Of a stretch of DNA of 64,000 bases, positions 1 through 64,000 are shown piece after piece. The translations under genes were made by a program, and so were the position numbers. Below the pieces are notes generated by a model, which was not told where the DNA came from, ran no database searches, and saw only the letters and a list, made by a program, of their open reading frames with translations. Source of the DNA: Dimorphilus gyrociliatus (taxonomy: Eukaryota > Animalia > Annelida); contig CAJFCJ010000024.1 in the NCBI GenBank assembly GCA_904063045.1, forward strand, positions 248,001 to 312,000, in the 5' to 3' direction. The first letter of the stretch is position 1; every line of letters starts with the position of its first letter.

Positions 1-1745
1 CGCAATTATCAGAAAACCAATCTTTTAAAAACACTGAAAATAAAATCAACAATTCCGTTAATACTATAAACTAAAGCAACCATTTTTCTTTAACTAATTA
101 GTAGTACATGAGAGATCGTTATTCTCCTCGGGAGTTCTACTTGTTGAAAAAGTAGCGCACTTGAATATTTCGTTTTCCTTAAAAAAAACAGTAGTTAGTT
201 GATTTTCAAAGTCAATCTATTACTGAAAATGCATTGTACGACTTACATGTATTAATATCTCGAAAATGGAAAAAACTTTGACTTTCGTAACATAATCATT
301 ATCTGCAATTCTTACGAAAATGACGGCAGTTCTCAGAGAACCAGGAGAATATGAAATCGTAGAACCTGTCTTAGTTTCATTCTGTCATAATGGGTTTCAG
401 AAAATGTAAAACAAAAGATAAAAAGAAACTATTAAATTGAGAATATCTCAAAATGAATATATTTGTTATTTACGATTTCCCGACTATATGTAACTTTCAT
501 ATTATCTCTTCTTTCTTCTCTATCACCAGTTGAAGCTGCACTTTTCACTATTTTAGATTTGAATGCCTTTATGTTCTTGAATACAATGATATATGCTTTA
601 TAACTGCCAGCAAGTCCTACTTAATAGTAATAAAAAGTTACTTCGAAATAAAGAATCTATTTCATTTTGAATTTACTTCGATCCTTTTCAACAGATATTG
701 ACAAGAATAAACTACTCTTTCGATCAATTTGAAATGAATTTCTATATGATCCAGAAGCTATCCCTTCATGAAAAGTAATGGATCTATCGAATGAATGAAG
801 ATTTGACGGATATAAAGGAGGTTTCAGAATACTTGAGTTTGTTAAAGTTATAAAACATCTGTGTTAAAAAAGTATAATTTTAATAATTAGAACATTACTC
901 TGTATTCATATAATGAATTTACTGTCCATTGCTTCTATGATCATCAAAGGGTACAGGAATGGAATTGATAACGTAGGTTATTATGTCCACATACATTTGA
1001 TTTCGAAGTCTTTCCCTATACCCTGATTCTTTACGATTCGTGAAAAGATTACTTTCACAAAATTTTTTTGAATAGTACAGAAAAAGAAGTTGCGGTAGTC
1101 TTAAACCTTCTTTTCTTACTATTATTTCATGGAATGTCTCAATTAATTCATCATAATTCAAGCGCCCATTTTCATACTTTAATAAAATAATAAGTTATAT
1201 TTTCATCAATTCAGATGTCACAAACATACAAATAAATATATTTACCATGTTTTGTACTATTTGTAGAGGATGGCTCAAACATGCTTCAACTTGAGCTGGC
1301 TGCCATAATCCAACATTTTCCTTCTCTGGATCAACCGTGCAAACCATATAAGCTTGAGTACTTTTAAAACTTAACTTATTGGAAATGTTCATGTTCATAG
1401 ATAAATGACAAGGTAATAGAACCCTGTAACCAATTGGTATTTTTGGCCATGTTAGAGCGAAACTAAGGTCGCCAATGCCATAGTAAGTTTTCGTTTTATT
1501 GCAAAATCCAACTTATAGTGATAAACAACAAGTTAAAAGGAACAAGTTAAAAAATATGATAAAATCTTACTTTTTCTGCATTCCTTGGGCATATCATCAT
1601 CATATTCATTGTCTAAACTGTTGGCTATATTTTGTACTTTTATAGGTAGACTTGAGTCTTTTTCTATAACAATTGTGGAAGATGTAGACAAAGAAATTAA
1701 ACAAATTTCCAATGAAATTGCAAAGAATAATATTAGTTTGTTCAT
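1..1745 (-). CDS. Multi-exon secreted/cell-surface protein with a hormone-receptor (HRM) domain, likely adhesion-GPCR-type ectodomain; 3' end uncertain, may run out of the window
   Basis: Signal-peptide-like start MNKLILFFAISLEICLISLS (ATG 1745). The spliced next exon reads GFCNKTKT...LTWPKIPIGYRVLLPCH...AYMVCT...GLWQPAQVEAC, matching the C..W P...G....LPC...C...G.W..P....C pattern of family-2 GPCR HRM domains. Further GT-AG exons (~1160-910, ~860-680, ~620-470, ~400-260) include a YIIVFKN segment reminiscent of GAIN domains. No 7TM seen in the window. Confidence 0.45.
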
Positions 1746-1789
1746 ACTTTCTTCCAAAATGAGGCTGAAAGAAAAAATAAACTAATCAG

Positions 1790-1960
1790 CCTGTAAATAT
1801 GTATATATTTATATGTGTGTGAGTATATATACTAATATAAATATATATATATATATATTTTATATATAAAAGCAGATATACATACATATAAATTTATATA
1901 TATATATAAATATATGCATATAAATATACATATATGAATATTTATATATTAATTGATCAG
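1790..1960. repeat. TA-rich low-complexity tract between divergent genes
   Basis: Almost entirely (TA)n/ATAT variants. Confidence 0.8.
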
Positions 1961-2100
1961 ATATAATATTTATGCCATTTAATAAATCACCAATATTTTA
2001 ATGTATTATTTTTGTTCATATGTAATGCAAATAAAAATACCATTTGCAAATTCCTGGTGCATTTGTATTCATAATAAGTACAGTAAATAATTCCTCCTTA

Positions 2101-3290
2101 GGTTGTCTTTATACTTTGACCCCGTTATATTATTCCATCACTCCCATCATTAAGTAATGAATTAAAGAATACAGTAAAGAATTGTATACATGAAAATGTA
2201 ATGCTTCATTACTTACGTAACTAAGTCAAAACTTTCCTTCAGGTATCATTTATTAGTAATTTTTTTTTTCTTATTCTCTCTAAAAGGTTTATGAAGAGAG
2301 AATTAGATGGAGAAATCACGACCAGGTACGGAATGATATTTATAACGTAAGTTCTATTTTTATTATGTTCCTATTGTACATATTTAATATATTTTGTAAA
2401 TAGCTAATGGAAAGCAACTTGAATATGCGTATTAAATCAGGCTTTGTATAATAATAACATATTCAACTTTTAAAATAGTATAATACAAAATGGATTCAGT
2501 CATCTGTAAAATATACTCAAGGGAATTTAAACTTAGCTTTAACTAGGGTGATTGAAATTTATACATGTTTTTTTATCTGAAGAACGTTTTCCTCTTAGGA
2601 GGAGAAACGATAACCCTATTACTGTTAAATATACAGTATACACGACTAAATACATATCTTAGTATTGTGAATAAATGATATTACTAAAAATATCCAGGTT
2701 AAGATTAGGAATATCATTATTTTTAACAATGATATATAAGGATAAGTCCTTATTGTTTTTTTCTTCTCATTTTATACATCTTTTCATGGTCACTGGAAAT
2801 AAGAGAAACAATTAGTTTCCTTCTTTTCTATTCTTAAAAAAACTATTTTCTATTAATGTAAATGTAAAGCATTGTTGGAAAATAACAAATTATGAGATAT
2901 AAACTGCATTCCTTTCCCAATTAGTTTAAGAATAAAAGAAATCTAGGTTTGCGTTGTGTAATTCGAAGAAGTCTTTTGCAAAGTAGCATTTCTCTTCCTT
3001 ATCTCTATAAAAATTTATATATGATATATATAAATTATAAATAATATTTTCCTTCACTATTCATTATCTTTTCTTCCCTTCTTCATTTTATCTTATAACC
3101 TTGTACTTAATATCTTTTTAGGAAACATAAAAAAGAGTATCGGTTAAAAGGCTAAGGAATAAAGTTAGAAGCTCCTTAGTGATTTAGATTTCCCAAGCAG
3201 AGTTGAAAAAACTCTCTCCTAAATTTTTATTCCTTCCTTTTTAGTTTAAGTCCAACAGGCTGAAGTCTTCAGACTTCTCTATAAAAAATA

Positions 3291-3324
<34 letters not shown>

Positions 3325-6300
3325 CAGTATGTATTTTCTATTGATAGAAAAAATGACAGTAGATCTTTTTCTAATACGATGAAGAATAGGCCTTAATTAT
3401 AAATAAGTAGGTCAAAGTTTTACAAGTATAGATAAAGAAATAATTATTTTATTTCGTACTAAACATATACAAGGAGATTACTATGAGCAAATCAAAAATT
3501 TGTTGAATATTATTATCATTCAAGTGATATGTTATCTACAAGAGTATATCAACAACAGAAAAAAATTTCATTCAATCAAACAATCAATCAAAGTTAAAGA
3601 GTCGATATCGAATTGGCTATTTCTCCTTTTTTTTTTAATTTAAAAAATCTTTATTCAAGTTAATAACTTCCTTAATTATTGTTTGTATAATATTGTTGAT
3701 TTGAACACAACAATAATGACTTCTGAACAGGTAAAAACAACAACAACATACTTCTGATATTGTTCTCTTTCCATTATAAATGTTTGAAATAATTTTATAT
3801 TGATGTTATAAAAAGTGATTAGGCAAGTGAAATATATTGATTGTTTTTTTTTGTGTTTGTTTTAATGAAACAAGAGCGAAGAATTGAATAATTCTAACGA
3901 ACAAGGAAAAGGATGTAAGTATTTATAAATACGCTAGCTAATCTACTTGCGGATAGAGTATTAGATGATAAAATGAATAGCTACATAATTGATTAAGTAA
4001 TTAACTTATTCAACATATATATACAGTATATATATATTTAAATTTTGATAGATGAATGTAGGCTTGTATAAAAAGATATAAAAAAAAAGAACGCTGCTTG
4101 AAAATCAATACATAATCAGTAGTGCTTCATTGATTTCTCTAAATTATTGGGCATTTGGGATTTTTTCAGACCCTTGATTACATTCGTTATTTGCATTTAC
4201 TGTTTCCTATCTCTTTTCTGTACAGCTTTGCAGTATTTCTTTGTATCTTAGTTAAGCATTATTTCAGTAACGTTTTAACAAAATAAGTCTAAACTTTCTC
4301 TTACAGGCGATTTGGTCACTTTTAAAGAAGATTTACTTCCAATATTGAAACTTACGGAATACGTTGATGATCAAAGACAAGCAATTGAATCAAACGACAA
4401 TACAACATGCGATACTAATGATACTAAATTATTAGGTAGGCCTTTTAGATAGTTTCTATTTTCCTTTTAAACAGAATAGACAAATGAACAAACAAAAACC
4501 ATTTAAAACAGCAGAAAAGGATACAAAGAATTTAAAAACAGTTAATAAAACTGCAAGTGATAATTCTGAATATGAAATATGTGTTAGATATTCTGATCTT
4601 CTAAATCCTCCTCCCTTACGAATTCAAGTTAATACTATTCAATCAAAAGTTGAAGAAATATTACAAGAAAAATATCCTGAATCCTTAACATTTGATGAGA
4701 AAATAATAAAATTTGAAAATATACTTCGTATACCTAAGAAATCAATTGTAAAAAACAAGAAAAATGTCCGACTAAAGTCGTATTCGCATTCCAATTTATT
4801 TGATATTAAAAAGATGAAACGTTGTGAATCTCTTAAGAACAAAACTCCTAATATTCTATCTCATTCTTTGGAAGATGTCCGAATAAAGCCTGATACTCCT
4901 AATGTAAGTTTAATTATCAGATATTTTGTGATCAACAGGTAATATTATTTTGTTTTCTATATTTATAGCTCTGTGAACCGGAAGTTGATTGTTATCCGTA
5001 CAATAGACTATCAGAGGTGAGTAAATAATTTTCTATTCTTTCTTAATTTCAACTTTTATTCTTTTATCTGTTTCTCTTCGATCATTTAGATAAACTTTTT
5101 CTTAATTAATTGAATACAAAAAAACTAAACAAAATAAAACATACAGGGCATAATGAGTAGTCGATTACGTCATCTAATATTGGAAAGAGAATGTCTAGCA
5201 ACAAATATAAGACATTTGAAAAGACAAAAATGTATACTATTCATTTTATAGGAAAAAAACCTATTTTTCTTCTTAAATTCTCTTCTTAATAATTGTACTA
5301 ACAATAATTTGTAATTCGAAATTAGCAGCAAGTTCAATGTTATATAAAACAAGGACAAAATCATCTAAATTCTTATTAAAATTCCTCGAGAAAAATAGAA
5401 AGACTCTTATGAAAGAAGTGATAGATTTGAAAGGGACAGTATCAAGTCTAAAAAATAAGGTGTGAAGAGGCAAACTAACGCACAAACATCCGTGTCCTTT
5501 CTACTCTCCCTTTTCTTTTGTAGAGTCAATAGCCCTCACTAATTTATTATGTGACACTTTTCCTCCTCCTCCTCTGTTTATTAGTTACACAAAATATAGA
5601 ACTATTCTTATTTATATAAATGAAATTACTTTATTAATTAATTATCTCATTAGATTGTTAATATTGTTGTCTAATTGCTTTTATTTTTGTTTTTACATCT
5701 AGAATGAAATGTTAGCTCAAATGCTTTCTGATAAGGATTTGGAAAAGGAAGAATTACTTGAAAATCTAAGATCAAATGATTTTATTGCTAAAGAAAAACA
5801 TTTATTACAAGTTAACCTCTTGCAATTTTTATAGATTTTTTTAAATTAATTAATATTACTTAATTTACTTTGTTAGTTAAGATCCAATGAATTAAAGAAT
5901 AACCTTCAAGAAAGTAATGAACAGTGTTTAAGGATAATAACCGATAAACAGAAATCAAAAGATCAATTTACAACACAAACTAATGAATCTCAATTGATAA
6001 ACCCTTTAGAATTTGACATTGTAAAAGTTCACTAATTATTTGTTATTATAGCCAATCTAAACTATTTTTAATTGACAGAACGTAATTATGGAGGATAAAG
6101 TAAAGATGTTGGGCGATAAATTGGAAAACGAAAGAACTGATTATAAAAAACATAAAAGATTATTAGAAGATGAAATTAAAATGCTTACGAATGAAAATCG
6201 GATGGTTAAAGCTAAATTTGAGGAAGAAAGAATTCAAAAACATCTTATTGAGCTAGAAGCTGAAAAACTAATAGAAGATAATGATTTATTAAGGAAAGGA

Positions 6301-7577
6301 TCTTCGGAGAGATTATTACAAAATAATGTAGGTCTTTCTATTAATTCTTTTAAAATATTTCAATAGATTTTATTATACTATTCCATAGACAACAAACTTT
6401 GAAAGAACCTTGTACGAAAGGAAATTTGAAGACTTAACTCAAGATTTTCATCACTTATTAAACGAGAAACAACTTGCAGAGACTGAATTTGACAATAAAT
6501 TAATTGAAGCTAAATCCTCAATTCAAGAATTAAAAGAAGAAAATCAGCGAATTCAAGATAAATATGATGAAATTTTAACGGAAAATCGAGCGTTAAAAAG
6601 TCACAATTTAGTCATTAAAGTAGACAAGAAAAATCAAGAAAAACTTGAGAATGAATTAATTATGATAAAAGGTTGTTTTTTACTAATATTTTTCATAAAT
6701 TAAAGAAATGTAGTTTGTTTTTTCTTATTTGTTTTAAAGAAAAGCTAAATGATACTGTGGAAAGGTTAGAAACATCATCTAATGAAGGTGCCATTTACAA
6801 GAGGCAACTTGATACTATAAAAGTTGAGATGAACTCTTTAAACTATCAATTAAAATTGAAGGAGGAACAATGTCAAACTTTAAAACCTGACAGACAATTA
6901 ATACCTGAAAACAACTCGCAATCGCTAAAGGAAATTGCCAGTCTTCAAGAAAAAGTAAGATAAAAGAAGATAGCCTCTTTTCTTTTAAATAGCTAATTTT
7001 CTAGATAACAAACGCGGAAGAAGAGTTGATTCTATGGAAGAAGAAATATGATAATTTAAATATTGAAAATTTAAAACTTCAGGATGAACTAAATTCTAAA
7101 GAGGACTTGAACGAAGCAGCACGAAACGTTACGGGTAATACTAGAGTACGTATTGAACAATATCTAAAAGTAGCTTTTTATATAAATACACTGTATTATA
7201 TAATTATATAAACTGACAGGTATTGGAGTTAGAAACGCTTCTTAGAGAAAGAGAAAATCAAATAATTAAATACGAAATCAACACTAAATTAGATATAAAT
7301 GAATTGCATAAAGCTCTCTCTACAACTAAAGAATTAGAAGGAAAAGTAGAAAAATATGATGAAGAAGTATTTATAATATATATAATTGAGTATTTTATAA
7401 TCTAGTTATGAACTTAAAATTGTCTAGAGGAGAAGACATATACAAGATGTCAGGGATTTAAAAAAAGATCGTGAAATTGCTGTAACAAATTCGATTGCGC
7501 AATCGAATGCTTTAGAATATTTAAATGAAGAATTAGATAAAGTTAATCAACTATTGATAGAATCTTCAATAGAGGTA

Positions 7578-7608
<31 letters not shown>

Positions 7609-10600
7609 TATCAGCACACTATAGGTCAGTGAAAATAACGTTTTCTTGAATACTACTCCCCAAGCTATCCATATGATTCATTTAAATCTTGAAAATTGGC
7701 ACCAAAACATTCATATTTATCTATAATCGATGACAAGCAGATGTTTCTTTCAACCCCATTGACTTTCCTAGGATATGTAGAAAAAAATTAGGCAGTTTTT
7801 GTAACAATACTTGTAATATTATGGAAGCATTTTCTCGATTCATTGCAAGAATAAGAGACGAAGATGATGAAAAAAAAGAAGATAAGGATAAAGACACAAA
7901 AGAGGGAGACGCTATAGTAAAAGACGAGGTTTAATTATTAAAAACTTAGGCCTAATATCTTATGTATCACTCCTGTTGCTCTTGAAATGTTCTACCGGTT
8001 TTCGGCTTTAATTATTCATTTCTATTTGTAGAATAAAAAATTAGAAAAAGATGTTCAATTAGAGAAGGAGAGAACAAAAGAATTATCCGATCAGGTATTT
8101 TATAAGCAAGATTATTTCCGTAGTATTTTATAATAACCTTTAGTAGAGATATTTATGTGTCACAAGTGTATTGTAAACTTTTTACTATTTCTTTATACTA
8201 TTATCTAGGTTACCTCGAAAAATGCTCTCTTAGAACAAGGAGTTTCTAAAGCCATTGAAAACGGGTCATTGAAGATAGCTCCAGATGCAGCGACCAGTAT
8301 TGCAGATTTGCAAAATCTGAGAACAGAATGTAGTATATTACAACGACAATTAGAGCTTTCTCAAAAAACCGTAGAAGAAGCTCACATTGCTAAAGAAAAT
8401 GCCGAATATAAGTTGAGAGCCTACGAAACTCAATCCGGAAATCAAAATAGTATCTTAGAAGCTTTAAATAATGCAAAAATTCAAGCAGAACAAAAAGCAG
8501 ATGTTAGTTTTTTTTTATTAATTTTAATAAATTAATTGATTTAATTTATATAGTATTTTGTTCTTAAAATATTTGTATTTTTTATTCTCTTTTCTCTCTT
8601 TTATCGTTCAAGTATTATGAAAGTGAATTTGAAAAATTGAAAGAAAGAAACAAAGAACTAGAAACAATTGTTACTGGATTCCAACCTCAGTTAAATGCTA
8701 TTCAAAATTCATATCAATCTGATCTCGAAAGAGCCCAAAAACAGGACACATTTACAGTTTGTTTAGTTATCACTTATACAATTACTTTACTGGAAGAATT
8801 TATTAAATTGATTTTTTTCACTTTCAAGTTAAGGCAGAATACAGCTGGATCAAAGGCTTTGGTATCAGTAAAGGACGGAGAATTAGCCCAACTAAAAGCT
8901 TTAAATAGGTATTTGATGTAACAATCTTATAAATGTGGTTACTCTTTAGAAATGCTCTAACGTTTCTTTTTAAATAGGAATCTCAAAAAAGAGCTGGAAC
9001 TTCTTTCAGAGCAATTAAGAATTGCCAAAGATGAAATGCTCTCAAACAGAGAAGAGATCAAAGCTCTAACATTCGCTTTAAAAAATAAGGTAAACAATCT
9101 TTATAATACGAATACTGTGTTCTTCGCTTCTTTCTTTTTCTTCTTCTTCTCTTGACGATATTCTCTGGCATTTTTAAAAGGAAGAAGAAATATCTCATTG
9201 GATTTCTGAAATTGAAAATATCAAAAGTGATAGAATGAATACATATCTTCAAATTGAACAATTAAATCAAGATATTACCAGGAAACAACACAGCTACTCT
9301 CAAACGTTGATGCAATGTCAACATTTGGACAAACAAGTCAGAAAAAAATCCTTTTCAAACATCTCTTTCATTATTAATTCATTAAACAGTTATTAGAGGA
9401 GCGAGAAGCTAGAAAGAACCTTGAAAAGAGATTATGGGAAAAGGAAAATGAATGCTTGTCTCACGATTCTGACTTTCGTACGGTTTCTAGGACATTAAGT
9501 ATAACAAGCGATGAAAGAGATGGGTATAAGGTATTATGCAATATGATAAAAAACGCAAGAAATGTTAAATATTTAATATTTATATTATGTTTGTTAATGT
9601 GTCTATAGGCCAAACTGGATGACCTTAACGAAAGGGTTCATGAAATGGTTAATGAAAAATCAAAATTACAGCACGAGTTGAGAGTAAAGGAAAATAAAGT
9701 AATTACTTTTCTTCCTTTTAACAACAAAAATATTAAAAGCATCTTTTCTTCTAATTTTGGTGCTAATTCTATTTTGTTTTTAGTTAGATGAAGCAATTAT
9801 GATGCGTAAACAAACGGAAAGGCAGCTAGAATCGACTAAAGAAGAGCTAAACGAATTGCAATTATCAAGAGATTGTTTACATGAGATTACCGATAATCAA
9901 AAAAGCTCTGTTTCAGCAGCTAAAGTTTGTTGTCACTAGTGTGTAATAGATTAAAAATCATTACATAATATACTTATAATAGAAACAGGCCACAAAATAT
10001 CATCAGGAAAAGACTGAGTTGAAAAAAACTATATCTGGTTTAGAGGGGGAAAAACATAAACTTCAAAGAAATTTAAGAGAGTCAGAAAGTGAAAAGGATC
10101 AATTAATTTCAGATAAAGAAAAATTGGCAAAAGGTTTAGTGTCACTCTTATTAAATGGAGATATTTAAACTTAATACCTCTAAATTACTTTATTTTCGTA
10201 CAGATGTCATAAAAATAGCAACCCAATTAGAAAACAAAGATGAACTATTGATTGAGCAAAAACATCGATACGAAAATGCTATTGAAAATATTAAATTAGA
10301 TTTTATCAATGAAACAACGAAACTTGCCCAATTAAAGGATGCCGCCGAAAACGAGGCAAAGAAATTGAAAGAAGAAAAGAGAGAATTAGAGCATGAATTA
10401 GAACTTAGAGAGAGAGAAATGACAGACTACGATAAGAATTCAGATAATAATGAATATTTTTCAAGGGAGAAGAAAGATTTAAATAACAAACTTCAAGCTT
10501 TACAAAATGAAAATAGAGATTTAAGTTCAGAGGTGAAAAAAGTCAATCAAAGTCTTTATTTATTGGAAAAAGATAAAGAACATCTAGATAAGCTTATTCA

Positions 10601-12703
10601 AGAAAAAGATAAACAATATAGTCAATTAAGGGAAGAACTAAATACCGAGAGACATAAATTTATGAACGATATATTTTCTTTAAGAGAAAAATCCTATCAA
10701 CAAGAAAAGCAAACAGATAATAAAATTGCTGATATTTCTGAAAAGTATAAAAGATCCAGAAGCGAGAAAGAAGAATTAAATATGCAATACACAGATCTAT
10801 TGAGAAGTTACGAAAACGTTAAAGGCGATATAAAAGAATTAGAATATCAAAATGAACGTCTAAACAGTCATATTGAAAGTATTGGAAACAACACCCAATA
10901 TGCCGAGAAACAATGTGATGTTTATAAAGCTAGGAATGAATCTTTAAAGCAACAATTGGTAATAAAAATACAATTAATTACACATAATTAGTATATTTAT
11001 CTCTCTCTTTGTATATTCATATATATATATATGATTATTATAATTCACTAAGGCTAAAGAAGAAGAAGAAAAACAAAAACTGAAGGGTCAATTGATTAAT
11101 TGTCAAACAGAGTTGATAAAGGTTAAAGAATATTACGACAATTATAAAAGAGAGGGAGAGTCTTCTATTACACTATTGACAACCAACCAAGACTATACGA
11201 AAGGTTTAGAAGAACAATTAAAAGACGCTAGAGTAAGCTGTAAATAATGATTAACTAACTCATTAACTGTAAACATTTTTTTTAAAAAAAAAAGAATCAA
11301 ATTTTAACTTTACAAGAAGAACTAGAAAAAACTAAGCTAGAGTATGAATGTAAAATAAAACTAATTCAAGATGAACTAGATGCAATAAAGTAAGTTTACC
11401 AGTTCAAATAGAAACATATAATGTAATAAAAGAGTTAGATAATGTAATTATCCTCTATTGCGCAATAAATAATTCAAGATCTTTGACAGTAATATACTGT
11501 ATATATACCTTTCTCTAATCAAAAGGGGGACAAGCGTTAATAAAATTGATGATTTGACGAAGGAGAATGAAAGATTATCTACTAATTTACAAGATACAAA
11601 ACGTATTTTAAGTGATAAAATAGAAAAACTTAAAAATGTAAGATTAAATTATTCATTTCTATTTATTTTCCTCTTTTGTAATGTCTAATATCTTCCATCT
11701 CTTTTTTTTCTCTTTACTATTTTTAGCTACAAACTGAATTAGAAGACACTAAGTCTGCTTATGAACACAAGTCTAATGAATTAATTAAAAACCAATCAAA
11801 ACTAAGACTAGAATTAGAAACGAGACAAGAACTTGAGGAAAGGTTAGTGTATTTCTTATAATACGGTACCGTATATTTTTAAATATTAAATAGATAATAT
11901 ACCTTCTATAGTTGTATTAAAAAGAAGTATAACAAAAAAAGATCTTAATAAATCACTCATTTAGTTGAATATATTAATAATTTAAATAAAAATAATAACA
12001 ATAGGCTTAACAAGCGAGAAGAAATGATGAATGAACTCCTGACAAATTCAGAGAAGGATAAAACCCATATAATAGAAATCTCTAAGTTTGTATATGTGTG
12101 TTATAGGCCTTAATGTACAATTATTCACCAATGAATTTTAAATATTCATATTAGCTATATTATCACACTATATATAATTCAGCACAAGATACTTCACATA
12201 TACTTTTTAATATATTTCACTATCCGCTTCCTTTCCAGTGCCAAGTTAAATTCGGTATTGAAAAGAGTTGAAGAAAGGGATAAAGAATTGGAAGTTCAAA
12301 CCGAACATTATCAGGATATTGAGAAGAAAAATGTACAGAGTGAATATAAGATAGTGAACGAGTTCTCTACAAAGGTATATATTTTCAAGTATATTAATAT
12401 ATACACATATTAGTGTACACATGTCGACTGATAAAATAGTTAAAAGAGGCTGACGACCGTTTAAAGAGAGAGAAAATGTCACATTCCTTAACGAAACGAC
12501 AATTAGAGATGGCTCACGAAGATTGCGAAATACTAAGAGAGCAATTAAGAATGAATAGAAGCAAATATAATCAACGAATTCTAAGTATGGCCAACTTCGA
12601 TTCTGGTAAAAATAGATCGGAAAAAATTAATGAGATTATCGCGAGAAGTGAAGAAAAAGCCCAAAGACTTTTAGAAAGTGGAAAAGTATTCGACATTCCC
12701 TAA
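2101..12703 (+). CDS. Large multi-exon coiled-coil protein (centrosomal/rootletin/myosin-tail-like composition); true start uncertain
   Basis: More than 25 short E/K/L-rich exons join in frame through GT-AG introns (ORFs 4484, 6088, 6410, 6673, 7026, 7223, 8269, 8637, 10155, 12476 plus intervening exons); stop at 12701-12703. No family-specific motif recognised. Confidence 0.75.
3294..3322. repeat. (TA)n microsatellite
   Basis: Perfect dinucleotide run in an intron. Confidence 0.9.
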
Positions 12704-13546
12704 ATGATAATAATAATAAAAATATTAATAATTAATAACAATAATAACAATAAACAATCAAAAATTTCAAGCGTCATCTGTGATAATAGGAAAATATGTA
12801 GATATTTTTTTTACTACAAATATACATGAATTAAATACAAAATATTGTTTTTTAATCAATTTTTATGTTATTTTAAGGTATGATCAAGTATTATTACATT
12901 GAAAAAATAGCATAAAAAATATCTAATTAGCAACAAAGATAATTTAAAAGGCAAAATGTTTATAAAAGCACAGCGGTCTAAGACACAATAGGATAAATTA
13001 GACAGAGAAGAAAGTATATAAATATGGACATATACACACATACAGTATATATATATATATATATACTGTATATTATATGGGAAAAAGAAAACAAACGAAA
13101 AGCTGTTCCATTATCAACTATTCTACGGGAAAAACTAAAGTGTGACACGATATTTCTCTCGTTTCTCTCTCTCTCTCTCTCTCAATCTTTTTCTCATCTC
13201 TTCTTCTGTCTTTAACTTTTTTGTATAATTCATCTTTTTCTTTTTCTCTCTGTCTGTCTATCGCTCGTTTTTTTTTCTTTTTTTTTTATTCTCTCTTGCT
13301 CCCCATCCATGCTTGTTTTCTCGGGAATTCAAGGAATTCGATAAAAGAATGTTGAATGTCAAGAGAATTAAAGACGAGAAGGATGAAAAATATACTATTT
13401 TTATATTTCGTCTTAGGAATATGTGCATTAATTATAAGTATAGTTATGGTTCATTTTGCAAGAAAAACCTGTTAAACGGAATTTTTAATATGTATAAATG
13501 TTTCTTTTCTATAGCCTACTTCTAATTTAATACATATTTGTAAAGT

Positions 13547-16500
13547 TTACTGATAATTAGTTATATGTTGAAAATCTGCTTTTACAGGTTGAAGCGGAGG
13601 AATATATTCTCCGTTTTGAACGTCGTTAGATGGCGTCCAAGGATCATTCATAACCATTCTAGTTTGATCTTTGTTCGCAATTTCAGGATCGAAGTGTGTG
13701 GGTTGGTGATTTTCTTTCATTTCCTCAGCTCTTTCATTGTCTTTCTTTTCCTTTACGCTATTCCACATACCATAACCAAAATAGATAGCAACACCTATAA
13801 ATCAATTAGCTTAATTACTATCTTTAAATGAATATAATAAACCTTTTTATTTATATTGTTTATACTCAATAAAGACATTTTGTAAAGATATTCTTCTCTA
13901 ACATTGAGAGAAAACTCATTAAAGTTTTATTGCACAATGTGTATAGTTAATCAATTTTTACTCTACTTTCAAATGTTATATATAGTTCATTAAACATAAA
14001 AATAGTCTTTTCTATAGACTAATTCCCCTAGTATTCTGAAGAGGAAGTTATCTTTTTATTTTCCTCAGAACAGCGGTAAAATATATATAAAAAAGAACAG
14101 CATTGACAAACAACCAGTTATTGATATGATCGATATGTCTGATAGCATTAATTAAATGTTATTTTATTACTTTCGGTTATAAAATTGGTTTTTATGATTG
14201 TTTTATTGTTTACTTACCAATTACTAGCCAAACACCCAATCTAGCCCAAGTTAAGGGGGGTAGTTTTAGCATTAGATATATATTAAAGAACATAGCTGCC
14301 GCAGGAAGAATAGGGACCATAGGAGCCATAAAATCTAATTTTCTCCTATTTGAAAAAAAAAACGGTATTACCTTTCTCAATTAGACGCTTTTGTAAATAA
14401 ATTGGAGTTTCATGACCCCGTTATACTCACTTGTTTTGTGGTTGTTTCATTATAAGAACCAGAAAGATAATCATTGCAAAAATAAATATAATTAAAAGAA
14501 TAACTAACATAGCCTGGCCGGATGCTAAACCGTCTGCCCCTAAGACAATTAGTAAGCACGCTGAAAACTGTAAAGTTTAATTAGCAATTAATGAAAATCA
14601 TATAGATAAATAATGAAAAGTTATTATTAAAGCTCTCGCAATTAATTACCAACCTGTACAACACTTAAACAGCCGACGAGAAATATAACAGTCCTAGCTG
14701 TTTTTTCTGTAGCGACTGTTTCGTCGTCAGGAAAGCCAAACTGTAATAAAACATTCTTCGTTTTAGTCTCAAACCACACGACTCCATTCTGTAATTTTTC
14801 AGTGTCGAATGGTAACTTTTCTAAAATTGCTCCGTATGATTTGGGGGGCTCGATTTCGTCCAATAATCTTGAAGGTTGTTCTATCTCCGATGAAGCGTCA
14901 CTAGCCGGCGTCACTGGCGGCGTCACTTCTCTAATTGGATCCAATCTCTTGATGACAGTCTTCGTCTTCTCCAGATCGTGAGCGTCCGGCTGATAGCGCA
15001 GAATTAATACAGAAACTGAAACTAGAGTGTAGGCAAGCAATGTCCCTATGGACATCATTTCCACCAACACTTGTAGGCCTACCAATAAACTTAAAAGAGA
15101 AGCTATAAATCCAGTTATTACAGTTGCCACCAAAGGTGTTCCAGTGTTTTTATTAACGACCGACAAGAAATTAAATAATAAACCATCACGAGCCATAGCA
15201 TATATGACCCTAGGCATTGGAAACATCGAGCCTAGGAGAGAGACTGTCAAAGCCGCTATTGAACCAACAGCAACCACGTACTTTATACCGGGTGGAGCTC
15301 CTATCTGGTCCCAGACATCCATCAGGGCAGAATCGGTGTGAATTTCGTTATAAGGCAGCATCAAGGTTAAAACTATGCTAATAGCCGCGTAAACAGTTAA
15401 GCTGATGAGTAAGCTAGATATAATAGCTTTTGGGATGCTTTTACTAGCTTCTTTTGCTTCTTCTCCAGTTGTTGCAATGATATCGAAGCCGATGAACGCA
15501 TAAAAGCAGGTAGCAGCACCGGAAAATACACCAGATGGTCCATAAGGGCTAAAATTACTCCAATTCTGCTTGTCAGCATGAACTAAACCTATGGGGCGAG
15601 ATTCCGAAACTTCCTATTATTCTTTCAATCATATACAGGTAGCTTGTTTCACTCTTCCTAATATGAGAATAGACTCCCTTTTACTAGTAGAATAACTAAC
15701 CACCCCTTATATTGTCTTATAAAATGGGAAATAGCTAATTTAATTAATTATTTGATTAACTAATTAACTTTATGCTATAGGAATAGACAATACGATAAAA
15801 CAAATTATAAAATAAAGTCATAAAAAAAGCGGAAAAGTAAGATAATAGGTTTTTTTTATAGACGACGAGAATATTTTCTTACAAAAAAAGTATATCATTA
15901 ATTCCGAATCACGTACTCACCTAGGCGATTAATTTACATCATCTGCTTCATTATAGTATGAATACAGTTTGCTTATTTTCGTAAACTTATCTTTGAGTGA
16001 AAGATCAATTTCTTTAACTTTTTAATTGATAAACTTTTCCTTAAATGATACTCGACTGTTTCTTTTTGCTCGTTAGTTTGAAATTATTGTATTATGCATG
16101 TGCTGTAAATACATCTCTATTCTATAAAAAAATGTGTAGCCTTCTCTTGTATTGTAAACAAAAGGACCCTTTTCATTAATTTATTATTCTTCCTATGCTA
16201 TCTCGAGTTATTTCCTGCAACTTTTCCTGTTGTTGCTTGTAACTTTCTAATTCTTGCTCATTAGCTATATGTAAGAAAAATTGGTTGAGTGAGTAACTAG
16301 AGACAGTGAATGAAGAATCGGTATGGAAAATAAACTAGTTTAAGAAATGGACCGGAATATAGGCGATAGGAAAGACGAACAATGGACGGGGAATAGGAAA
16401 TGATGATAAATATTCTAAACAGCCCTTCTATACAAGAAACAGGGGAAAAACAATGAAATTTTCAAAATAACACATATTTATCTTTCGTCTCTGTTGCGTG

Positions 16501-19500
16501 AAAGGCTACTTTGTTCTTAATCACGAACTCGTCTCTCTGTACAGCTACTACAGTTGCAGAGAAGGTGGCGTTGCTAATGGTAATAGCAAGATAACAGGAG
16601 TTGAAACTACATTGAACAATTAAAGTATAATAGGAATAAATCGGAGTTACGCCCCTGCTATAAAAATTATGACGCAAGATGCCAAATTAATTATGTTTAG
16701 TATGTTGTTGAAAAATAGTGATTTTTTAACACCAGCTGCCATTAAAGTCGTCATAACAATACCGATGGCGAAGCCAAGGAAATCCGGATACGTCTTTCCA
16801 ATTACCGTACCAACGTTAGCCTCCAGACTCTCCGACATAGTGTGATTCCCTAACGAATCGAAGCAAGCCGACAAAGCGGATGCTCCTGCAGCAGTACCAA
16901 TCATATATTCTAGAATCAGATTCCAACCTATTAGGAATGCAACGAATTCCCCAACGGTCACGTAGCTGTACATATAAGCAGAACCGGAAGTCTTTGGTAC
17001 GCGGACGCCGAATTCCCCATAGCAGATGCCTGTAGAACGCCATTTTTTCCGTTTTTATTTATATTAGAATGATGGAATGAGAAAACTTGTCTTATAATTT
17101 ATAGACGTTGACGTGATTTGCATTCGTTCTTGCTTATCTACTGTAATTATATAGCGTGTGAAGTATTTTATAAGGCGAGTAAAAAAATTTATTCGATGCC
17201 AACAATAGCATCACTTTCTTCCTCTCTCTCCTTTCTTTTTTACTCCTCATCTTCCCAGCTCTAATATTTCAATTATATCTTTCCTACAAATATTTAATTT
17301 ACCCATACATACTATTCAAGTTAAGTTCTAAACTATAACGTTCATATATGAATCTTTAGAAAGAGAACCATATTTAGCCTTGCTGTTAAAAGTTAAATAT
17401 TTTTTCATAGGTTTAACTAACGTTTAGTTTGAAAGACAAGAGACAAAGGAAATGATATTCATTCTCTCTTAGCTGTTTTTCCTCCCAGTCAGCTATTCTT
17501 ATATTTTAAGAAAAACGGAAAAAATAGTAGATAGATAAAAATAGACCTATATCTATTTATATACATTTGCCATATAAATCTTAATCCCATACTGTATATA
17601 TTACAAATTCTAATGAACATTTATTCGCTAAAACGAGTATCCTAACCTAATACTAATTGCTTGTAAGCTGTATTGATGTCAACATTAGTAGTTAAAATGT
17701 ATTTAAAAGGTTTCTTTTATCTTAACGACGAAGGGAATAATAGCTGAGACAAAGACTTTATCATTGTAATTGCAATTATTATAAGTTCACATTAATATAT
17801 CGATAGTATATATAAAAACTATATGCTCTAAATATAGTAGAAAAATTGATTAAATATACGTAAAACGACTAGCCTTCTATATCCACATTGATTCTATCGT
17901 TAAAGCGTTGACGATGCTTTTTGTTTCTTTTACGTGGAAAACAGGCAACTAATCCCTAATTTTTAGATGTTTTCTGTCTCTTTGTATTATATATATACTC
18001 TATGTATAAATGTCACATGCATAATATAGACTACAACATATGTTTTCTTTCTTTATATTTTAATTATTTTTCCTTATGCTTGCCTCTAAATCCTCTCTTG
18101 CATCATGCACTATTCTTTTTATATCTTTTACAATATCCTAATAATTTTTCGGGTTTCCTATCTATCTCCTTACTCTCTCTGTCTCTCTCTCTCTCTGTCT
18201 CTCGTCTGTCGCTCTCCATGTTTCTTTATTTCTTTTATTTTTTAGTATACTCTATTTCTTTTAATTTTATTTTTTTTTTTGGATGTTCTATAAATAACTT
18301 GGGATGATTTCAATTACGTGATAAGACTTTTTAACTTATTCAATTTGTAGAAGACAGATGTTAGAGAGCGTTAGATGGCGCTTACAAGGTCGTATTTCTT
18401 TAATTTTAGAAAATTAACTAAAGCATATATATATATATAAATTAGAATTTAAAATTTAGATATACAGTATATAGAGTATATTCATTATTTTAAAAAAAAC
18501 AATTGATTATTTGATTTTACCAGAATTTCTTTTTTTTTCAGTATTCTTTTGTAATTTGTCCAAAATAATACGCAATTACAGACATTATATTGTATTTTAC
18601 AGATCCAATGAAATCGAATAGGCCTACACTCATTCCCTAAAGTAAACTTTTAGAACACGACCGTCTACATAGAAATAATAGAACCTGCAAAATATCTCGT
18701 AAATACATTTTTTGACATGTTTGATATGAATATTTGTAAATTTGCATTCCACAATAGGCCTCTTAAAAAAATAGCTTCGCTTCACTTAGCTGTATATTTG
18801 ATACGCTATTCCTCTCAATCGATGGAATTATATAACCTTATTCTAATGGAAAAGTGCAGTTGGTGCATTATATTAGATGTTCACAGCGTCCGGTGAAATA
18901 GTATACTTGTCCACATTTAAGCTTATTATTAATGCCTCTTTTTTTATAGCTACTTAATTGAAACCTTTCATATATTTTTATCCTTTTTCTTCTTCATTTT
19001 CCAAGTAACGAAAGAAAAAAAACAATACAAAAGTTCTCTTTTTATGTCACCTATATTATTTCTTGTATACAGAATATATACATATATATATATACACGAT
19101 ATACGACCTATAAAATATATACTTCAGAAGGACAAGCTTCATCAAATACAGCAGTAAATTAGTCCATATTGTAGTATGTACTTGTTTCTTTATAAAAATA
19201 TATTTTAAGGGAAAATAGAGAGTAAATAAATTCATCTAAAACAAACAGTTTCGACATCAATTACACCTCCTGCTGTACAAGAGCATCAGGGGAAGAGAGA
19301 AGACAATTTTTTTTTCATTTCGTTTCTCTTATTCTCTTGTTCTCTTTATCTTTTTTTTTAAAAAAACAAATTTGTTACTTTTTATTCACTTTTCAATTTT
19401 TTATAATAATATATCTCTTTTTACTTCAATAATAGCGGTCACGTTGAAACTTTAGCCTTTTATAAATATATGTTTTGTTGAAATGGCATTAACACGCCAT

Positions 19501-21936
19501 TAAGTTTATTATTTTGTCAGAAATAAATGAAATAAACGTAATTTCTATTTATTTATTTTATTCTCCTTTTTCTGACCCTTTTATTCCAGTTTCTTTTCTT
19601 TATAAATTGATAAAATGTTTAATTTTCTTCTTTTGTTTGATAGAGAAACAGATAATATAAAACAGATCAGGAGACATAGAGATATAATAAGGATGGGTAG
19701 ATAAAAAAAATTAGCGATGTGGAAAGAAAGACATAGAGAAGGACACGAAGAGAAAGAGAGAGGGAAGGAACGAAGAAAAGACAGTGAAAGGGAATCAATA
19801 GGAGGATTAATTAGGTAGTTAAGTTATTTTGCAATTTATGGAAAGTGAATAGTTGCCTTTGGGGAAATCTACACGTTATACGTCAAAATGTTTAAGAATA
19901 TGAGAGTTGATTACGCTATATTTTCTTTCATTCTCTCTGTACTAGTTTAGCTTGTTAAGTTACTGGTCACTTCCGTTTCTACTTATCTTTTTCCCTTTGT
20001 CTGTAGTCTTTCTTTTTCTATATATAAATACACAACCTACGATTAACTTATAGGAAAAAATCAATTACGTACATATCAGGTTACACGTATCAGTGAGAAC
20101 GATTGGGGAAACGCTACACTATTAGACGTCTTATTTACACAGCAGATGGAAACTGGAATAATCATTGACAGTTTCCCTGATATAAGCCTATAGAACAATA
20201 CATACCCTCGAGTAATAATATATAATAGATGTGAAAAGTTGCCAATTATAAACAATCACGTTCGAAATAAAAACCCACATACAAGCGTCAATAAGTTATC
20301 AATAAAACGCTTTAGCGACGCCGCACCGTTTCCTCCCTCTCCTCTTTACTATTCGTAACTACGAACGTACAAAAACGTTCGGGTGCGTAAAAAAATTCTT
20401 TTTTATCAATATCATTGCGGACTATATATGCATTGCATCTATTGATTTATACCCTCAATTTTTTTTATGAAAACAATATTCATACATGTTTACGTTCTAT
20501 TATATACTGTAAAAGCGTCTAAAATATCTACTTTCAATAAAATGCTATGGCTAGTAATTACTAATTAGTACGATTAATCGCGGATACGAGGACAAGGATG
20601 ATAGCAAGTTTTCTGTGGACGTAAAAAACTAATCACTGTACAGATCACGTGATTCACTCCAGTTCTCTAGTTCTTGTAAAACACGTACAATATATATTCG
20701 GATGTCAATTGAGGGTTAAATTTGCTATTGACTTAAATAGTCAATAATAACAGAATTATATAATTATAGGCCTTATTTCTGCTAGTATTATTAAAACTTA
20801 GTTATAATAAACATTAAATATCGATAGAAGTTAGATAATAATAGGAAATAGATTGTTGACTTTCATAAATAAAACATTAGCCTATTATAGATACAATTCA
20901 TTCTCTTATATTTTTTCCCTTTCATACTTTTCTCTTTTTATTAATTCGGATCGTTTATTGGATTCTTTTATTTTGGTTCCTTTTTTTTATTAAAAAAAGT
21001 CCAGCATTAATAAAAAAAATAATGTTCAATTAAAGTGGAACCTTTGGAAAGATGATAAGCTCTTTTTCTTTTTTATCTTTTATTTTGTTTGGTTTTTTCC
21101 TTTCTTTCTCTCTTTTTTATTTAGACTAGATTTTATGTGTATTTTTAGTTTTAAAAAAAAACAACTTTTTCTTCCCTTAAAACAATCCCTCTTTTGGTCA
21201 ACTCAAAACTTTTTTCTATCCGTCTCTGCCTCTCTCCATCTCTATCTCTCACTCTGGCTTAATCTATCTATCTATCTATCTATTTATCTATCCTACCCCC
21301 CTCTCAGTTCTCCGCCTTCCTCTTATTCCTTCTTTTCTCTTACTTATTCTTTTCAGTTATTACTATGCTTCTAATAGTATGATTAATGAGAAGAAAGAAA
21401 AACATTGATTTGAAACAATTAATAAATGTCTATTACCCATCTTTTCCCTCCCTCTATATCATTGATTAGTTTTTGTTTTTAGCGTCAAATATAAAAGTCA
21501 TCTCAGTCGATCATCTCCATTATACATAAAGTGCCGGTGACAATTGCAAAAAGACGTCTATATTACAACTAAGCGTCACCTGGTATAGTCATTTAATTTT
21601 TTTTCAACACTTACCCGAAAGGATTGACGCAAAAGCCGCGATGATAAATGAGAAAAGAACAGCAGGTCCCGCAACATTCCTCGCAACAAGACCAGCAACT
21701 ATATAGACACCGGTACCGCAACAACTACCAACTCCCAATGAAATTAGGTCGAGCGTAGTTAGAACCCGGTTCAGTCCGCCGTCCCCATGAGCTGCGTCAG
21801 CATCCTCTGTCTGACTCTGAAAAGTTCTCAAAATTGCCATCTATAACGAAAAGTGACCAACCAAAAACTTTACCTGTATTGTTTTCGTCCTTACGAGACG
21901 TTTTTTAAATCTTCCAATATCCTCGCTCACTTCCAT
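13547..21936 (-). CDS. SLC7A14: Cationic amino-acid transporter, SLC7A14-like (APC family)
   Basis: Spliced protein MEVSEDIGRFKKRLVRTKTIQ|SQTE...LTTLDLISLGVGSCCGTGVY...|GICYGEFGVRVPKTSGSAYMYSYVTVGEFVAFLIGWNLILEYMIGTAAGASALS...GAATCFYAFIGFDIIATTGEEAK...GSMFPMPRVIYAMARDGLLF...EMMSIGTLLAYTLVS closely matches recalled SLC7A14/CAT motifs. Exons 21936-21874, 21816-21615, 17029-~16655, 15588-~14650, then further exons to the stop at 13547. Confidence 0.93.
15593..16655. mobile_element. Putative non-autonomous DNA-transposon (MITE-like) insertion forming an SLC7A14 intron
   Basis: Imperfect terminal inverted repeats GGGGCGTAACTCCGATTTATTCCTATTATACTTT / GGGGCGAGATTCCGAAAC-TTCCTATTATTCTTT (26 of 34 aligned columns identical). 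Flanked by 3-bp GCA and ATA (possible decayed TSD). No transposase ORF. Confidence 0.5.
18368..18382 (+). promoter_or_regulatory. CTCF-like motif in the long SLC7A14 intron
   Basis: GCGTTAGATGGCGCT resembles the CTCF core AG(A/G)TGGCG. Confidence 0.45.
21262..21292. repeat. (CTAT)n tetranucleotide repeat
   Basis: atctatctatctatctatctatttatctatc run in an intron. Confidence 0.8.
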
Positions 21937-21956
21937 CTTACGACCATGTCGTCTGC

Positions 21957-22139
21957 TCAACTAGACGCATCGGTGTCTCCGGAAACGCCATCTGGTAGAC
22001 GCCCCGCCTTATCAAAGCTATATATCGTCTTAATCGATCGACCAAACAATTTCGCCCGTTTTACTTCATATAAATCCTTAGGATTTACGACCAGTGGTGA
22101 TTTATCGCACAAATACGGCGTTCCGCCTGACCTATTCAT
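21957..22139 (-). other. 60-codon upstream ORF in the SLC7A14 5' region
   Basis: ATG-initiated, GC-richer than its flanks, and ends 20 nt before the transporter ATG (21936). A second 6-codon ORF (21947-21927) overlaps the main ATG out of frame. Confidence 0.4.
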
Positions 22140-23255
22140 CTTTCCCTTAGCCTTTTCAATAGTTTTTTACAGTCCAAATATTGTTTCTACTTCTCATTTC
22201 TACTTTTCGTGACAAATTAATTCAATAGATAGTAGGGACGAAAGTGAAACATGCAACAGAAAATATCATAAACATAATTTCACTTTCTCTCTCTCATCTT
22301 GTTCTAAAGGAAAGCGAATTTTTATTCTTATTATCACTTTTATTATTAAGGTCGTCATCATAATCATCTTCTACTTCCTACTTCTCATTCCAAAGAGTCT
22401 TCAATGAGCGTAGGCGTCGTAAAAGAGTCTAATTTCGTGCTGCCCACCAAGTAAGGACGTATAAGGTGGGATAGAAGATATTCAGCCAGGCAATATATAA
22501 TCTTGGTTTAATTACAATATTTATATAATATTGTATTATTAATCCCAGTTAATTATATACCAAAAAGAAGAATAAATTATTCTAAAGTAGTCTATTTTTG
22601 ACTTAGTAGGAAACGATTACAAGCGTTCTATTGATATACAATGTACAAAGGAAAACTACATATGTTTGTACGATCAAATGTTATATTTCGTTTCGTTGAC
22701 AATCGAATCGTTTACTTAGAAATCAAGTGAGTATTATTAAAAAACGTCACAAATTTAAATATTAATATATTAGTATATATTGATATATAGCATATTATAT
22801 AAGTATATACAGTATATACTGTACATATATACAATTGATATATATATACCTTTTTTAATAAATATAATTACACAGTATACTTAATAGTACTGCTTGCAAT
22901 TAAATAATTATATCTATTTTTTATATTAACAATTTCATAATTTTAATAGAAAGACAACAACAATCAGTATCTTCAAAGCGTCTATATGCTTATCTTACAT
23001 AAAACCCACGCCATCAGAGCGGAAGTTGTTGAGATTTAATCGAAATTGTATATTTTTTTGTCAACATAAACTCTAGTATCTTAGTTTAAAAGGAATGTAT
23101 TAGAGGTTATAGGAATATTCAACACACTAGTAAAGACACACGTAATGTCTTTGTAAATTTATATTCAGAATATTCATATAATATATTATCTATATTTTTA
23201 GATTGATACAAATATTTATATATGCTTCATATATATATACAATTACACTTCATTA

Positions 23256-24820
23256 TTATTTTAATGGCGATGTGACAACAGTAGGCGTCTTCAAACCTTC
23301 GAATTCGCTCCAAGCAAACGTTACAGGCATTGTAGGTGTACCTCTATTACTCGTTGAAGGAAAACAAAAACTTGGACCCAAATGGGGCACACTACCGCTT
23401 CTTGGGCTGGCTAAGTCAGTCCAAAAATTCACTGGATATAAAGGAGTTCCCAAACTCACTCTGGGTGAATGGCCCGGAGTTTTTTCTATACGTCCTGGTG
23501 TTGAAGATAACTTCATCTCGGGAGGTACTGCATTTGGATATATATGAATGGAAGGTGGTTTGTTCTTAGAGTTCCTCCTCTGGTTTATAGATGAAGTGTT
23601 TGAGTCTCTAATATCAACCTCCTTTTTTACTTCTTCCTGTTTAACGGAAGCGCTGGGTGTTACACTTGAGGCTCTCGGTGGTTGTGGTGTAAGACTTCGC
23701 CGTTTCTCAGGATCGGGCGTTAAGCTCCTAGGAGGACATAACAAGGGACTCAACACATTTGTCATTTGAATTAAATGACCAGTACCACCCATAAGTCGAA
23801 ATTGATCTCTCATTGAGTTCAGTTGGGGCTGAATAATGTTATTCTTTTTCGGCTCTGTCGATAATAAATGGCTCATTCGAAAATCATTTGCTACTTCTCC
23901 CGTAGATGGAGCAGCTTCTGGAATAGGTTTTTGTCGAATTTTTTCACTTTCCATAAGTTCGTGATATTTCACAAATTTATATACAAATTTTTGACCCATA
24001 ACTTTTTTAATAATATTCTTGTCATAATAATAACGTAGAGCCCTGGAAAGCTTGTCATAATTCATATTAACCTGCAAAATATATTAATATGATTAGTTAA
24101 CTAATTCACTACTAATTACTTTATTCAAATTATTCAAATAGCTTATAAAATACAAACAGTTTAATTAATTTTCATTTTTCCGTTAATAGAGAGTGACAAT
24201 TTTGTGTTCTATTTTCATATTATAAAGAGATGGCACTACTGTACATTAAATACTGTACTTTGGTAATGTATTTCTATTTTTCAATATTACATACGTAGTT
24301 TTGAAAATAAGGTGAAAACCTAGTGACGAAAGAAGATATTTCTGCCATTCGCTAAAGTGTTAATATAAGGACAAAATAGCTTTCTTATTTTATTTACTAG
24401 GCCAAATCTATGTGGTTTTTCTTTAATATTTAAGTTAGAAACAACATTCATTGGCGTTTTGTGTACTTTAATATATGTAGTATCTAATATATATATATAT
24501 ATATATATGCCATATACTTCTATTAATATATATCTATATATCAATTACAGATAGATTTCTATATTTTAACTGAAGTATCATCCATACTTAATATCTATGA
24601 CAAATATTATTCTTTGTTATAAGAGGACGTTAACAAAGTAGATTTGTTCAATAGATTATTTACTAACCTTATTCTTTCGCATACCCCATAATTTTGCTAC
24701 CTTCTCTGCATCCACAAGCTTAAACTCTCCATCGTTATTTACCCACTGTATTAAATCTTTATGCGTTCCATTCCTCAGCAATTCAAACAAAAATTGCCAT
24801 AAAGTAATATTGGAATCCAT
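23256..24820 (-). CDS. Elk: ETS transcription factor, ternary complex factor (Elk1/3/4) subfamily
   Basis: N-terminal ETS domain [15 protein letters not shown]...LWGMRKNK|[35 protein letters not shown]-terminal S/T-P sites, FW...SP and FCFP (DEF-like) motifs. Exons 24820-24668 and 24071-23256. Confidence 0.9.
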
Positions 24821-26154
24821 AGTGCCTATTGGACAATTGATACTTGTTAAAACATACGATTCGTATGAAGATAATCGACGACCCGAAAGTAAATCACTAT
24901 TAAATAGTCTATTAAAAGCCGGATAAAATAAATTCAGATTCGAAAGCATATCCACTACGAATGAATCTGATTTACACGTTTAAGGATATATTTCAGTAGG
25001 ATGTTAATTATGCGAGACGCTCGACCAATCAACACTTTGCATTATGAATCCAATTATAAATTATTTCAGTTGGAAAATTTCATTAAGATTGTACAAAAGA
25101 AAAAGAGGATAATTATTCATAAGTTAATTAACGCCTAAGTTTGTAATCTGACTAAGTATTTAACAAATAGAACTGTAGTCATTTTTTCCTGGATATACTG
25201 AGATCGAAATTGAGCTAAAGCATTCCCTAGTCTCTGCAAGAGGCTATCGCTGATCATTATAAAAAGTATTTTTCTCTTCATTAGTTTTATTAAACGGAAG
25301 AATCAAAGTATTTAAGACAATCTTTCGCCGGATGTAAAGCACATTGGAATTTATCTAAAAACCGATTTAAGAAAAAATACTAACATAAAAAGATACTTCA
25401 CATTTTTCAATAAATATTCTATTTGATAAATTAAAAAAAAGACCATATAGAATATCACCGAAGGAAAAAAATAAAAATCTATTTAATAGTAATTCTATTA
25501 TTAGAAGTACCATAATCGTATACACGTCTTTAGATCTCTCCAAAATTCCGATACGGTATTTAAAATAGGCTTATAACAATTCTAACACAAAACCCTACAG
25601 AAAAAGTGAATTCTTTGGACCAAAGTAACAAAAAAAGAGAATTCTAAAAGATTAAGAATGTTTCTTAAATATTGAATAGAAAATTATCATCATTAACAAT
25701 AGAAGCTTTTTCTTTAAAAAAAATCTGTAATTGATTTATAATTAAACTTTAAAGTTGAAATATTCTAATAAAACAAAAATTGTTCAATACAGTCTATTGA
25801 TTTTTTTAATAAAATTAGTCAAGTTTTTAATATTTATGATTAAATCCTTAATGATGCTGGTAGCGGCACATTTACGACAATTAATTTTACTATATTCATC
25901 GATGCATACTATTTAACTGCTATTCCTCTTTTTTGTTTATGCTTTGGCTTAAACGTATCTGAATAAAGTATTCTCTCTATAAGAAGGGGTGGTTAAGAGG
26001 GCGGGAAGGAATATTAGAATTTTTTTCTTCTCTCTCTTTTTTAGATGCAAAATGCCATTATACACATATGTGCACAAATACACTCATATTTACAGAATAC
26101 ATTTAGAGAAACAACTATTAGAAAAAGTGATACAATAGACCTTGAAGAACGTAG

Positions 26155-26240
26155 CAGGAAGAAATGAGATGAAACGGAAAGAACTTGACAGGCAGCATCG
26201 AACGGAAAATGGTCATCAGGAAATGGAGTAGCGCCGGAAA
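26155..26240. promoter_or_regulatory. Cluster of five GGAA ETS-type cores upstream of Elk
   Basis: CAGGAAG, ACGGAAA, ACGGAAA, CAGGAAA, CCGGAAA within about 85 bp. Confidence 0.35.
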
Positions 26241-26882
26241 TCAGTTTCTTAGATTTGATCTTTGATATTATATGTAAATACTTTTACGTTCTAGTGTTTA
26301 CCTTGGCCAGGTGGCCCTTCCTTTTTTTTTCCAACCAAAAATGAAAAAAATATTTCTACACTTCCTAGACACATTAAATTAACGATAGACGGCGCTGTCA
26401 CTTAGGCAAATTAAATTGAGAGATAAGCCTTTTCTCTTTCCGTTACGCAAATCTTGTCCCACTAATAACATTTACTTAATTATAGTAACAATCTTTAGAG
26501 AAAAGTTTTACACTACAGCCTGTTGCTAATTAGCGACTTAGCGACTAAATAGTCTTTCTCCATTTTTATCTATATATAAATAAGTACTGAACCATATTTA
26601 CAGTATCTCATAAAACAGGTCTATTGAGATAAAATTACGTTTATTAAGATAACTTTAATACTTAATAAGTTACTTACTTTATTCATAACATTTTACGTAT
26701 GTGCTAATTGTTAGTGGTTTGTTTTCAAACAGTATACTTCAATGTCAGCTAAATATATTACAAAGGCGTATTCATTGACTGAAAAATTTATCCAGCTTCG
26801 GCCTGCGCAATTCTTCAATGAAATCAATAGTTAATATGTATAGCATAATGATAAAGGCCTATTTTGAAGATTACGTTCAAAG

Positions 26883-26895
26883 CCGATAGATGGCG
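26883..26895 (+). promoter_or_regulatory. CTCF-like motif at a gene boundary
   Basis: CCGATAGATGGCG just past the stop codon of the upstream-lying gene (26905). Confidence 0.45.
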
Positions 26896-26904
26896 TAAAT
26901 TTAT

Positions 26905-28441
26905 TTAAAAAATAAACTGTTTAATATACTCTAGCATTTGCTCTTTTTGATCAGCTAGTTCCACATTATCTTTAAACGCAGACAAACAACACCCAATCCA
27001 TAATGATTTTCCGAGATCTTCTATCTTTTTATCATTTTCTTTTACACCTTCCTTTAAGCAGTAACCCTCAAGAACTGATTTAAATTTAAATCTGATTTGA
27101 TCTGTTAATGGTTTTAAAAAGCTAGGCACGTCAAATTCCATATGTTTGGAAACGATTGTCGGTCCATGAACAGCTAAAGGCTGCTGAACGCCATACGCTA
27201 AAGTATCAGCAATCTCGATATATTCAGTTACTATTAAAATAAAAGGCACAAATTAGACATTATTATCATTCTTATTTATATAAATATGTAGACAAACCTG
27301 GTATAGCAACGTGAGATCCTTCTTTGTCACCTATATTAACGTGAAAAGTCTTTTCTTCGACGTTTTTGACATTATCTAACAAATCCTCGGAAGTGAGCTT
27401 TAAGACAGGAAGTTCCTCCTCTTTCTCCTTCTCAGCATATGATGGTTCAGGTATAATAGCTTGAGGAAAAACCGGAGGCACATACGCAGGGACATGACCA
27501 GCCGCAGGAGCAATTTGAATAGGTACAACAGCCGGTATTGGATTAAATACTGGATGGTAGTTTGTCTGACTTTTTGGTTGACCATAAGGTATATAGGATT
27601 GACCTAAACCTTGTGAATCATGATGGCTTGGAGCTGAAAAATAGATATAGAAGTAAAAATTATAAAAACAATTAAATTTTAACTTCTAATTAATTCAAAA
27701 GTTTTGAAAAATAAATAAAGCCTACTGTTCATTCTATATCTTATTATGTAAATATTATTTCACTTAAGCCATTTCACTCTCATTTATTGTTTACCATTTA
27801 ATTCATTCTTAATTTGCATTCCATGTTGAACTTATTCTACCCCATGAAAATAAATAGATTTACTATTGCTTGTCTCCTATTGGTTACTTTTATATTCATT
27901 TGAAATGTTAGAATTGTCCATTGTTTTATTTATGCTTAACAGATTTTAAAATATTAATTAATCAATTATAATGTTTTCTTATGTTTAGTGCAATATCAGC
28001 AAGATTTACTGTAGAATAGTTGCATCTGCTGATCGATTACTCACCTGTGGCATAAAACATAGAAGGAGGTACTGGACAGAATATTGGTGGAAATGCTTGT
28101 CCTACATTTAGGTAGGGAGGAAGACGAACGGCTTCCTGTACTCCTTTAATCTTCAATTTTTCCAGTTTGTCCCTAGCTTCGAGTATCTTTTGCTGTGTTT
28201 GCTTCAAAGAGTGAGAAGGTCCAGTCGTAAATGCAGAACTTTTGGTGTTGTTTTCCATTTTTAACCTCTTGTTAGATGCACTGCTCTCGAAACCGCAAGA
28301 ATTAATAATTTGTATTACTTTACAGCTTAAATTTAAATTGAATAGATATATAGTTCCTCTATATTTCCGAAATTTTATTGATTTACCAGAGTGTCTATTT
28401 TCTCCTGCTAAATATGGATTGTAATTTAAATTTTTCTCCAC
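26905..28441 (-). CDS. Unknown protein with Pro-rich middle and helical C-terminal domain; start uncertain (possibly MENNTK at ~28255)
   Basis: ORFs 28037-28441, 27272-27481 (extends upstream) and 26905-27249 join through GT-AG introns; no recognisable family motif. Confidence 0.6.
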
Positions 28442-28758
28442 TGTCTTCGTTTAGACGCGGAATTACAACCAGTTTTTTCTCAGTTCTAGTTTGTAATCCA
28501 GGTAGCGCTGGTTAAAAATCAGTCGTCGAGTAAACGTAGCATTTCGTAACACCTAAAAGGTCTATAAAATACCAGGATTTCTTCAATCTTTTCTATCTAA
28601 GCTATATTAACGTAGATTCACGTCAAGTAGTTTAGCTTCTATAACAAGTGTCTATTTAGGTAACTTATCGAAATATTTTCGAGCAGATCTTTTAATTAGT
28701 ATTCATACAAATTTTCTTTATTTAAAAACAATTTAAACTTTTCTCTTTAAATAGCAGA

Positions 28759-29495
28759 ATGCCCGCAAAAGAAACCCCTCTCTTTGGTGGCTATATGAGC
28801 ACTATCCTACCACAAAATTTGACTGATGCAAGGTATACTACTACTTTAAAATGAGGGAACCATAATTTAATGTTTTATCTCGTACAATAAAGTAATATAA
28901 GGCAAATCCCTGATAACCAAGAAGTTTTTCTGAGTCAAAACGATCAAAGTTTCATAATTGAACTTATGGAATACGTTGACAAGAGTGACGAAGATGCTAT
29001 AAGGTATTCTATAGTAAAATATGTTAAAACTCGAATGAAAGAGTAAGCAAAATTTCTTATTCAGGACTCACTTTGAGGATTTAAGCGAAGCCAATGATGC
29101 AAATAATCCAGAAAATTCGAAAATTAATTCAATAGAGAAGATTGAAAATTCTAAGCATTCATTGAATGGGTAAATGATTTTATGAACTTGGGAACGGTTC
29201 CTATCTACATAATATTTTTCGTATCAGGTGCGAATCTGCTTACTACGTCTATGGCACTCAGATGGTATCAAAGTTTAAAGAACAAGCTAGAAATAGAGTC
29301 GATTTACATTTGGTTTTATTTCGTCTACCACAATACCTAACAGATATATTAGTAACCTTCAACAATCCAGTAATAGTCGATACTCAAAGTAGCAGTTTTG
29401 ATCAAGCAACTGCAGTTTCCACAGCACTGACAAAAGAAGATTTTGAAAAGATTACAACAAATTTAAAATTATTAGATCCTGCCCTTTTTGGATAA
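28759..29495 (+). CDS. RANGRF: Ran guanine nucleotide release factor (Mog1)
   Basis: Four exons: MPAKETPLFGGYMSTILPQNLTDAS|NIRQIPDNQEVF...SFIIELME...|HFEDLSEANDA...|GTQMVSKFKEQARNRVDLHLVLFRLPQYLTDILVTFNNP, matching Mog1 motifs. Confidence 0.88.
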
Positions 29496-30138
29496 TCAAT
29501 TGTATAAAAGAAGCAAATTAATAAATCCTACAAGTATAAAGTCATTTTATTCATTAGAAAAGCATTAATAGTCCATAAACAGTGCAAAATAGTAATAATA
29601 AAAGATATAAACATATACATAGAAACATACATTATAGCGTCTACAACTTTCTTAAATAATTCAACTTTCGTCCTTCTTTCATTAAAAATGAGAAACAAAA
29701 AGGAGACATTTTAGTTCTTGTGGAAAAATAATGAAAAACAATTAAAAGTGATATGATTTTGGTACTTCGGCGACTAAAACTTCTTTTATATTTAAAGAGT
29801 TTTAGTACATCATTGTAATTAAACAATTTTAATTCTAATCTAATTGCATATACAGTATAAATAATATATATACTCTCTTAGGAAAGATCAGCAAAATTCA
29901 AGTTATTTCTAACCAGATAGATACAATATTAATAATCGTATAAAAAATTATTTGTTTTTTTTTTAATTATTCCCTTGCTAAAGATTTATTTAGAGAGATT
30001 AACACTGAGAGTTAAGGTTTGACAAAAAATCCTTTTGCTTTGAAACTATGTCAGCTTATAAAATACAGTAAAAGGAGATAAGAAATATAAACATGCACAC
30101 ATAGATTTTCGCTTTTACTATGTTTTGTAACTACTTGC

Positions 30139-32716
30139 TTAAAGCTTTGTATCAGCTAACTTTTTATTCTCGAATGGTACAACCCACCCACTATCTTGAA
30201 CTCCGTTTGAAGAATTTGGATCAATTTCTCCCTCGGTTATTATTGTATCTGATACTGGATTTCCATATGATTTCGGTCGCGTTTGATAATCATTTGGAAC
30301 TGAGTGCATCTTTTTTGCGGAATAATAGCCTTTTTGTCTACACTTAATACAAACAAATGACACAATAATAGCCGTTAAACAGACTGTAACAAGAATAGCA
30401 ATTGTGAAGAACAATATTATATTCTTCTCCCAAAGACTCTTCTCTTTTATTTCAAGTAATAACTCAAGGGATACTTCCGGTCGAAGATCGTTCTACATAA
30501 AAAGTTATTTCTGTTAGTATTTGTTGGATAAGTTTAGGCGCGTTCTATAACTACGTCTATTTCCTGATATAGTGTTAGATTACTCTTAAGAAATATTATA
30601 TCCTATATCATAATGAAAAACTAACCAATGTCACACATTCGGAGACGTTTTTAGTCCAGTCCCTTAATCTATCATTTTTATCGAACTCTGCTCCTTTAAG
30701 GTAATCTAATATGTAGGTATAACAAAAATTATCATTTTTATATTTACCTGAGCAACTAATTTGCATAATTTTTTCATCTACGGTTGAATAGGCTTCCAAA
30801 CGTTTACAAGATTTACTTATGGACTTGGTAGTTTTGCATTCCTATAAATTTTAAAGTTTCGTATAAATACTTGATCTTTACACTTGAAACTTTTTCTTAA
30901 TTTTATAGAGAAAAAAGATTCACCTTTAAGCACGTTTTGTCTAATCGACATCGTAAGATGTCAAGAAAATTTGTACGCTCTTCTCGACTAATCGGACGAT
31001 GAAATTTCAAAGTAACAGCTAAATGGGGTTTCTTTGTTCTCTTTCTCTGCATTGATATAGTTAATTATTGATTTTAAATTGCCATTTTCTATCTTTACTC
31101 ACATAAATACAAACTGCCGAATCATTATACGGATTGTCACTCAAATTTGTTAAAACGTGAATAAAACTATCATTACATTTCTGAAACTTAACATCAGCCA
31201 AACGCCAACTTTTTAACATAGCTTGATAATTCGGAGAAGGGGAACCAATTGAATCTGAAGTTTCTGTTGCTCGCCGAACTATCACTTTTTCTTCATCACA
31301 GGTCTAGATATAAAGAATACAATTGGATAAAAATATGCAAATATCTATAAATAGTAATAATATTAACCCCTTCATCAATATTTTCTACGAATAATCTCTC
31401 ATTACTAGCAAAAGTAAATGTTTGTAGCTTGATTAAATCGACCCATTTATTGTTTTTCATAGGTAATACTTTAACTTTTATCAAACCTCCAGGACAATCT
31501 AAATTCAAAATGAATTAATTAAAAATATACTTGAAATATTTAAAACAAAAAAATAAGTTTTTCTTACCAAATATTTGAAAAGGAATGTTCATAGAAGTGG
31601 AACTAATTGTTGATTCAATCTTAGGCGTGTCTAATTAAAAAGTCAACAAATAAATAATAGAAAAAAATTCTATGTAAATGAATTATTGACGTAAAATCTA
31701 ATTTCTGACGGTATTCAATTACTGGGAAAAAGTTCGGTTACTGATAAGAACATGTTAAAACTATTCCCGCCTTTTTTAAATGTATAGTAATATATAGAAT
31801 GTACTGTACAAGTTCGGTATCAAAAAAGCGGATATCATCGTTTCAAAGTTGCATAATCGGTAGAAAATCCAAATACACAAATAAAGAAAAGTAAAGAGAA
31901 AAGATAAAACTTCATTCATTTTGCCGTTCTTCTTCTTTATCTCGGTAGTAAAAAAGTCACAATACACCTATACATTCAAATAAGGGTTTGAAAACCGTAA
32001 TAAATCAAGTATCGTAAGTTAACTAGTTAAGTAACTGCCTTATAGATATCTCTGTCAAAGGTTATTAGATTATCTTAGGATTTCAATAAAGATAGCTTTC
32101 TAATTAATAGATATGTTTCTTTCTTAATAAGAGAATTATAGTTAAACAATTTAGTTTTACTGTAAAATAATCTGCTTTATAAAAACCTTTGATGGCTTGC
32201 GTTTTTAGAGAGAAAAAAAGCAACTGTGCAAAAGATAATCGAACCTGTCGTCGCTTTTGTACTAGGTCTATTTGTTCGTGAAGTTTCGTCTACTTTTTCG
32301 ATAGTTACTTTGCTCGTAGTTGTAAATTCTTTTATAGGAGAGGGGGATTGAGAAGATGTAGAGGTGATAGGTGATATGGTTCTTTTATTGATATTGATAG
32401 TTTCAATCATATTGGTAGTACTTTCAATCAGATTGGTAGTAGTTTCAATCATATTTGTAGTAGTTTCAACCATATTGGTAGTAGTTTCAATCATATTGGT
32501 AGTTTCAATCATATTTGTAGTTTTAATCTTATTAGCTGTTTCAATGTTATTGGTAGTAGGTGAAGAAGGAAGTGATGTAGTTGTTAAATTACTAAGAGAA
32601 GAATTGGATTGAGTAGAGATGGAGTTTAGAGGATCATCGGTTATTGGGTAAGCTACCCCTAGTACAAATGCAAAAAGTATAAATACAGTATATTTAAAGT
32701 TTAAAAATAAAAGCAT
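30139..32716 (-). CDS. Type I membrane sialomucin: signal peptide, Thr-rich stalk, Cys-containing ectodomain, one TM helix, tail ending DTKL; CD34/podocalyxin-like
   Basis: Exons from 32716 (MLLFLNFKYTVFILFAFVLG, TTNMIET repeats) splice in frame via ~31620-31570, ~31500-31370, ~31305-31100, ~31050-30925 and ~30840-30625 into the TM and tail exon ending at 30139. Confidence 0.8.
32400..32560 (-). repeat. Coding tandem repeat (18-21 bp units) encoding TTNMIET
   Basis: About 6-7 degenerate copies of gtttcaatcatattggta(gta) on the + strand. Confidence 0.85.
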
Positions 32717-33164
32717 AGTTAATTAAGTTCTCACGTATGATTAAGATAAAGTTTAAGAAGAATAAAGTCCATTCCATCATCTTTGGCTGCTCTTCTCAGT
32801 CTGAACGGTAGTCGTGAAAACTGATTGGCCAATTACGTAATATAGTCAATACTATGCCTTATCTGACCGCCAACATTCGAGACTGACGGTCGCTCTCGGT
32901 TAAATTTATATGCAAAAACTACCGTAGCGACCAATATGGAGAGGAGAAAGAATTAGAGGAAAATGAGAGGGGGTCGAAAGAAACGGAAAAAATTTGTTTT
33001 TTTGTTTCATAACGCCCCCTATCTTTCCTCACCAAGCTCTGAAGATCTAATGCTTTTACGAGACGATAAATAGCGATAAAAAGGGGGGAGAAAAGGTCGA
33101 ACTCAGAAAATTTTGCCCTATTTGTGTCCCCCCCCCCTTTTTTTCTTTTCCTCTTTCTCCACAC

Positions 33165-33187
33165 CTCTCTCTCTCTCTCTCTCTCTC
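33165..33187. repeat. (CT)n microsatellite
   Basis: Perfect dinucleotide run. Confidence 0.85.
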
Positions 33188-34653
33188 GCTATTCTCTCTC
33201 TTTTTTTCTTTTCCTCTTTATATCCCTATGGCACATTTACCATCTAACTCTATTTATCGGGCTAATATTCATTGCTAAATTTATCATCCATCTCATTACA
33301 TAACTAAAAAAGTTATCTTATTAAAAAGTCTATTATCTCAAATAAACTAAACATATCTTCCAAAATTTGCATATTTATCAAGAATAAATGAAAACTTATG
33401 GGAATAATTACATTTTAATAAATTTTAACTGTATAAAGAATAATTAAGGAAAAACTTCCAGACTGAAATGAAACCTATGAAAAAGAGATGAAAAAGAAGA
33501 GAGAAATGTAAAATCTGTAAGCAACGCGTGCTTTTCATCAAATGCTTAGTAAAGGGTATTGGGTTGAGGTTATAAACAGGGCAATATAATATTTGGATAA
33601 ACTATCTTCATGGAGAATATATTAACAAGTACTACTTGTATCACATCAAAGATAATTTAGTATGCTGATATGCATATTGATATTTGGAAAAAAAAAAGTA
33701 ACTATAAAAAAGAAATGATATACATAAGAAAGAGAAAGAAAAAGAAAAAGAGAAAAATGTTTCTTTTCTTCCTTTCTAAAAATAATCAAACTCCAACTTG
33801 GTAATTTGTTTTTTTACTTACTGTCTTTATATGTAATTTGCTTCCACTTAGCTGTCTTCCGCTTATAAATATAGAATAAGAATACTTTTGAGTAGATGGA
33901 AAAATTAGTTTCACGGTTTAAAATTTTTCAGTTAAAAGGACCGGAAGTATCGGATATTTACACTACGACCTTTAATGTTTACAAGCAAAATTGACGACCG
34001 CTGGTTTTTGGCGTCCATTTCTAATCAAAGTACATAAACTGAACTTGGTATGGTAAATGTTTAACACCAAAGTTACATAATGTTGACTAAGATGTTTTTC
34101 AATTAGGATTTGAGTAAAAAAAAAGAGAGAGAAACGTTAAAATAATTAGAGAGAGATTACGCAGATATAAATGTTTGTTAATTGCTTGCTATTTTGTTCT
34201 AACTACTTATATAGGCTTATCAAATTTAATTTAATACCAAATTGTAAATTAAGCTTTTTTAAATGTTTGTTTTCGTTGTGTTATAAAGAGTTCAGTATGG
34301 GATAGTTTTTTGAACATGTTTGGGATAATATTTACGATTTCAAAAGGTTCATATCTTTATACGAAAATAAAGTCGAATAAATTATAACCCGAAATATTTA
34401 CACCATAACGGGATAAGGTCAGTTGGTCAATTTGTCAAATAGTTAAGCTGTAATCAAATCCGCTCTTGGGTAGGGGTATACATAAGGGAGAGAATAGAAT
34501 TAACAACAACGCCATCTGTCTTTGAGAGAAAATTTGGTTTTTAGAACATGTATAGAGAAAAACAACAATCAAATTACTTAATAAAACGCTTTGTTTCTTG
34601 TATCAAAATTGGAAAAATGAACAAATACATAAAAGTAATAATTTTAAACAGTT

Positions 34654-35591
34654 TTATAGCATTTTCTTGCTTTCATTCATCATTTGTTCGTCATATTCAT
34701 CGGCTGGAATTGGCTCGAGATCAACGAAGTGAGACAGATGAAATTTCGTTGCCTTAGGGAAATAAAAAACAGTGATAAGGTTTATTTTACTGGTAAACTA
34801 GTAAAAAAGAGAAAGAGAGAGGGAGAAAATAGCAGAGGCTTTGTTGAATTTTGCTTACTTGATATTTTACAAGCATCCTTATAGCTATAAAACCAGATAT
34901 AACTTCGAATAAAACAAATGCTACATATATAGCATTCATAGCTCTTTCCATTGGAACGATAATTATTGCATCATTAAACAGAAGAAAAAGAAAAAGTGGA
35001 ATAGTTAGCACCAGAGTTATCAACCAGAATCCAGCTAGTTCGGGAACCTTTAAGAACGTATAGGGTTAATGTTTAATAATTAGTCAAAGAAAACGTACTC
35101 TTTCTGAGAGGTTTCCACTAAAACCCAAGTATAGGCGAGTTATTTCAAGAGGAGTAAGAATTACAACTATTGATATGCTTATGATCTTGTACAATTGAGA
35201 TAATTCACTAAACTGAAGAAAATAAAAAGACTTTAATAAAGTTCAAACATTTAATTAAATAAACTTGGAATAGATAATATACCTTTAACTCAATCAAAAT
35301 AATTTCCGTGATAAGCCAAAGTGGAAAGAAAAATAAATTAAAATATATTGCCATCTGCAGGGGCAGATTTGACATATATTGTCCTGAAAAAGAAATTTAC
35401 GAAATTAGGAATATAACGAAATTTTCCAACATTCCATTTTGACAGTATTAAAATATTATTAAATTATTGGAAAAAAATTAAAACTATTAACCGCCACTGA
35501 GAATCTCTCGATCAGGCTTTTGCTGAATTTCTTTAGCTTCAGGAAATATAACATTTGTAACTGTTGATACTACTCTCTTTACCGCCGCCAT
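34654..35591 (-). CDS. TMEM17: Ciliary transition-zone membrane protein TMEM17
   Basis: SNLPLQMAIYFNLFFFPLW...EITRLYLGFSGNLSEK|VPELAGFWLITL...PMERAM...|ATKFHL matches recalled TMEM17 motifs (LQM..YFN, RLYLG..GNL.EKVPELAGFW); five exons. Confidence 0.88.
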
Positions 35592-35879
35592 ACCAACAGG
35601 GATCACGTGCGGTGTCACATGATCTGCTTGACTAAGTTAATGGCGGGTGAAAAATCACTTTCGAAAGGCTGAACTTGCTTAAATTAAACCTGCAGATTTG
35701 ATAGGATCACTTACCGATATCATCTCTGAGAGTTATTTTACAAGTTACAGAAAAATTGTTAAGTCTTTGGAAAAGAACACTGCATTTTGTTCGTTTCTTT
35801 AGTAAGTCATTTTTTATACACAAAGTTTACTTGTTTTGTCTTTAATGGCGGTGATATTATCTTATTAGCTTTGCTAAAA

Positions 35880-37334
35880 ATGGAAAATAAAGAGCGGAGA
35901 CCATCTCGAGAAAGTTTAGCTATAATATCTGGAGTGAATCGTCAATCAAATAATCGTCTAAGTTATTTGAATCAGACATTATTAAATTTTAATCCAGATG
36001 CCAATTCGACCATTTTGAATCAGCCATGCTTAGACAATGACGAAAACATGAAGAAAGATAAGAAAAGAGGTAGATCTAGAGTATCTTTTTGTCCAAATCC
36101 TATGGTCAAAATAGTTGAAACGACGGGAAGTTTAGAAGACAAAATGGACATTGAATCTTACTCAAAAAGTCGTTTAGAAGCTACAACAAAACCGGTCATG
36201 ACTGATAAGACAAACTTAAGTGTGATGTCAATGAGTTCCGATGTTGTTCCCGAATTGAGTACATGCACGTTTACCCAAGATAGTATGGACATTAGCTCAT
36301 TTAGTGAGAAAACTATCGAGTCTAATCAGTTTCTCGAGATGATGAGAAAGAATAGCGACGCTGGATCATGTTTGTTAAGCCCCAATAAAACGAAATATAC
36401 AAGAATGTCAATGGAATTAACTAGAACATCAGAAGAAAAACTAGAAAAAACATCAATTTTGGAAATTAAGAAAAGTAATCACTTTTTAAAAGAAATTGAC
36501 CGTATGGAAAAAACTGTAGGAACTCAAAAGATGATATATGAAGCAATGAGTAAGAATATGAATAATGAGCAAAAACTAGATTTCATCTTGTTTTTTCCCA
36601 AACAGTTTGTCGTTTATTTGTTAACGTACTGATAAAGTCAGCAATTACTAAAGGAGACTTAGGTAAATAAACGGAAATATTATGATCATATATATTATTA
36701 TAATTTCTTTTATACTCATACAGAACTGATAGAATCTTATAAAATTGATAAAAGATTCATTTCTTCATTTTTAAAAGTTAAACTACTTGAAAATCCATTT
36801 TTGATACTAGAATCAATAGAATGCGACGAACCTTACATATTTTGCATGAAATTATTAAATTCAACAATTGGATTGTTTATTAAATTAGATAAAAGTCCGG
36901 CAGATGAGGAAAATCTTCAATCGTGGAATTTCAGCAAACTACTCAAATGTAGTAGACATTTTTGTGACTTTGTAGGCGGGAAAAAAATTGAAAAAATTAA
37001 ATTATGGCATTCGAATCCAGGTAAAAACAAATAAATATAACATTTCTATATTCATTATTAATTACAAATTATTTTTCAGATCTAATAAAAGACACTCGTG
37101 AAAAATCAAACTTTATGGCTATAGTCAAGAAATGCTATAGCATAGCCGAAAATCCACCAATTAAACAGGCTTATGATTTACCTAAAGTATATATATATAT
37201 ATATATATTTATGCAAATTAATCACTTCAAATTCATTTTCTGTCTTCGAATATTTCTAAAATATTGACATTTTCCCTGCACAGATGATAATAGAGCTAAG
37301 TACAGTCGTTGAACAAGGTAAAAGATTCAAATAA
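35880..37334 (+). CDS. Probable kinetochore scaffold KNL1/Spc105-like protein (short, ~400 aa)
   Basis: RSRVSF PP1-docking motif near the N-terminus, one MELT (RMSMELTRT) and MELT-like MDIES/MDISS, followed by a folded C-terminal region over four more exons. Confidence 0.5.
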
Positions 37335-37773
37335 GAATTTGTTATGGAAATGTCTTTTTTAATAACAAAAAATCAAGAAAAAAATTGCAAAAACAAGAAA
37401 CTTCAATAGGGAAAACTAATAAGAAAAATTGTTATTATGGTTTCTTCTATTTTTTTATATTTTCACTTGTAAAAAACATTATCTTTTTTTTACTTTGAAA
37501 GAGAAAATGGAAAATTTATCAACTATAGATAAAAATCATTCTATGCAAATTAAGAAGAAAACGGACTAATTCTATTCAAAATTTCAATTTGTTTTATATT
37601 TTTACACGATTAAATCTTTCTTATTCATTAATCATCAAATTTTTATTACTATTCAGTATCAACAATTTATAATAGTTTCTTTTTTTTAAGAAAAAATAAA
37701 TTGATGACTATTTTTAAAAATAAAAGATAATCAATTGATGAAAATAGTGTTCAATAAGTTGCTTCTAGCATGT

Positions 37774-39224
37774 TTACGGTTCACTGTTCAGATCGTGAAG
37801 ATAGCTGAAAGTTTTCATTTCTTTGCTATTAACGTTCCCTATTTCGATGGGTATTTTCAAAACTACATCTTTATGTAGTTTAGCTCTCTTAGCAGTCACA
37901 TAAAGATTATATTTAACTTTTAGCAAAGAACATGCCAAATCCGATGTAGGTAAAAGATGTTCGTCGATTTCTGTATTAGAGAAAACCATTCGTAGTGTCC
38001 AATCGAAAACCGGCGATTCTCCTGAACTTATCGGACCAGAAGTTAATCGATCAGAGCAATGTTTAAAAGATTTTGTACACGAGAATTTGGACGCTCCCGT
38101 ATTATATTTTCCACTTAATACAAGCATTGCTTCAATACATTCAATAGGCCCACTACTTCGATTGTCAACTTCCACATTCAAAGGAATATCTTCGCCAATC
38201 ACATATCCTGATTTTGGAAGTTTAACTACCAACTGAATGAATCCGTCATTGAAAAGTCCAGTTTGTTGATATTTTTTATCCAATACAGGATTAAGGTTTT
38301 CCAGGTTAGCAGCAACGTCAGATTCCTTTTCAATCCATACTCCGAAGCATGATATCATGCTTCCTCGACTGAATAGATTTCCTTTGTCCATTGTAGCTTT
38401 AATTCTACAACCAGCATAGCCATAATTAACTTTACACGGGTTTAAGCAAGGAACTGAAGAAAATGTGCCATCCAAGGGAATATGAAATTCGAAAGGCCAT
38501 TCGTATTCTCCAGGTCTAAAAGAATCACCAGCCGAAGGATTCTTTGACTTAATATCCGAAAAGTTACCCCCTTTGTTCCACAAGACCATCTTACTATCAA
38601 CATACTTATCTTCAGCTACAGAGTCATAGTATCCTCTGCCAGTGTGTATTCTATAACGAGTGAATGCTCCCCCAGTGAATGCAACATTGATATTTTCCAA
38701 ATCGAATGGTTTAGTTGTTTTTAAGCGCAGTTTACCTCTAACAGTCTCACCTGGATAATAAACTGGTAGAACGCAGTAAGGAATATCACTCTGATCGTCA
38801 CTTCCAGTGTTTGTTAATTCTTGGAAAAATGACTTTTTCATCAAACCATATTCTTTTTCGTCATCAGCATCTTCGTTAGACTCTACATCACCTTTAGGTC
38901 CTTTTTTCTCAAGCCATCTTCCATGATTAATGAAATGATACATTAAACTTATTTGTGCGACTTCTTTAGAATTTTTCTCTCTAATGTTTGAATATCCTTC
39001 GAATTTCCATTTTCCGTTCTCTTTGCGAACCTTCTTTTGCTAAGTTAGGTAGAAAATAACGATAAAAAATTATTGTTTACGCTGAAAAGGTAGAGTAAAT
39101 ATTATACCAAGAGATAATCATAGAGAACAGTTCGGTCACTTAAATCCACATCTATATAGTAGTAGTCGATACCATCAATACTTTCCTCCTTTTTATCAGT
39201 TGGTAAAGCAAAATTATTTCCCAT
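37774..39224 (-). CDS. Arrestin-domain (alpha-arrestin-like) protein, paralogue A
   Basis: VYYPGETVRGKL, PGEYEWPF, GYVIGEDIPLNVEVDNRS and V.L.IPI.IG arrestin-fold motifs. First exon MGNNFALPTD... (39224) splices in phase 0 into the large exon. Confidence 0.85.
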
Positions 39225-40267
39225 TTTTCCAAATTTTTTCTATTTTGAACGGTCACTGCAGAAAAGTCTGTCTGCTAATGTAGTGGAGAATGAGAATAAC
39301 AAATGTTGTGTGTCTTTATATAGTCTTGCCTGATCAATATTATTTTTTAATATGACTCTGAGTCAGAAAGCTGATACAGTCAACATAGATCCACTATATA
39401 ATCGTTTAATAAAACAGTTATGATCCGACTTGTTTACCTATTCATAGCGTTATCAATCTTTGTAAGCATTGATAAATAAATTTCAAACATATATTTTATC
39501 AAAAGATCTTATAATCAAAACTTACATTGTTCATATAAAAATTAGGAATTTTTTATGATTCAACAATTCCCAATGAGATTAACAACAGTGTATGAAAAGT
39601 CCATTTTTTCGTATATCACACAAAGTAGGCAATTTATTTATAATATAATTATTTATAATTAATTTATATATATTAGTAATATATTCAAGAAAAGAGGCTA
39701 TTATAAATTGTATATGTTTTTTAAACAATAAATATAAAAGTAATTAAAACCGAGGTTATATCTTTTCTATTTATTTTACATGGCAGTCAAAGATTTGAAC
39801 CAAGTCTATACTGTTTAGACTATCATTATCAAATGCCAGTTAAGTTTATGTTTTGTTGAAAAGACTTTAGAAGCTCTAGCATTTTTCAAAAATATCTTGG
39901 ATAAAGAAGCGTTAGATTCACCCTGTGCGGGATACTGTTCTGAAAATTTTGGATAAATATGCTTTTTTTCATTATGAACACGGTTATAGGTTGATTCGTA
40001 AAATATACAAATTTAGATAATATTATTGCTGATTTGGTTCTTGTTCAAGTTTGTTTTGCGTTTTTAACTAATTGTCACTATAACAAGTCACCAGAAACCA
40101 TATGTCACTCTATATTTTGCAATGAAATACGTGTTAAAGTAACTGAAACATAATTAATCTAGATAAATATGTCTTTGGGATAGTTTTTCTAAATAAAAGA
40201 CAAAGCGAAATTGCTTTCCACTTAAAAGTCTGTTTTTATATTATTTATTAAAGTAGAAATAATAGAA

Positions 40268-40645
40268 TCATTTCTTTCCTTCGACCATTATAATATGATA
40301 ACCGAATTTTGTTTTAACAGGAGGGTCTGTATACACAGGATTATTCAAATTACTTATGGGGAGAGCAAAAGCGGCATCTTGAAAAGGTCCTACCATTCCA
40401 CCTCTTATCATCCATCCCAAATCTCCACCACTTCTTGCTTTATCTTCACTATATGTAGCAGCAACTTCATTAAATTTCATTCCACTTTTAAGCTTTTCCA
40501 TAGCTTCCAACACCTTCGACTGTTTCTCACAGAGAATATGGCGAACTTTAACAGAGTTTCCGCCTTTCTTCTCCTTACCACCGCTGGCTTCACCTCCAGA
40601 TGCACCTTTAGCTCCCTTAGAATCTCCTTTACCTTTCTTAGGCAT
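40268..40645 (-). CDS. PIN4: Parvulin-type peptidyl-prolyl isomerase Par14/PIN4, intronless
   Basis: MPKKGKG...[63 protein letters not shown]...[20 protein letters not shown]. Confidence 0.96.
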
Positions 40646-40929
40646 AATTTTACCTAATTTTTTCAAACTGATTGCAAATTTCCAAAAAATTACACAATTT
40701 TGAGCGGCTTTAGGCTTGTCGGGTATACCTAAAGTATGCAACTAGTCGTCCTATGTTGTGAAGAAGACTATCATAAATATAATTTTAACATAGAATTTTA
40801 ACTATAAATCATGTATAAATATCATATGGTAAGAAAAGTGTTAAAGATAGAATTATTATCCCAGTGAAATCACAGATTACAATAAGAGAGAAAAATTTAA
40901 AATATAATTTTCCTCAGAGAATAGTTCTA

Positions 40930-42417
40930 TCAATTTTCCTCGTGCAAATAAGCGAATAGTTTTTCTTCACAGCTATTAAAATTGCCAAGAATAATTGGTA
41001 TTTTAAGCTCCACATCCTTCTGAGTAGCTTTTCTTTTTATCAGGACTATAACTTCATACTTTATCTTTATAAGATTATGGCATAAATTGGATAATGGCAA
41101 CAGATGATCATCGATAGAGCTATTTGAAAAGGACATTTTGAGGATCCAATTAAACTTAGGAGATTCTCCAGATGCAATAGAACCAAACACTATAGGATCG
41201 GACTCTAATTTAACAGGACATTCCACGCAAATTGCTGAGGTATCTGTTCGAAATTTTCCACTTAATCGTACCTTAGCGATTACGCCTTGAATAGTTTCTC
41301 CACTTTTATTATCAATTTCAATGTTGATTGGTATACTCTCTCCCGCAACATATCCTCTTTTGGGAATACTTGCTTCAACATCAATAAATCCATCATTTAA
41401 AATTCCAGTTTTTTGATTCTTCTTCTCGGAAACTTTCAACAAATTTTCTTTGTCGGTAGCTACATCGAAATCTTTTGTTAGCCATATTCCCTGATGAGTT
41501 GCTATATTTCCACGACCACAGCAATTCCCTTTATTCAAACTAGCTTTAACAAAATAATGTATAAAGAAAAATGATTCATTTGTATCGGATAGATGAGGAA
41601 TGGATGGCTGTATATTGGTTCCACTCAGTTTAAAAGAAAAAGGCCATTCATAATCACCTGCTGCTAGACACTTGCTTGAATTAATCCCTGGACTCTTTTC
41701 ATTCATATTCGTAAAAGTTTCATCCTTTTTATTCCAAAGTTCTTTTGAAATGTCTAATAAAACATCCTTCCTCGCAATGTCGAAAGACATAGCTTCTAAA
41801 GAAATTGTGTCAGCTATTTCTGCGGATCCATACAACTGAACTTGTAAAGTTTCTAGATCAATATTCTTATTTGTTTTTAGGTAAACTTTTCCAGAAATGA
41901 CTTCTCCTTCCTTATAAATTGGAATAACTCCAAATGGTGCACATCCAGAAGCCGTATTAAGTTGAATATTCTTAAACATGTCATCGTATCCCTCCTCGTC
42001 GCATCCTTTTGGTAATAAACACTCTTTTCGTTTTGAAGTCGATGATTGGAGACGTTCTGACGACGATTTTTTCTTTTCACCAGTCTGTTCACCAGTCTTA
42101 GGTACTCTCTTTTCAAATGTATCAAGGCTGTTCAAGCCAGCATGGATCAGAGCTATTTGCAGTTTCTTCTTTAAATTCTTATGAGGTATCACCTTATAAT
42201 CGTTAAATTCCCATTTTCCATTCAAATCTTTACATAATTTTTTCTCCTAGAAATTAAGATTTATATTCTAAAATTTATTGTCCAAATATTAATATCTTAC
42301 CAATAAATAATCATAAACAACTCTCCTATCACTTAGGTCTAAATCGATAAAGAAATGATCGATTCCTTCAACTTTTGATATTTTCTTATCCGTTGGCAGG
42401 GACACATTATTACCCAT
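40930..42417 (-). CDS. Arrestin-domain (alpha-arrestin-like) protein, paralogue B
   Basis: IYKEGEVISGKVYL, AGDYEWPF, GYVAGESIPINIEIDNKS. First exon MGNNVSLPTDKK...DLSDRRVVYDYLL is homologous to that of paralogue A, with the same intron position. Confidence 0.85.
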
Positions 42418-42665
42418 TTTTTATAACCAGATCTGTAAAACAAATTTGCAGGTCCAATAAGGTAATTTACAGTATATTGATGGAGCTGTATTCAAAAATT
42501 AAAGCGTTTTTCTGAAATTTAATAGCACAATAGAAAAATTATTTTTGATTCGTTAAGTTAATAGAATGTTAACATTCTTTTAAACGATAGTGTGCTCAAA
42601 ATCACCGAAAATTCAATGCAATTAAGAATGCTCTTACAATCAATCATTTAACTATAATAGAAATC

Positions 42666-42680
42666 AGCGCCATCTAGTAT
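42666..42680 (-). promoter_or_regulatory. CTCF-like motif between divergent arrestin B and PPP4R2
   Basis: Minus strand reads ATACTAGATGGCGCT. Confidence 0.45.
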
Positions 42681-43765
42681 TCATATTATGTTAAAACAGC
42701 CAAGTATAAACTATAAGAAAATCAATATTCAAATCAACCAAGAGAATAGCCATTTGTCTAAATACTAATTAAACTATAAAGAGATGTATTAGCATAATTC
42801 CAGAAATAACATTTCCTTTAGTTTTGGCAAAATATACAACATACAATAACACAATGTTTGTAATCAATACGAAACTTTTCGAGATTTCTATGTGACCCTC
42901 CTCCTCCTTTATTAAAATAGATTTATTCTTAAATTCTATTTACATATATCTGAACAAAAATTTCATTGATTTTTAAAAAAAGACCTCTATATTCGATTAT
43001 TTTTAATTTAAGAAGCCTGAAAACTTATGTGTATGAAATTAATGGCTGCGAATAATTCCAAAAGGCATTTTATTTGGATTGATAGTAATTGATTTTATGT
43101 GATATAATGATTAAAAAAGTATTTGGCATTTTAAAGGTATTTTAAAACAAATTACATTAGACGGTGATAGTAATCAGTTTAGCTAGAGATACATAGTTTT
43201 TCTTCCTGGAAATGGGCTCTTAATCTTTAAGTTTAAGTTGATTTATGTTAAAAAAAAGACCCCTTGAAAACCAAGTTTTCTTTTCTTTTCTAAACATTAT
43301 AACTTGTCTTTGATCTTCAGTTTCGAAATTAAAATTGCTTATATGAAGAATTTAATAAAGCTTTTCAATAGCCAGATTAATCAATAAATTAGTTTAGGTA
43401 ATATTATTCGATCGGTTAGAAATATAAACATAATGTGAATATGTTTTACTGTTGATTTCAATTTGTATTGAAAAATATAAAATGAGGTTTACTTGAAAAA
43501 GAGCTACTCAATGGAAAAAATGATTTATTAAATATAAAAAAATATTAATGTGTTTTCAGTTAGATAAATTAACCCGAGTTTACTGCTTTATCGAATTTGT
43601 TTCATTAGATTGAGTTGGTTTGGTCTGACATATATAATACTTAATTTAGCTATAACGATAAAACCGGTATCCACCGTAGTAGTAAATTTTACCGGTTACC
43701 GGATGTAGTCGGCTTCCATATTCTAGTAAAGGAGCGTTGTTTGTTTAACTTGACATTTTAACGAA

Positions 43766-45383
43766 ATGGAAAATGAAGAAGAGATTTTATTAGCTTTGGA
43801 TGGTAAGACTTTTAGGTTACTCAATTACCGTGATATTTATGTATGGATTTCTCATAATTTTTAGAATTCAATCAGTATCCAAACGCTCAAATTTCGCCTC
43901 TCCTAGAAGAATATTTGAAATATATCGCCAGGAGTGGTTGTACTATGTACGTATTTTCGATCTTGATATAAATATGAAACATATTTTGAAAGTCTTTACT
44001 AATTCAGATTTTCTTGGAAAAAATTGAAGTGTCTGTTTGTCAGAAAGCTAACTGACGTCATTGTGGACTTTCATAATGAATCGCCCACGGATCATATGCG
44101 TTCGTACCCAAACGTAGAAAATGTGAATTTTGAAGAAATGAAAAGTCGAATATTAGACGCTATAGAACAATTTAACGGGTAAAGCAAAGGATAATTTCTT
44201 TGTAATCACCTCTAATGTCTAATAAATTTGTTAAAAGGATTCCTTTTACCATACAACGTTTATGTGAACTAATAACGTGTCCAAAGAAGCACTATAAAGC
44301 AAGCGATAAATTTTTACGCGGTCTGGAGAAGGTAGGTACCTTGAATCTACGAACTGATCAGAGATTAACCCTGCATTATTTGGCAGAATTTGATGGTAGT
44401 GACAACAATAGATCCTTTGGGAAAGTAAGTATTGCAAAATTTTGATTTTTTTTGTATATTTATTATCTTTGATCGTATTTAGTAAAATCTACAATGAAAT
44501 GAAAATTGAAGAGAATCCCGTGTTTAATGGTGTACGACCTCAGTCCCCTGTGTTCTCTTCTCCTGCTCCTACATCTTTTCTTTCTTGGCATCCAAACTCC
44601 CCAGCAAGTCCTTATACTAGTGCCGCCTACCCTAAATCAACTACATCTTCTACAACTACCACTGAAGAATCTGATCAGTCTTCAAATAGGTCATCGAAAA
44701 ATTTCACTCGAAATCCTATGGATATCGATCGTTTGTCTAATGTCGAAAATATTAGCGATCCTGCTACGGCACATCTTAGCGATGAAGAAGTAAATAAAGA
44801 AAATGCGGCATCTAAGGAGAACAAAAATAATGAAAACTTCGAAACAGCATCAGTTGAATTTAATACTCAAAGTGATACAGACCATACAGAAAAAGAAAGT
44901 GATACTCTTGCCAAAGAAAGTACAGGTGATGAACAGAACAATGATAGTGCGAAGAATACTTCAGTTGATTCTCAGTCAAACCCAGCTACGAAAAATACAG
45001 CTGAAGTGGAAAATTCAACTGAGAAAATGGATAGTGTTGAATCAGAAAATAACTCAGAAAATTTATCGGATTTACAGAACAAATCTGATAATGATACTAA
45101 ATGTGAATCCGACGACGGTAAGTAAAGTAATTTTATTATCATTACAGAACAACTAAGCAATTTTCTTAATTAAAGCCCCTTCAGGTTCATCAAGTTCAGG
45201 TAAATATTAATATTTCATTTAAATATCTTAGCTATTTCTAACGCGAATATTATTCGATTAGAAGGGGACAGTTCAAGTGGATTTGATCCGTCTCTGGAAG
45301 ATGCTAGCCAAATTTCTGAAGAAAATGCAAGTAAAGAGTCTGAAGAGAATGGTCAAATAACCGAACAGAACAAAGAAGCTTAG
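43766..45383 (+). CDS. PPP4R2: Protein phosphatase 4 regulatory subunit 2
   Basis: [10 protein letters not shown]...[24 protein letters not shown]|[19 protein letters not shown]...KFLRGLEK|NLMVVTT plus an acidic low-complexity tail; seven exons. Confidence 0.9.
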
Positions 45384-45565
45384 GCAATTCAGGCAGATGT
45401 AGAATATTAGTTATTGTTTTGTTAATGATTTCCTTCGCGCCATTATCCATAATCTGTTCACTGCCTACTACAATATCAATCACATTGAAATTTTTTCTGA
45501 TCTCAATATGTTAATAGAAGAAGCAACCATCTTTTTTATGAATGACATTCATATCTGTATGAAAA

Positions 45566-46923
45566 TTATGTAAAATTTTGTAAATAAACGAGTCTTGATG
45601 AAGCGCATGACTGCCTACATAATGGACATTCAGGCTGAAATAAATAAATTTTTTAATGCGTAATAATATATTTGCATAATACTTGTATAGTAAATAACTT
45701 ACATTCGTAGCGCACCATTCGTGAATGCAATACCAGCAGAAAAGATGACCGCAAGATGTTGTGGTTGTATGACTAATTGTATTCAAGCAAAGAGGGCATT
45801 TTCTTCCACCTTCTTCGTCTATTTCCTTCTCGATCGTTTTTACACTTTATATTTGTCAAAAATGCGAAATTAAAAGTCTGCTTATAAGTTACAGATCATA
45901 AGTTAATTTACCTTTTTTCTTTCTCTTCTGTTTTGATCTGATTGCTCTTTTCTTTACTTTTTTTATATATCCCTATTAATTTAAAGGCAAGTGCCAAAGC
46001 CAATTGAGATACTGATAACCATCCTAAAATTTTATAACTGGGTCGCGGAGTTTCAAGTAACGGTTTAATTGCCATCTAAAGAATAATAAAAAGTATAAGA
46101 TTACGTATTAAAAAATTATAAAAAGTGTTACTTACATATCTTACACCGCATATCCGCTTAGCAAAATGATAAAAGGCAGCATTGAAGTAGAAAATTGCTA
46201 AATGGCACCTATGCAAAAGTAGGAAGATATTGCGTGAATTTCTAACAAGATCTAATAGTAGTAATCGACCCTCTTCCGTTAAACCCAATTCATTGTTCAA
46301 TTCCAATTGTCTTTCCAAATATAAAAGACTTTTTTCTATCAAATACGGAGCGGAAACGTGCAATACTACCATAAAAATTCTTCTCTGTCAAGGTATAGTA
46401 AATTGATAGTAAAAATACATAGTAATATCGTAAAATGAATAGGACTATTTTATAATATTTATATTTATACACTTTAACTACAAGCTATCTATATTTAAGT
46501 CAACTTACAATTAACGATGGAACCTGCCGCTTTGATGGATCGACTTGGATAATGTTGACATATTCTTCTCCAAGTGTTTGTAAACCTATATTAAGTTGGT
46601 TTCGGTTATTTCGAACAGTTTGCCTTATGTAACAGATTTATATTATGCAAACCATTTAACGTTGTCAGGCCAAAGTATATAAATTCAGCTGCTATGTCCA
46701 ATTCTTTTTGCCATTTAAGTAATATTCTTGGTCCTATAAAATGACATACAGATAATTTTTGTAAACACACATCGTAAATTCCTATTTAAAGAATCGTAGA
46801 CTAAGTACCTAGGAACGATTGAACAACTTTATGAATATTACTCTTAATAAAGCTACTATAATATTCATCTTTTTGTTGAGATCTAATTATTTCGGCTTGA
46901 TGAGCATCTTTCAATCTGGCCAT
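45566..46923 (-). CDS. PEX10: Peroxisomal RING peroxin 10
   Basis: N-terminus MARLKDAHQAEIIRSQQKDEYY; C-terminal RING CPLCL...TSCGHLFCWYCIHEWC|PECPLCRQ...RLVYLQN. Confidence 0.88.
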
Positions 46924-47115
46924 GACTCTCTTGTCGTCTGTCTGAGCTAATGTGGTTAATGGTTCCGTATCGAATAACCGGTGTTAATATTCAAATAGCA
47001 ACACATTCAATTTTTTTCAGTCCTTCAACAGTTAAAGTAAACTGGTTAAGATTGAAGCTAGCTCACACCTTCCTCATTTTCTATAAAGTGGAGGAATATG
47101 CGATGCTAAATAATT

Positions 47116-48544
47116 ATGTCCACCACATCAAAAAGTCTTCGAAAATGTAAATAATATAATCAGCAACTAAATTTTTTAAAACTTTCATGTTCTTTCAGAT
47201 ATCCAGGTGGCCTTAATACTTTGGACATGCTTTATACTATATATAATATTTAGCGACACAAGTTATCCAGATGCTAATAACAGTATAACCTTTTCTTAAT
47301 ATTTCTTCAACAGAATTGACTTTTTTTTTTCACTGTGAAAGTAGCTTTGCCTGTCATACACGTTGGTTTAACTTCTGACGAAAACACGATAATAGGAGCA
47401 ATGGCTACAATAAATAGTGTAAGAAAGCATACTAAAAGATCTCAAGTATTCTTCCATCTAGTCACAACGAATCGTTTAAGTAATTATATTCGGTAACCCC
47501 AAATTTTTCTATTTTGTATAATATGTCTCATAGTTAAAATATACTTTTAACATATTATATATTCTTATATTTAGAAACTGGATTTCAAATAGCGAATTGA
47601 GAAATATTAATTATGATATTACCGAATTTGATACAAGTTTACTGCATTCAAAAGTTAAATTACACTCTGGAAGACCTGAATTAGCTAAACCTGTTAGTAG
47701 TATTTAATGAAACAGTATTTCTATTTATATATACTGTATATACATGTATTTACAGATGAATTACGCGAGATTCTACTATCAAATATTATTTCCTCACTTG
47801 AAAACAAGAATTATTCATTTAGATGATGATACAATTGTTCAAAGGGACTTGACAGAATTATCTAGAGTTTTTATACATGATGGGCATATCGCTGCCTTTG
47901 CGGAAGATTGTAATTGGTTACTTCAAAAGAGTTCTACTATGGTAAAACAGATATGACTGATATATTTACATAAATTTTAATAAATTATCTAATATTTCAT
48001 GATAGAATAGATACGAAGATTATTTTAATCTGGAACATGAATTAGTGAAAAGATATGATGTTAATCCTAAAGCATGTTCATTCAATACTGGTGTATATGT
48101 GGCTGACTTGAAAGCATGGAAACAGCATGATATTACCCAGAAATTAGATGAGATCTTAATTGCTAATTATAAGTTTGTAACAGATTTCTTTAAATCTTTA
48201 CTTTTTCAAATATGTCAAACACTTTTAACAGAGATTACGTCTACGGTAATAAATATGGAGGGGGAGGATCTCAACCGCCAATGATGTTGGCATTATATAA
48301 AAAATATTCAAAGTTGCCGGCAGAATGGCATGTTCAACATTTAGGAGATGTTAAAGTTGACTCTTTATACTCATCTGACTTTATTGAAAATAAAGCAAAG
48401 CTGTTACATTGGAATGGTAGATTAAAACCATGGAAATTAACTTCCCCGTATCATCATATTTGGAAACGTTACTATGTAGCAGATCCATCAAAAAGATTCA
48501 CTTTGTCACCTAATACTAATAAAAGCTTCAAAGAGCCAACTTAA
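47116..48544 (+). CDS. GLT8D: Glycosyltransferase family 8 protein, GLT8D1/2-like (type II membrane)
   Basis: MSTTSKSLRK|YIQVALILWTCFILYIIF TM anchor; MATINSV, YARFY, IHLDDDTIVQ (DxD), CSFNTGVYVADLKAW, GSQPPM and LLHWNGRLKPW motifs. Confidence 0.85.
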
Positions 48545-49315
48545 TAAGTTGTTTTGAAACTTAAGATCTGATATATTATGATATCTTCTTTCATTCTCAA
48601 CGGTTAAATAAGCTTGTTTACAGAATCAATTGATATTTTTTGATAAAGATTTATATTATAAAGATGTTATTAGATAATAAATGATAATTGAGGAGTAGTT
48701 ATCTTTGTTATTTATATTGTATTTATTAAATTGCAAGAATTATGTTACTCTTTTGAAAAAGGATATTAAATAGTAAAATCTTTTAATTCTTTTTTTTATT
48801 TAAATAATTCACTAAGCAAAAATAACAAAAGGAAAATTTTTTGCTTGATTAATAAACGTTATTAATAAGCTCAATATCAAATTTACGCTCTTATTTGGAT
48901 TAAGTACTTAAATGAAATTAAAACCATACAAAATAAGGCTAACTGATCTAATTTAAATAGTTCACTTAAAAGCTTGGAATTAGTATATTGTTCAAAGATT
49001 ATTTCCGTATCATATATCAGTAAAACTTACTTCAATAATAATTACTTTATTTTTGCCGACTAGGCCAAAAAGTTTTTCATATAGGTTTTATAGAATCTTT
49101 ATGATATCAAAGTTGGTCTTTACATAATAATGAATACAAAATTGATTTGAATTTATTTACAAAAGCATGATAAATTGCAACGAGAGAGGGAAATCGAAAT
49201 TTCGTATCGACTGAACAAAAGAACAGAGCAAACATTGGGACAAAAAGCAGATTAAACGGTCTATATGCGAATTTAATGTAGTGTAAGGAAATCTCCTATA
49301 TTGCAGTTGGCCGTT

Positions 49316-49921
49316 ATGCCTCAAGTTATTAACAAGAAAGCTTTTAACGAACATATACCAGCTGGAAAAGGATCCACGTATAATCAACTGTTAGAGGCAA
49401 GTTGGAGCGTTAAAAAGCGAGCTTTTAAAATCAACGAAAAAGCGTTAAACAGATTGGATTCAACCAAGAAGAGAATTGAAAGACACGCTAAAGTATTAGA
49501 AAATCAACGAGAAAAGATAATGAATAGAATGAATAACAGTTTGTTGGAATTAAACGCCTATCAAGAAGTTTTAAGAGATGATTATAGGGCTGTAGAAGTA
49601 ACGAAAACTACAAGACGAAGACCTGAATTAGGTAGTGAACGTAATGCCATTGAAACTAGAGTATTCCATTCCGGATTTTCAATTTCCAATTTAAGAAGAG
49701 TTGTGAAAAGAAAAATGACGGAAATGGATCCATTATATCAAAAGAATGAAAAACGGAGACAATTCATGGACGAACTAAAGCGTAAAAATGCTCCGAAGAC
49801 AATTGGAAAAGATCTCATACTGCCTGAATTTATGCAACTCAAAAGAAGATATCCTGTTCTTCCACCAATAGCTGACGTCAATAGTGATATTGAAGATGTA
49901 CATTCAGAGAGTTCTCACTGA
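49316..49921 (+). CDS. Single-exon unknown basic coiled-coil protein (201 aa)
   Basis: Uninterrupted ORF with coding-like composition; a splice acceptor (ttgcag) lies just upstream of the ATG. No family recognised. Confidence 0.7.
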   Translation: MPQVINKKAFNEHIPAGKGSTYNQLLEASWSVKKRAFKINEKALNRLDSTKKRIERHAKVLENQREKIMNRMNNSLLELNAYQEVLRDDYRAVEVTKTTRRRPELGSERNAIETRVFHSGFSISNLRRVVKRKMTEMDPLYQKNEKRRQFMDELKRKNAPKTIGKDLILPEFMQLKRRYPVLPPIADVNSDIEDVHSESSH

Positions 49922-50648
49922 ATAATTTATAAAAGTAATATAATATTACTGTATAGCTATTTGAAAGGTAAATTAAACAATTTCTTATACTGTTTTTTTA
50001 GTCTTTTAAAGACATTCTTGAAACGATTTTAAGCGCAAATGAAGCATTTAAAAGTTTTTTCCATTCTCCTGTTACTATTGAACAACTAATGGATTATCAG
50101 TAAATTTAACCATATGCATTTAACTAACTGTAATAAGATAAATATTTGATGGCAAATACAGCGAATAAAAGCAAATTATTCAAGCTAAAGTTAACTAACT
50201 TAAAGAGCATCTTTCTTTATCGCTAATTTAGGCTTAAATAAATAGAAGTATCTATAATCATCTTTTCAAGGACAAAATCAATTTTTAAGCTTTGAATATA
50301 GGTAACCTTGAGAGAGATCTATGCAAATATTACATAGAAAAGAGTAAAATATTAGAAAGACTTTAAAGCTTTATTGAGTAGAGCCATCTTTTGGTTTGAT
50401 TTAATTGATCTGCTTTTGTGATAAAAATGATTTTTTTCGAAGTTATATACTGTTTTGAATAAGTGTTATATATAGATCACAGATAGAAATTAGAGCTATT
50501 ACATTCTCGCAAAAATCGATTGTTTATTTTTAATATTGTGAAACATAATTCGTAGACACGTAAATATATCACAGACTGGGAAATAGTCAGTAATATTATG
50601 AGAAAATTAGCATGCTCTGGAAAGTGTATAGTAAATATGCTGCAATAG

Positions 50649-51803
50649 TTACATAATGATTTGCGGCTCTGGAACAGATGCCGAAATGCTTTTATGCGGT
50701 AATATTCTTCCGCCGTTAATGTACAATTCGTCAGCAACAACGACATCTTCTCCAAGTACACTAACACCTTCCATTCTGACCCATCTTCCAACAGAACACT
50801 TCCAACCAATGATACAATTATCTAACCATGCATGGCTTCGTACTCTAGAGCCTTTCATTAGAGTTGAACGTTTAACGCAAGCTCCATCTTCGACAACAAC
50901 ATCGGGACCTGGACGAGGATGGGAAGTAATTATTTAGCTAGGATATTTAGAAAAATTTAAATTTAATTATAGAATATTACCAATAACAACATTAGGTCCA
51001 ATCCTACAACCATTTCCTATTTTTGCGCTCTTATCGACCAGAACATTACCAACTATTCCTGGTCCTTCGTGTAAATAGTCGTTGTTATACATATTCAAAG
51101 CTGTTAAGTATAATCCCATTCCCGTCAAGAAATCCTTTGGCTGTCCAACGTCCATCCAGTAACCTTGTAGCTCCATGCAATACAATTCTCCATCAACAGC
51201 CATTTTAGGGAAGACCTCCTTTTCAATAGACGTTGGTCTCAATTCAATTCTAGACAACATACTTGGCGACAACATATACATACCAGCATTTATCTTGTTT
51301 GAAACAAATTCTTGAGGTTTTTCAACGAACCTTTCAATTTGTCCGTCCTCTGGCCTATACACAATAACACCGTACTTTGAAGGCTCATCCACTCTTGTTA
51401 CCACTAGAGTACCTTGTCTATTATGAGTCTTATGGAATCTTATCATATCTTTAAAAGGAAAATTACATATGATATCAGAATTGAGGACAAAAAATGGCTC
51501 GGAGTCCTGTAAGAGTATATCTCGGGCCAAGGCTAGTGGTCCTGCGGTTCCTAGTGGTTCATCTTCATGGCTTATGACAATTTTGATACCTAATCTCTCC
51601 TCTTGTGCTCTTAGCTCCTTTTCGAGAAGCTCCGCTCTGTATGAGACGGCTAAAACAATTTCAGTTACACCTACTTCAACTAAGGCTTCTACTTGGTGCA
51701 TAATCATGGGTTTATTAGCGAATTCCACCAAAGGCTTTGGCCTAGATAAAGTTAGAGGTCTTAACCTCGTTCCGAAGCCACCGACAAGTATAAGAGCTTT
51801 CAT
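50649..51803 (-). CDS. GMPPB: Mannose-1-phosphate guanylyltransferase beta
   Basis: [33 protein letters not shown]...[14 protein letters not shown]...FVEKP...[12 protein letters not shown] plus a hexapeptide-repeat C-terminus ending PEPQIIM; one 72-bp intron (50980-50909). Confidence 0.97.
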
Positions 51804-53730
51804 TCCTTTAAGAGAGTTCTTTTCTTTCGTTTTAATCTAAAATATATACATAACAATAATAATAATAAAGTATAAATTGCATCATTGTAACAATTCTATT
51901 TCAGAAAGAAAATCAAATAAGTAAAAGGTGTAGCACCTTCATAATTCCTGTAGATGAGTTTCAGACGGATAGAAATTAACTATTGAAGTAAGGCGACACG
52001 TAGACTGTTTCTTTAAACAGAATAATACAACTCACTCAATGCAACGAAAACAAAAACAATCATGAAAAGTAAAAAGCTATTTTCATATTTGTGAATTTTT
52101 CAAAACTGTTCCGGCTAAACTGCACCCATATTTTTATCTATAAGTGTACTATTTATACTCTTGAACTTCATTGTCGTCATTTTTGACAATATAGGCACGT
52201 ACCTTTAAAGACGATTAAGCAGATATACTGTATATTAAATTTTAGAATTTGTTTAATATTGAATACATTTCACCCCGATACATGTTGTATTGTTCCATTT
52301 AATTTTATTCTTAAATAAGTATTATATTAATTTATTTACACGTTATAGAATATTTTTGATTTCTTGTTTGTTCGAATGAAAATAATCAGTAAACTCTAGT
52401 TCAACTCAACTAATCAATATCGGTCACCAAAATTTTTATTCAGAACAGAGACTGATTTTTAATTCTGAGAATATGATACACAATCATTCTATTAAATATT
52501 ACTTTGTATATATTTATAAATGTTTTATTATGGGAAGCGAATGAATGAATACTTTTTTATGTTATTATTTCGAATTCGTCGAATAAAAAGAGTGCTACGA
52601 AAGCTGGATACATAACAAAGTCTTTATTCTTAAAGATTAAGGAAAGAAATTATGGTCTGGATAACAAAGACAAAGAATTTATCCTACCTTAAAATTAACA
52701 AATTATCCGTCGATTTGTTAACTTGATATGTTGTGCTGTCCAATCAACTATAGCATATACATTTTTACGGAAGTTACGCGTAGTAGTGCCACGCTGTAAT
52801 ATGGTTCGTGACCGTTTCAAAGATAGCTATAACTATAAAGTTAGAGTAACCAGCAGTCTATCAAATTATCTAGTAATAAACTTTTGACAGTCATTTTTGC
52901 ATTACAAGTTTACCAGTTTATCATTTTGTTAGAGTCTAAGAAACTTAAGAGTAATAGCCATAAAAATTTTCAGATAAATCAGCCAGTGAAGCCAAAAATC
53001 CCTCAAATATGTATTCTTTCAAAAGAGCCAGCGTTAAAAACATAGAAACTTCAATATAATGAACAATGACCCAGGGAAAAAAATGAATGAGGCGATTGAT
53101 TACATCTCACATAAAGAGACGTTAAATTCATTGTTCCAGCATGATTACTAATTTAGAGAGCGACAAAAACAATTTGTTACTGTAGTGTGCATCACTAAAT
53201 CGCCTACAGAGAGTAGTAGCCACGATTTGAAAAATGGGAATAAAACGTAAAAATCATGCCTTGTGATCTAGATAGAAGAGGCGATTTAATCAAGATGACA
53301 ATGAAAAAATTAGGCATGATTCGAAGAGACTGACAATGTAAAATGATACATTGTAACCTATTGTAAGAATAGTATTACCCGATGGAACACACTTTCAAAA
53401 TTCAACTTTCTAATTCGAGCGGAATGTCAAATTATACATTTATATGATAAAAGAAGGTTCATAGATTAAAATTCAATGAACTACAGCTATTTCAACTTTA
53501 AACAACAAAATAGATGGCCTAGTGAACATCTAATTAAATTCACTTTGTTTTCATTGACTGGTTGGCTCGTCTATTCTTTTTTAATTATAATAGCAGTGAT
53601 TTTTACAAAGTGTGTTTTATCAAGGTATATTCATCTTTGAGTAATAGTATTCTTTTAGGTATTCTCTAACATGGCATAGATCCATTGGGCTGCATATGTT
53701 AAAAGAAAAAGTATAAAAATTAAGAATCGC

Positions 53731-58213
<4,483 letters not shown>

Positions 58214-58395
58214 GATCCCTGAATCAAATACGTACGATGCACATGCGCAACCGGAAGTTTAAACAAATGTATCTTCGTATAAAATATGTATTATAATATT
58301 AAAGGTTTATTAATCATTTTTAGACTAATCGTAAATTTTAAACATATGAAAATATACTATAATTTTTTTAATTTTCATCATATGTTTAAATTGTT

Positions 58396-58408
58396 TGCCA
58401 TCTAGCGG
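58396..58408 (-). promoter_or_regulatory. CTCF-like motif in the SRPK/NLR divergent promoter
   Basis: Minus strand reads CCGCTAGATGGCA. ACCGGAAGT (ETS) and ATGCGCA (NRF1-like) occur nearby at ~58240-58258. Confidence 0.5.
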
Positions 58409-58842
58409 TAAGGCGCAGACAGTATAAAGTAAACGAAAGAGAGTTAAAACTATTAAAGTCATATAAAATTTCAAGTGAAACGTGCTTAGTAAAATTTCTT
58501 AAGATCTCAAATACAAGAGGAAATATAAATTATATCTTCTCTTTTTTTTAATTTAAACTATTTTTATTTAATTGAACAAAAACTTTACTCTCTATGCAAG
58601 ATTGCGGTAAGGCCTGCAGTTGGCCGAAATCCAAGTTAGCACTTGGCATATCAGCTTATTCAGTTAAACAGAGCAGACATAGTTAAGCGTATATGACGGA
58701 AATTCTAATACTATAACAACCAGAAAAACAAGAAAATTCATGTATAGTTATTGAGAGAAATCAGTAAGTTGCATGTAATCGAAATATTTTTATTATACAT
58801 ATTATTACCTAAAATGTATTTACACAGATCGCAATAAATAAT

Positions 58843-61829
58843 ATGGAAGGGCTGATATTAGCCGCTCGTAAACAATATCAGAGCGAAATGCAACAGCAGG
58901 CTCGTTTTGAGACGCGCATAGGCCTGCATAAAACTTCAGACGCTAACCCTAAAAATATACAGATGGGTATGGTAGCCGTCTATACATTCTTTCGAATATC
59001 TGCACCTAGGAAGAAGGGAACTAGACTATTTGTTGTCCAAGGTGACGCAGGTGCTGGAAAGAGTGAATTTATAAAGAATATGATTTATGATTGGGCGCAC
59101 AACAAGGCAAGATTTTCCTTAATCTTTAAAAAAAAATCTATAAAAATACTTAATTCCAATAGCTAAGACGTTCTAAGTAGAAAAATGTGTTTTTCTTCTT
59201 TTGAATTTTCTAAATAAGTGTATTTTAATTTCTTGTGAAGATTGATAACCTTTAATAAGATATTCTTTCATATTCTTTAATCTCATCTAAAACACTGAAA
59301 ACGTTCTTTCTATTACTATTCCCATTATTTTCTCCTATTCTAGTCTTAATCTTAAATCTTCGAATAAAAAACAATTACAATAGAAAAAATACCGATTAAT
59401 TATATAAATATATATATATATATACCTTTTAGTTCAAGTTCATACTATTTATTTCAATACTTTAGTAGCCATAAACTTCATTACCTAATTTTTTAAACAT
59501 TAATCAATTAACTAATCCATATGTTTTTTCTTTTAAAGATTTTTATCAATATACAACTCTTCCAAGAATCAGTTGTATCTCTCGTAAATCCCGTAACTTA
59601 GTAACCAAAATTAAAAATATTGTATGTTTAGGCCTATAGCCACCTGTTTTTGTATAAAAGAGCCTTTAAAAATATTCTATATCCTACCTTTGAAATTTTA
59701 TTTTTTATATATAATTTTTTTAAATCAAAAGGATGACAAGGATTTGAAAATGTTCGATATCTTAATGGCTTTGGATGCTGCTAGGATAAAACCTCAATAT
59801 GACTTTTATGACATGTTAAGAAAGCGAGCATTTACAAAGTATAATACCAAAGACGTTGCAAAGTTACTGCAAAATGACAGTAATTATAAACTACTATTGG
59901 CTATTGATGGTGCTGATGATGCTAGAACAATAAATTTAGTAAACTTGTGTATGGAAAAGGTTAATGAAATTCCAAGTGATATTACAATAGTTGTAACTTG
60001 TCGACCGTGGATAGCTGATAAGTTTATTCAACAACATTCTGGTGCAGTAATCCAGTTGGAATTGAACCATTTTATTATTCAACAGAGACGTTTGGTTTTT
60101 AAACTAAATGATATTTCGGATGATAATATTTCCTTTATCGAAAGTGAAATTGAAAAGTTCAAGCTGGATGAAAACCTGTATACAAATCCACTTTGCGTTT
60201 TCCTTGCTGCTCATGTTTGGAGAGATAAAGGGTTATTATGCAAAACAAAGATTGAACTTTACGAAGAAACAGCTGCTCTATTGCATCAGTTTCTCAAACT
60301 TAAGGATTTGAATAGTCAAATGTTACTTTGGAAACAAGTTTACAAAGATGTTAAAGAATGTTCAACAAACTCTGCAGATAAACAAAAAAAAAATTCAGTC
60401 TCATCTGGTTATCCGAGTGATTCTAAATTATTTTTAAAAATCAGATCAATAAGGGAATTTCTAGCGGCGAATTACATAATTAATACACTACCTCCTCAGA
60501 ATGTCAAGGATACAAATATTCCTCTTACTGAGTGGAATCATATTCTTGCATTAACTCAGACTTTAAAATTTTGTTGTGCCCTCTCAATCCAAGCGGCAGA
60601 GATACTTCTGCCAATCGTTCACTCCGTAATTTTACAAAAGCCCGAAGGTCGTGTCAAAGTCAACCAGGACACTTTTCACCCTTATATATTACATTTAAAC
60701 ATTTGGCAAGGTCCAATAAATGTAATCGTTGATCAGGTTACTTGAGTATTTACATTAGAGATTAAAATAACATTAGATTATTAATAATTAACCAATTTTG
60801 TAACGATAGGTTCAATACAACGTTGAAGAAGAATGCTTAAGCGCTCTACACAACACACCTGAAGACTCAAGTCCTCTCCGTCAGTTATTCCCCTACGCTG
60901 TTTGGTACGTAGGGCACACTCCAAAAGTAATGCCAATACCTAAATTCGTCCAAGTTATCGTCCTCAAGGGGCAGGTCCTCGATAGAACTCTTCGCTATAC
61001 GTCCAACCTCCGCATTTTAAACCTCCAAGAAGTTGTCGATCTTGACCAAGTTGGGTCATTTACCAGGTTTTCACAAGATATAATGCAGTCTCGACCGCCA
61101 ATTAGGCAAATAAGAATGGTAGCTTGTGGGTTAGATAGCAACAAATGTCAAGAACTATGTTCATCGTTTCCAATGTTACAATTCCTAACTCATTTAGATG
61201 TTCACGAGAATTATGACATGACAATTGGTGCAGAGTTATTGTTGAAATCTCTAGCAACTGGCGAAGTTCCATTGACCTACTTAAATATGGAAACCTGTGG
61301 TATAACAGAAACAATTTGCCCTGACATCTCATCTTATTTAGTGAAATTAGTGTGTAATTTGGATAAAAATAAAAAAAAATAGTCTACTAAATAAGCCCAT
61401 ACATAATACTCGTAAACTAATATGGGCTATCTATCATACTGTCCTTTATATATATGTATAACTATTCCTATGAGAATTTATCCAACTTAAACACTAAAAT
61501 AATGCTAGCCTCTTTTAAAGAATGTCAATTTTTCAAGAAATCCATTAAGAAGAGGAGCGGTATCTATATTAATAGCTTTATCTACATCTGCTGTTGACCT
61601 GGAGGAGTTACGCCTGGCTTTTTGTAATATGCCTTTGGATATGGCAGATGAAGTAGTTACGCAATTATCGAAAATGAAGAGATTAAATGTTTTAGATTTG
61701 AGATTTAATCATTTCCAACACAGAGTAGTCGATATTCTTTCTGTTTTAAAGCGATTAGAAAAGAAGGTTGAAGTTCGCCTGCAGTACAATTATCCACAGG
61801 AAGAGGGAAATACCGATCTGTTCACTTGA
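58843..61829 (+). CDS. NACHT-LRR (NLR-type) protein
   Basis: Walker A GDAGAGKS, Walker B LLLAIDGADD, sensor-1 VVTCR, YTNPL motif, then LRRs (LQFLTHLDVHEN, LTYLNMETCGI, LEELRLAFCNM, LNVLDLRFNHF). Confidence 0.85.
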
Positions 61830-63797
61830 TTATCATTTAACTCGTCCAAAATATATTATAGACAAAAGACTGTAACTTAAAATCCATTCGAAAGGAATTT
61901 GGGAGGTATCATCTGCACTTCTACTCTCCTTAAAGAATCGTCCAAGAAAATGGCACTCATATCGTTATATTGATTTACTTCCAAGGTTTAGCTCTAATGT
62001 CAGTTGACTTAAAATAGAAACCTATTGTATATACGTATTTATTTATAAAAACTGCTTAAGCCTCTAAATAAGTAATCTTTTATATGACTATTGTCTTATT
62101 AACTGTTGATATCTATAAGAAGTAACGGTTACACGTAATTGTAATAAAACTATTTATAAATATTATTAGTAAATTATAGCTAATAGCTACATGTTATGGC
62201 CGAAAAAACTAGAAGTTGGACAGTAATATGTCTATATATGAGAGAATGAATAGAAATTTAGGTTATGCTAATAACGTGTTAATATTTGTGGCTTAGTTTG
62301 ATTAGCCTTTAGGTTGCAGAAAAAGAAATAGCATGTCTTTTTTTATCTCTAAAAACTTTAATAAATCTGTTTTCTTTTTCAAAAATACTCCTGTTTATTT
62401 TTTACTGTTATATTTTTTATATCAATATTTAGTTTTACAGAGAGCCAATCTATTCTAAGAAGAGAGTATTGCATTATAAAGGATTCATTATTTATTATCC
62501 TTGAACTTTAACCTTAACTTTCTCTCTCATATCCCTCTTTAGTTGGTATTTTTTCCTTGCCAATTGTAAAGATTATGTGAGGTATATAGAGAAAACATTT
62601 GCATGTTCTCTGTCTTCACTTTTCTATCAATCTCTATTCCTCTCTCTTTTTCTCTCACTCTTTCGCTCTCTCATCTGTCTGTCAGTCTCTCTCTCTCTAT
62701 CTCTATCTCTTTCTCTTCCTACTCTATTCTATTTTATGTGAACCCTTATTTAAACATCTGAAAATATCTTTGTAGAAACCTTTCAAAATTTGCTTTTAAC
62801 CAATCTTTTAACTGTAAAAAATATCTGGCTAAATCCTTTCATTTCTCCACTAGCAGGCTCTATTGACCCGAACTAGTGCTGTAATGCAGCATAATAATCA
62901 GCGAGTTACCTATAGTAGGCTGGCATTTACTGCGTAATAATCCTACAGTCATAATAACTAAAGCTTAAGACGAAGCATTAATCTTTCTATCCGAAAGATT
63001 TATAGTAGAACGTAGAATTGTGGAAAGATTATAATAATAGCTAAGAAAAAATAATATTTATTAACATAGCTCGTAAAAAAATTTCTTAGTCAGTGTGTAT
63101 GTATTATTCATTATTTAACTAGTAAAGAGAGCGTTACGGGTGGGGGGTAAGGAAGGAAAAAAAAATAACTTGCTCCTTAAAATCTTATATAGGCCGATTA
63201 TTTGTCAGAATGCATATACACACTCTTTATACAATAAATACATTATGGCATATAGTATTAAGATTGATATTAAAGAGTAGAAAAGAGAGAAATTTGGTCG
63301 ATTAGTTATTGATTTTATATATATTTGATAATATATATATATAATATATTAGTACTATATATAAACTATTTTGTGGAAAAGCATGAAATATAAGTTAATA
63401 TAAGTATAACTGATAAAGAATACTTTTTTTATTAGAACTCAATAAAAAATTGAAAATTACTAATAAATTCGAGACTTGAATAGAATAAACTTGTATTTTT
63501 TATACTTTATTTATGTATACATTCTATTTTATTATGTAATTTAAACTAAATTTTGTCCTTGTAATGCTTTTATACTAGTTTTTTTTATTTCTTTGCTTTC
63601 TAAAATAGATATTTTGACCGATTATGGTAAAACATTAACTACAATAGCAAAACATAACTAGGACTTTGTTAAAATCAAGTAAAAGGTCATTCAAAGTTCC
63701 CTTTTTCTCTTCTATATAGATTCTTCTAAAGTAGAAAAAACACTTTTTTCTCTTTTCTATTCGTTTCTAAATTCATTATTTCTAGTGCAGCTTTGTT

Positions 63798-63997
63798 TTA
63801 TACTCTAGTTAAGGGATGTTGACCTCTAATTGGTTTAGGGTTCAATTGATATTGATACTTTGGTGTTTGTGGATCATAGTTTTCGGGTCTTCTTAATCCT
63901 GGTCCTTTAACATTCAATATCGTACTGGCGTATGCTCCAAAATAATTGCTAAACCTCGATTTTGGTAGGATTCCTCCAGCATAGATTCTGATTTTAC
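63798..63997 (-). CDS. Terminal coding exon of a gene extending beyond the window
   Basis: After a CAG acceptor at 64000-63998 an open frame reads GKIRIYAGGILPKSRFSNYFGAYAST...GQHPLTRV to TAA at 63800-63798; product not recognised. Confidence 0.5.
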
Positions 63998-64000
63998 CTG

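What the first reader, a model, noticed from the sequence alone, without database searches (positions are those of the whole stretch)
15589..16658. SLC7A14 intron bounded by terminal inverted repeats, with no canonical frame-preserving donor: candidate transposon-born intron (introner)
Seen: the intron's two ends are imperfect inverted repeats (26/34 identical), starting GGGGCG and ending CGCCCC, flanked by GCA and ATA. Removing 16654-15589 gives ...IFIAG|LVHADKQNW, colinear with recalled SLC7A14 (IAGLFFINGKYW), but that splice is GG-AG. The nearby GT donor (GC|GTAACT, 16650) is one base out of phase with the AG at 15589. Known: DNA-transposon introners make introns using TSD-derived splice sites, and PIF/Harbinger MITEs have G-rich TIRs with 3-bp TSDs. 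Inference: an old MITE was domesticated as an intron, spliced via a non-canonical GG donor, a GC donor with a 9-aa insertion (acceptor ~15614), or an exonised micro-segment. The arms could also pair in the pre-mRNA and bring both splice sites together.
Basis: partly seen in the sequence, partly recalled or inferred. Interest (0 to 1): 0.78.

Follow-up and report, generated by a model that had tools for sequence, protein, structure and literature searches.

The report
Hairpin-ended GG-AG intron family member
An amino-acid transporter gene of the tiny marine worm Dimorphilus gyrociliatus is split by a 1,066-base intron that keeps the reading frame only if it starts with GG instead of the near-universal GT. 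Its pairing ends carry the same 15-letter signature as at least 17 other introns of this genome, which points to an old family of copied (probably jumping) DNA that became introns.

Summary
In the minus-strand SLC7A14-like transporter gene, the only GT (16650) is one base out of phase. Only G|GG...AG (16655|16654 ... 15589|15588) gives IFIAG|LVHADKQNW, which lines up exactly with orthologues.

- **Ends:** they form a 26/34 inverted repeat (P about 5e-5) and a -36 kcal/mol helix. The gene's four GT-AG introns show no such pairing.
- **Not an assembly error:** an independently sequenced related lineage has the same ...IFIAGA-stop reading.
- **Lineage-specific position:** three paralogues and orthologues of other phyla lack this intron.
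- **New here:** the ends are not unique. At least 18 introns in this genome, all inside coding exons, share the terminal motif GG[G/A]NCGTGATTCAGA at both ends and nothing else. Of the 10 found by motif alone, all 10 keep frame when cut after the first G of the motif and at the first AG past the 3' arm.

This is a long, diverged member of a family with shared ends, most likely old mobile-element insertions kept as hairpin-assisted GG/GA-AG introns. I found no flanking target-site duplication, no shared internal sequence and no RNA read. The PIF/Harbinger guess fails.

The scan had already noted hairpin-ended GG-AG and GA-AG introns elsewhere in this genome. The public model DgyrCDS13168 is wrong at this junction.

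The parts
21615..21840 (-). Coding exon 1 of the cationic amino-acid transporter (SLC7A14-like) gene. It ends G|GTAAGT, phase 1.
   Evidence: ORF list; sequence.
17030..21614 (-). Intron 1, canonical GT-AG, 4,585 nt.
   Evidence: G|GTAAGT ... TTCTACAG|GC, with the frame continuous into ICYGEFGVRVPK.
16655..17029 (-). Exon 2, ending ...IIFIAG. Its last base, G16655, is also base 1 of the 5' arm.
   Evidence: AA_permease_2. The related lineage's ORF P0121 is 97% identical.
15589..16654 (-). The intron: 1,066 nt, starts GG, ends AG, phase 1.
   Evidence: It is the only frame-keeping, colinear cut. Single copy in the genome. MFE and centroid folds close with the terminal helix.
16622..16655 (-). 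5' arm of the terminal inverted repeat. Its first 15 nt, GGGGCGTAACTCCGA, match the family motif at 12/15.
15593..15625 (-). 3' arm of the terminal inverted repeat (reverse complement GGGGCGAGATTCCGA..., 13/15 to the family motif). It is followed by ATAG, the first AG downstream.
16649..16650 (-). GT embedded in the 5' arm (position 6-7 of the motif). It is phase 2, out of frame with the acceptor.
15589..15590 (-). AG acceptor, 4 nt past the 3' arm.
14654..15588 (-). Exon 3 (LVHADKQNW... to ...CLSVVQ), ending CAG|GTTGGT.
   Evidence: The related lineage's ORF P0001 is 92-94% identical.
16515..16529 (-). Internal sense-strand copy of the motif core (AGTTCGTGATTAAGA). Unexplained.
15903..15917 (-). 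Second internal sense-strand copy (AGTACGTGATTCGGA), just after a consensus-like TAG|GTGAGT. Unexplained.
13547..14567 (-). Exons 4-6 (14567-14431, 14345-14218, 13794-13547 including the stop), separated by canonical GT-AG introns of 86, 85 and 423 nt.
   Evidence: Pfam AA_permease_C.

Best explanation
This is a real spliceosomal intron of the D. gyrociliatus SLC7A14-like transporter gene. It is cut at G|GG (16655|16654) and at the first AG after its 3' arm (15589|15588).

Its two ends pair into a long helix. That helix places the odd 5' site at its base, a few bases from the 3' site.

The intron is an unusually long (1,066 nt) and diverged member of a family of at least 18 introns in this genome. 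All 18 interrupt coding exons. All carry the same roughly 15-nt inverted terminal motif, GG[G/A]NCGTGATTCAGA ... TCTGAATCACGN[C/T]CC, and share nothing else.

The most likely history is as follows. An old, non-autonomous, MITE-like element was copied into exons in the dinophilid lineage. The copies that survived were those the spliceosome removes. Selection for that removal then preserved the pairing ends while the interiors, and any copies outside genes, decayed.

- **Shown here:** the anatomy, the pairing, the shared ends, the frame rule, the lineage-specific position, and conservation of the 5' junction in a related lineage.
- **Inferred:** the actual cut sites in RNA, the role of the helix, and the mobile-element origin.
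For: **(1) Frame and colinearity.** Only the GG...AG cut gives IFIAG|LVHADKQNW. Orthologues read AG-L-[FV]-x-x-[DE]-x-x-x-W with no extra residue (P0002, P0004, P0006, P0120, P0122-P0126).

**(2) Not an assembly error.** P0121 is an independent Logan assembly of a related lineage. It is 97% identical over 108 aa and also ends ...IFIAGA-stop. P0001 starts only at MLPYNE, as expected if that lineage's exon 3 is also cut off from exon 2.

**(3) Pairing.**
- Inverted-repeat score P is about 5e-5.
- The duplex of the two ends is -36.4 kcal/mol against -14.0 +/- 3.1 for shuffles, z = -7.2. The gene's four GT-AG introns give z = -1.95 to +1.1.
- The MFE and centroid folds of the whole intron keep the terminal helix.

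**(4) Family.**
- A pattern built from this intron's own arms hits both ends of a GPCR intron on contig C29.
- The consensus pattern then gives further inverted pairs.
- The 10 pairs found by motif alone all interrupt long ORFs. All 10 keep frame with 'cut after motif base 1, then the first AG'. Chance is (1/3)^10 = 1.7e-5.
- With 8 more members the count is 17 of 18.

**(5) Co-variation of the arms.** Within an element the arms pair better than arms swapped between elements. For the 10 unbiased members this is 137/150 paired cells against 130.4 +/- 1.6, reached by 1 of 5,000 permutations. Both-sided changes occur at motif positions 3, 4, 7, 8, 9, 13, 14 and 15. Position 13 is C-G only in this intron.

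**(6) Lineage-specific position.** Three paralogues in the same genome read straight through. Arthropod and other orthologues read through as well, and instead have an intron 19 codons downstream, at GWSG|VF.

**(7) Precedent.** MITE-derived non-canonical introns with inverted-repeat ends are described in Fritillaria borealis, and introners in Micromonas (review PMC11282704; PMC9860276).
Against:
- **No target-site duplication** at the repeat flanks of any member.
- **No internal homology** between members.
- **No transposase ORF** in the three longest members: this intron and the two of about 2 kb.
- **No copy outside a coding exon.**
- The intron's own sequence is **single copy**.
- This intron's arms match the family motif at only 12/15 and 13/15.
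- One member (C6b) fits the motif-embedded GT instead.
- A cut at +4 (CG start, one extra Gly) is also in frame.
- The second set of 8 members was picked partly by the frame rule, so only the first 10 count as a test.
Confidence: 0.7

Rival explanations
1. The hairpin ends evolved in place in a pre-existing or otherwise gained intron, as a splicing aid. The shared 15-nt motif would be a sequence-specific splicing signal, for example for a variant snRNA or a protein, and not a transposon end. No mobile element would be involved.
For: - No target-site duplication, no internal homology, no autonomous partner, and no copies outside exons.
- The first six motif bases plus the exon's CA give CAG|GGRCGT, which matches the U1-binding consensus at 7 of 9 positions (reading; the consensus is from general knowledge).
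- Five of the 13 U1 loci lack the canonical 5' 11-mer and could not be read.
- Earlier scan notes on other introns favoured 'not a transposon scar'.
Against: - Eighteen unrelated introns are very unlikely to arrive independently at the same 15 nt at both ends. Pairing alone does not fix the sequence.
- The position in this gene is new, not old.
- Eight U1 loci, including all the best-scoring ones, have the canonical 5' end.
Confidence: 0.2
2. The intron is spliced canonically from GT16650. The frame would be rescued either by a small internal exon (length 2 mod 3) or by a downstream acceptor (AG at 15558 or 15549) that deletes LVHADKQNWS(NFS).
For: - The GT exists, and the motif-embedded GT appears to be the in-frame site in one member, C6b.
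- Many GT/GC-AG micro-exon combinations are open in frame.
- The acceptor TAATTTTAG|CCC at 15549 looks good.
Against: - Every micro-exon adds at least 2 residues inside a transmembrane segment where orthologues have none.
- The downstream acceptors would delete the conserved L-x-x-x-D-x-x-N-W block, which is still kept in frame.
- GC|GTAACT is a poor donor: C at -1 and C at +5.
- The family-wide phase rule points to the +1 site.
Confidence: 0.08
3. The gene is dead or dying. An insertion broke a once continuous exon, and the message is frameshifted or unspliced.
For: No canonical in-frame splice exists. Three paralogues could cover for a loss. The public model is truncated.
Against: - All six exons are open, with canonical sites at the other four introns.
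- Exons 2 and 3 stay open and 97% and 92-94% identical in a related lineage that has the same junction.
- At least 17 other genes carry the same kind of insert in frame.
Confidence: 0.05
4. Assembly artefact: the true sequence has GGG, which gives a normal phase-1 GT-AG intron and one extra Arg.
For: The assembly is PacBio-based and polished with Illumina reads (PMC7854359). Homopolymer errors do occur in such assemblies.
Against: - An independent assembly of a related lineage keeps the ...GA-stop reading. With GGG the ORF would run on as ...GRNSDLF.
- Both arms have four G/C, and the family motif has GGGR.
- The extra Arg is absent from orthologues.
Confidence: 0.02

Closest known systems
MITE-derived non-canonical introns of the tunicate Fritillaria borealis (Henriet et al. 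2019, as summarised in PMC11282704)
   Same: Species-specific intron positions, non-GT starts, terminal inverted repeats whose arms can pair, removal by the major spliceosome, and many copies in coding genes.
   Different: - There the ends are mostly AG-AC or AG-AT, target-site duplications are seen, and families share internal sequence. Most introns of that genome are of this kind.
- Here the 3' AG is kept and only position +2 is odd (G or A). No target-site duplication or internal homology is seen.
- Here the class is a small minority, in a genome described as conservative.
Introner elements (Micromonas, Aureococcus and others; PMC9860276, PMC11282704)
   Same: Short non-autonomous elements that become introns on insertion and carry splice signals at or next to their ends. 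Many families have inverted-repeat ends. Only 49 of 130 families show target-site duplications, so their absence is not disqualifying.
   Different: Introner copies are near-identical along their whole length and use GT/GC-AG. Here only about 15 nt at each end are shared, and the donor is GG or GA.
Euglenid nonconventional introns (PMC11282704)
   Same: Ends that pair and bring the two junctions together, non-canonical borders, very variable length, and a suspected MITE origin.
   Different: Those lack an AG requirement and a polypyrimidine tract, and are released as circles by an unknown machinery. Here the 'first AG after the 3' arm' rule and the CAG|G exon context point to the ordinary spliceosome.
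Hairpin-ended GG-AG and GA-AG introns already noted by this scan in the same genome (for example ZDHHC21, GPCR, dynein, MSH5, P450)
   Same: Same genome, same G|GR start, same AG end and same terminal helix. The ZDHHC21 intron appears to be my family member on contig C1 (140-nt repeat-bounded element).
   Different: Those notes treat each intron singly and mostly argue against a transposon origin. This one is about 3-9 times longer than most, and the shared terminal motif across introns was not reported.

Membership tests
D. gyrociliatus shared-end GG/GA-AG intron family (defined here) | Both ends carry GG[G/A]NCGTGATTCAGA in inverted orientation | tested here: met
   12/15 (5' arm) and 13/15 (3' arm). 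A pattern built from this intron's own arms retrieved both ends of the C29 GPCR intron.
D. gyrociliatus shared-end GG/GA-AG intron family (defined here) | Interrupts a coding exon, and the frame is kept by cutting after motif base 1 and at the first AG at or after the 3' arm | tested here: met
   offset +1, acceptor +4, 315 codons open downstream.
D. gyrociliatus shared-end GG/GA-AG intron family (defined here) | Precise removal from mRNA at G|GR...AG | not testable with these tools
Introner / MITE-derived intron | Terminal inverted repeats | tested here: met
Introner / MITE-derived intron | Multiple copies in the genome with sequence similarity | tested here: inconclusive
   At least 18 copies share the ends only. 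Interiors are unrelated, and this intron is single copy by BLAST.
Introner / MITE-derived intron | Target-site duplication flanking the element | tested here: not met
   Flanks are GCA and ATA here, and no repeat is seen at any of the 18 members. Only the AG...AG repeat at the junctions is present, and that cannot be told apart from the splice-site consensus.
Introner / MITE-derived intron | Lineage-specific intron position | tested here: met
   Absent from 3 paralogues and from orthologues of other phyla. Present in a close relative.
PIF/Harbinger (Tourist-type) MITE | 3-bp TWA target-site duplication and Tourist-like inverted-repeat consensus | tested here: not met
   No 3-bp duplication at any member. 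The Tourist consensus itself is recalled from memory, not tested against a library.
Canonical U2-type GT-AG (or GC-AG) intron | GT or GC at +1/+2 in a phase that keeps the frame | tested here: not met
   GT16650 is phase 2 against a phase-1 acceptor. The GC options need a 9-aa insert or delete conserved residues.
U12-type (minor) intron | 5' RTATCCTT and a TCCTTAAC branch site near the 3' end | tested here: not met
   Neither motif is at the ends (sequence). The consensus is from general knowledge.
SLC7 cationic amino-acid transporter, SLC7A14-like (the host gene) | AA_permease_2 and AA_permease_C domains, with best hits to 'probable cationic amino acid transporter / SLC7A14' | tested here: met
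   Pfam; named hits.

The most novel reading that the evidence does not exclude
An annelid with an otherwise conservative genome hosts a previously undescribed introner-like element family. Its conserved 15-nt inverted ends would serve both as the former transposition ends and as a structure-plus-sequence splicing signal. That signal would let the major spliceosome cut at G|GG or G|GA, and insertions into exons would become silent introns. This would be the first such case outside tunicates among animals, possibly with a dedicated variant U1.
Probability: 0.4. Interest if true: 0.85.

Novelty: new variant of a known kind. Interest (0 to 1): 0.72.

Why it matters
- **Intron gain in animals.** How new introns arise in animals is a long-standing question with few concrete cases. 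A family of introns with shared ends and a rule-like non-canonical cut gives a directly testable system. One can mutate the arms, restore them with compensatory changes, and follow insertion and loss across dinophilid species.
- **The spliceosome of this worm.** If the reading is right, this worm's spliceosome tolerates G or A at intron position +2 when the ends are clamped.
- **Annotation.** Pipelines that allow only GT/GC-AG mis-model every such gene. Here DgyrCDS13168 loses 51 conserved residues and gains 9 spurious ones. Any gene-content or intron-evolution statistic for this genome inherits that error.

Tried and rejected
1. **Homopolymer error (GGG).** Rejected, because a related lineage has the same ...IFIAGA-stop ORF.
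2. **GC donor plus 9-aa insert, and the public model's splice (16806|16805 ... 15614|15613).** Rejected, because orthologues and the related lineage keep VIGKTYPDFL...IFIAG and have no insert.
3. **Micro-exon.** Many chance solutions exist, but all add at least 2 aa.
4. **U12-type or AT-AC intron.** No matching motifs.
5. **PIF/Harbinger with a 3-bp target-site duplication.** No duplication found.
6. **Whole-intron repeat family.** The intron is single copy, and members share no internal homology.
7. **Transposase inside the long members.** No ORF above 83 aa.
8. **Known RNA in the intron.** No Rfam match in 13000-22500 at E up to 0.1.
9. **Transcript evidence through protein databases.** Exon 2, exon 3, the full-database search and an alignment with the exons as separate rows were all tried. 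They returned only genomic ORFs of a related lineage and the wrong public model.
10. **Variant U1.** Eight of the 13 loci have the canonical 5' end.

**Operators' rules.** The contig is not human (30% GC; D. gyrociliatus by a 100% match of a paralogue to DgyrCDS1517). No joined spliced model was ever sent to a search. Exons were searched one by one, by reference.


Full report
**What is there**

The window has 25-36% G+C and comes from contig C24 of a 77.9-Mb assembly. A paralogue's 523-aa open frame in the same assembly is 100% identical to DgyrCDS1517 of Dimorphilus gyrociliatus. The organism named in an earlier scan note is therefore confirmed, and the contig is not human.

On the minus strand lies a six-exon cationic amino-acid transporter gene. 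Pfam finds AA_permease_2 and AA_permease_C, and the best named hits are 'probable cationic amino acid transporter / SLC7A14'. The exons are:
- exon 1: 21840-21615
- exon 2: 17029-16655
- exon 3: 15588-14654
- exon 4: 14567-14431
- exon 5: 14345-14218
- exon 6: 13794-13547

Four of the five introns are plain GT-AG.

**The odd intron**

Exon 2 reads ...ATA GCA GGG GCG TAA. The only GT before that stop is at 16650, which is phase 2. The acceptor ...CCCCATAG|GT TTA needs phase 1. No GT or GC donor combined with a nearby AG keeps the frame without deleting or inserting residues.

Cutting after G16655 and at AG15589 gives IFIAG|LVHADKQNW. Orthologues from arthropods, a brachiopod, vertebrates and others read [AT]G-L-[FV]-x-x-[DE]-x-x-x-W at this place with no extra residue. 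The colinear cut is therefore G|GG...AG, and the intron is 1,066 nt.

**Is the inverted repeat real?**

Yes.
- The arms 16655-16622 and 15625-15593 match 26/34 with one gap.
- Their local score of 18 compares with 6.96 +/- 1.76 for 20,000 equally spaced 45-mer pairs from the window (P about 5e-5). No shuffle out of 5,000 reaches it.
- As RNA, the two ends form a duplex of -36.4 kcal/mol against -14.0 +/- 3.1 for shuffles (z = -7.2).
- The four GT-AG introns of the same gene give z from -1.95 to +1.1. The coordinates I used for intron 1 in that control were off by 8-9 nt, so that one value is approximate.
- The minimum-energy and centroid folds of the whole 1,086-nt stretch both close with this helix.
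- The helix starts at the last exon base and ends 4 nt before the 3' splice site.

**Not an assembly error, and not ancestral**

A word search with exon 2 found P0121. It is a 108-aa ORF from an independent Logan assembly, 97% identical (three substitutions), and it ends ...IIFIAGA-stop exactly like the ORF here. With GGG instead of GGGG that ORF would run on. The matching exon-3 ORF, P0001 (92-94% identical), begins only at MLPYNE, the first Met of exon 3. That is expected if the related lineage's exon 3 is also separated from exon 2.

Three paralogues in the same genome read straight through this position. Genomic ORF fragments of orthologues in other phyla also read through it, and break 19 codons further on, at GWSG|VF. 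That intron is missing here. The position is therefore specific to this lineage.

**The new result: the ends are shared**

The intron as a whole is single copy. A degenerate pattern covering both of its arms hits only those two arms.

A 15-nt pattern built from its arms, with one mismatch allowed, also hit both ends of another intron on contig C29, in a GPCR gene. Those two hits lie in inverted orientation 346 nt apart. Widening the pattern gave more inverted pairs on C6, C8, C10, C19, C1 (a DHHC palmitoyltransferase), C30, C3 and C12.

These ten pairs were chosen by motif alone. All ten interrupt long open frames that run flush to the repeat. In all ten the frame is kept by cutting after the first G of the motif and at the first AG at or after the 3' arm. 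The chance of that is (1/3)^10 = 1.7e-5.

I then looked at the flanks of 60 more single hits. This added eight members. These were picked partly by that same rule, so they describe the family but do not test it. One of them, C6b, fits the motif-embedded GT instead.

Features of the 18 members:
- The consensus is GG[G/A]NCGTGATTCAGA.
- Thirteen members start G|GG and five start G|GA.
- Lengths run from 118 to 2,068 nt.
- The AG follows the 3' arm by 1-27 nt, most often 2-5 nt.
- Nothing between the ends is alike.
- The three longest members have no ORF over 83 aa.
- No target-site duplication is visible.

**Co-variation**

Arms of one element pair better than arms swapped between elements.
- Ten unbiased members: 137/150 paired cells against 130.4 +/- 1.6, reached by 1 of 5,000 permutations.
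- All 18 members: 242/270 against 219.9 +/- 2.7, reached by 0 of 5,000.

Both-sided changes occur at positions 3, 4, 7, 8, 9, 13, 14 and 15. At position 13 this intron alone has C-G where the others have A-T. That fits selection on pairing. It would also fit inheritance of symmetric ends from different master copies.

**How it most likely works**

Three lines point to the ordinary spliceosome:
- the exon side is usually CAG|;
- the intron starts G-[G/A]-[G/A]-C-G-T, which keeps 7 of 9 positions of the U1-binding consensus (general knowledge);
- the first AG past the 3' arm is used.

I infer that the helix holds the weak 5' site next to the 3' region and so compensates for the missing U at +2.

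The origin is most economically a copying process, that is, a mobile non-autonomous element. Eighteen unrelated introns would not converge on the same 15 nt at both ends.

All recognisable copies are in coding exons, which I estimate (not measured here) to make up about a quarter of the genome. This, together with the decayed interiors, fits an old burst in which only the ends of exon-borne copies stayed under selection. This last step is inference.

**Compared with what is known**

The closest described systems are the MITE-derived non-canonical introns of Fritillaria borealis and introner elements (review PMC11282704; PMC9860276).
- *Shared:* inverted-repeat ends, new positions, many copies in genes.
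- *Different:* the AG is kept here, only position +2 is odd, no target-site duplication, no internal similarity, and a minority class.

Euglenid nonconventional introns share the end-pairing but not the AG rule.

The genome paper does not mention non-canonical splicing. It reports no trans-splicing, and only Mariner and MULE DNA transposons with Mariner-related MITEs (PMC7854359). Library searches for introners in annelids, or for splice sites in Dimorphilus, found nothing relevant.

The scan itself had already noted hairpin-ended GG-AG and GA-AG introns elsewhere in this genome. One of them, ZDHHC21, appears to be my member on C1, and that note says RNA shows exact removal. I did not test that claim. 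None of those notes reports the shared motif.

**What stays open**

- No RNA read for this junction.
- The public model DgyrCDS13168 (P0381, 546 aa) forces a GT-AG (16806|16805 ... 15614|15613). It drops 51 conserved residues, adds EVSESRPIG and lacks exon 1. It is wrong, and it gives no evidence either way.
- A micro-exon or a downstream acceptor cannot be excluded without RNA, but both cost conserved residues.
- Two further sense-strand copies of the motif core lie inside this intron alone. They are unexplained.
- Eight of 13 U1 loci start with the canonical 11-mer. Five weaker loci do not, and could not be read.

Exons were searched separately by reference, and alignment A1 holds them as separate rows.

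Noticed in passing
window 15613-16806 (-), public protein P0381 = DgyrCDS13168: The public gene model forces a GT-AG splice (...EANVGT|EVSESRPIG...). It deletes 51 conserved residues, adds 9 spurious ones, and starts at MYSYV, so it also lacks exon 1 and the start of exon 2.
   Followed up: yes
window about 15532/15531 (-), between ...PYGPSG and VFSGAATC: The intron that orthologues of arthropods, vertebrates and others have here (fragments end GWSG or start Q-VFSGAATC) is absent. Exon 3 is one 935-nt block, and the odd intron lies 57 nt upstream of that old position.
   Followed up: partly
window 16515-16529 and 15903-15917 (-): Two extra sense-strand copies of the family motif core (CGTGATT) lie inside the intron. 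The second sits right after a consensus-like donor TAG|GTGAGT. No other family member has internal copies. They may be nested or relic elements.
   Followed up: partly
G000 C6:578061 region (L061), member C6b: One family member (ends GGAGAGTGATTCAGA) keeps a 233-codon frame only with the GT embedded in the motif (+5), not with G|GA. So the same ends can apparently also serve a canonical splice.
   Followed up: partly
G000 C30:176026-178093 (L029) and C3:about 151.7-153.7 kb (L043): Two family members are about 2 kb long (2,068 and 2,047 nt), AT-rich and without ORFs over 83 aa. Like this intron, they are far longer than the short introns the genome paper reports for this genome.
   Followed up: partly
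G000 U1 loci C3:2401789, C65:4551, C133:19672, C133:34023, C72:27410: Five of 13 U1 snRNA loci (the lower-scoring ones) do not begin with the canonical ATACTTACCTG. They may be pseudogenes or variants.
   Followed up: partly
window 17030-21614 (-): Intron 1 of the same gene is 4.6 kb, very long for this genome, with microsatellite-like (GATA)n and (GA)n stretches. It was not examined for regulatory content.
   Followed up: no
G000 C2:2599565-2601133 (L003:1384-2952): The closest paralogue (DgyrCDS1517) has a single 523-codon open frame covering nearly the whole transporter, so it is almost intron-less.
   Followed up: partly

Follow-up and report, generated by a model that had tools for sequence, protein, structure and literature searches.

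A podocalyxin-like membrane mucin in the annelid Dimorphilus gyrociliatus, with a conserved stalk-span-tail module

We analyzed a 64,000-nucleotide window of the Dimorphilus gyrociliatus genome (contig CAJFCJ010000024.1, positions 248,001–312,000) and found that it contains an expressed gene for a predicted 497-residue type I membrane glycoprotein, located on the minus strand between window positions 32780 and 30139. The juxtamembrane stalk, membrane span and cytoplasmic tail of this protein form a module that is conserved and under strong purifying selection. We consider it probable that the protein is a podocalyxin-like variant, homologous with the vertebrate CD34/podocalyxin family. CD34, podocalyxin and endoglycan are treated as vertebrate sialomucins (e.g. 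PMC4970718), and the literature searched yielded no previous description of the family in an invertebrate.

A spliced gene encoding a type I membrane mucin

Transcript evidence comes from public run X1, a spliced contig of which (2264 nt) aligns to the locus with eight joints, every one of which (8/8) has GT..AG borders on the minus strand; all features below lie on this strand. The coding sequence runs in frame through nine exons (1494 nt, 497 codons), with an in-frame stop immediately 5' of the ATG at 32780 and the stop codon at 30141–30139. The initial annotation had placed the start at an ATG at 32716 (MLLFLNF...), but in the sole transcript seen this codon falls within intron 1 (32659–32734, 76 nt), which holds it together with a second signal-peptide-like ORF start. 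Because the ATG at 32716 is intronic and the coding sequence begins at 32780, the feature is 30139–32780 rather than 30139–32716. The other elements of the initial description, namely a signal peptide, a Thr-rich mucin stalk, a Cys-containing ectodomain, one transmembrane segment and the quoted tail, were all five recovered, the tail exactly, and the protostome origin that it had suggested agrees with the annelid source of the DNA.

Exon E0 (32735–32780) encodes the signal-peptide-like sequence MMEWTLFFLNFILII... and ends in phase 1 (contig joint 32657/32734, GT..AG); exons E1–E8 are likewise placed by the contig. E1 (32245–32658, 137 full codons) encodes a Thr/Ser-rich mucin domain composed of 26% Thr, 14% Ser and 6% Pro (S+T+P 46%), within which Tandem Repeats Finder detected a tandem array (32391–32557) whose 21-nt unit is repeated 6 to 8.6 times and specifies peptides of the TTNMIET type. 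This Thr-rich domain is predicted to be O-glycosylatable. The order of a hydrophobic start in E0 followed by the mucin domain in E1 is that of the signal peptide and Ser/Thr/Pro-rich mucin domain of the CD34 family. E2 (31568–31630) completes the S/T-rich region and contains the internal Met at which the public gene model begins. That model, DgyrCDS13174 (NCBI protein, 331 aa), is identical across exons E3–E8 and has neither the signal peptide nor the mucin exons, E1 being absent from it; a practical gain of the present analysis is that the public Dimorphilus model is shown to be truncated.

The ectodomain contains 10 Cys and four N-glycosylation sequons. Its first Cys is encoded by E3 (31368–31498), and three Cys and three of the sequons by E4 (31103–31303). 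E5 (30924–31046) opens with a basic cluster, RKRTKK, that aligns with RRRR/RRKK clusters of relatives described below. E6 (30748–30841) contributes three more Cys, E7 (30626–30693) encodes a membrane-proximal piece (..FDKNDRLRDW..), and E8 (30139–30492) carries the stalk, membrane span, cytoplasmic tail and stop. The span (30346–30420; IILFF...SFVCI, followed by KCRQK) was located by the hydropathy maximum and by alignment with relatives. It is the one hydrophobic span of the protein, with a Kyte-Doolittle 19-residue mean of 2.97, and corresponds to residues 239–263 of the 331-aa protein P0005; as in the CD34 family, a single hydropathy peak adjoins a juxtamembrane stalk. The cytoplasmic tail that follows comprises 68 residues, ...KSYGNPVSDTII...NSSNGVQDSGWVVPFENKKLADTKL-stop.

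A contig from a sister species (L001) retains E6, E7 and E8 together with their splice sites, while its introns have diverged. Over 107 codons compared with L001, dN/dS was 0.07 at a dS of 0.89, a value that includes E8. That the locus might be non-functional (an ORF arising by chance, a pseudogene or an error of the assembly) could be argued from the low GC content of the DNA, where long AT-rich ORFs are common, and from nothing else. This reading has a negligible probability: the locus is publicly annotated and its family is conserved in other organisms, and the spliced transcript with eight canonical introns and the dN/dS of 0.07 refute it.

A family sharing the stalk, span and tail

The module defines a family consisting of the worm gene, its sister-species counterpart and about 20 sequences of eukaryotes from environmental assemblies (relatives P0002, P0006–P0016 and L003–L010, from environmental and host-associated assemblies). 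A phmmer search of 1.84 billion representatives with the last exon matched P0002 at 48.8 bits (E 5.4e-8), and the match to L008 reached 49.3 bits. Similarity to P0002 is significant across the stalk, span and tail and includes the full set of invariant motifs, placing the worm protein in the same group. In alignments A2 and A3 (14 rows), the invariant columns are the P of N-P, a D, an I, N-G, D-x-G-W-V-V-P and T-K, and both the C-terminal L and the N of the N-P block are nearly invariant. Divergent relatives depart from this pattern, with L007 reading D-N-W-I-V-P and L010 terminating in ..TARF. A terminus of the form [DN]-T-K-[LF] is kept in 22 of the 23 family sequences.

The environmental relatives share with the worm protein W-E-[KE]-[NH] before the span and C-[IL]-K-C-R after it, and then N-P-x-x-D-x-x-I, N-G, D-[NS]-G-W-V-V-P and [DN]-T-K-L along the tail. 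Unlike the worm protein, they have longer tails, two segments of which are deleted in Dimorphilus, and other ectodomains. L010 has a T/A/S mucin, whereas the ectodomain of L008 combines a Glu-rich region with a uromodulin-type D8C domain (D8C_UMOD, 24.3 bits). The same stalk-span-tail module is thereby shown to carry mutually unrelated ectodomains among family members. No relatives of the worm ectodomain were found by Pfam (exons and P0005) or by an Atlas feature search, which gave no usable match, and exact look-up of the L008 and L010 proteins in the protein collection returned no match.

Resemblance of the module to podocalyxin

Four blocks of the worm tail are colinear with the tail of canine podocalyxin (PMC4862332): Y-x-(x)-N-P, N-G, D-S-(G)-W-[IV]-V-P-[LF]-[DE]-N and a terminal D-T-x-L. 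This comparison was made by eye, and its hand-scored similarity of about 20–25 bits is non-significant database-wide. Y-G-N-P (30256–30267) compares with Y-H-D-N-P of the canine protein (PMC4862332), and NGVQDSGWVVPFEN (30166–30207), which includes the D-x-G-W-V-V-P invariant among aligned family members, compares with NGELGDSWIVPLDN of canine and human podocalyxin (PMC4862332, PMC9633294). At its end the protein reads D-T-K-L (30142–30153), a class I PDZ-ligand pattern of the D-T-x-L type seen in DTHL and DTEL (PMC10220851, PMC1796660), which bears out, at the motif level, the D-T-x-L end noted in the initial annotation.

A protein-language-model feature search of the Atlas with the last exon ranked 'Podocalyxin (Fragment)' (PF06365) first, at 0.96 and with 192 of 256 features in common. 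Podocalyxin-family proteins made up 8 of the 20 top matches, and other type I mucin-like families scored at most 0.82. The recognition value for this exon was 1902, under the level of 2300 from which the tool takes a high score as strong evidence. Among those lower matches, clusters of TMEM154, collectrin, syndecan-like and glycophorin-C proteins scored 0.80–0.82, and weak span-driven Pfam matches appeared to Myc_target_1 and DUF7299; these could point to another type I mucin or proteoglycan family (CD164/endolyn, MUC1-type, syndecan, collectrin or TMEM154). We regard such an assignment as very improbable and close to refuted. Atlas scores below 0.9 are leads only on the tool's scale, the Pfam matches lie far under their cutoffs, and none of these families has the tail blocks; the weak matches are explained by the membrane span alone.

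Profile searches did not recover the vertebrate family. A scan of the transmembrane segment and tail with Pfam CD34_antigen (PF06365), the check proposed in the initial annotation, gave no match at E≤10 for the last exon, nor did the same profile match the other exons taken singly, P0005, L008 or L010. P0002 reached 13.6 bits (E 0.068), below the gathering score of 26.3 bits, and this was not reproduced; in P0001, P0006, P0008, P0012, P0014, L004 and the tail-exon frame of L007, CD34_antigen did not rise above noise. In the phmmer search with the last exon, no vertebrate protein appeared at E≤1e-3 among the 1.84 billion representatives, the only matches being P0001 and P0002. Absence from this library is weak evidence, because P0005 is not listed there and yet scores 252.8 bits locally. 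Word-index protein searches, limited to proteins of at most 579 aa so that long relatives may be hidden, returned P0001, P0005 and the tail fragments P0006–P0016, with no annotated relative from other species and no PF06365 protein. Searches of the PDB with the last exon and with a tail profile gave no match, and AlphaFold2 models (pLDDT 40.8 for P0005 alone and 48.1 for the C-terminal part of L008 from a four-row alignment) were too poor for fold comparison.

The failure of PF06365 on all members scanned and the lack of a vertebrate phmmer match would suit an independent non-vertebrate membrane-protein family, unrelated by descent to CD34/podocalyxin. The tails would then be alike by convergence, the disordered tails of apical mucin-like proteins having separately acquired the same short linear motifs: a PDZ ligand of class I together with a turn at N-P and a docking site of the W-x-V-P kind. 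The low Atlas recognition value and the unrelated, interchangeable ectodomains also fit this explanation, as do the family's own conserved C-[IL]-K-C-R and RRRR-type basic cluster, which are not described for podocalyxin; neither the basic cluster that precedes the stalk nor C-I-K-C-R has a podocalyxin counterpart known to us. We take convergence to be a serious possibility, albeit one that falls short of probable. Against it, the four tail blocks occur in the same order and at similar spacing from just after the span to the exact C-terminus, and podocalyxin is the nearest of all Atlas clusters searched. Intermediate forms exist, such as D-N-W-I-V-P-L-E-E-L in the relative L007, to be compared with D-S-W-I-V-P-L-D-N-L in vertebrates, and a possible stalk helix (D-x-x-D-R-L) is placed comparably to the D-V-Y-E-R peptide of human podocalyxin.

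Membership of the CD34/podocalyxin family, as first proposed for this protein, is partly supported: the architecture, the Atlas match and the colinear tail speak for it, and the CD34_antigen profile, the phmmer search for vertebrate proteins and the ectodomain do not. The worm tail is likely the closest to that of podocalyxin outside the vertebrates, and true CD34-family kinship is likely. On the sequence evidence, we somewhat favor a distant kinship between the module and the corresponding membrane-proximal and cytoplasmic regions of podocalyxin and endoglycan in vertebrates; on this view the worm protein would function as they do.

Proposed function and comparison with the CD34 family

If podocalyxin is a fair guide, the bulky glycosylated outer part would occupy a free (apical or luminal) surface and hold membranes apart, while the tail would connect the protein to the cortical actin network. 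DTHL is an NHERF site (PMC1796660), and NHERF exists in a single form in invertebrates (PMC4603932); the D-T-K-L end may dock into a PDZ domain of this single NHERF-type scaffold. The conserved N-P and D-S-G-W-V-V-P blocks of the tail could bind further partners.

A broader proposal, for which we see an even balance of chances, is that the podocalyxin/endoglycan module (stalk helix, span, N-P, N-G, D-S-W-[IV]-V-P and D-T-x-L) predates the vertebrates. It would then be a portable cassette, present in annelids and other non-vertebrate eukaryotes and joined to differing outer domains (mucin, Glu-rich plus D8C, Cys-rich). An ancient group of apical membrane-to-cortex linkers would thus have given rise to the vertebrate CD34 family as one of its branches.

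Should the kinship be true, the link between D-T-x-L and NHERF would be older than the vertebrates, and the W-I-V-P-L-D block in the middle of the podocalyxin tail, which is highly conserved and still lacks a functional explanation, would be an ancient docking site worth study. It would also become possible to trace the molecular coat of filtration and lumen-forming cells in protonephridia-bearing animals, and the presence of the module in protonephridia-bearing worms would allow ideas on how the podocyte-type anti-adhesive coat arose to be tested.

The architecture of the CD34 family consists of a mucin domain, a Cys-containing domain, a stalk, one span and a tail ending in D-T-x-L (PMC10220851). 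Podocalyxin and endoglycan (PODXL/PODXL2, PF06365) share with the worm protein a type I orientation, a signal peptide, an S/T-rich mucin, a Cys-containing ectodomain, a stalk, a single span and a tail of about 70 residues. They differ from it in that the worm protein has no PF06365 profile match and its 10-Cys ectodomain is unrelated in sequence. The HQR-type juxtamembrane ezrin site of podocalyxin is absent in the worm, which has K-C-R-Q-K-G-Y-Y at that position, and the acidic stretch that precedes the podocalyxin C-terminus is missing in Dimorphilus. The exon layouts differ as well. In the genomic contigs L003, L005 and L006 the tail sits on a separate exon that follows the one for the membrane span, probably as in vertebrate CD34, whereas in the compact Dimorphilus genome the span and tail share one exon. 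CD34 resembles the worm protein in overall architecture and in its D-T-x-L end (DTEL). To our knowledge, however, the CD34 tail has no W-I-V-P-L-D block, and the worm tail is for this reason nearer to those of podocalyxin and endoglycan than to that of CD34.

Transcript and exon structure

A profile search recovered the public 331-residue protein DgyrCDS13174 (NCBI/UniRef) as a 100% identity match, and an exact look-up placed it on contig CAJFCJ010000024.1 of GCA_904063045.1. The window, from the annelid Dimorphilus gyrociliatus, is rich in AT, with a GC of about 0.30; a 2264-nt contig from the public run X1 maps to 30000-32900 with eight joints. All eight are GT..AG on the minus strand, and the contig is therefore a spliced transcript. 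Its joints define nine coding exons, all on the minus strand: E0 (32780-32735), E1 (32658-32245), E2 (31630-31568), E3 (31498-31368), E4 (31303-31103), E5 (31046-30924), E6 (30841-30748), E7 (30693-30626) and E8 (30492-30139). The reading frame from E0 to E8 is unbroken (1494 nt, 497 codons).

The public protein holds E3-E8 letter for letter. Its gene model begins at an internal Met within E2 and spans only 1454 nt, so that the signal peptide and the entire mucin domain, which the transcript joins to it, are missing. Upstream of this model (31592-32780, minus strand), the transcript has two further exons, one for the signal peptide and one of 414 nt for the mucin domain, in a region where the public annotation has no gene. 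The initial annotation had placed a CD34/podocalyxin-like sialomucin at 30139-32716; the feature is real, but its start codon was misplaced, as 32716 falls within intron 1 (32659-32734) and the transcript start is the ATG at 32780, directly preceded by an in-frame stop. Reading from this ATG also begins with a hydrophobic, signal-like peptide. E0 (..TLFFLNFILII..) and the start of the intron-1 ORF (MLLFLNFKYTVFILFAFVL) encode similar hydrophobic leaders in similar DNA (32659-32780), which looks like a small local duplication. Initiation at ATG 32716, by intron retention or from a downstream promoter, would still give E1 an in-frame signal peptide. A second X1 contig (208 nt, depth 3.5) lies at 31825-32032, within the 614-nt intron between E1 and E2, and may derive from unspliced precursor RNA or from a short transcript of its own.

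A Mog1/RANGRF gene (29182-29495, plus strand) and the mucin gene are arranged tail to tail, and a TMEM17 gene lies upstream. Judging from translations only, two long single-exon ORFs (37774-38943 and 40930-42225, both minus strand) are similar to each other and arrestin-domain-like, with a parvulin-type ORF between them (40268-40741), and a NACHT/LRR-like ORF pair lies farther on (59624-61382, plus strand). The 64-kb window holds no paralogue of the mucin gene.

Protein anatomy and constraint

E1 encodes a Thr-rich domain (26% Thr, 14% Ser, 6% Pro) that includes a 21-nt tandem array of TTNMIET-type units. The ectodomain that follows (E2-E7) has about 240 residues, 10 Cys and four N-glycosylation sequons; an Atlas feature search, based on a protein language model, gave it no usable match, and neither Pfam nor Atlas detected a relative of the 10-Cys region. 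E8 encodes a short stalk, a single membrane span with a Kyte-Doolittle mean of 2.97, and a tail of 68 residues, which had been quoted exactly in the initial annotation and which ends in D-T-K-L. Structure predictions for the public protein and for the C-terminal part of L008, an environmental relative, were both too poor for use.

A basic cluster, RKRTKK, occurs at residues 118-124 of the public protein (about 31029-31049), and relatives (among them L008, L010 and P0002) carry RRRR, RRKK or RRRRR. The site is conserved: it precedes the membrane span by about 100-115 residues and is followed by a strand-helix piece. We speculate that it may be a proprotein-convertase site permitting shedding of the outer part; podocalyxin is not known to have a counterpart.

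In L001, a Logan contig from a sister species, the last exon shows 87% protein identity, E6-E8 and their splice sites are kept, and the introns have diverged. Across 107 E8 codons, dN/dS comes to 0.07 (dS 0.89). The Mog1 neighbour is also kept in this contig (1519-1752). The gene is expressed and under constraint, and its product is a type I membrane protein in which a mucin-type outer domain is joined to a conserved stalk, span and tail cassette with a class I PDZ ligand at its end. 'Sialomucin' is a putative label for it.

A family sharing the stalk, span and tail

When E8 was searched with phmmer against a library of 1.84 billion representative proteins, only two matched: the relative from the L001 species and P0002 (48.8 bits, E 5e-8), a 258-aa ORF from a JGI environmental contig. 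The same search did not list the public Dimorphilus protein, yet a local phmmer run with the same query scored it at 252.8 bits, and blanks from this library need care. A profile word search of ENA and Logan assemblies added eleven ORFs (74-104 aa) corresponding to the last exon, and a contig scan found seven further loci among JGI metagenome contigs, two of them with full-length uninterrupted ORFs (L008, 699 aa, 342-2438; L010, 485 aa, 304-1758).

Four elements of the tail are common to all 14 family rows of our alignments: an N-P-x-x-D-x-x-I block (N replaced by S in four rows), N-G, an invariant D-x-G-W-V-V-P, and a [DN]-T-K-[LF] end. In rows reaching far enough, the span is also preceded by a W-E-type motif and followed by C-[IL]-K-C-R. 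The exceptions are among more divergent relatives: L007 reads D-N-W-I-V-P, and L010 has the atypical end ..E-T-A-R-F. The outer parts differ wholly between members, with a Thr-rich mucin and the 10-Cys region in Dimorphilus, a T/A/S-rich mucin in L010, and in L008 a Glu/Ala/Pro-rich acidic region, recalling the poly-Glu domain of endoglycan, together with a uromodulin-type D8C domain (24.3 bits, E 3.6e-5). At three genomic loci (L003, L005, L006) separate exons encode the membrane span and, downstream of it, the tail; the compact Dimorphilus genome has a single exon for both. The protein belongs to an undescribed family, so far only from non-vertebrate sources, and the searchable literature yielded no earlier description of a CD34-family member from an invertebrate.

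Comparison with CD34 and podocalyxin

The Pfam CD34_antigen profile (PF06365), proposed initially as a check of kinship, gave nothing at E<=10 on E8, the other exons, the 331-aa protein, L008 or L010. Only P0002 gave a score, a weak 13.6 bits where the cutoff is 26.3, aligned along its span and juxtamembrane region. The phmmer search of E8 reached no vertebrate protein among the 1.84 billion representatives, which is weak evidence of absence because the library missed even the public Dimorphilus protein. By hand-scored estimate, the best pairwise blocks against the canine podocalyxin tail reach about 20-25 bits. We give convergence of the cassette on the vertebrate tail roughly one chance in three.

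The Atlas search with E8 ranked 'Podocalyxin (Fragment)' first at 0.96, although the recognition value for E8 (1902) falls short of the threshold above which, on the tool's own scale, a high score counts as strong evidence. The two have 192 of 256 features in common, PF06365 is present in 99% of that cluster's members, and the same family supplies eight of the 20 best matches. Other single-span families (TMEM154, collectrin, syndecan-like, glycophorin C) scored <=0.82, and none among the Atlas results came closer; the better match to another type I mucin family that would have counted against the initial reading did not appear. The architecture, too, agrees with the description of the CD34 family (PMC10220851).

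Podocalyxin tails have been printed for dog (PMC4862332) and, as a peptide, for human (PMC9633294), and they share four blocks with the Dimorphilus tail in identical order. Podocalyxin has Y-H-D-N-P where Dimorphilus has Y-G-N-P; both have an N-G block; D-S-W-I-V-P-L-D-N corresponds to D-S-G-W-V-V-P-F-E-N; and D-T-H-L and D-T-K-L both stand at the extreme C-terminus. The L007 block, D-N-W-I-V-P-L-E-E-L, is identical to the vertebrate one at eight of 10 positions. On balance, we consider it somewhat more likely than not that the cassette is homologous to that of the vertebrate family. The initial reading holds in part: the closest likeness is the one first proposed, and membership by Pfam profile is not borne out; we class the protein as a podocalyxin-like variant.

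DTHL is the NHERF-binding site of podocalyxin (PMC1796660), and invertebrates have one NHERF form (PMC4603932). In Dimorphilus, the outer domain would form a bulky glycosylated spacer on free cell surfaces, D-T-K-L would tie the protein to the cortical cytoskeleton via an NHERF-type PDZ scaffold, and the conserved N-P and W-V-V-P blocks may serve as additional docking sites. The protein most resembles podocalyxin and endoglycan, and we infer that it works in a like manner.
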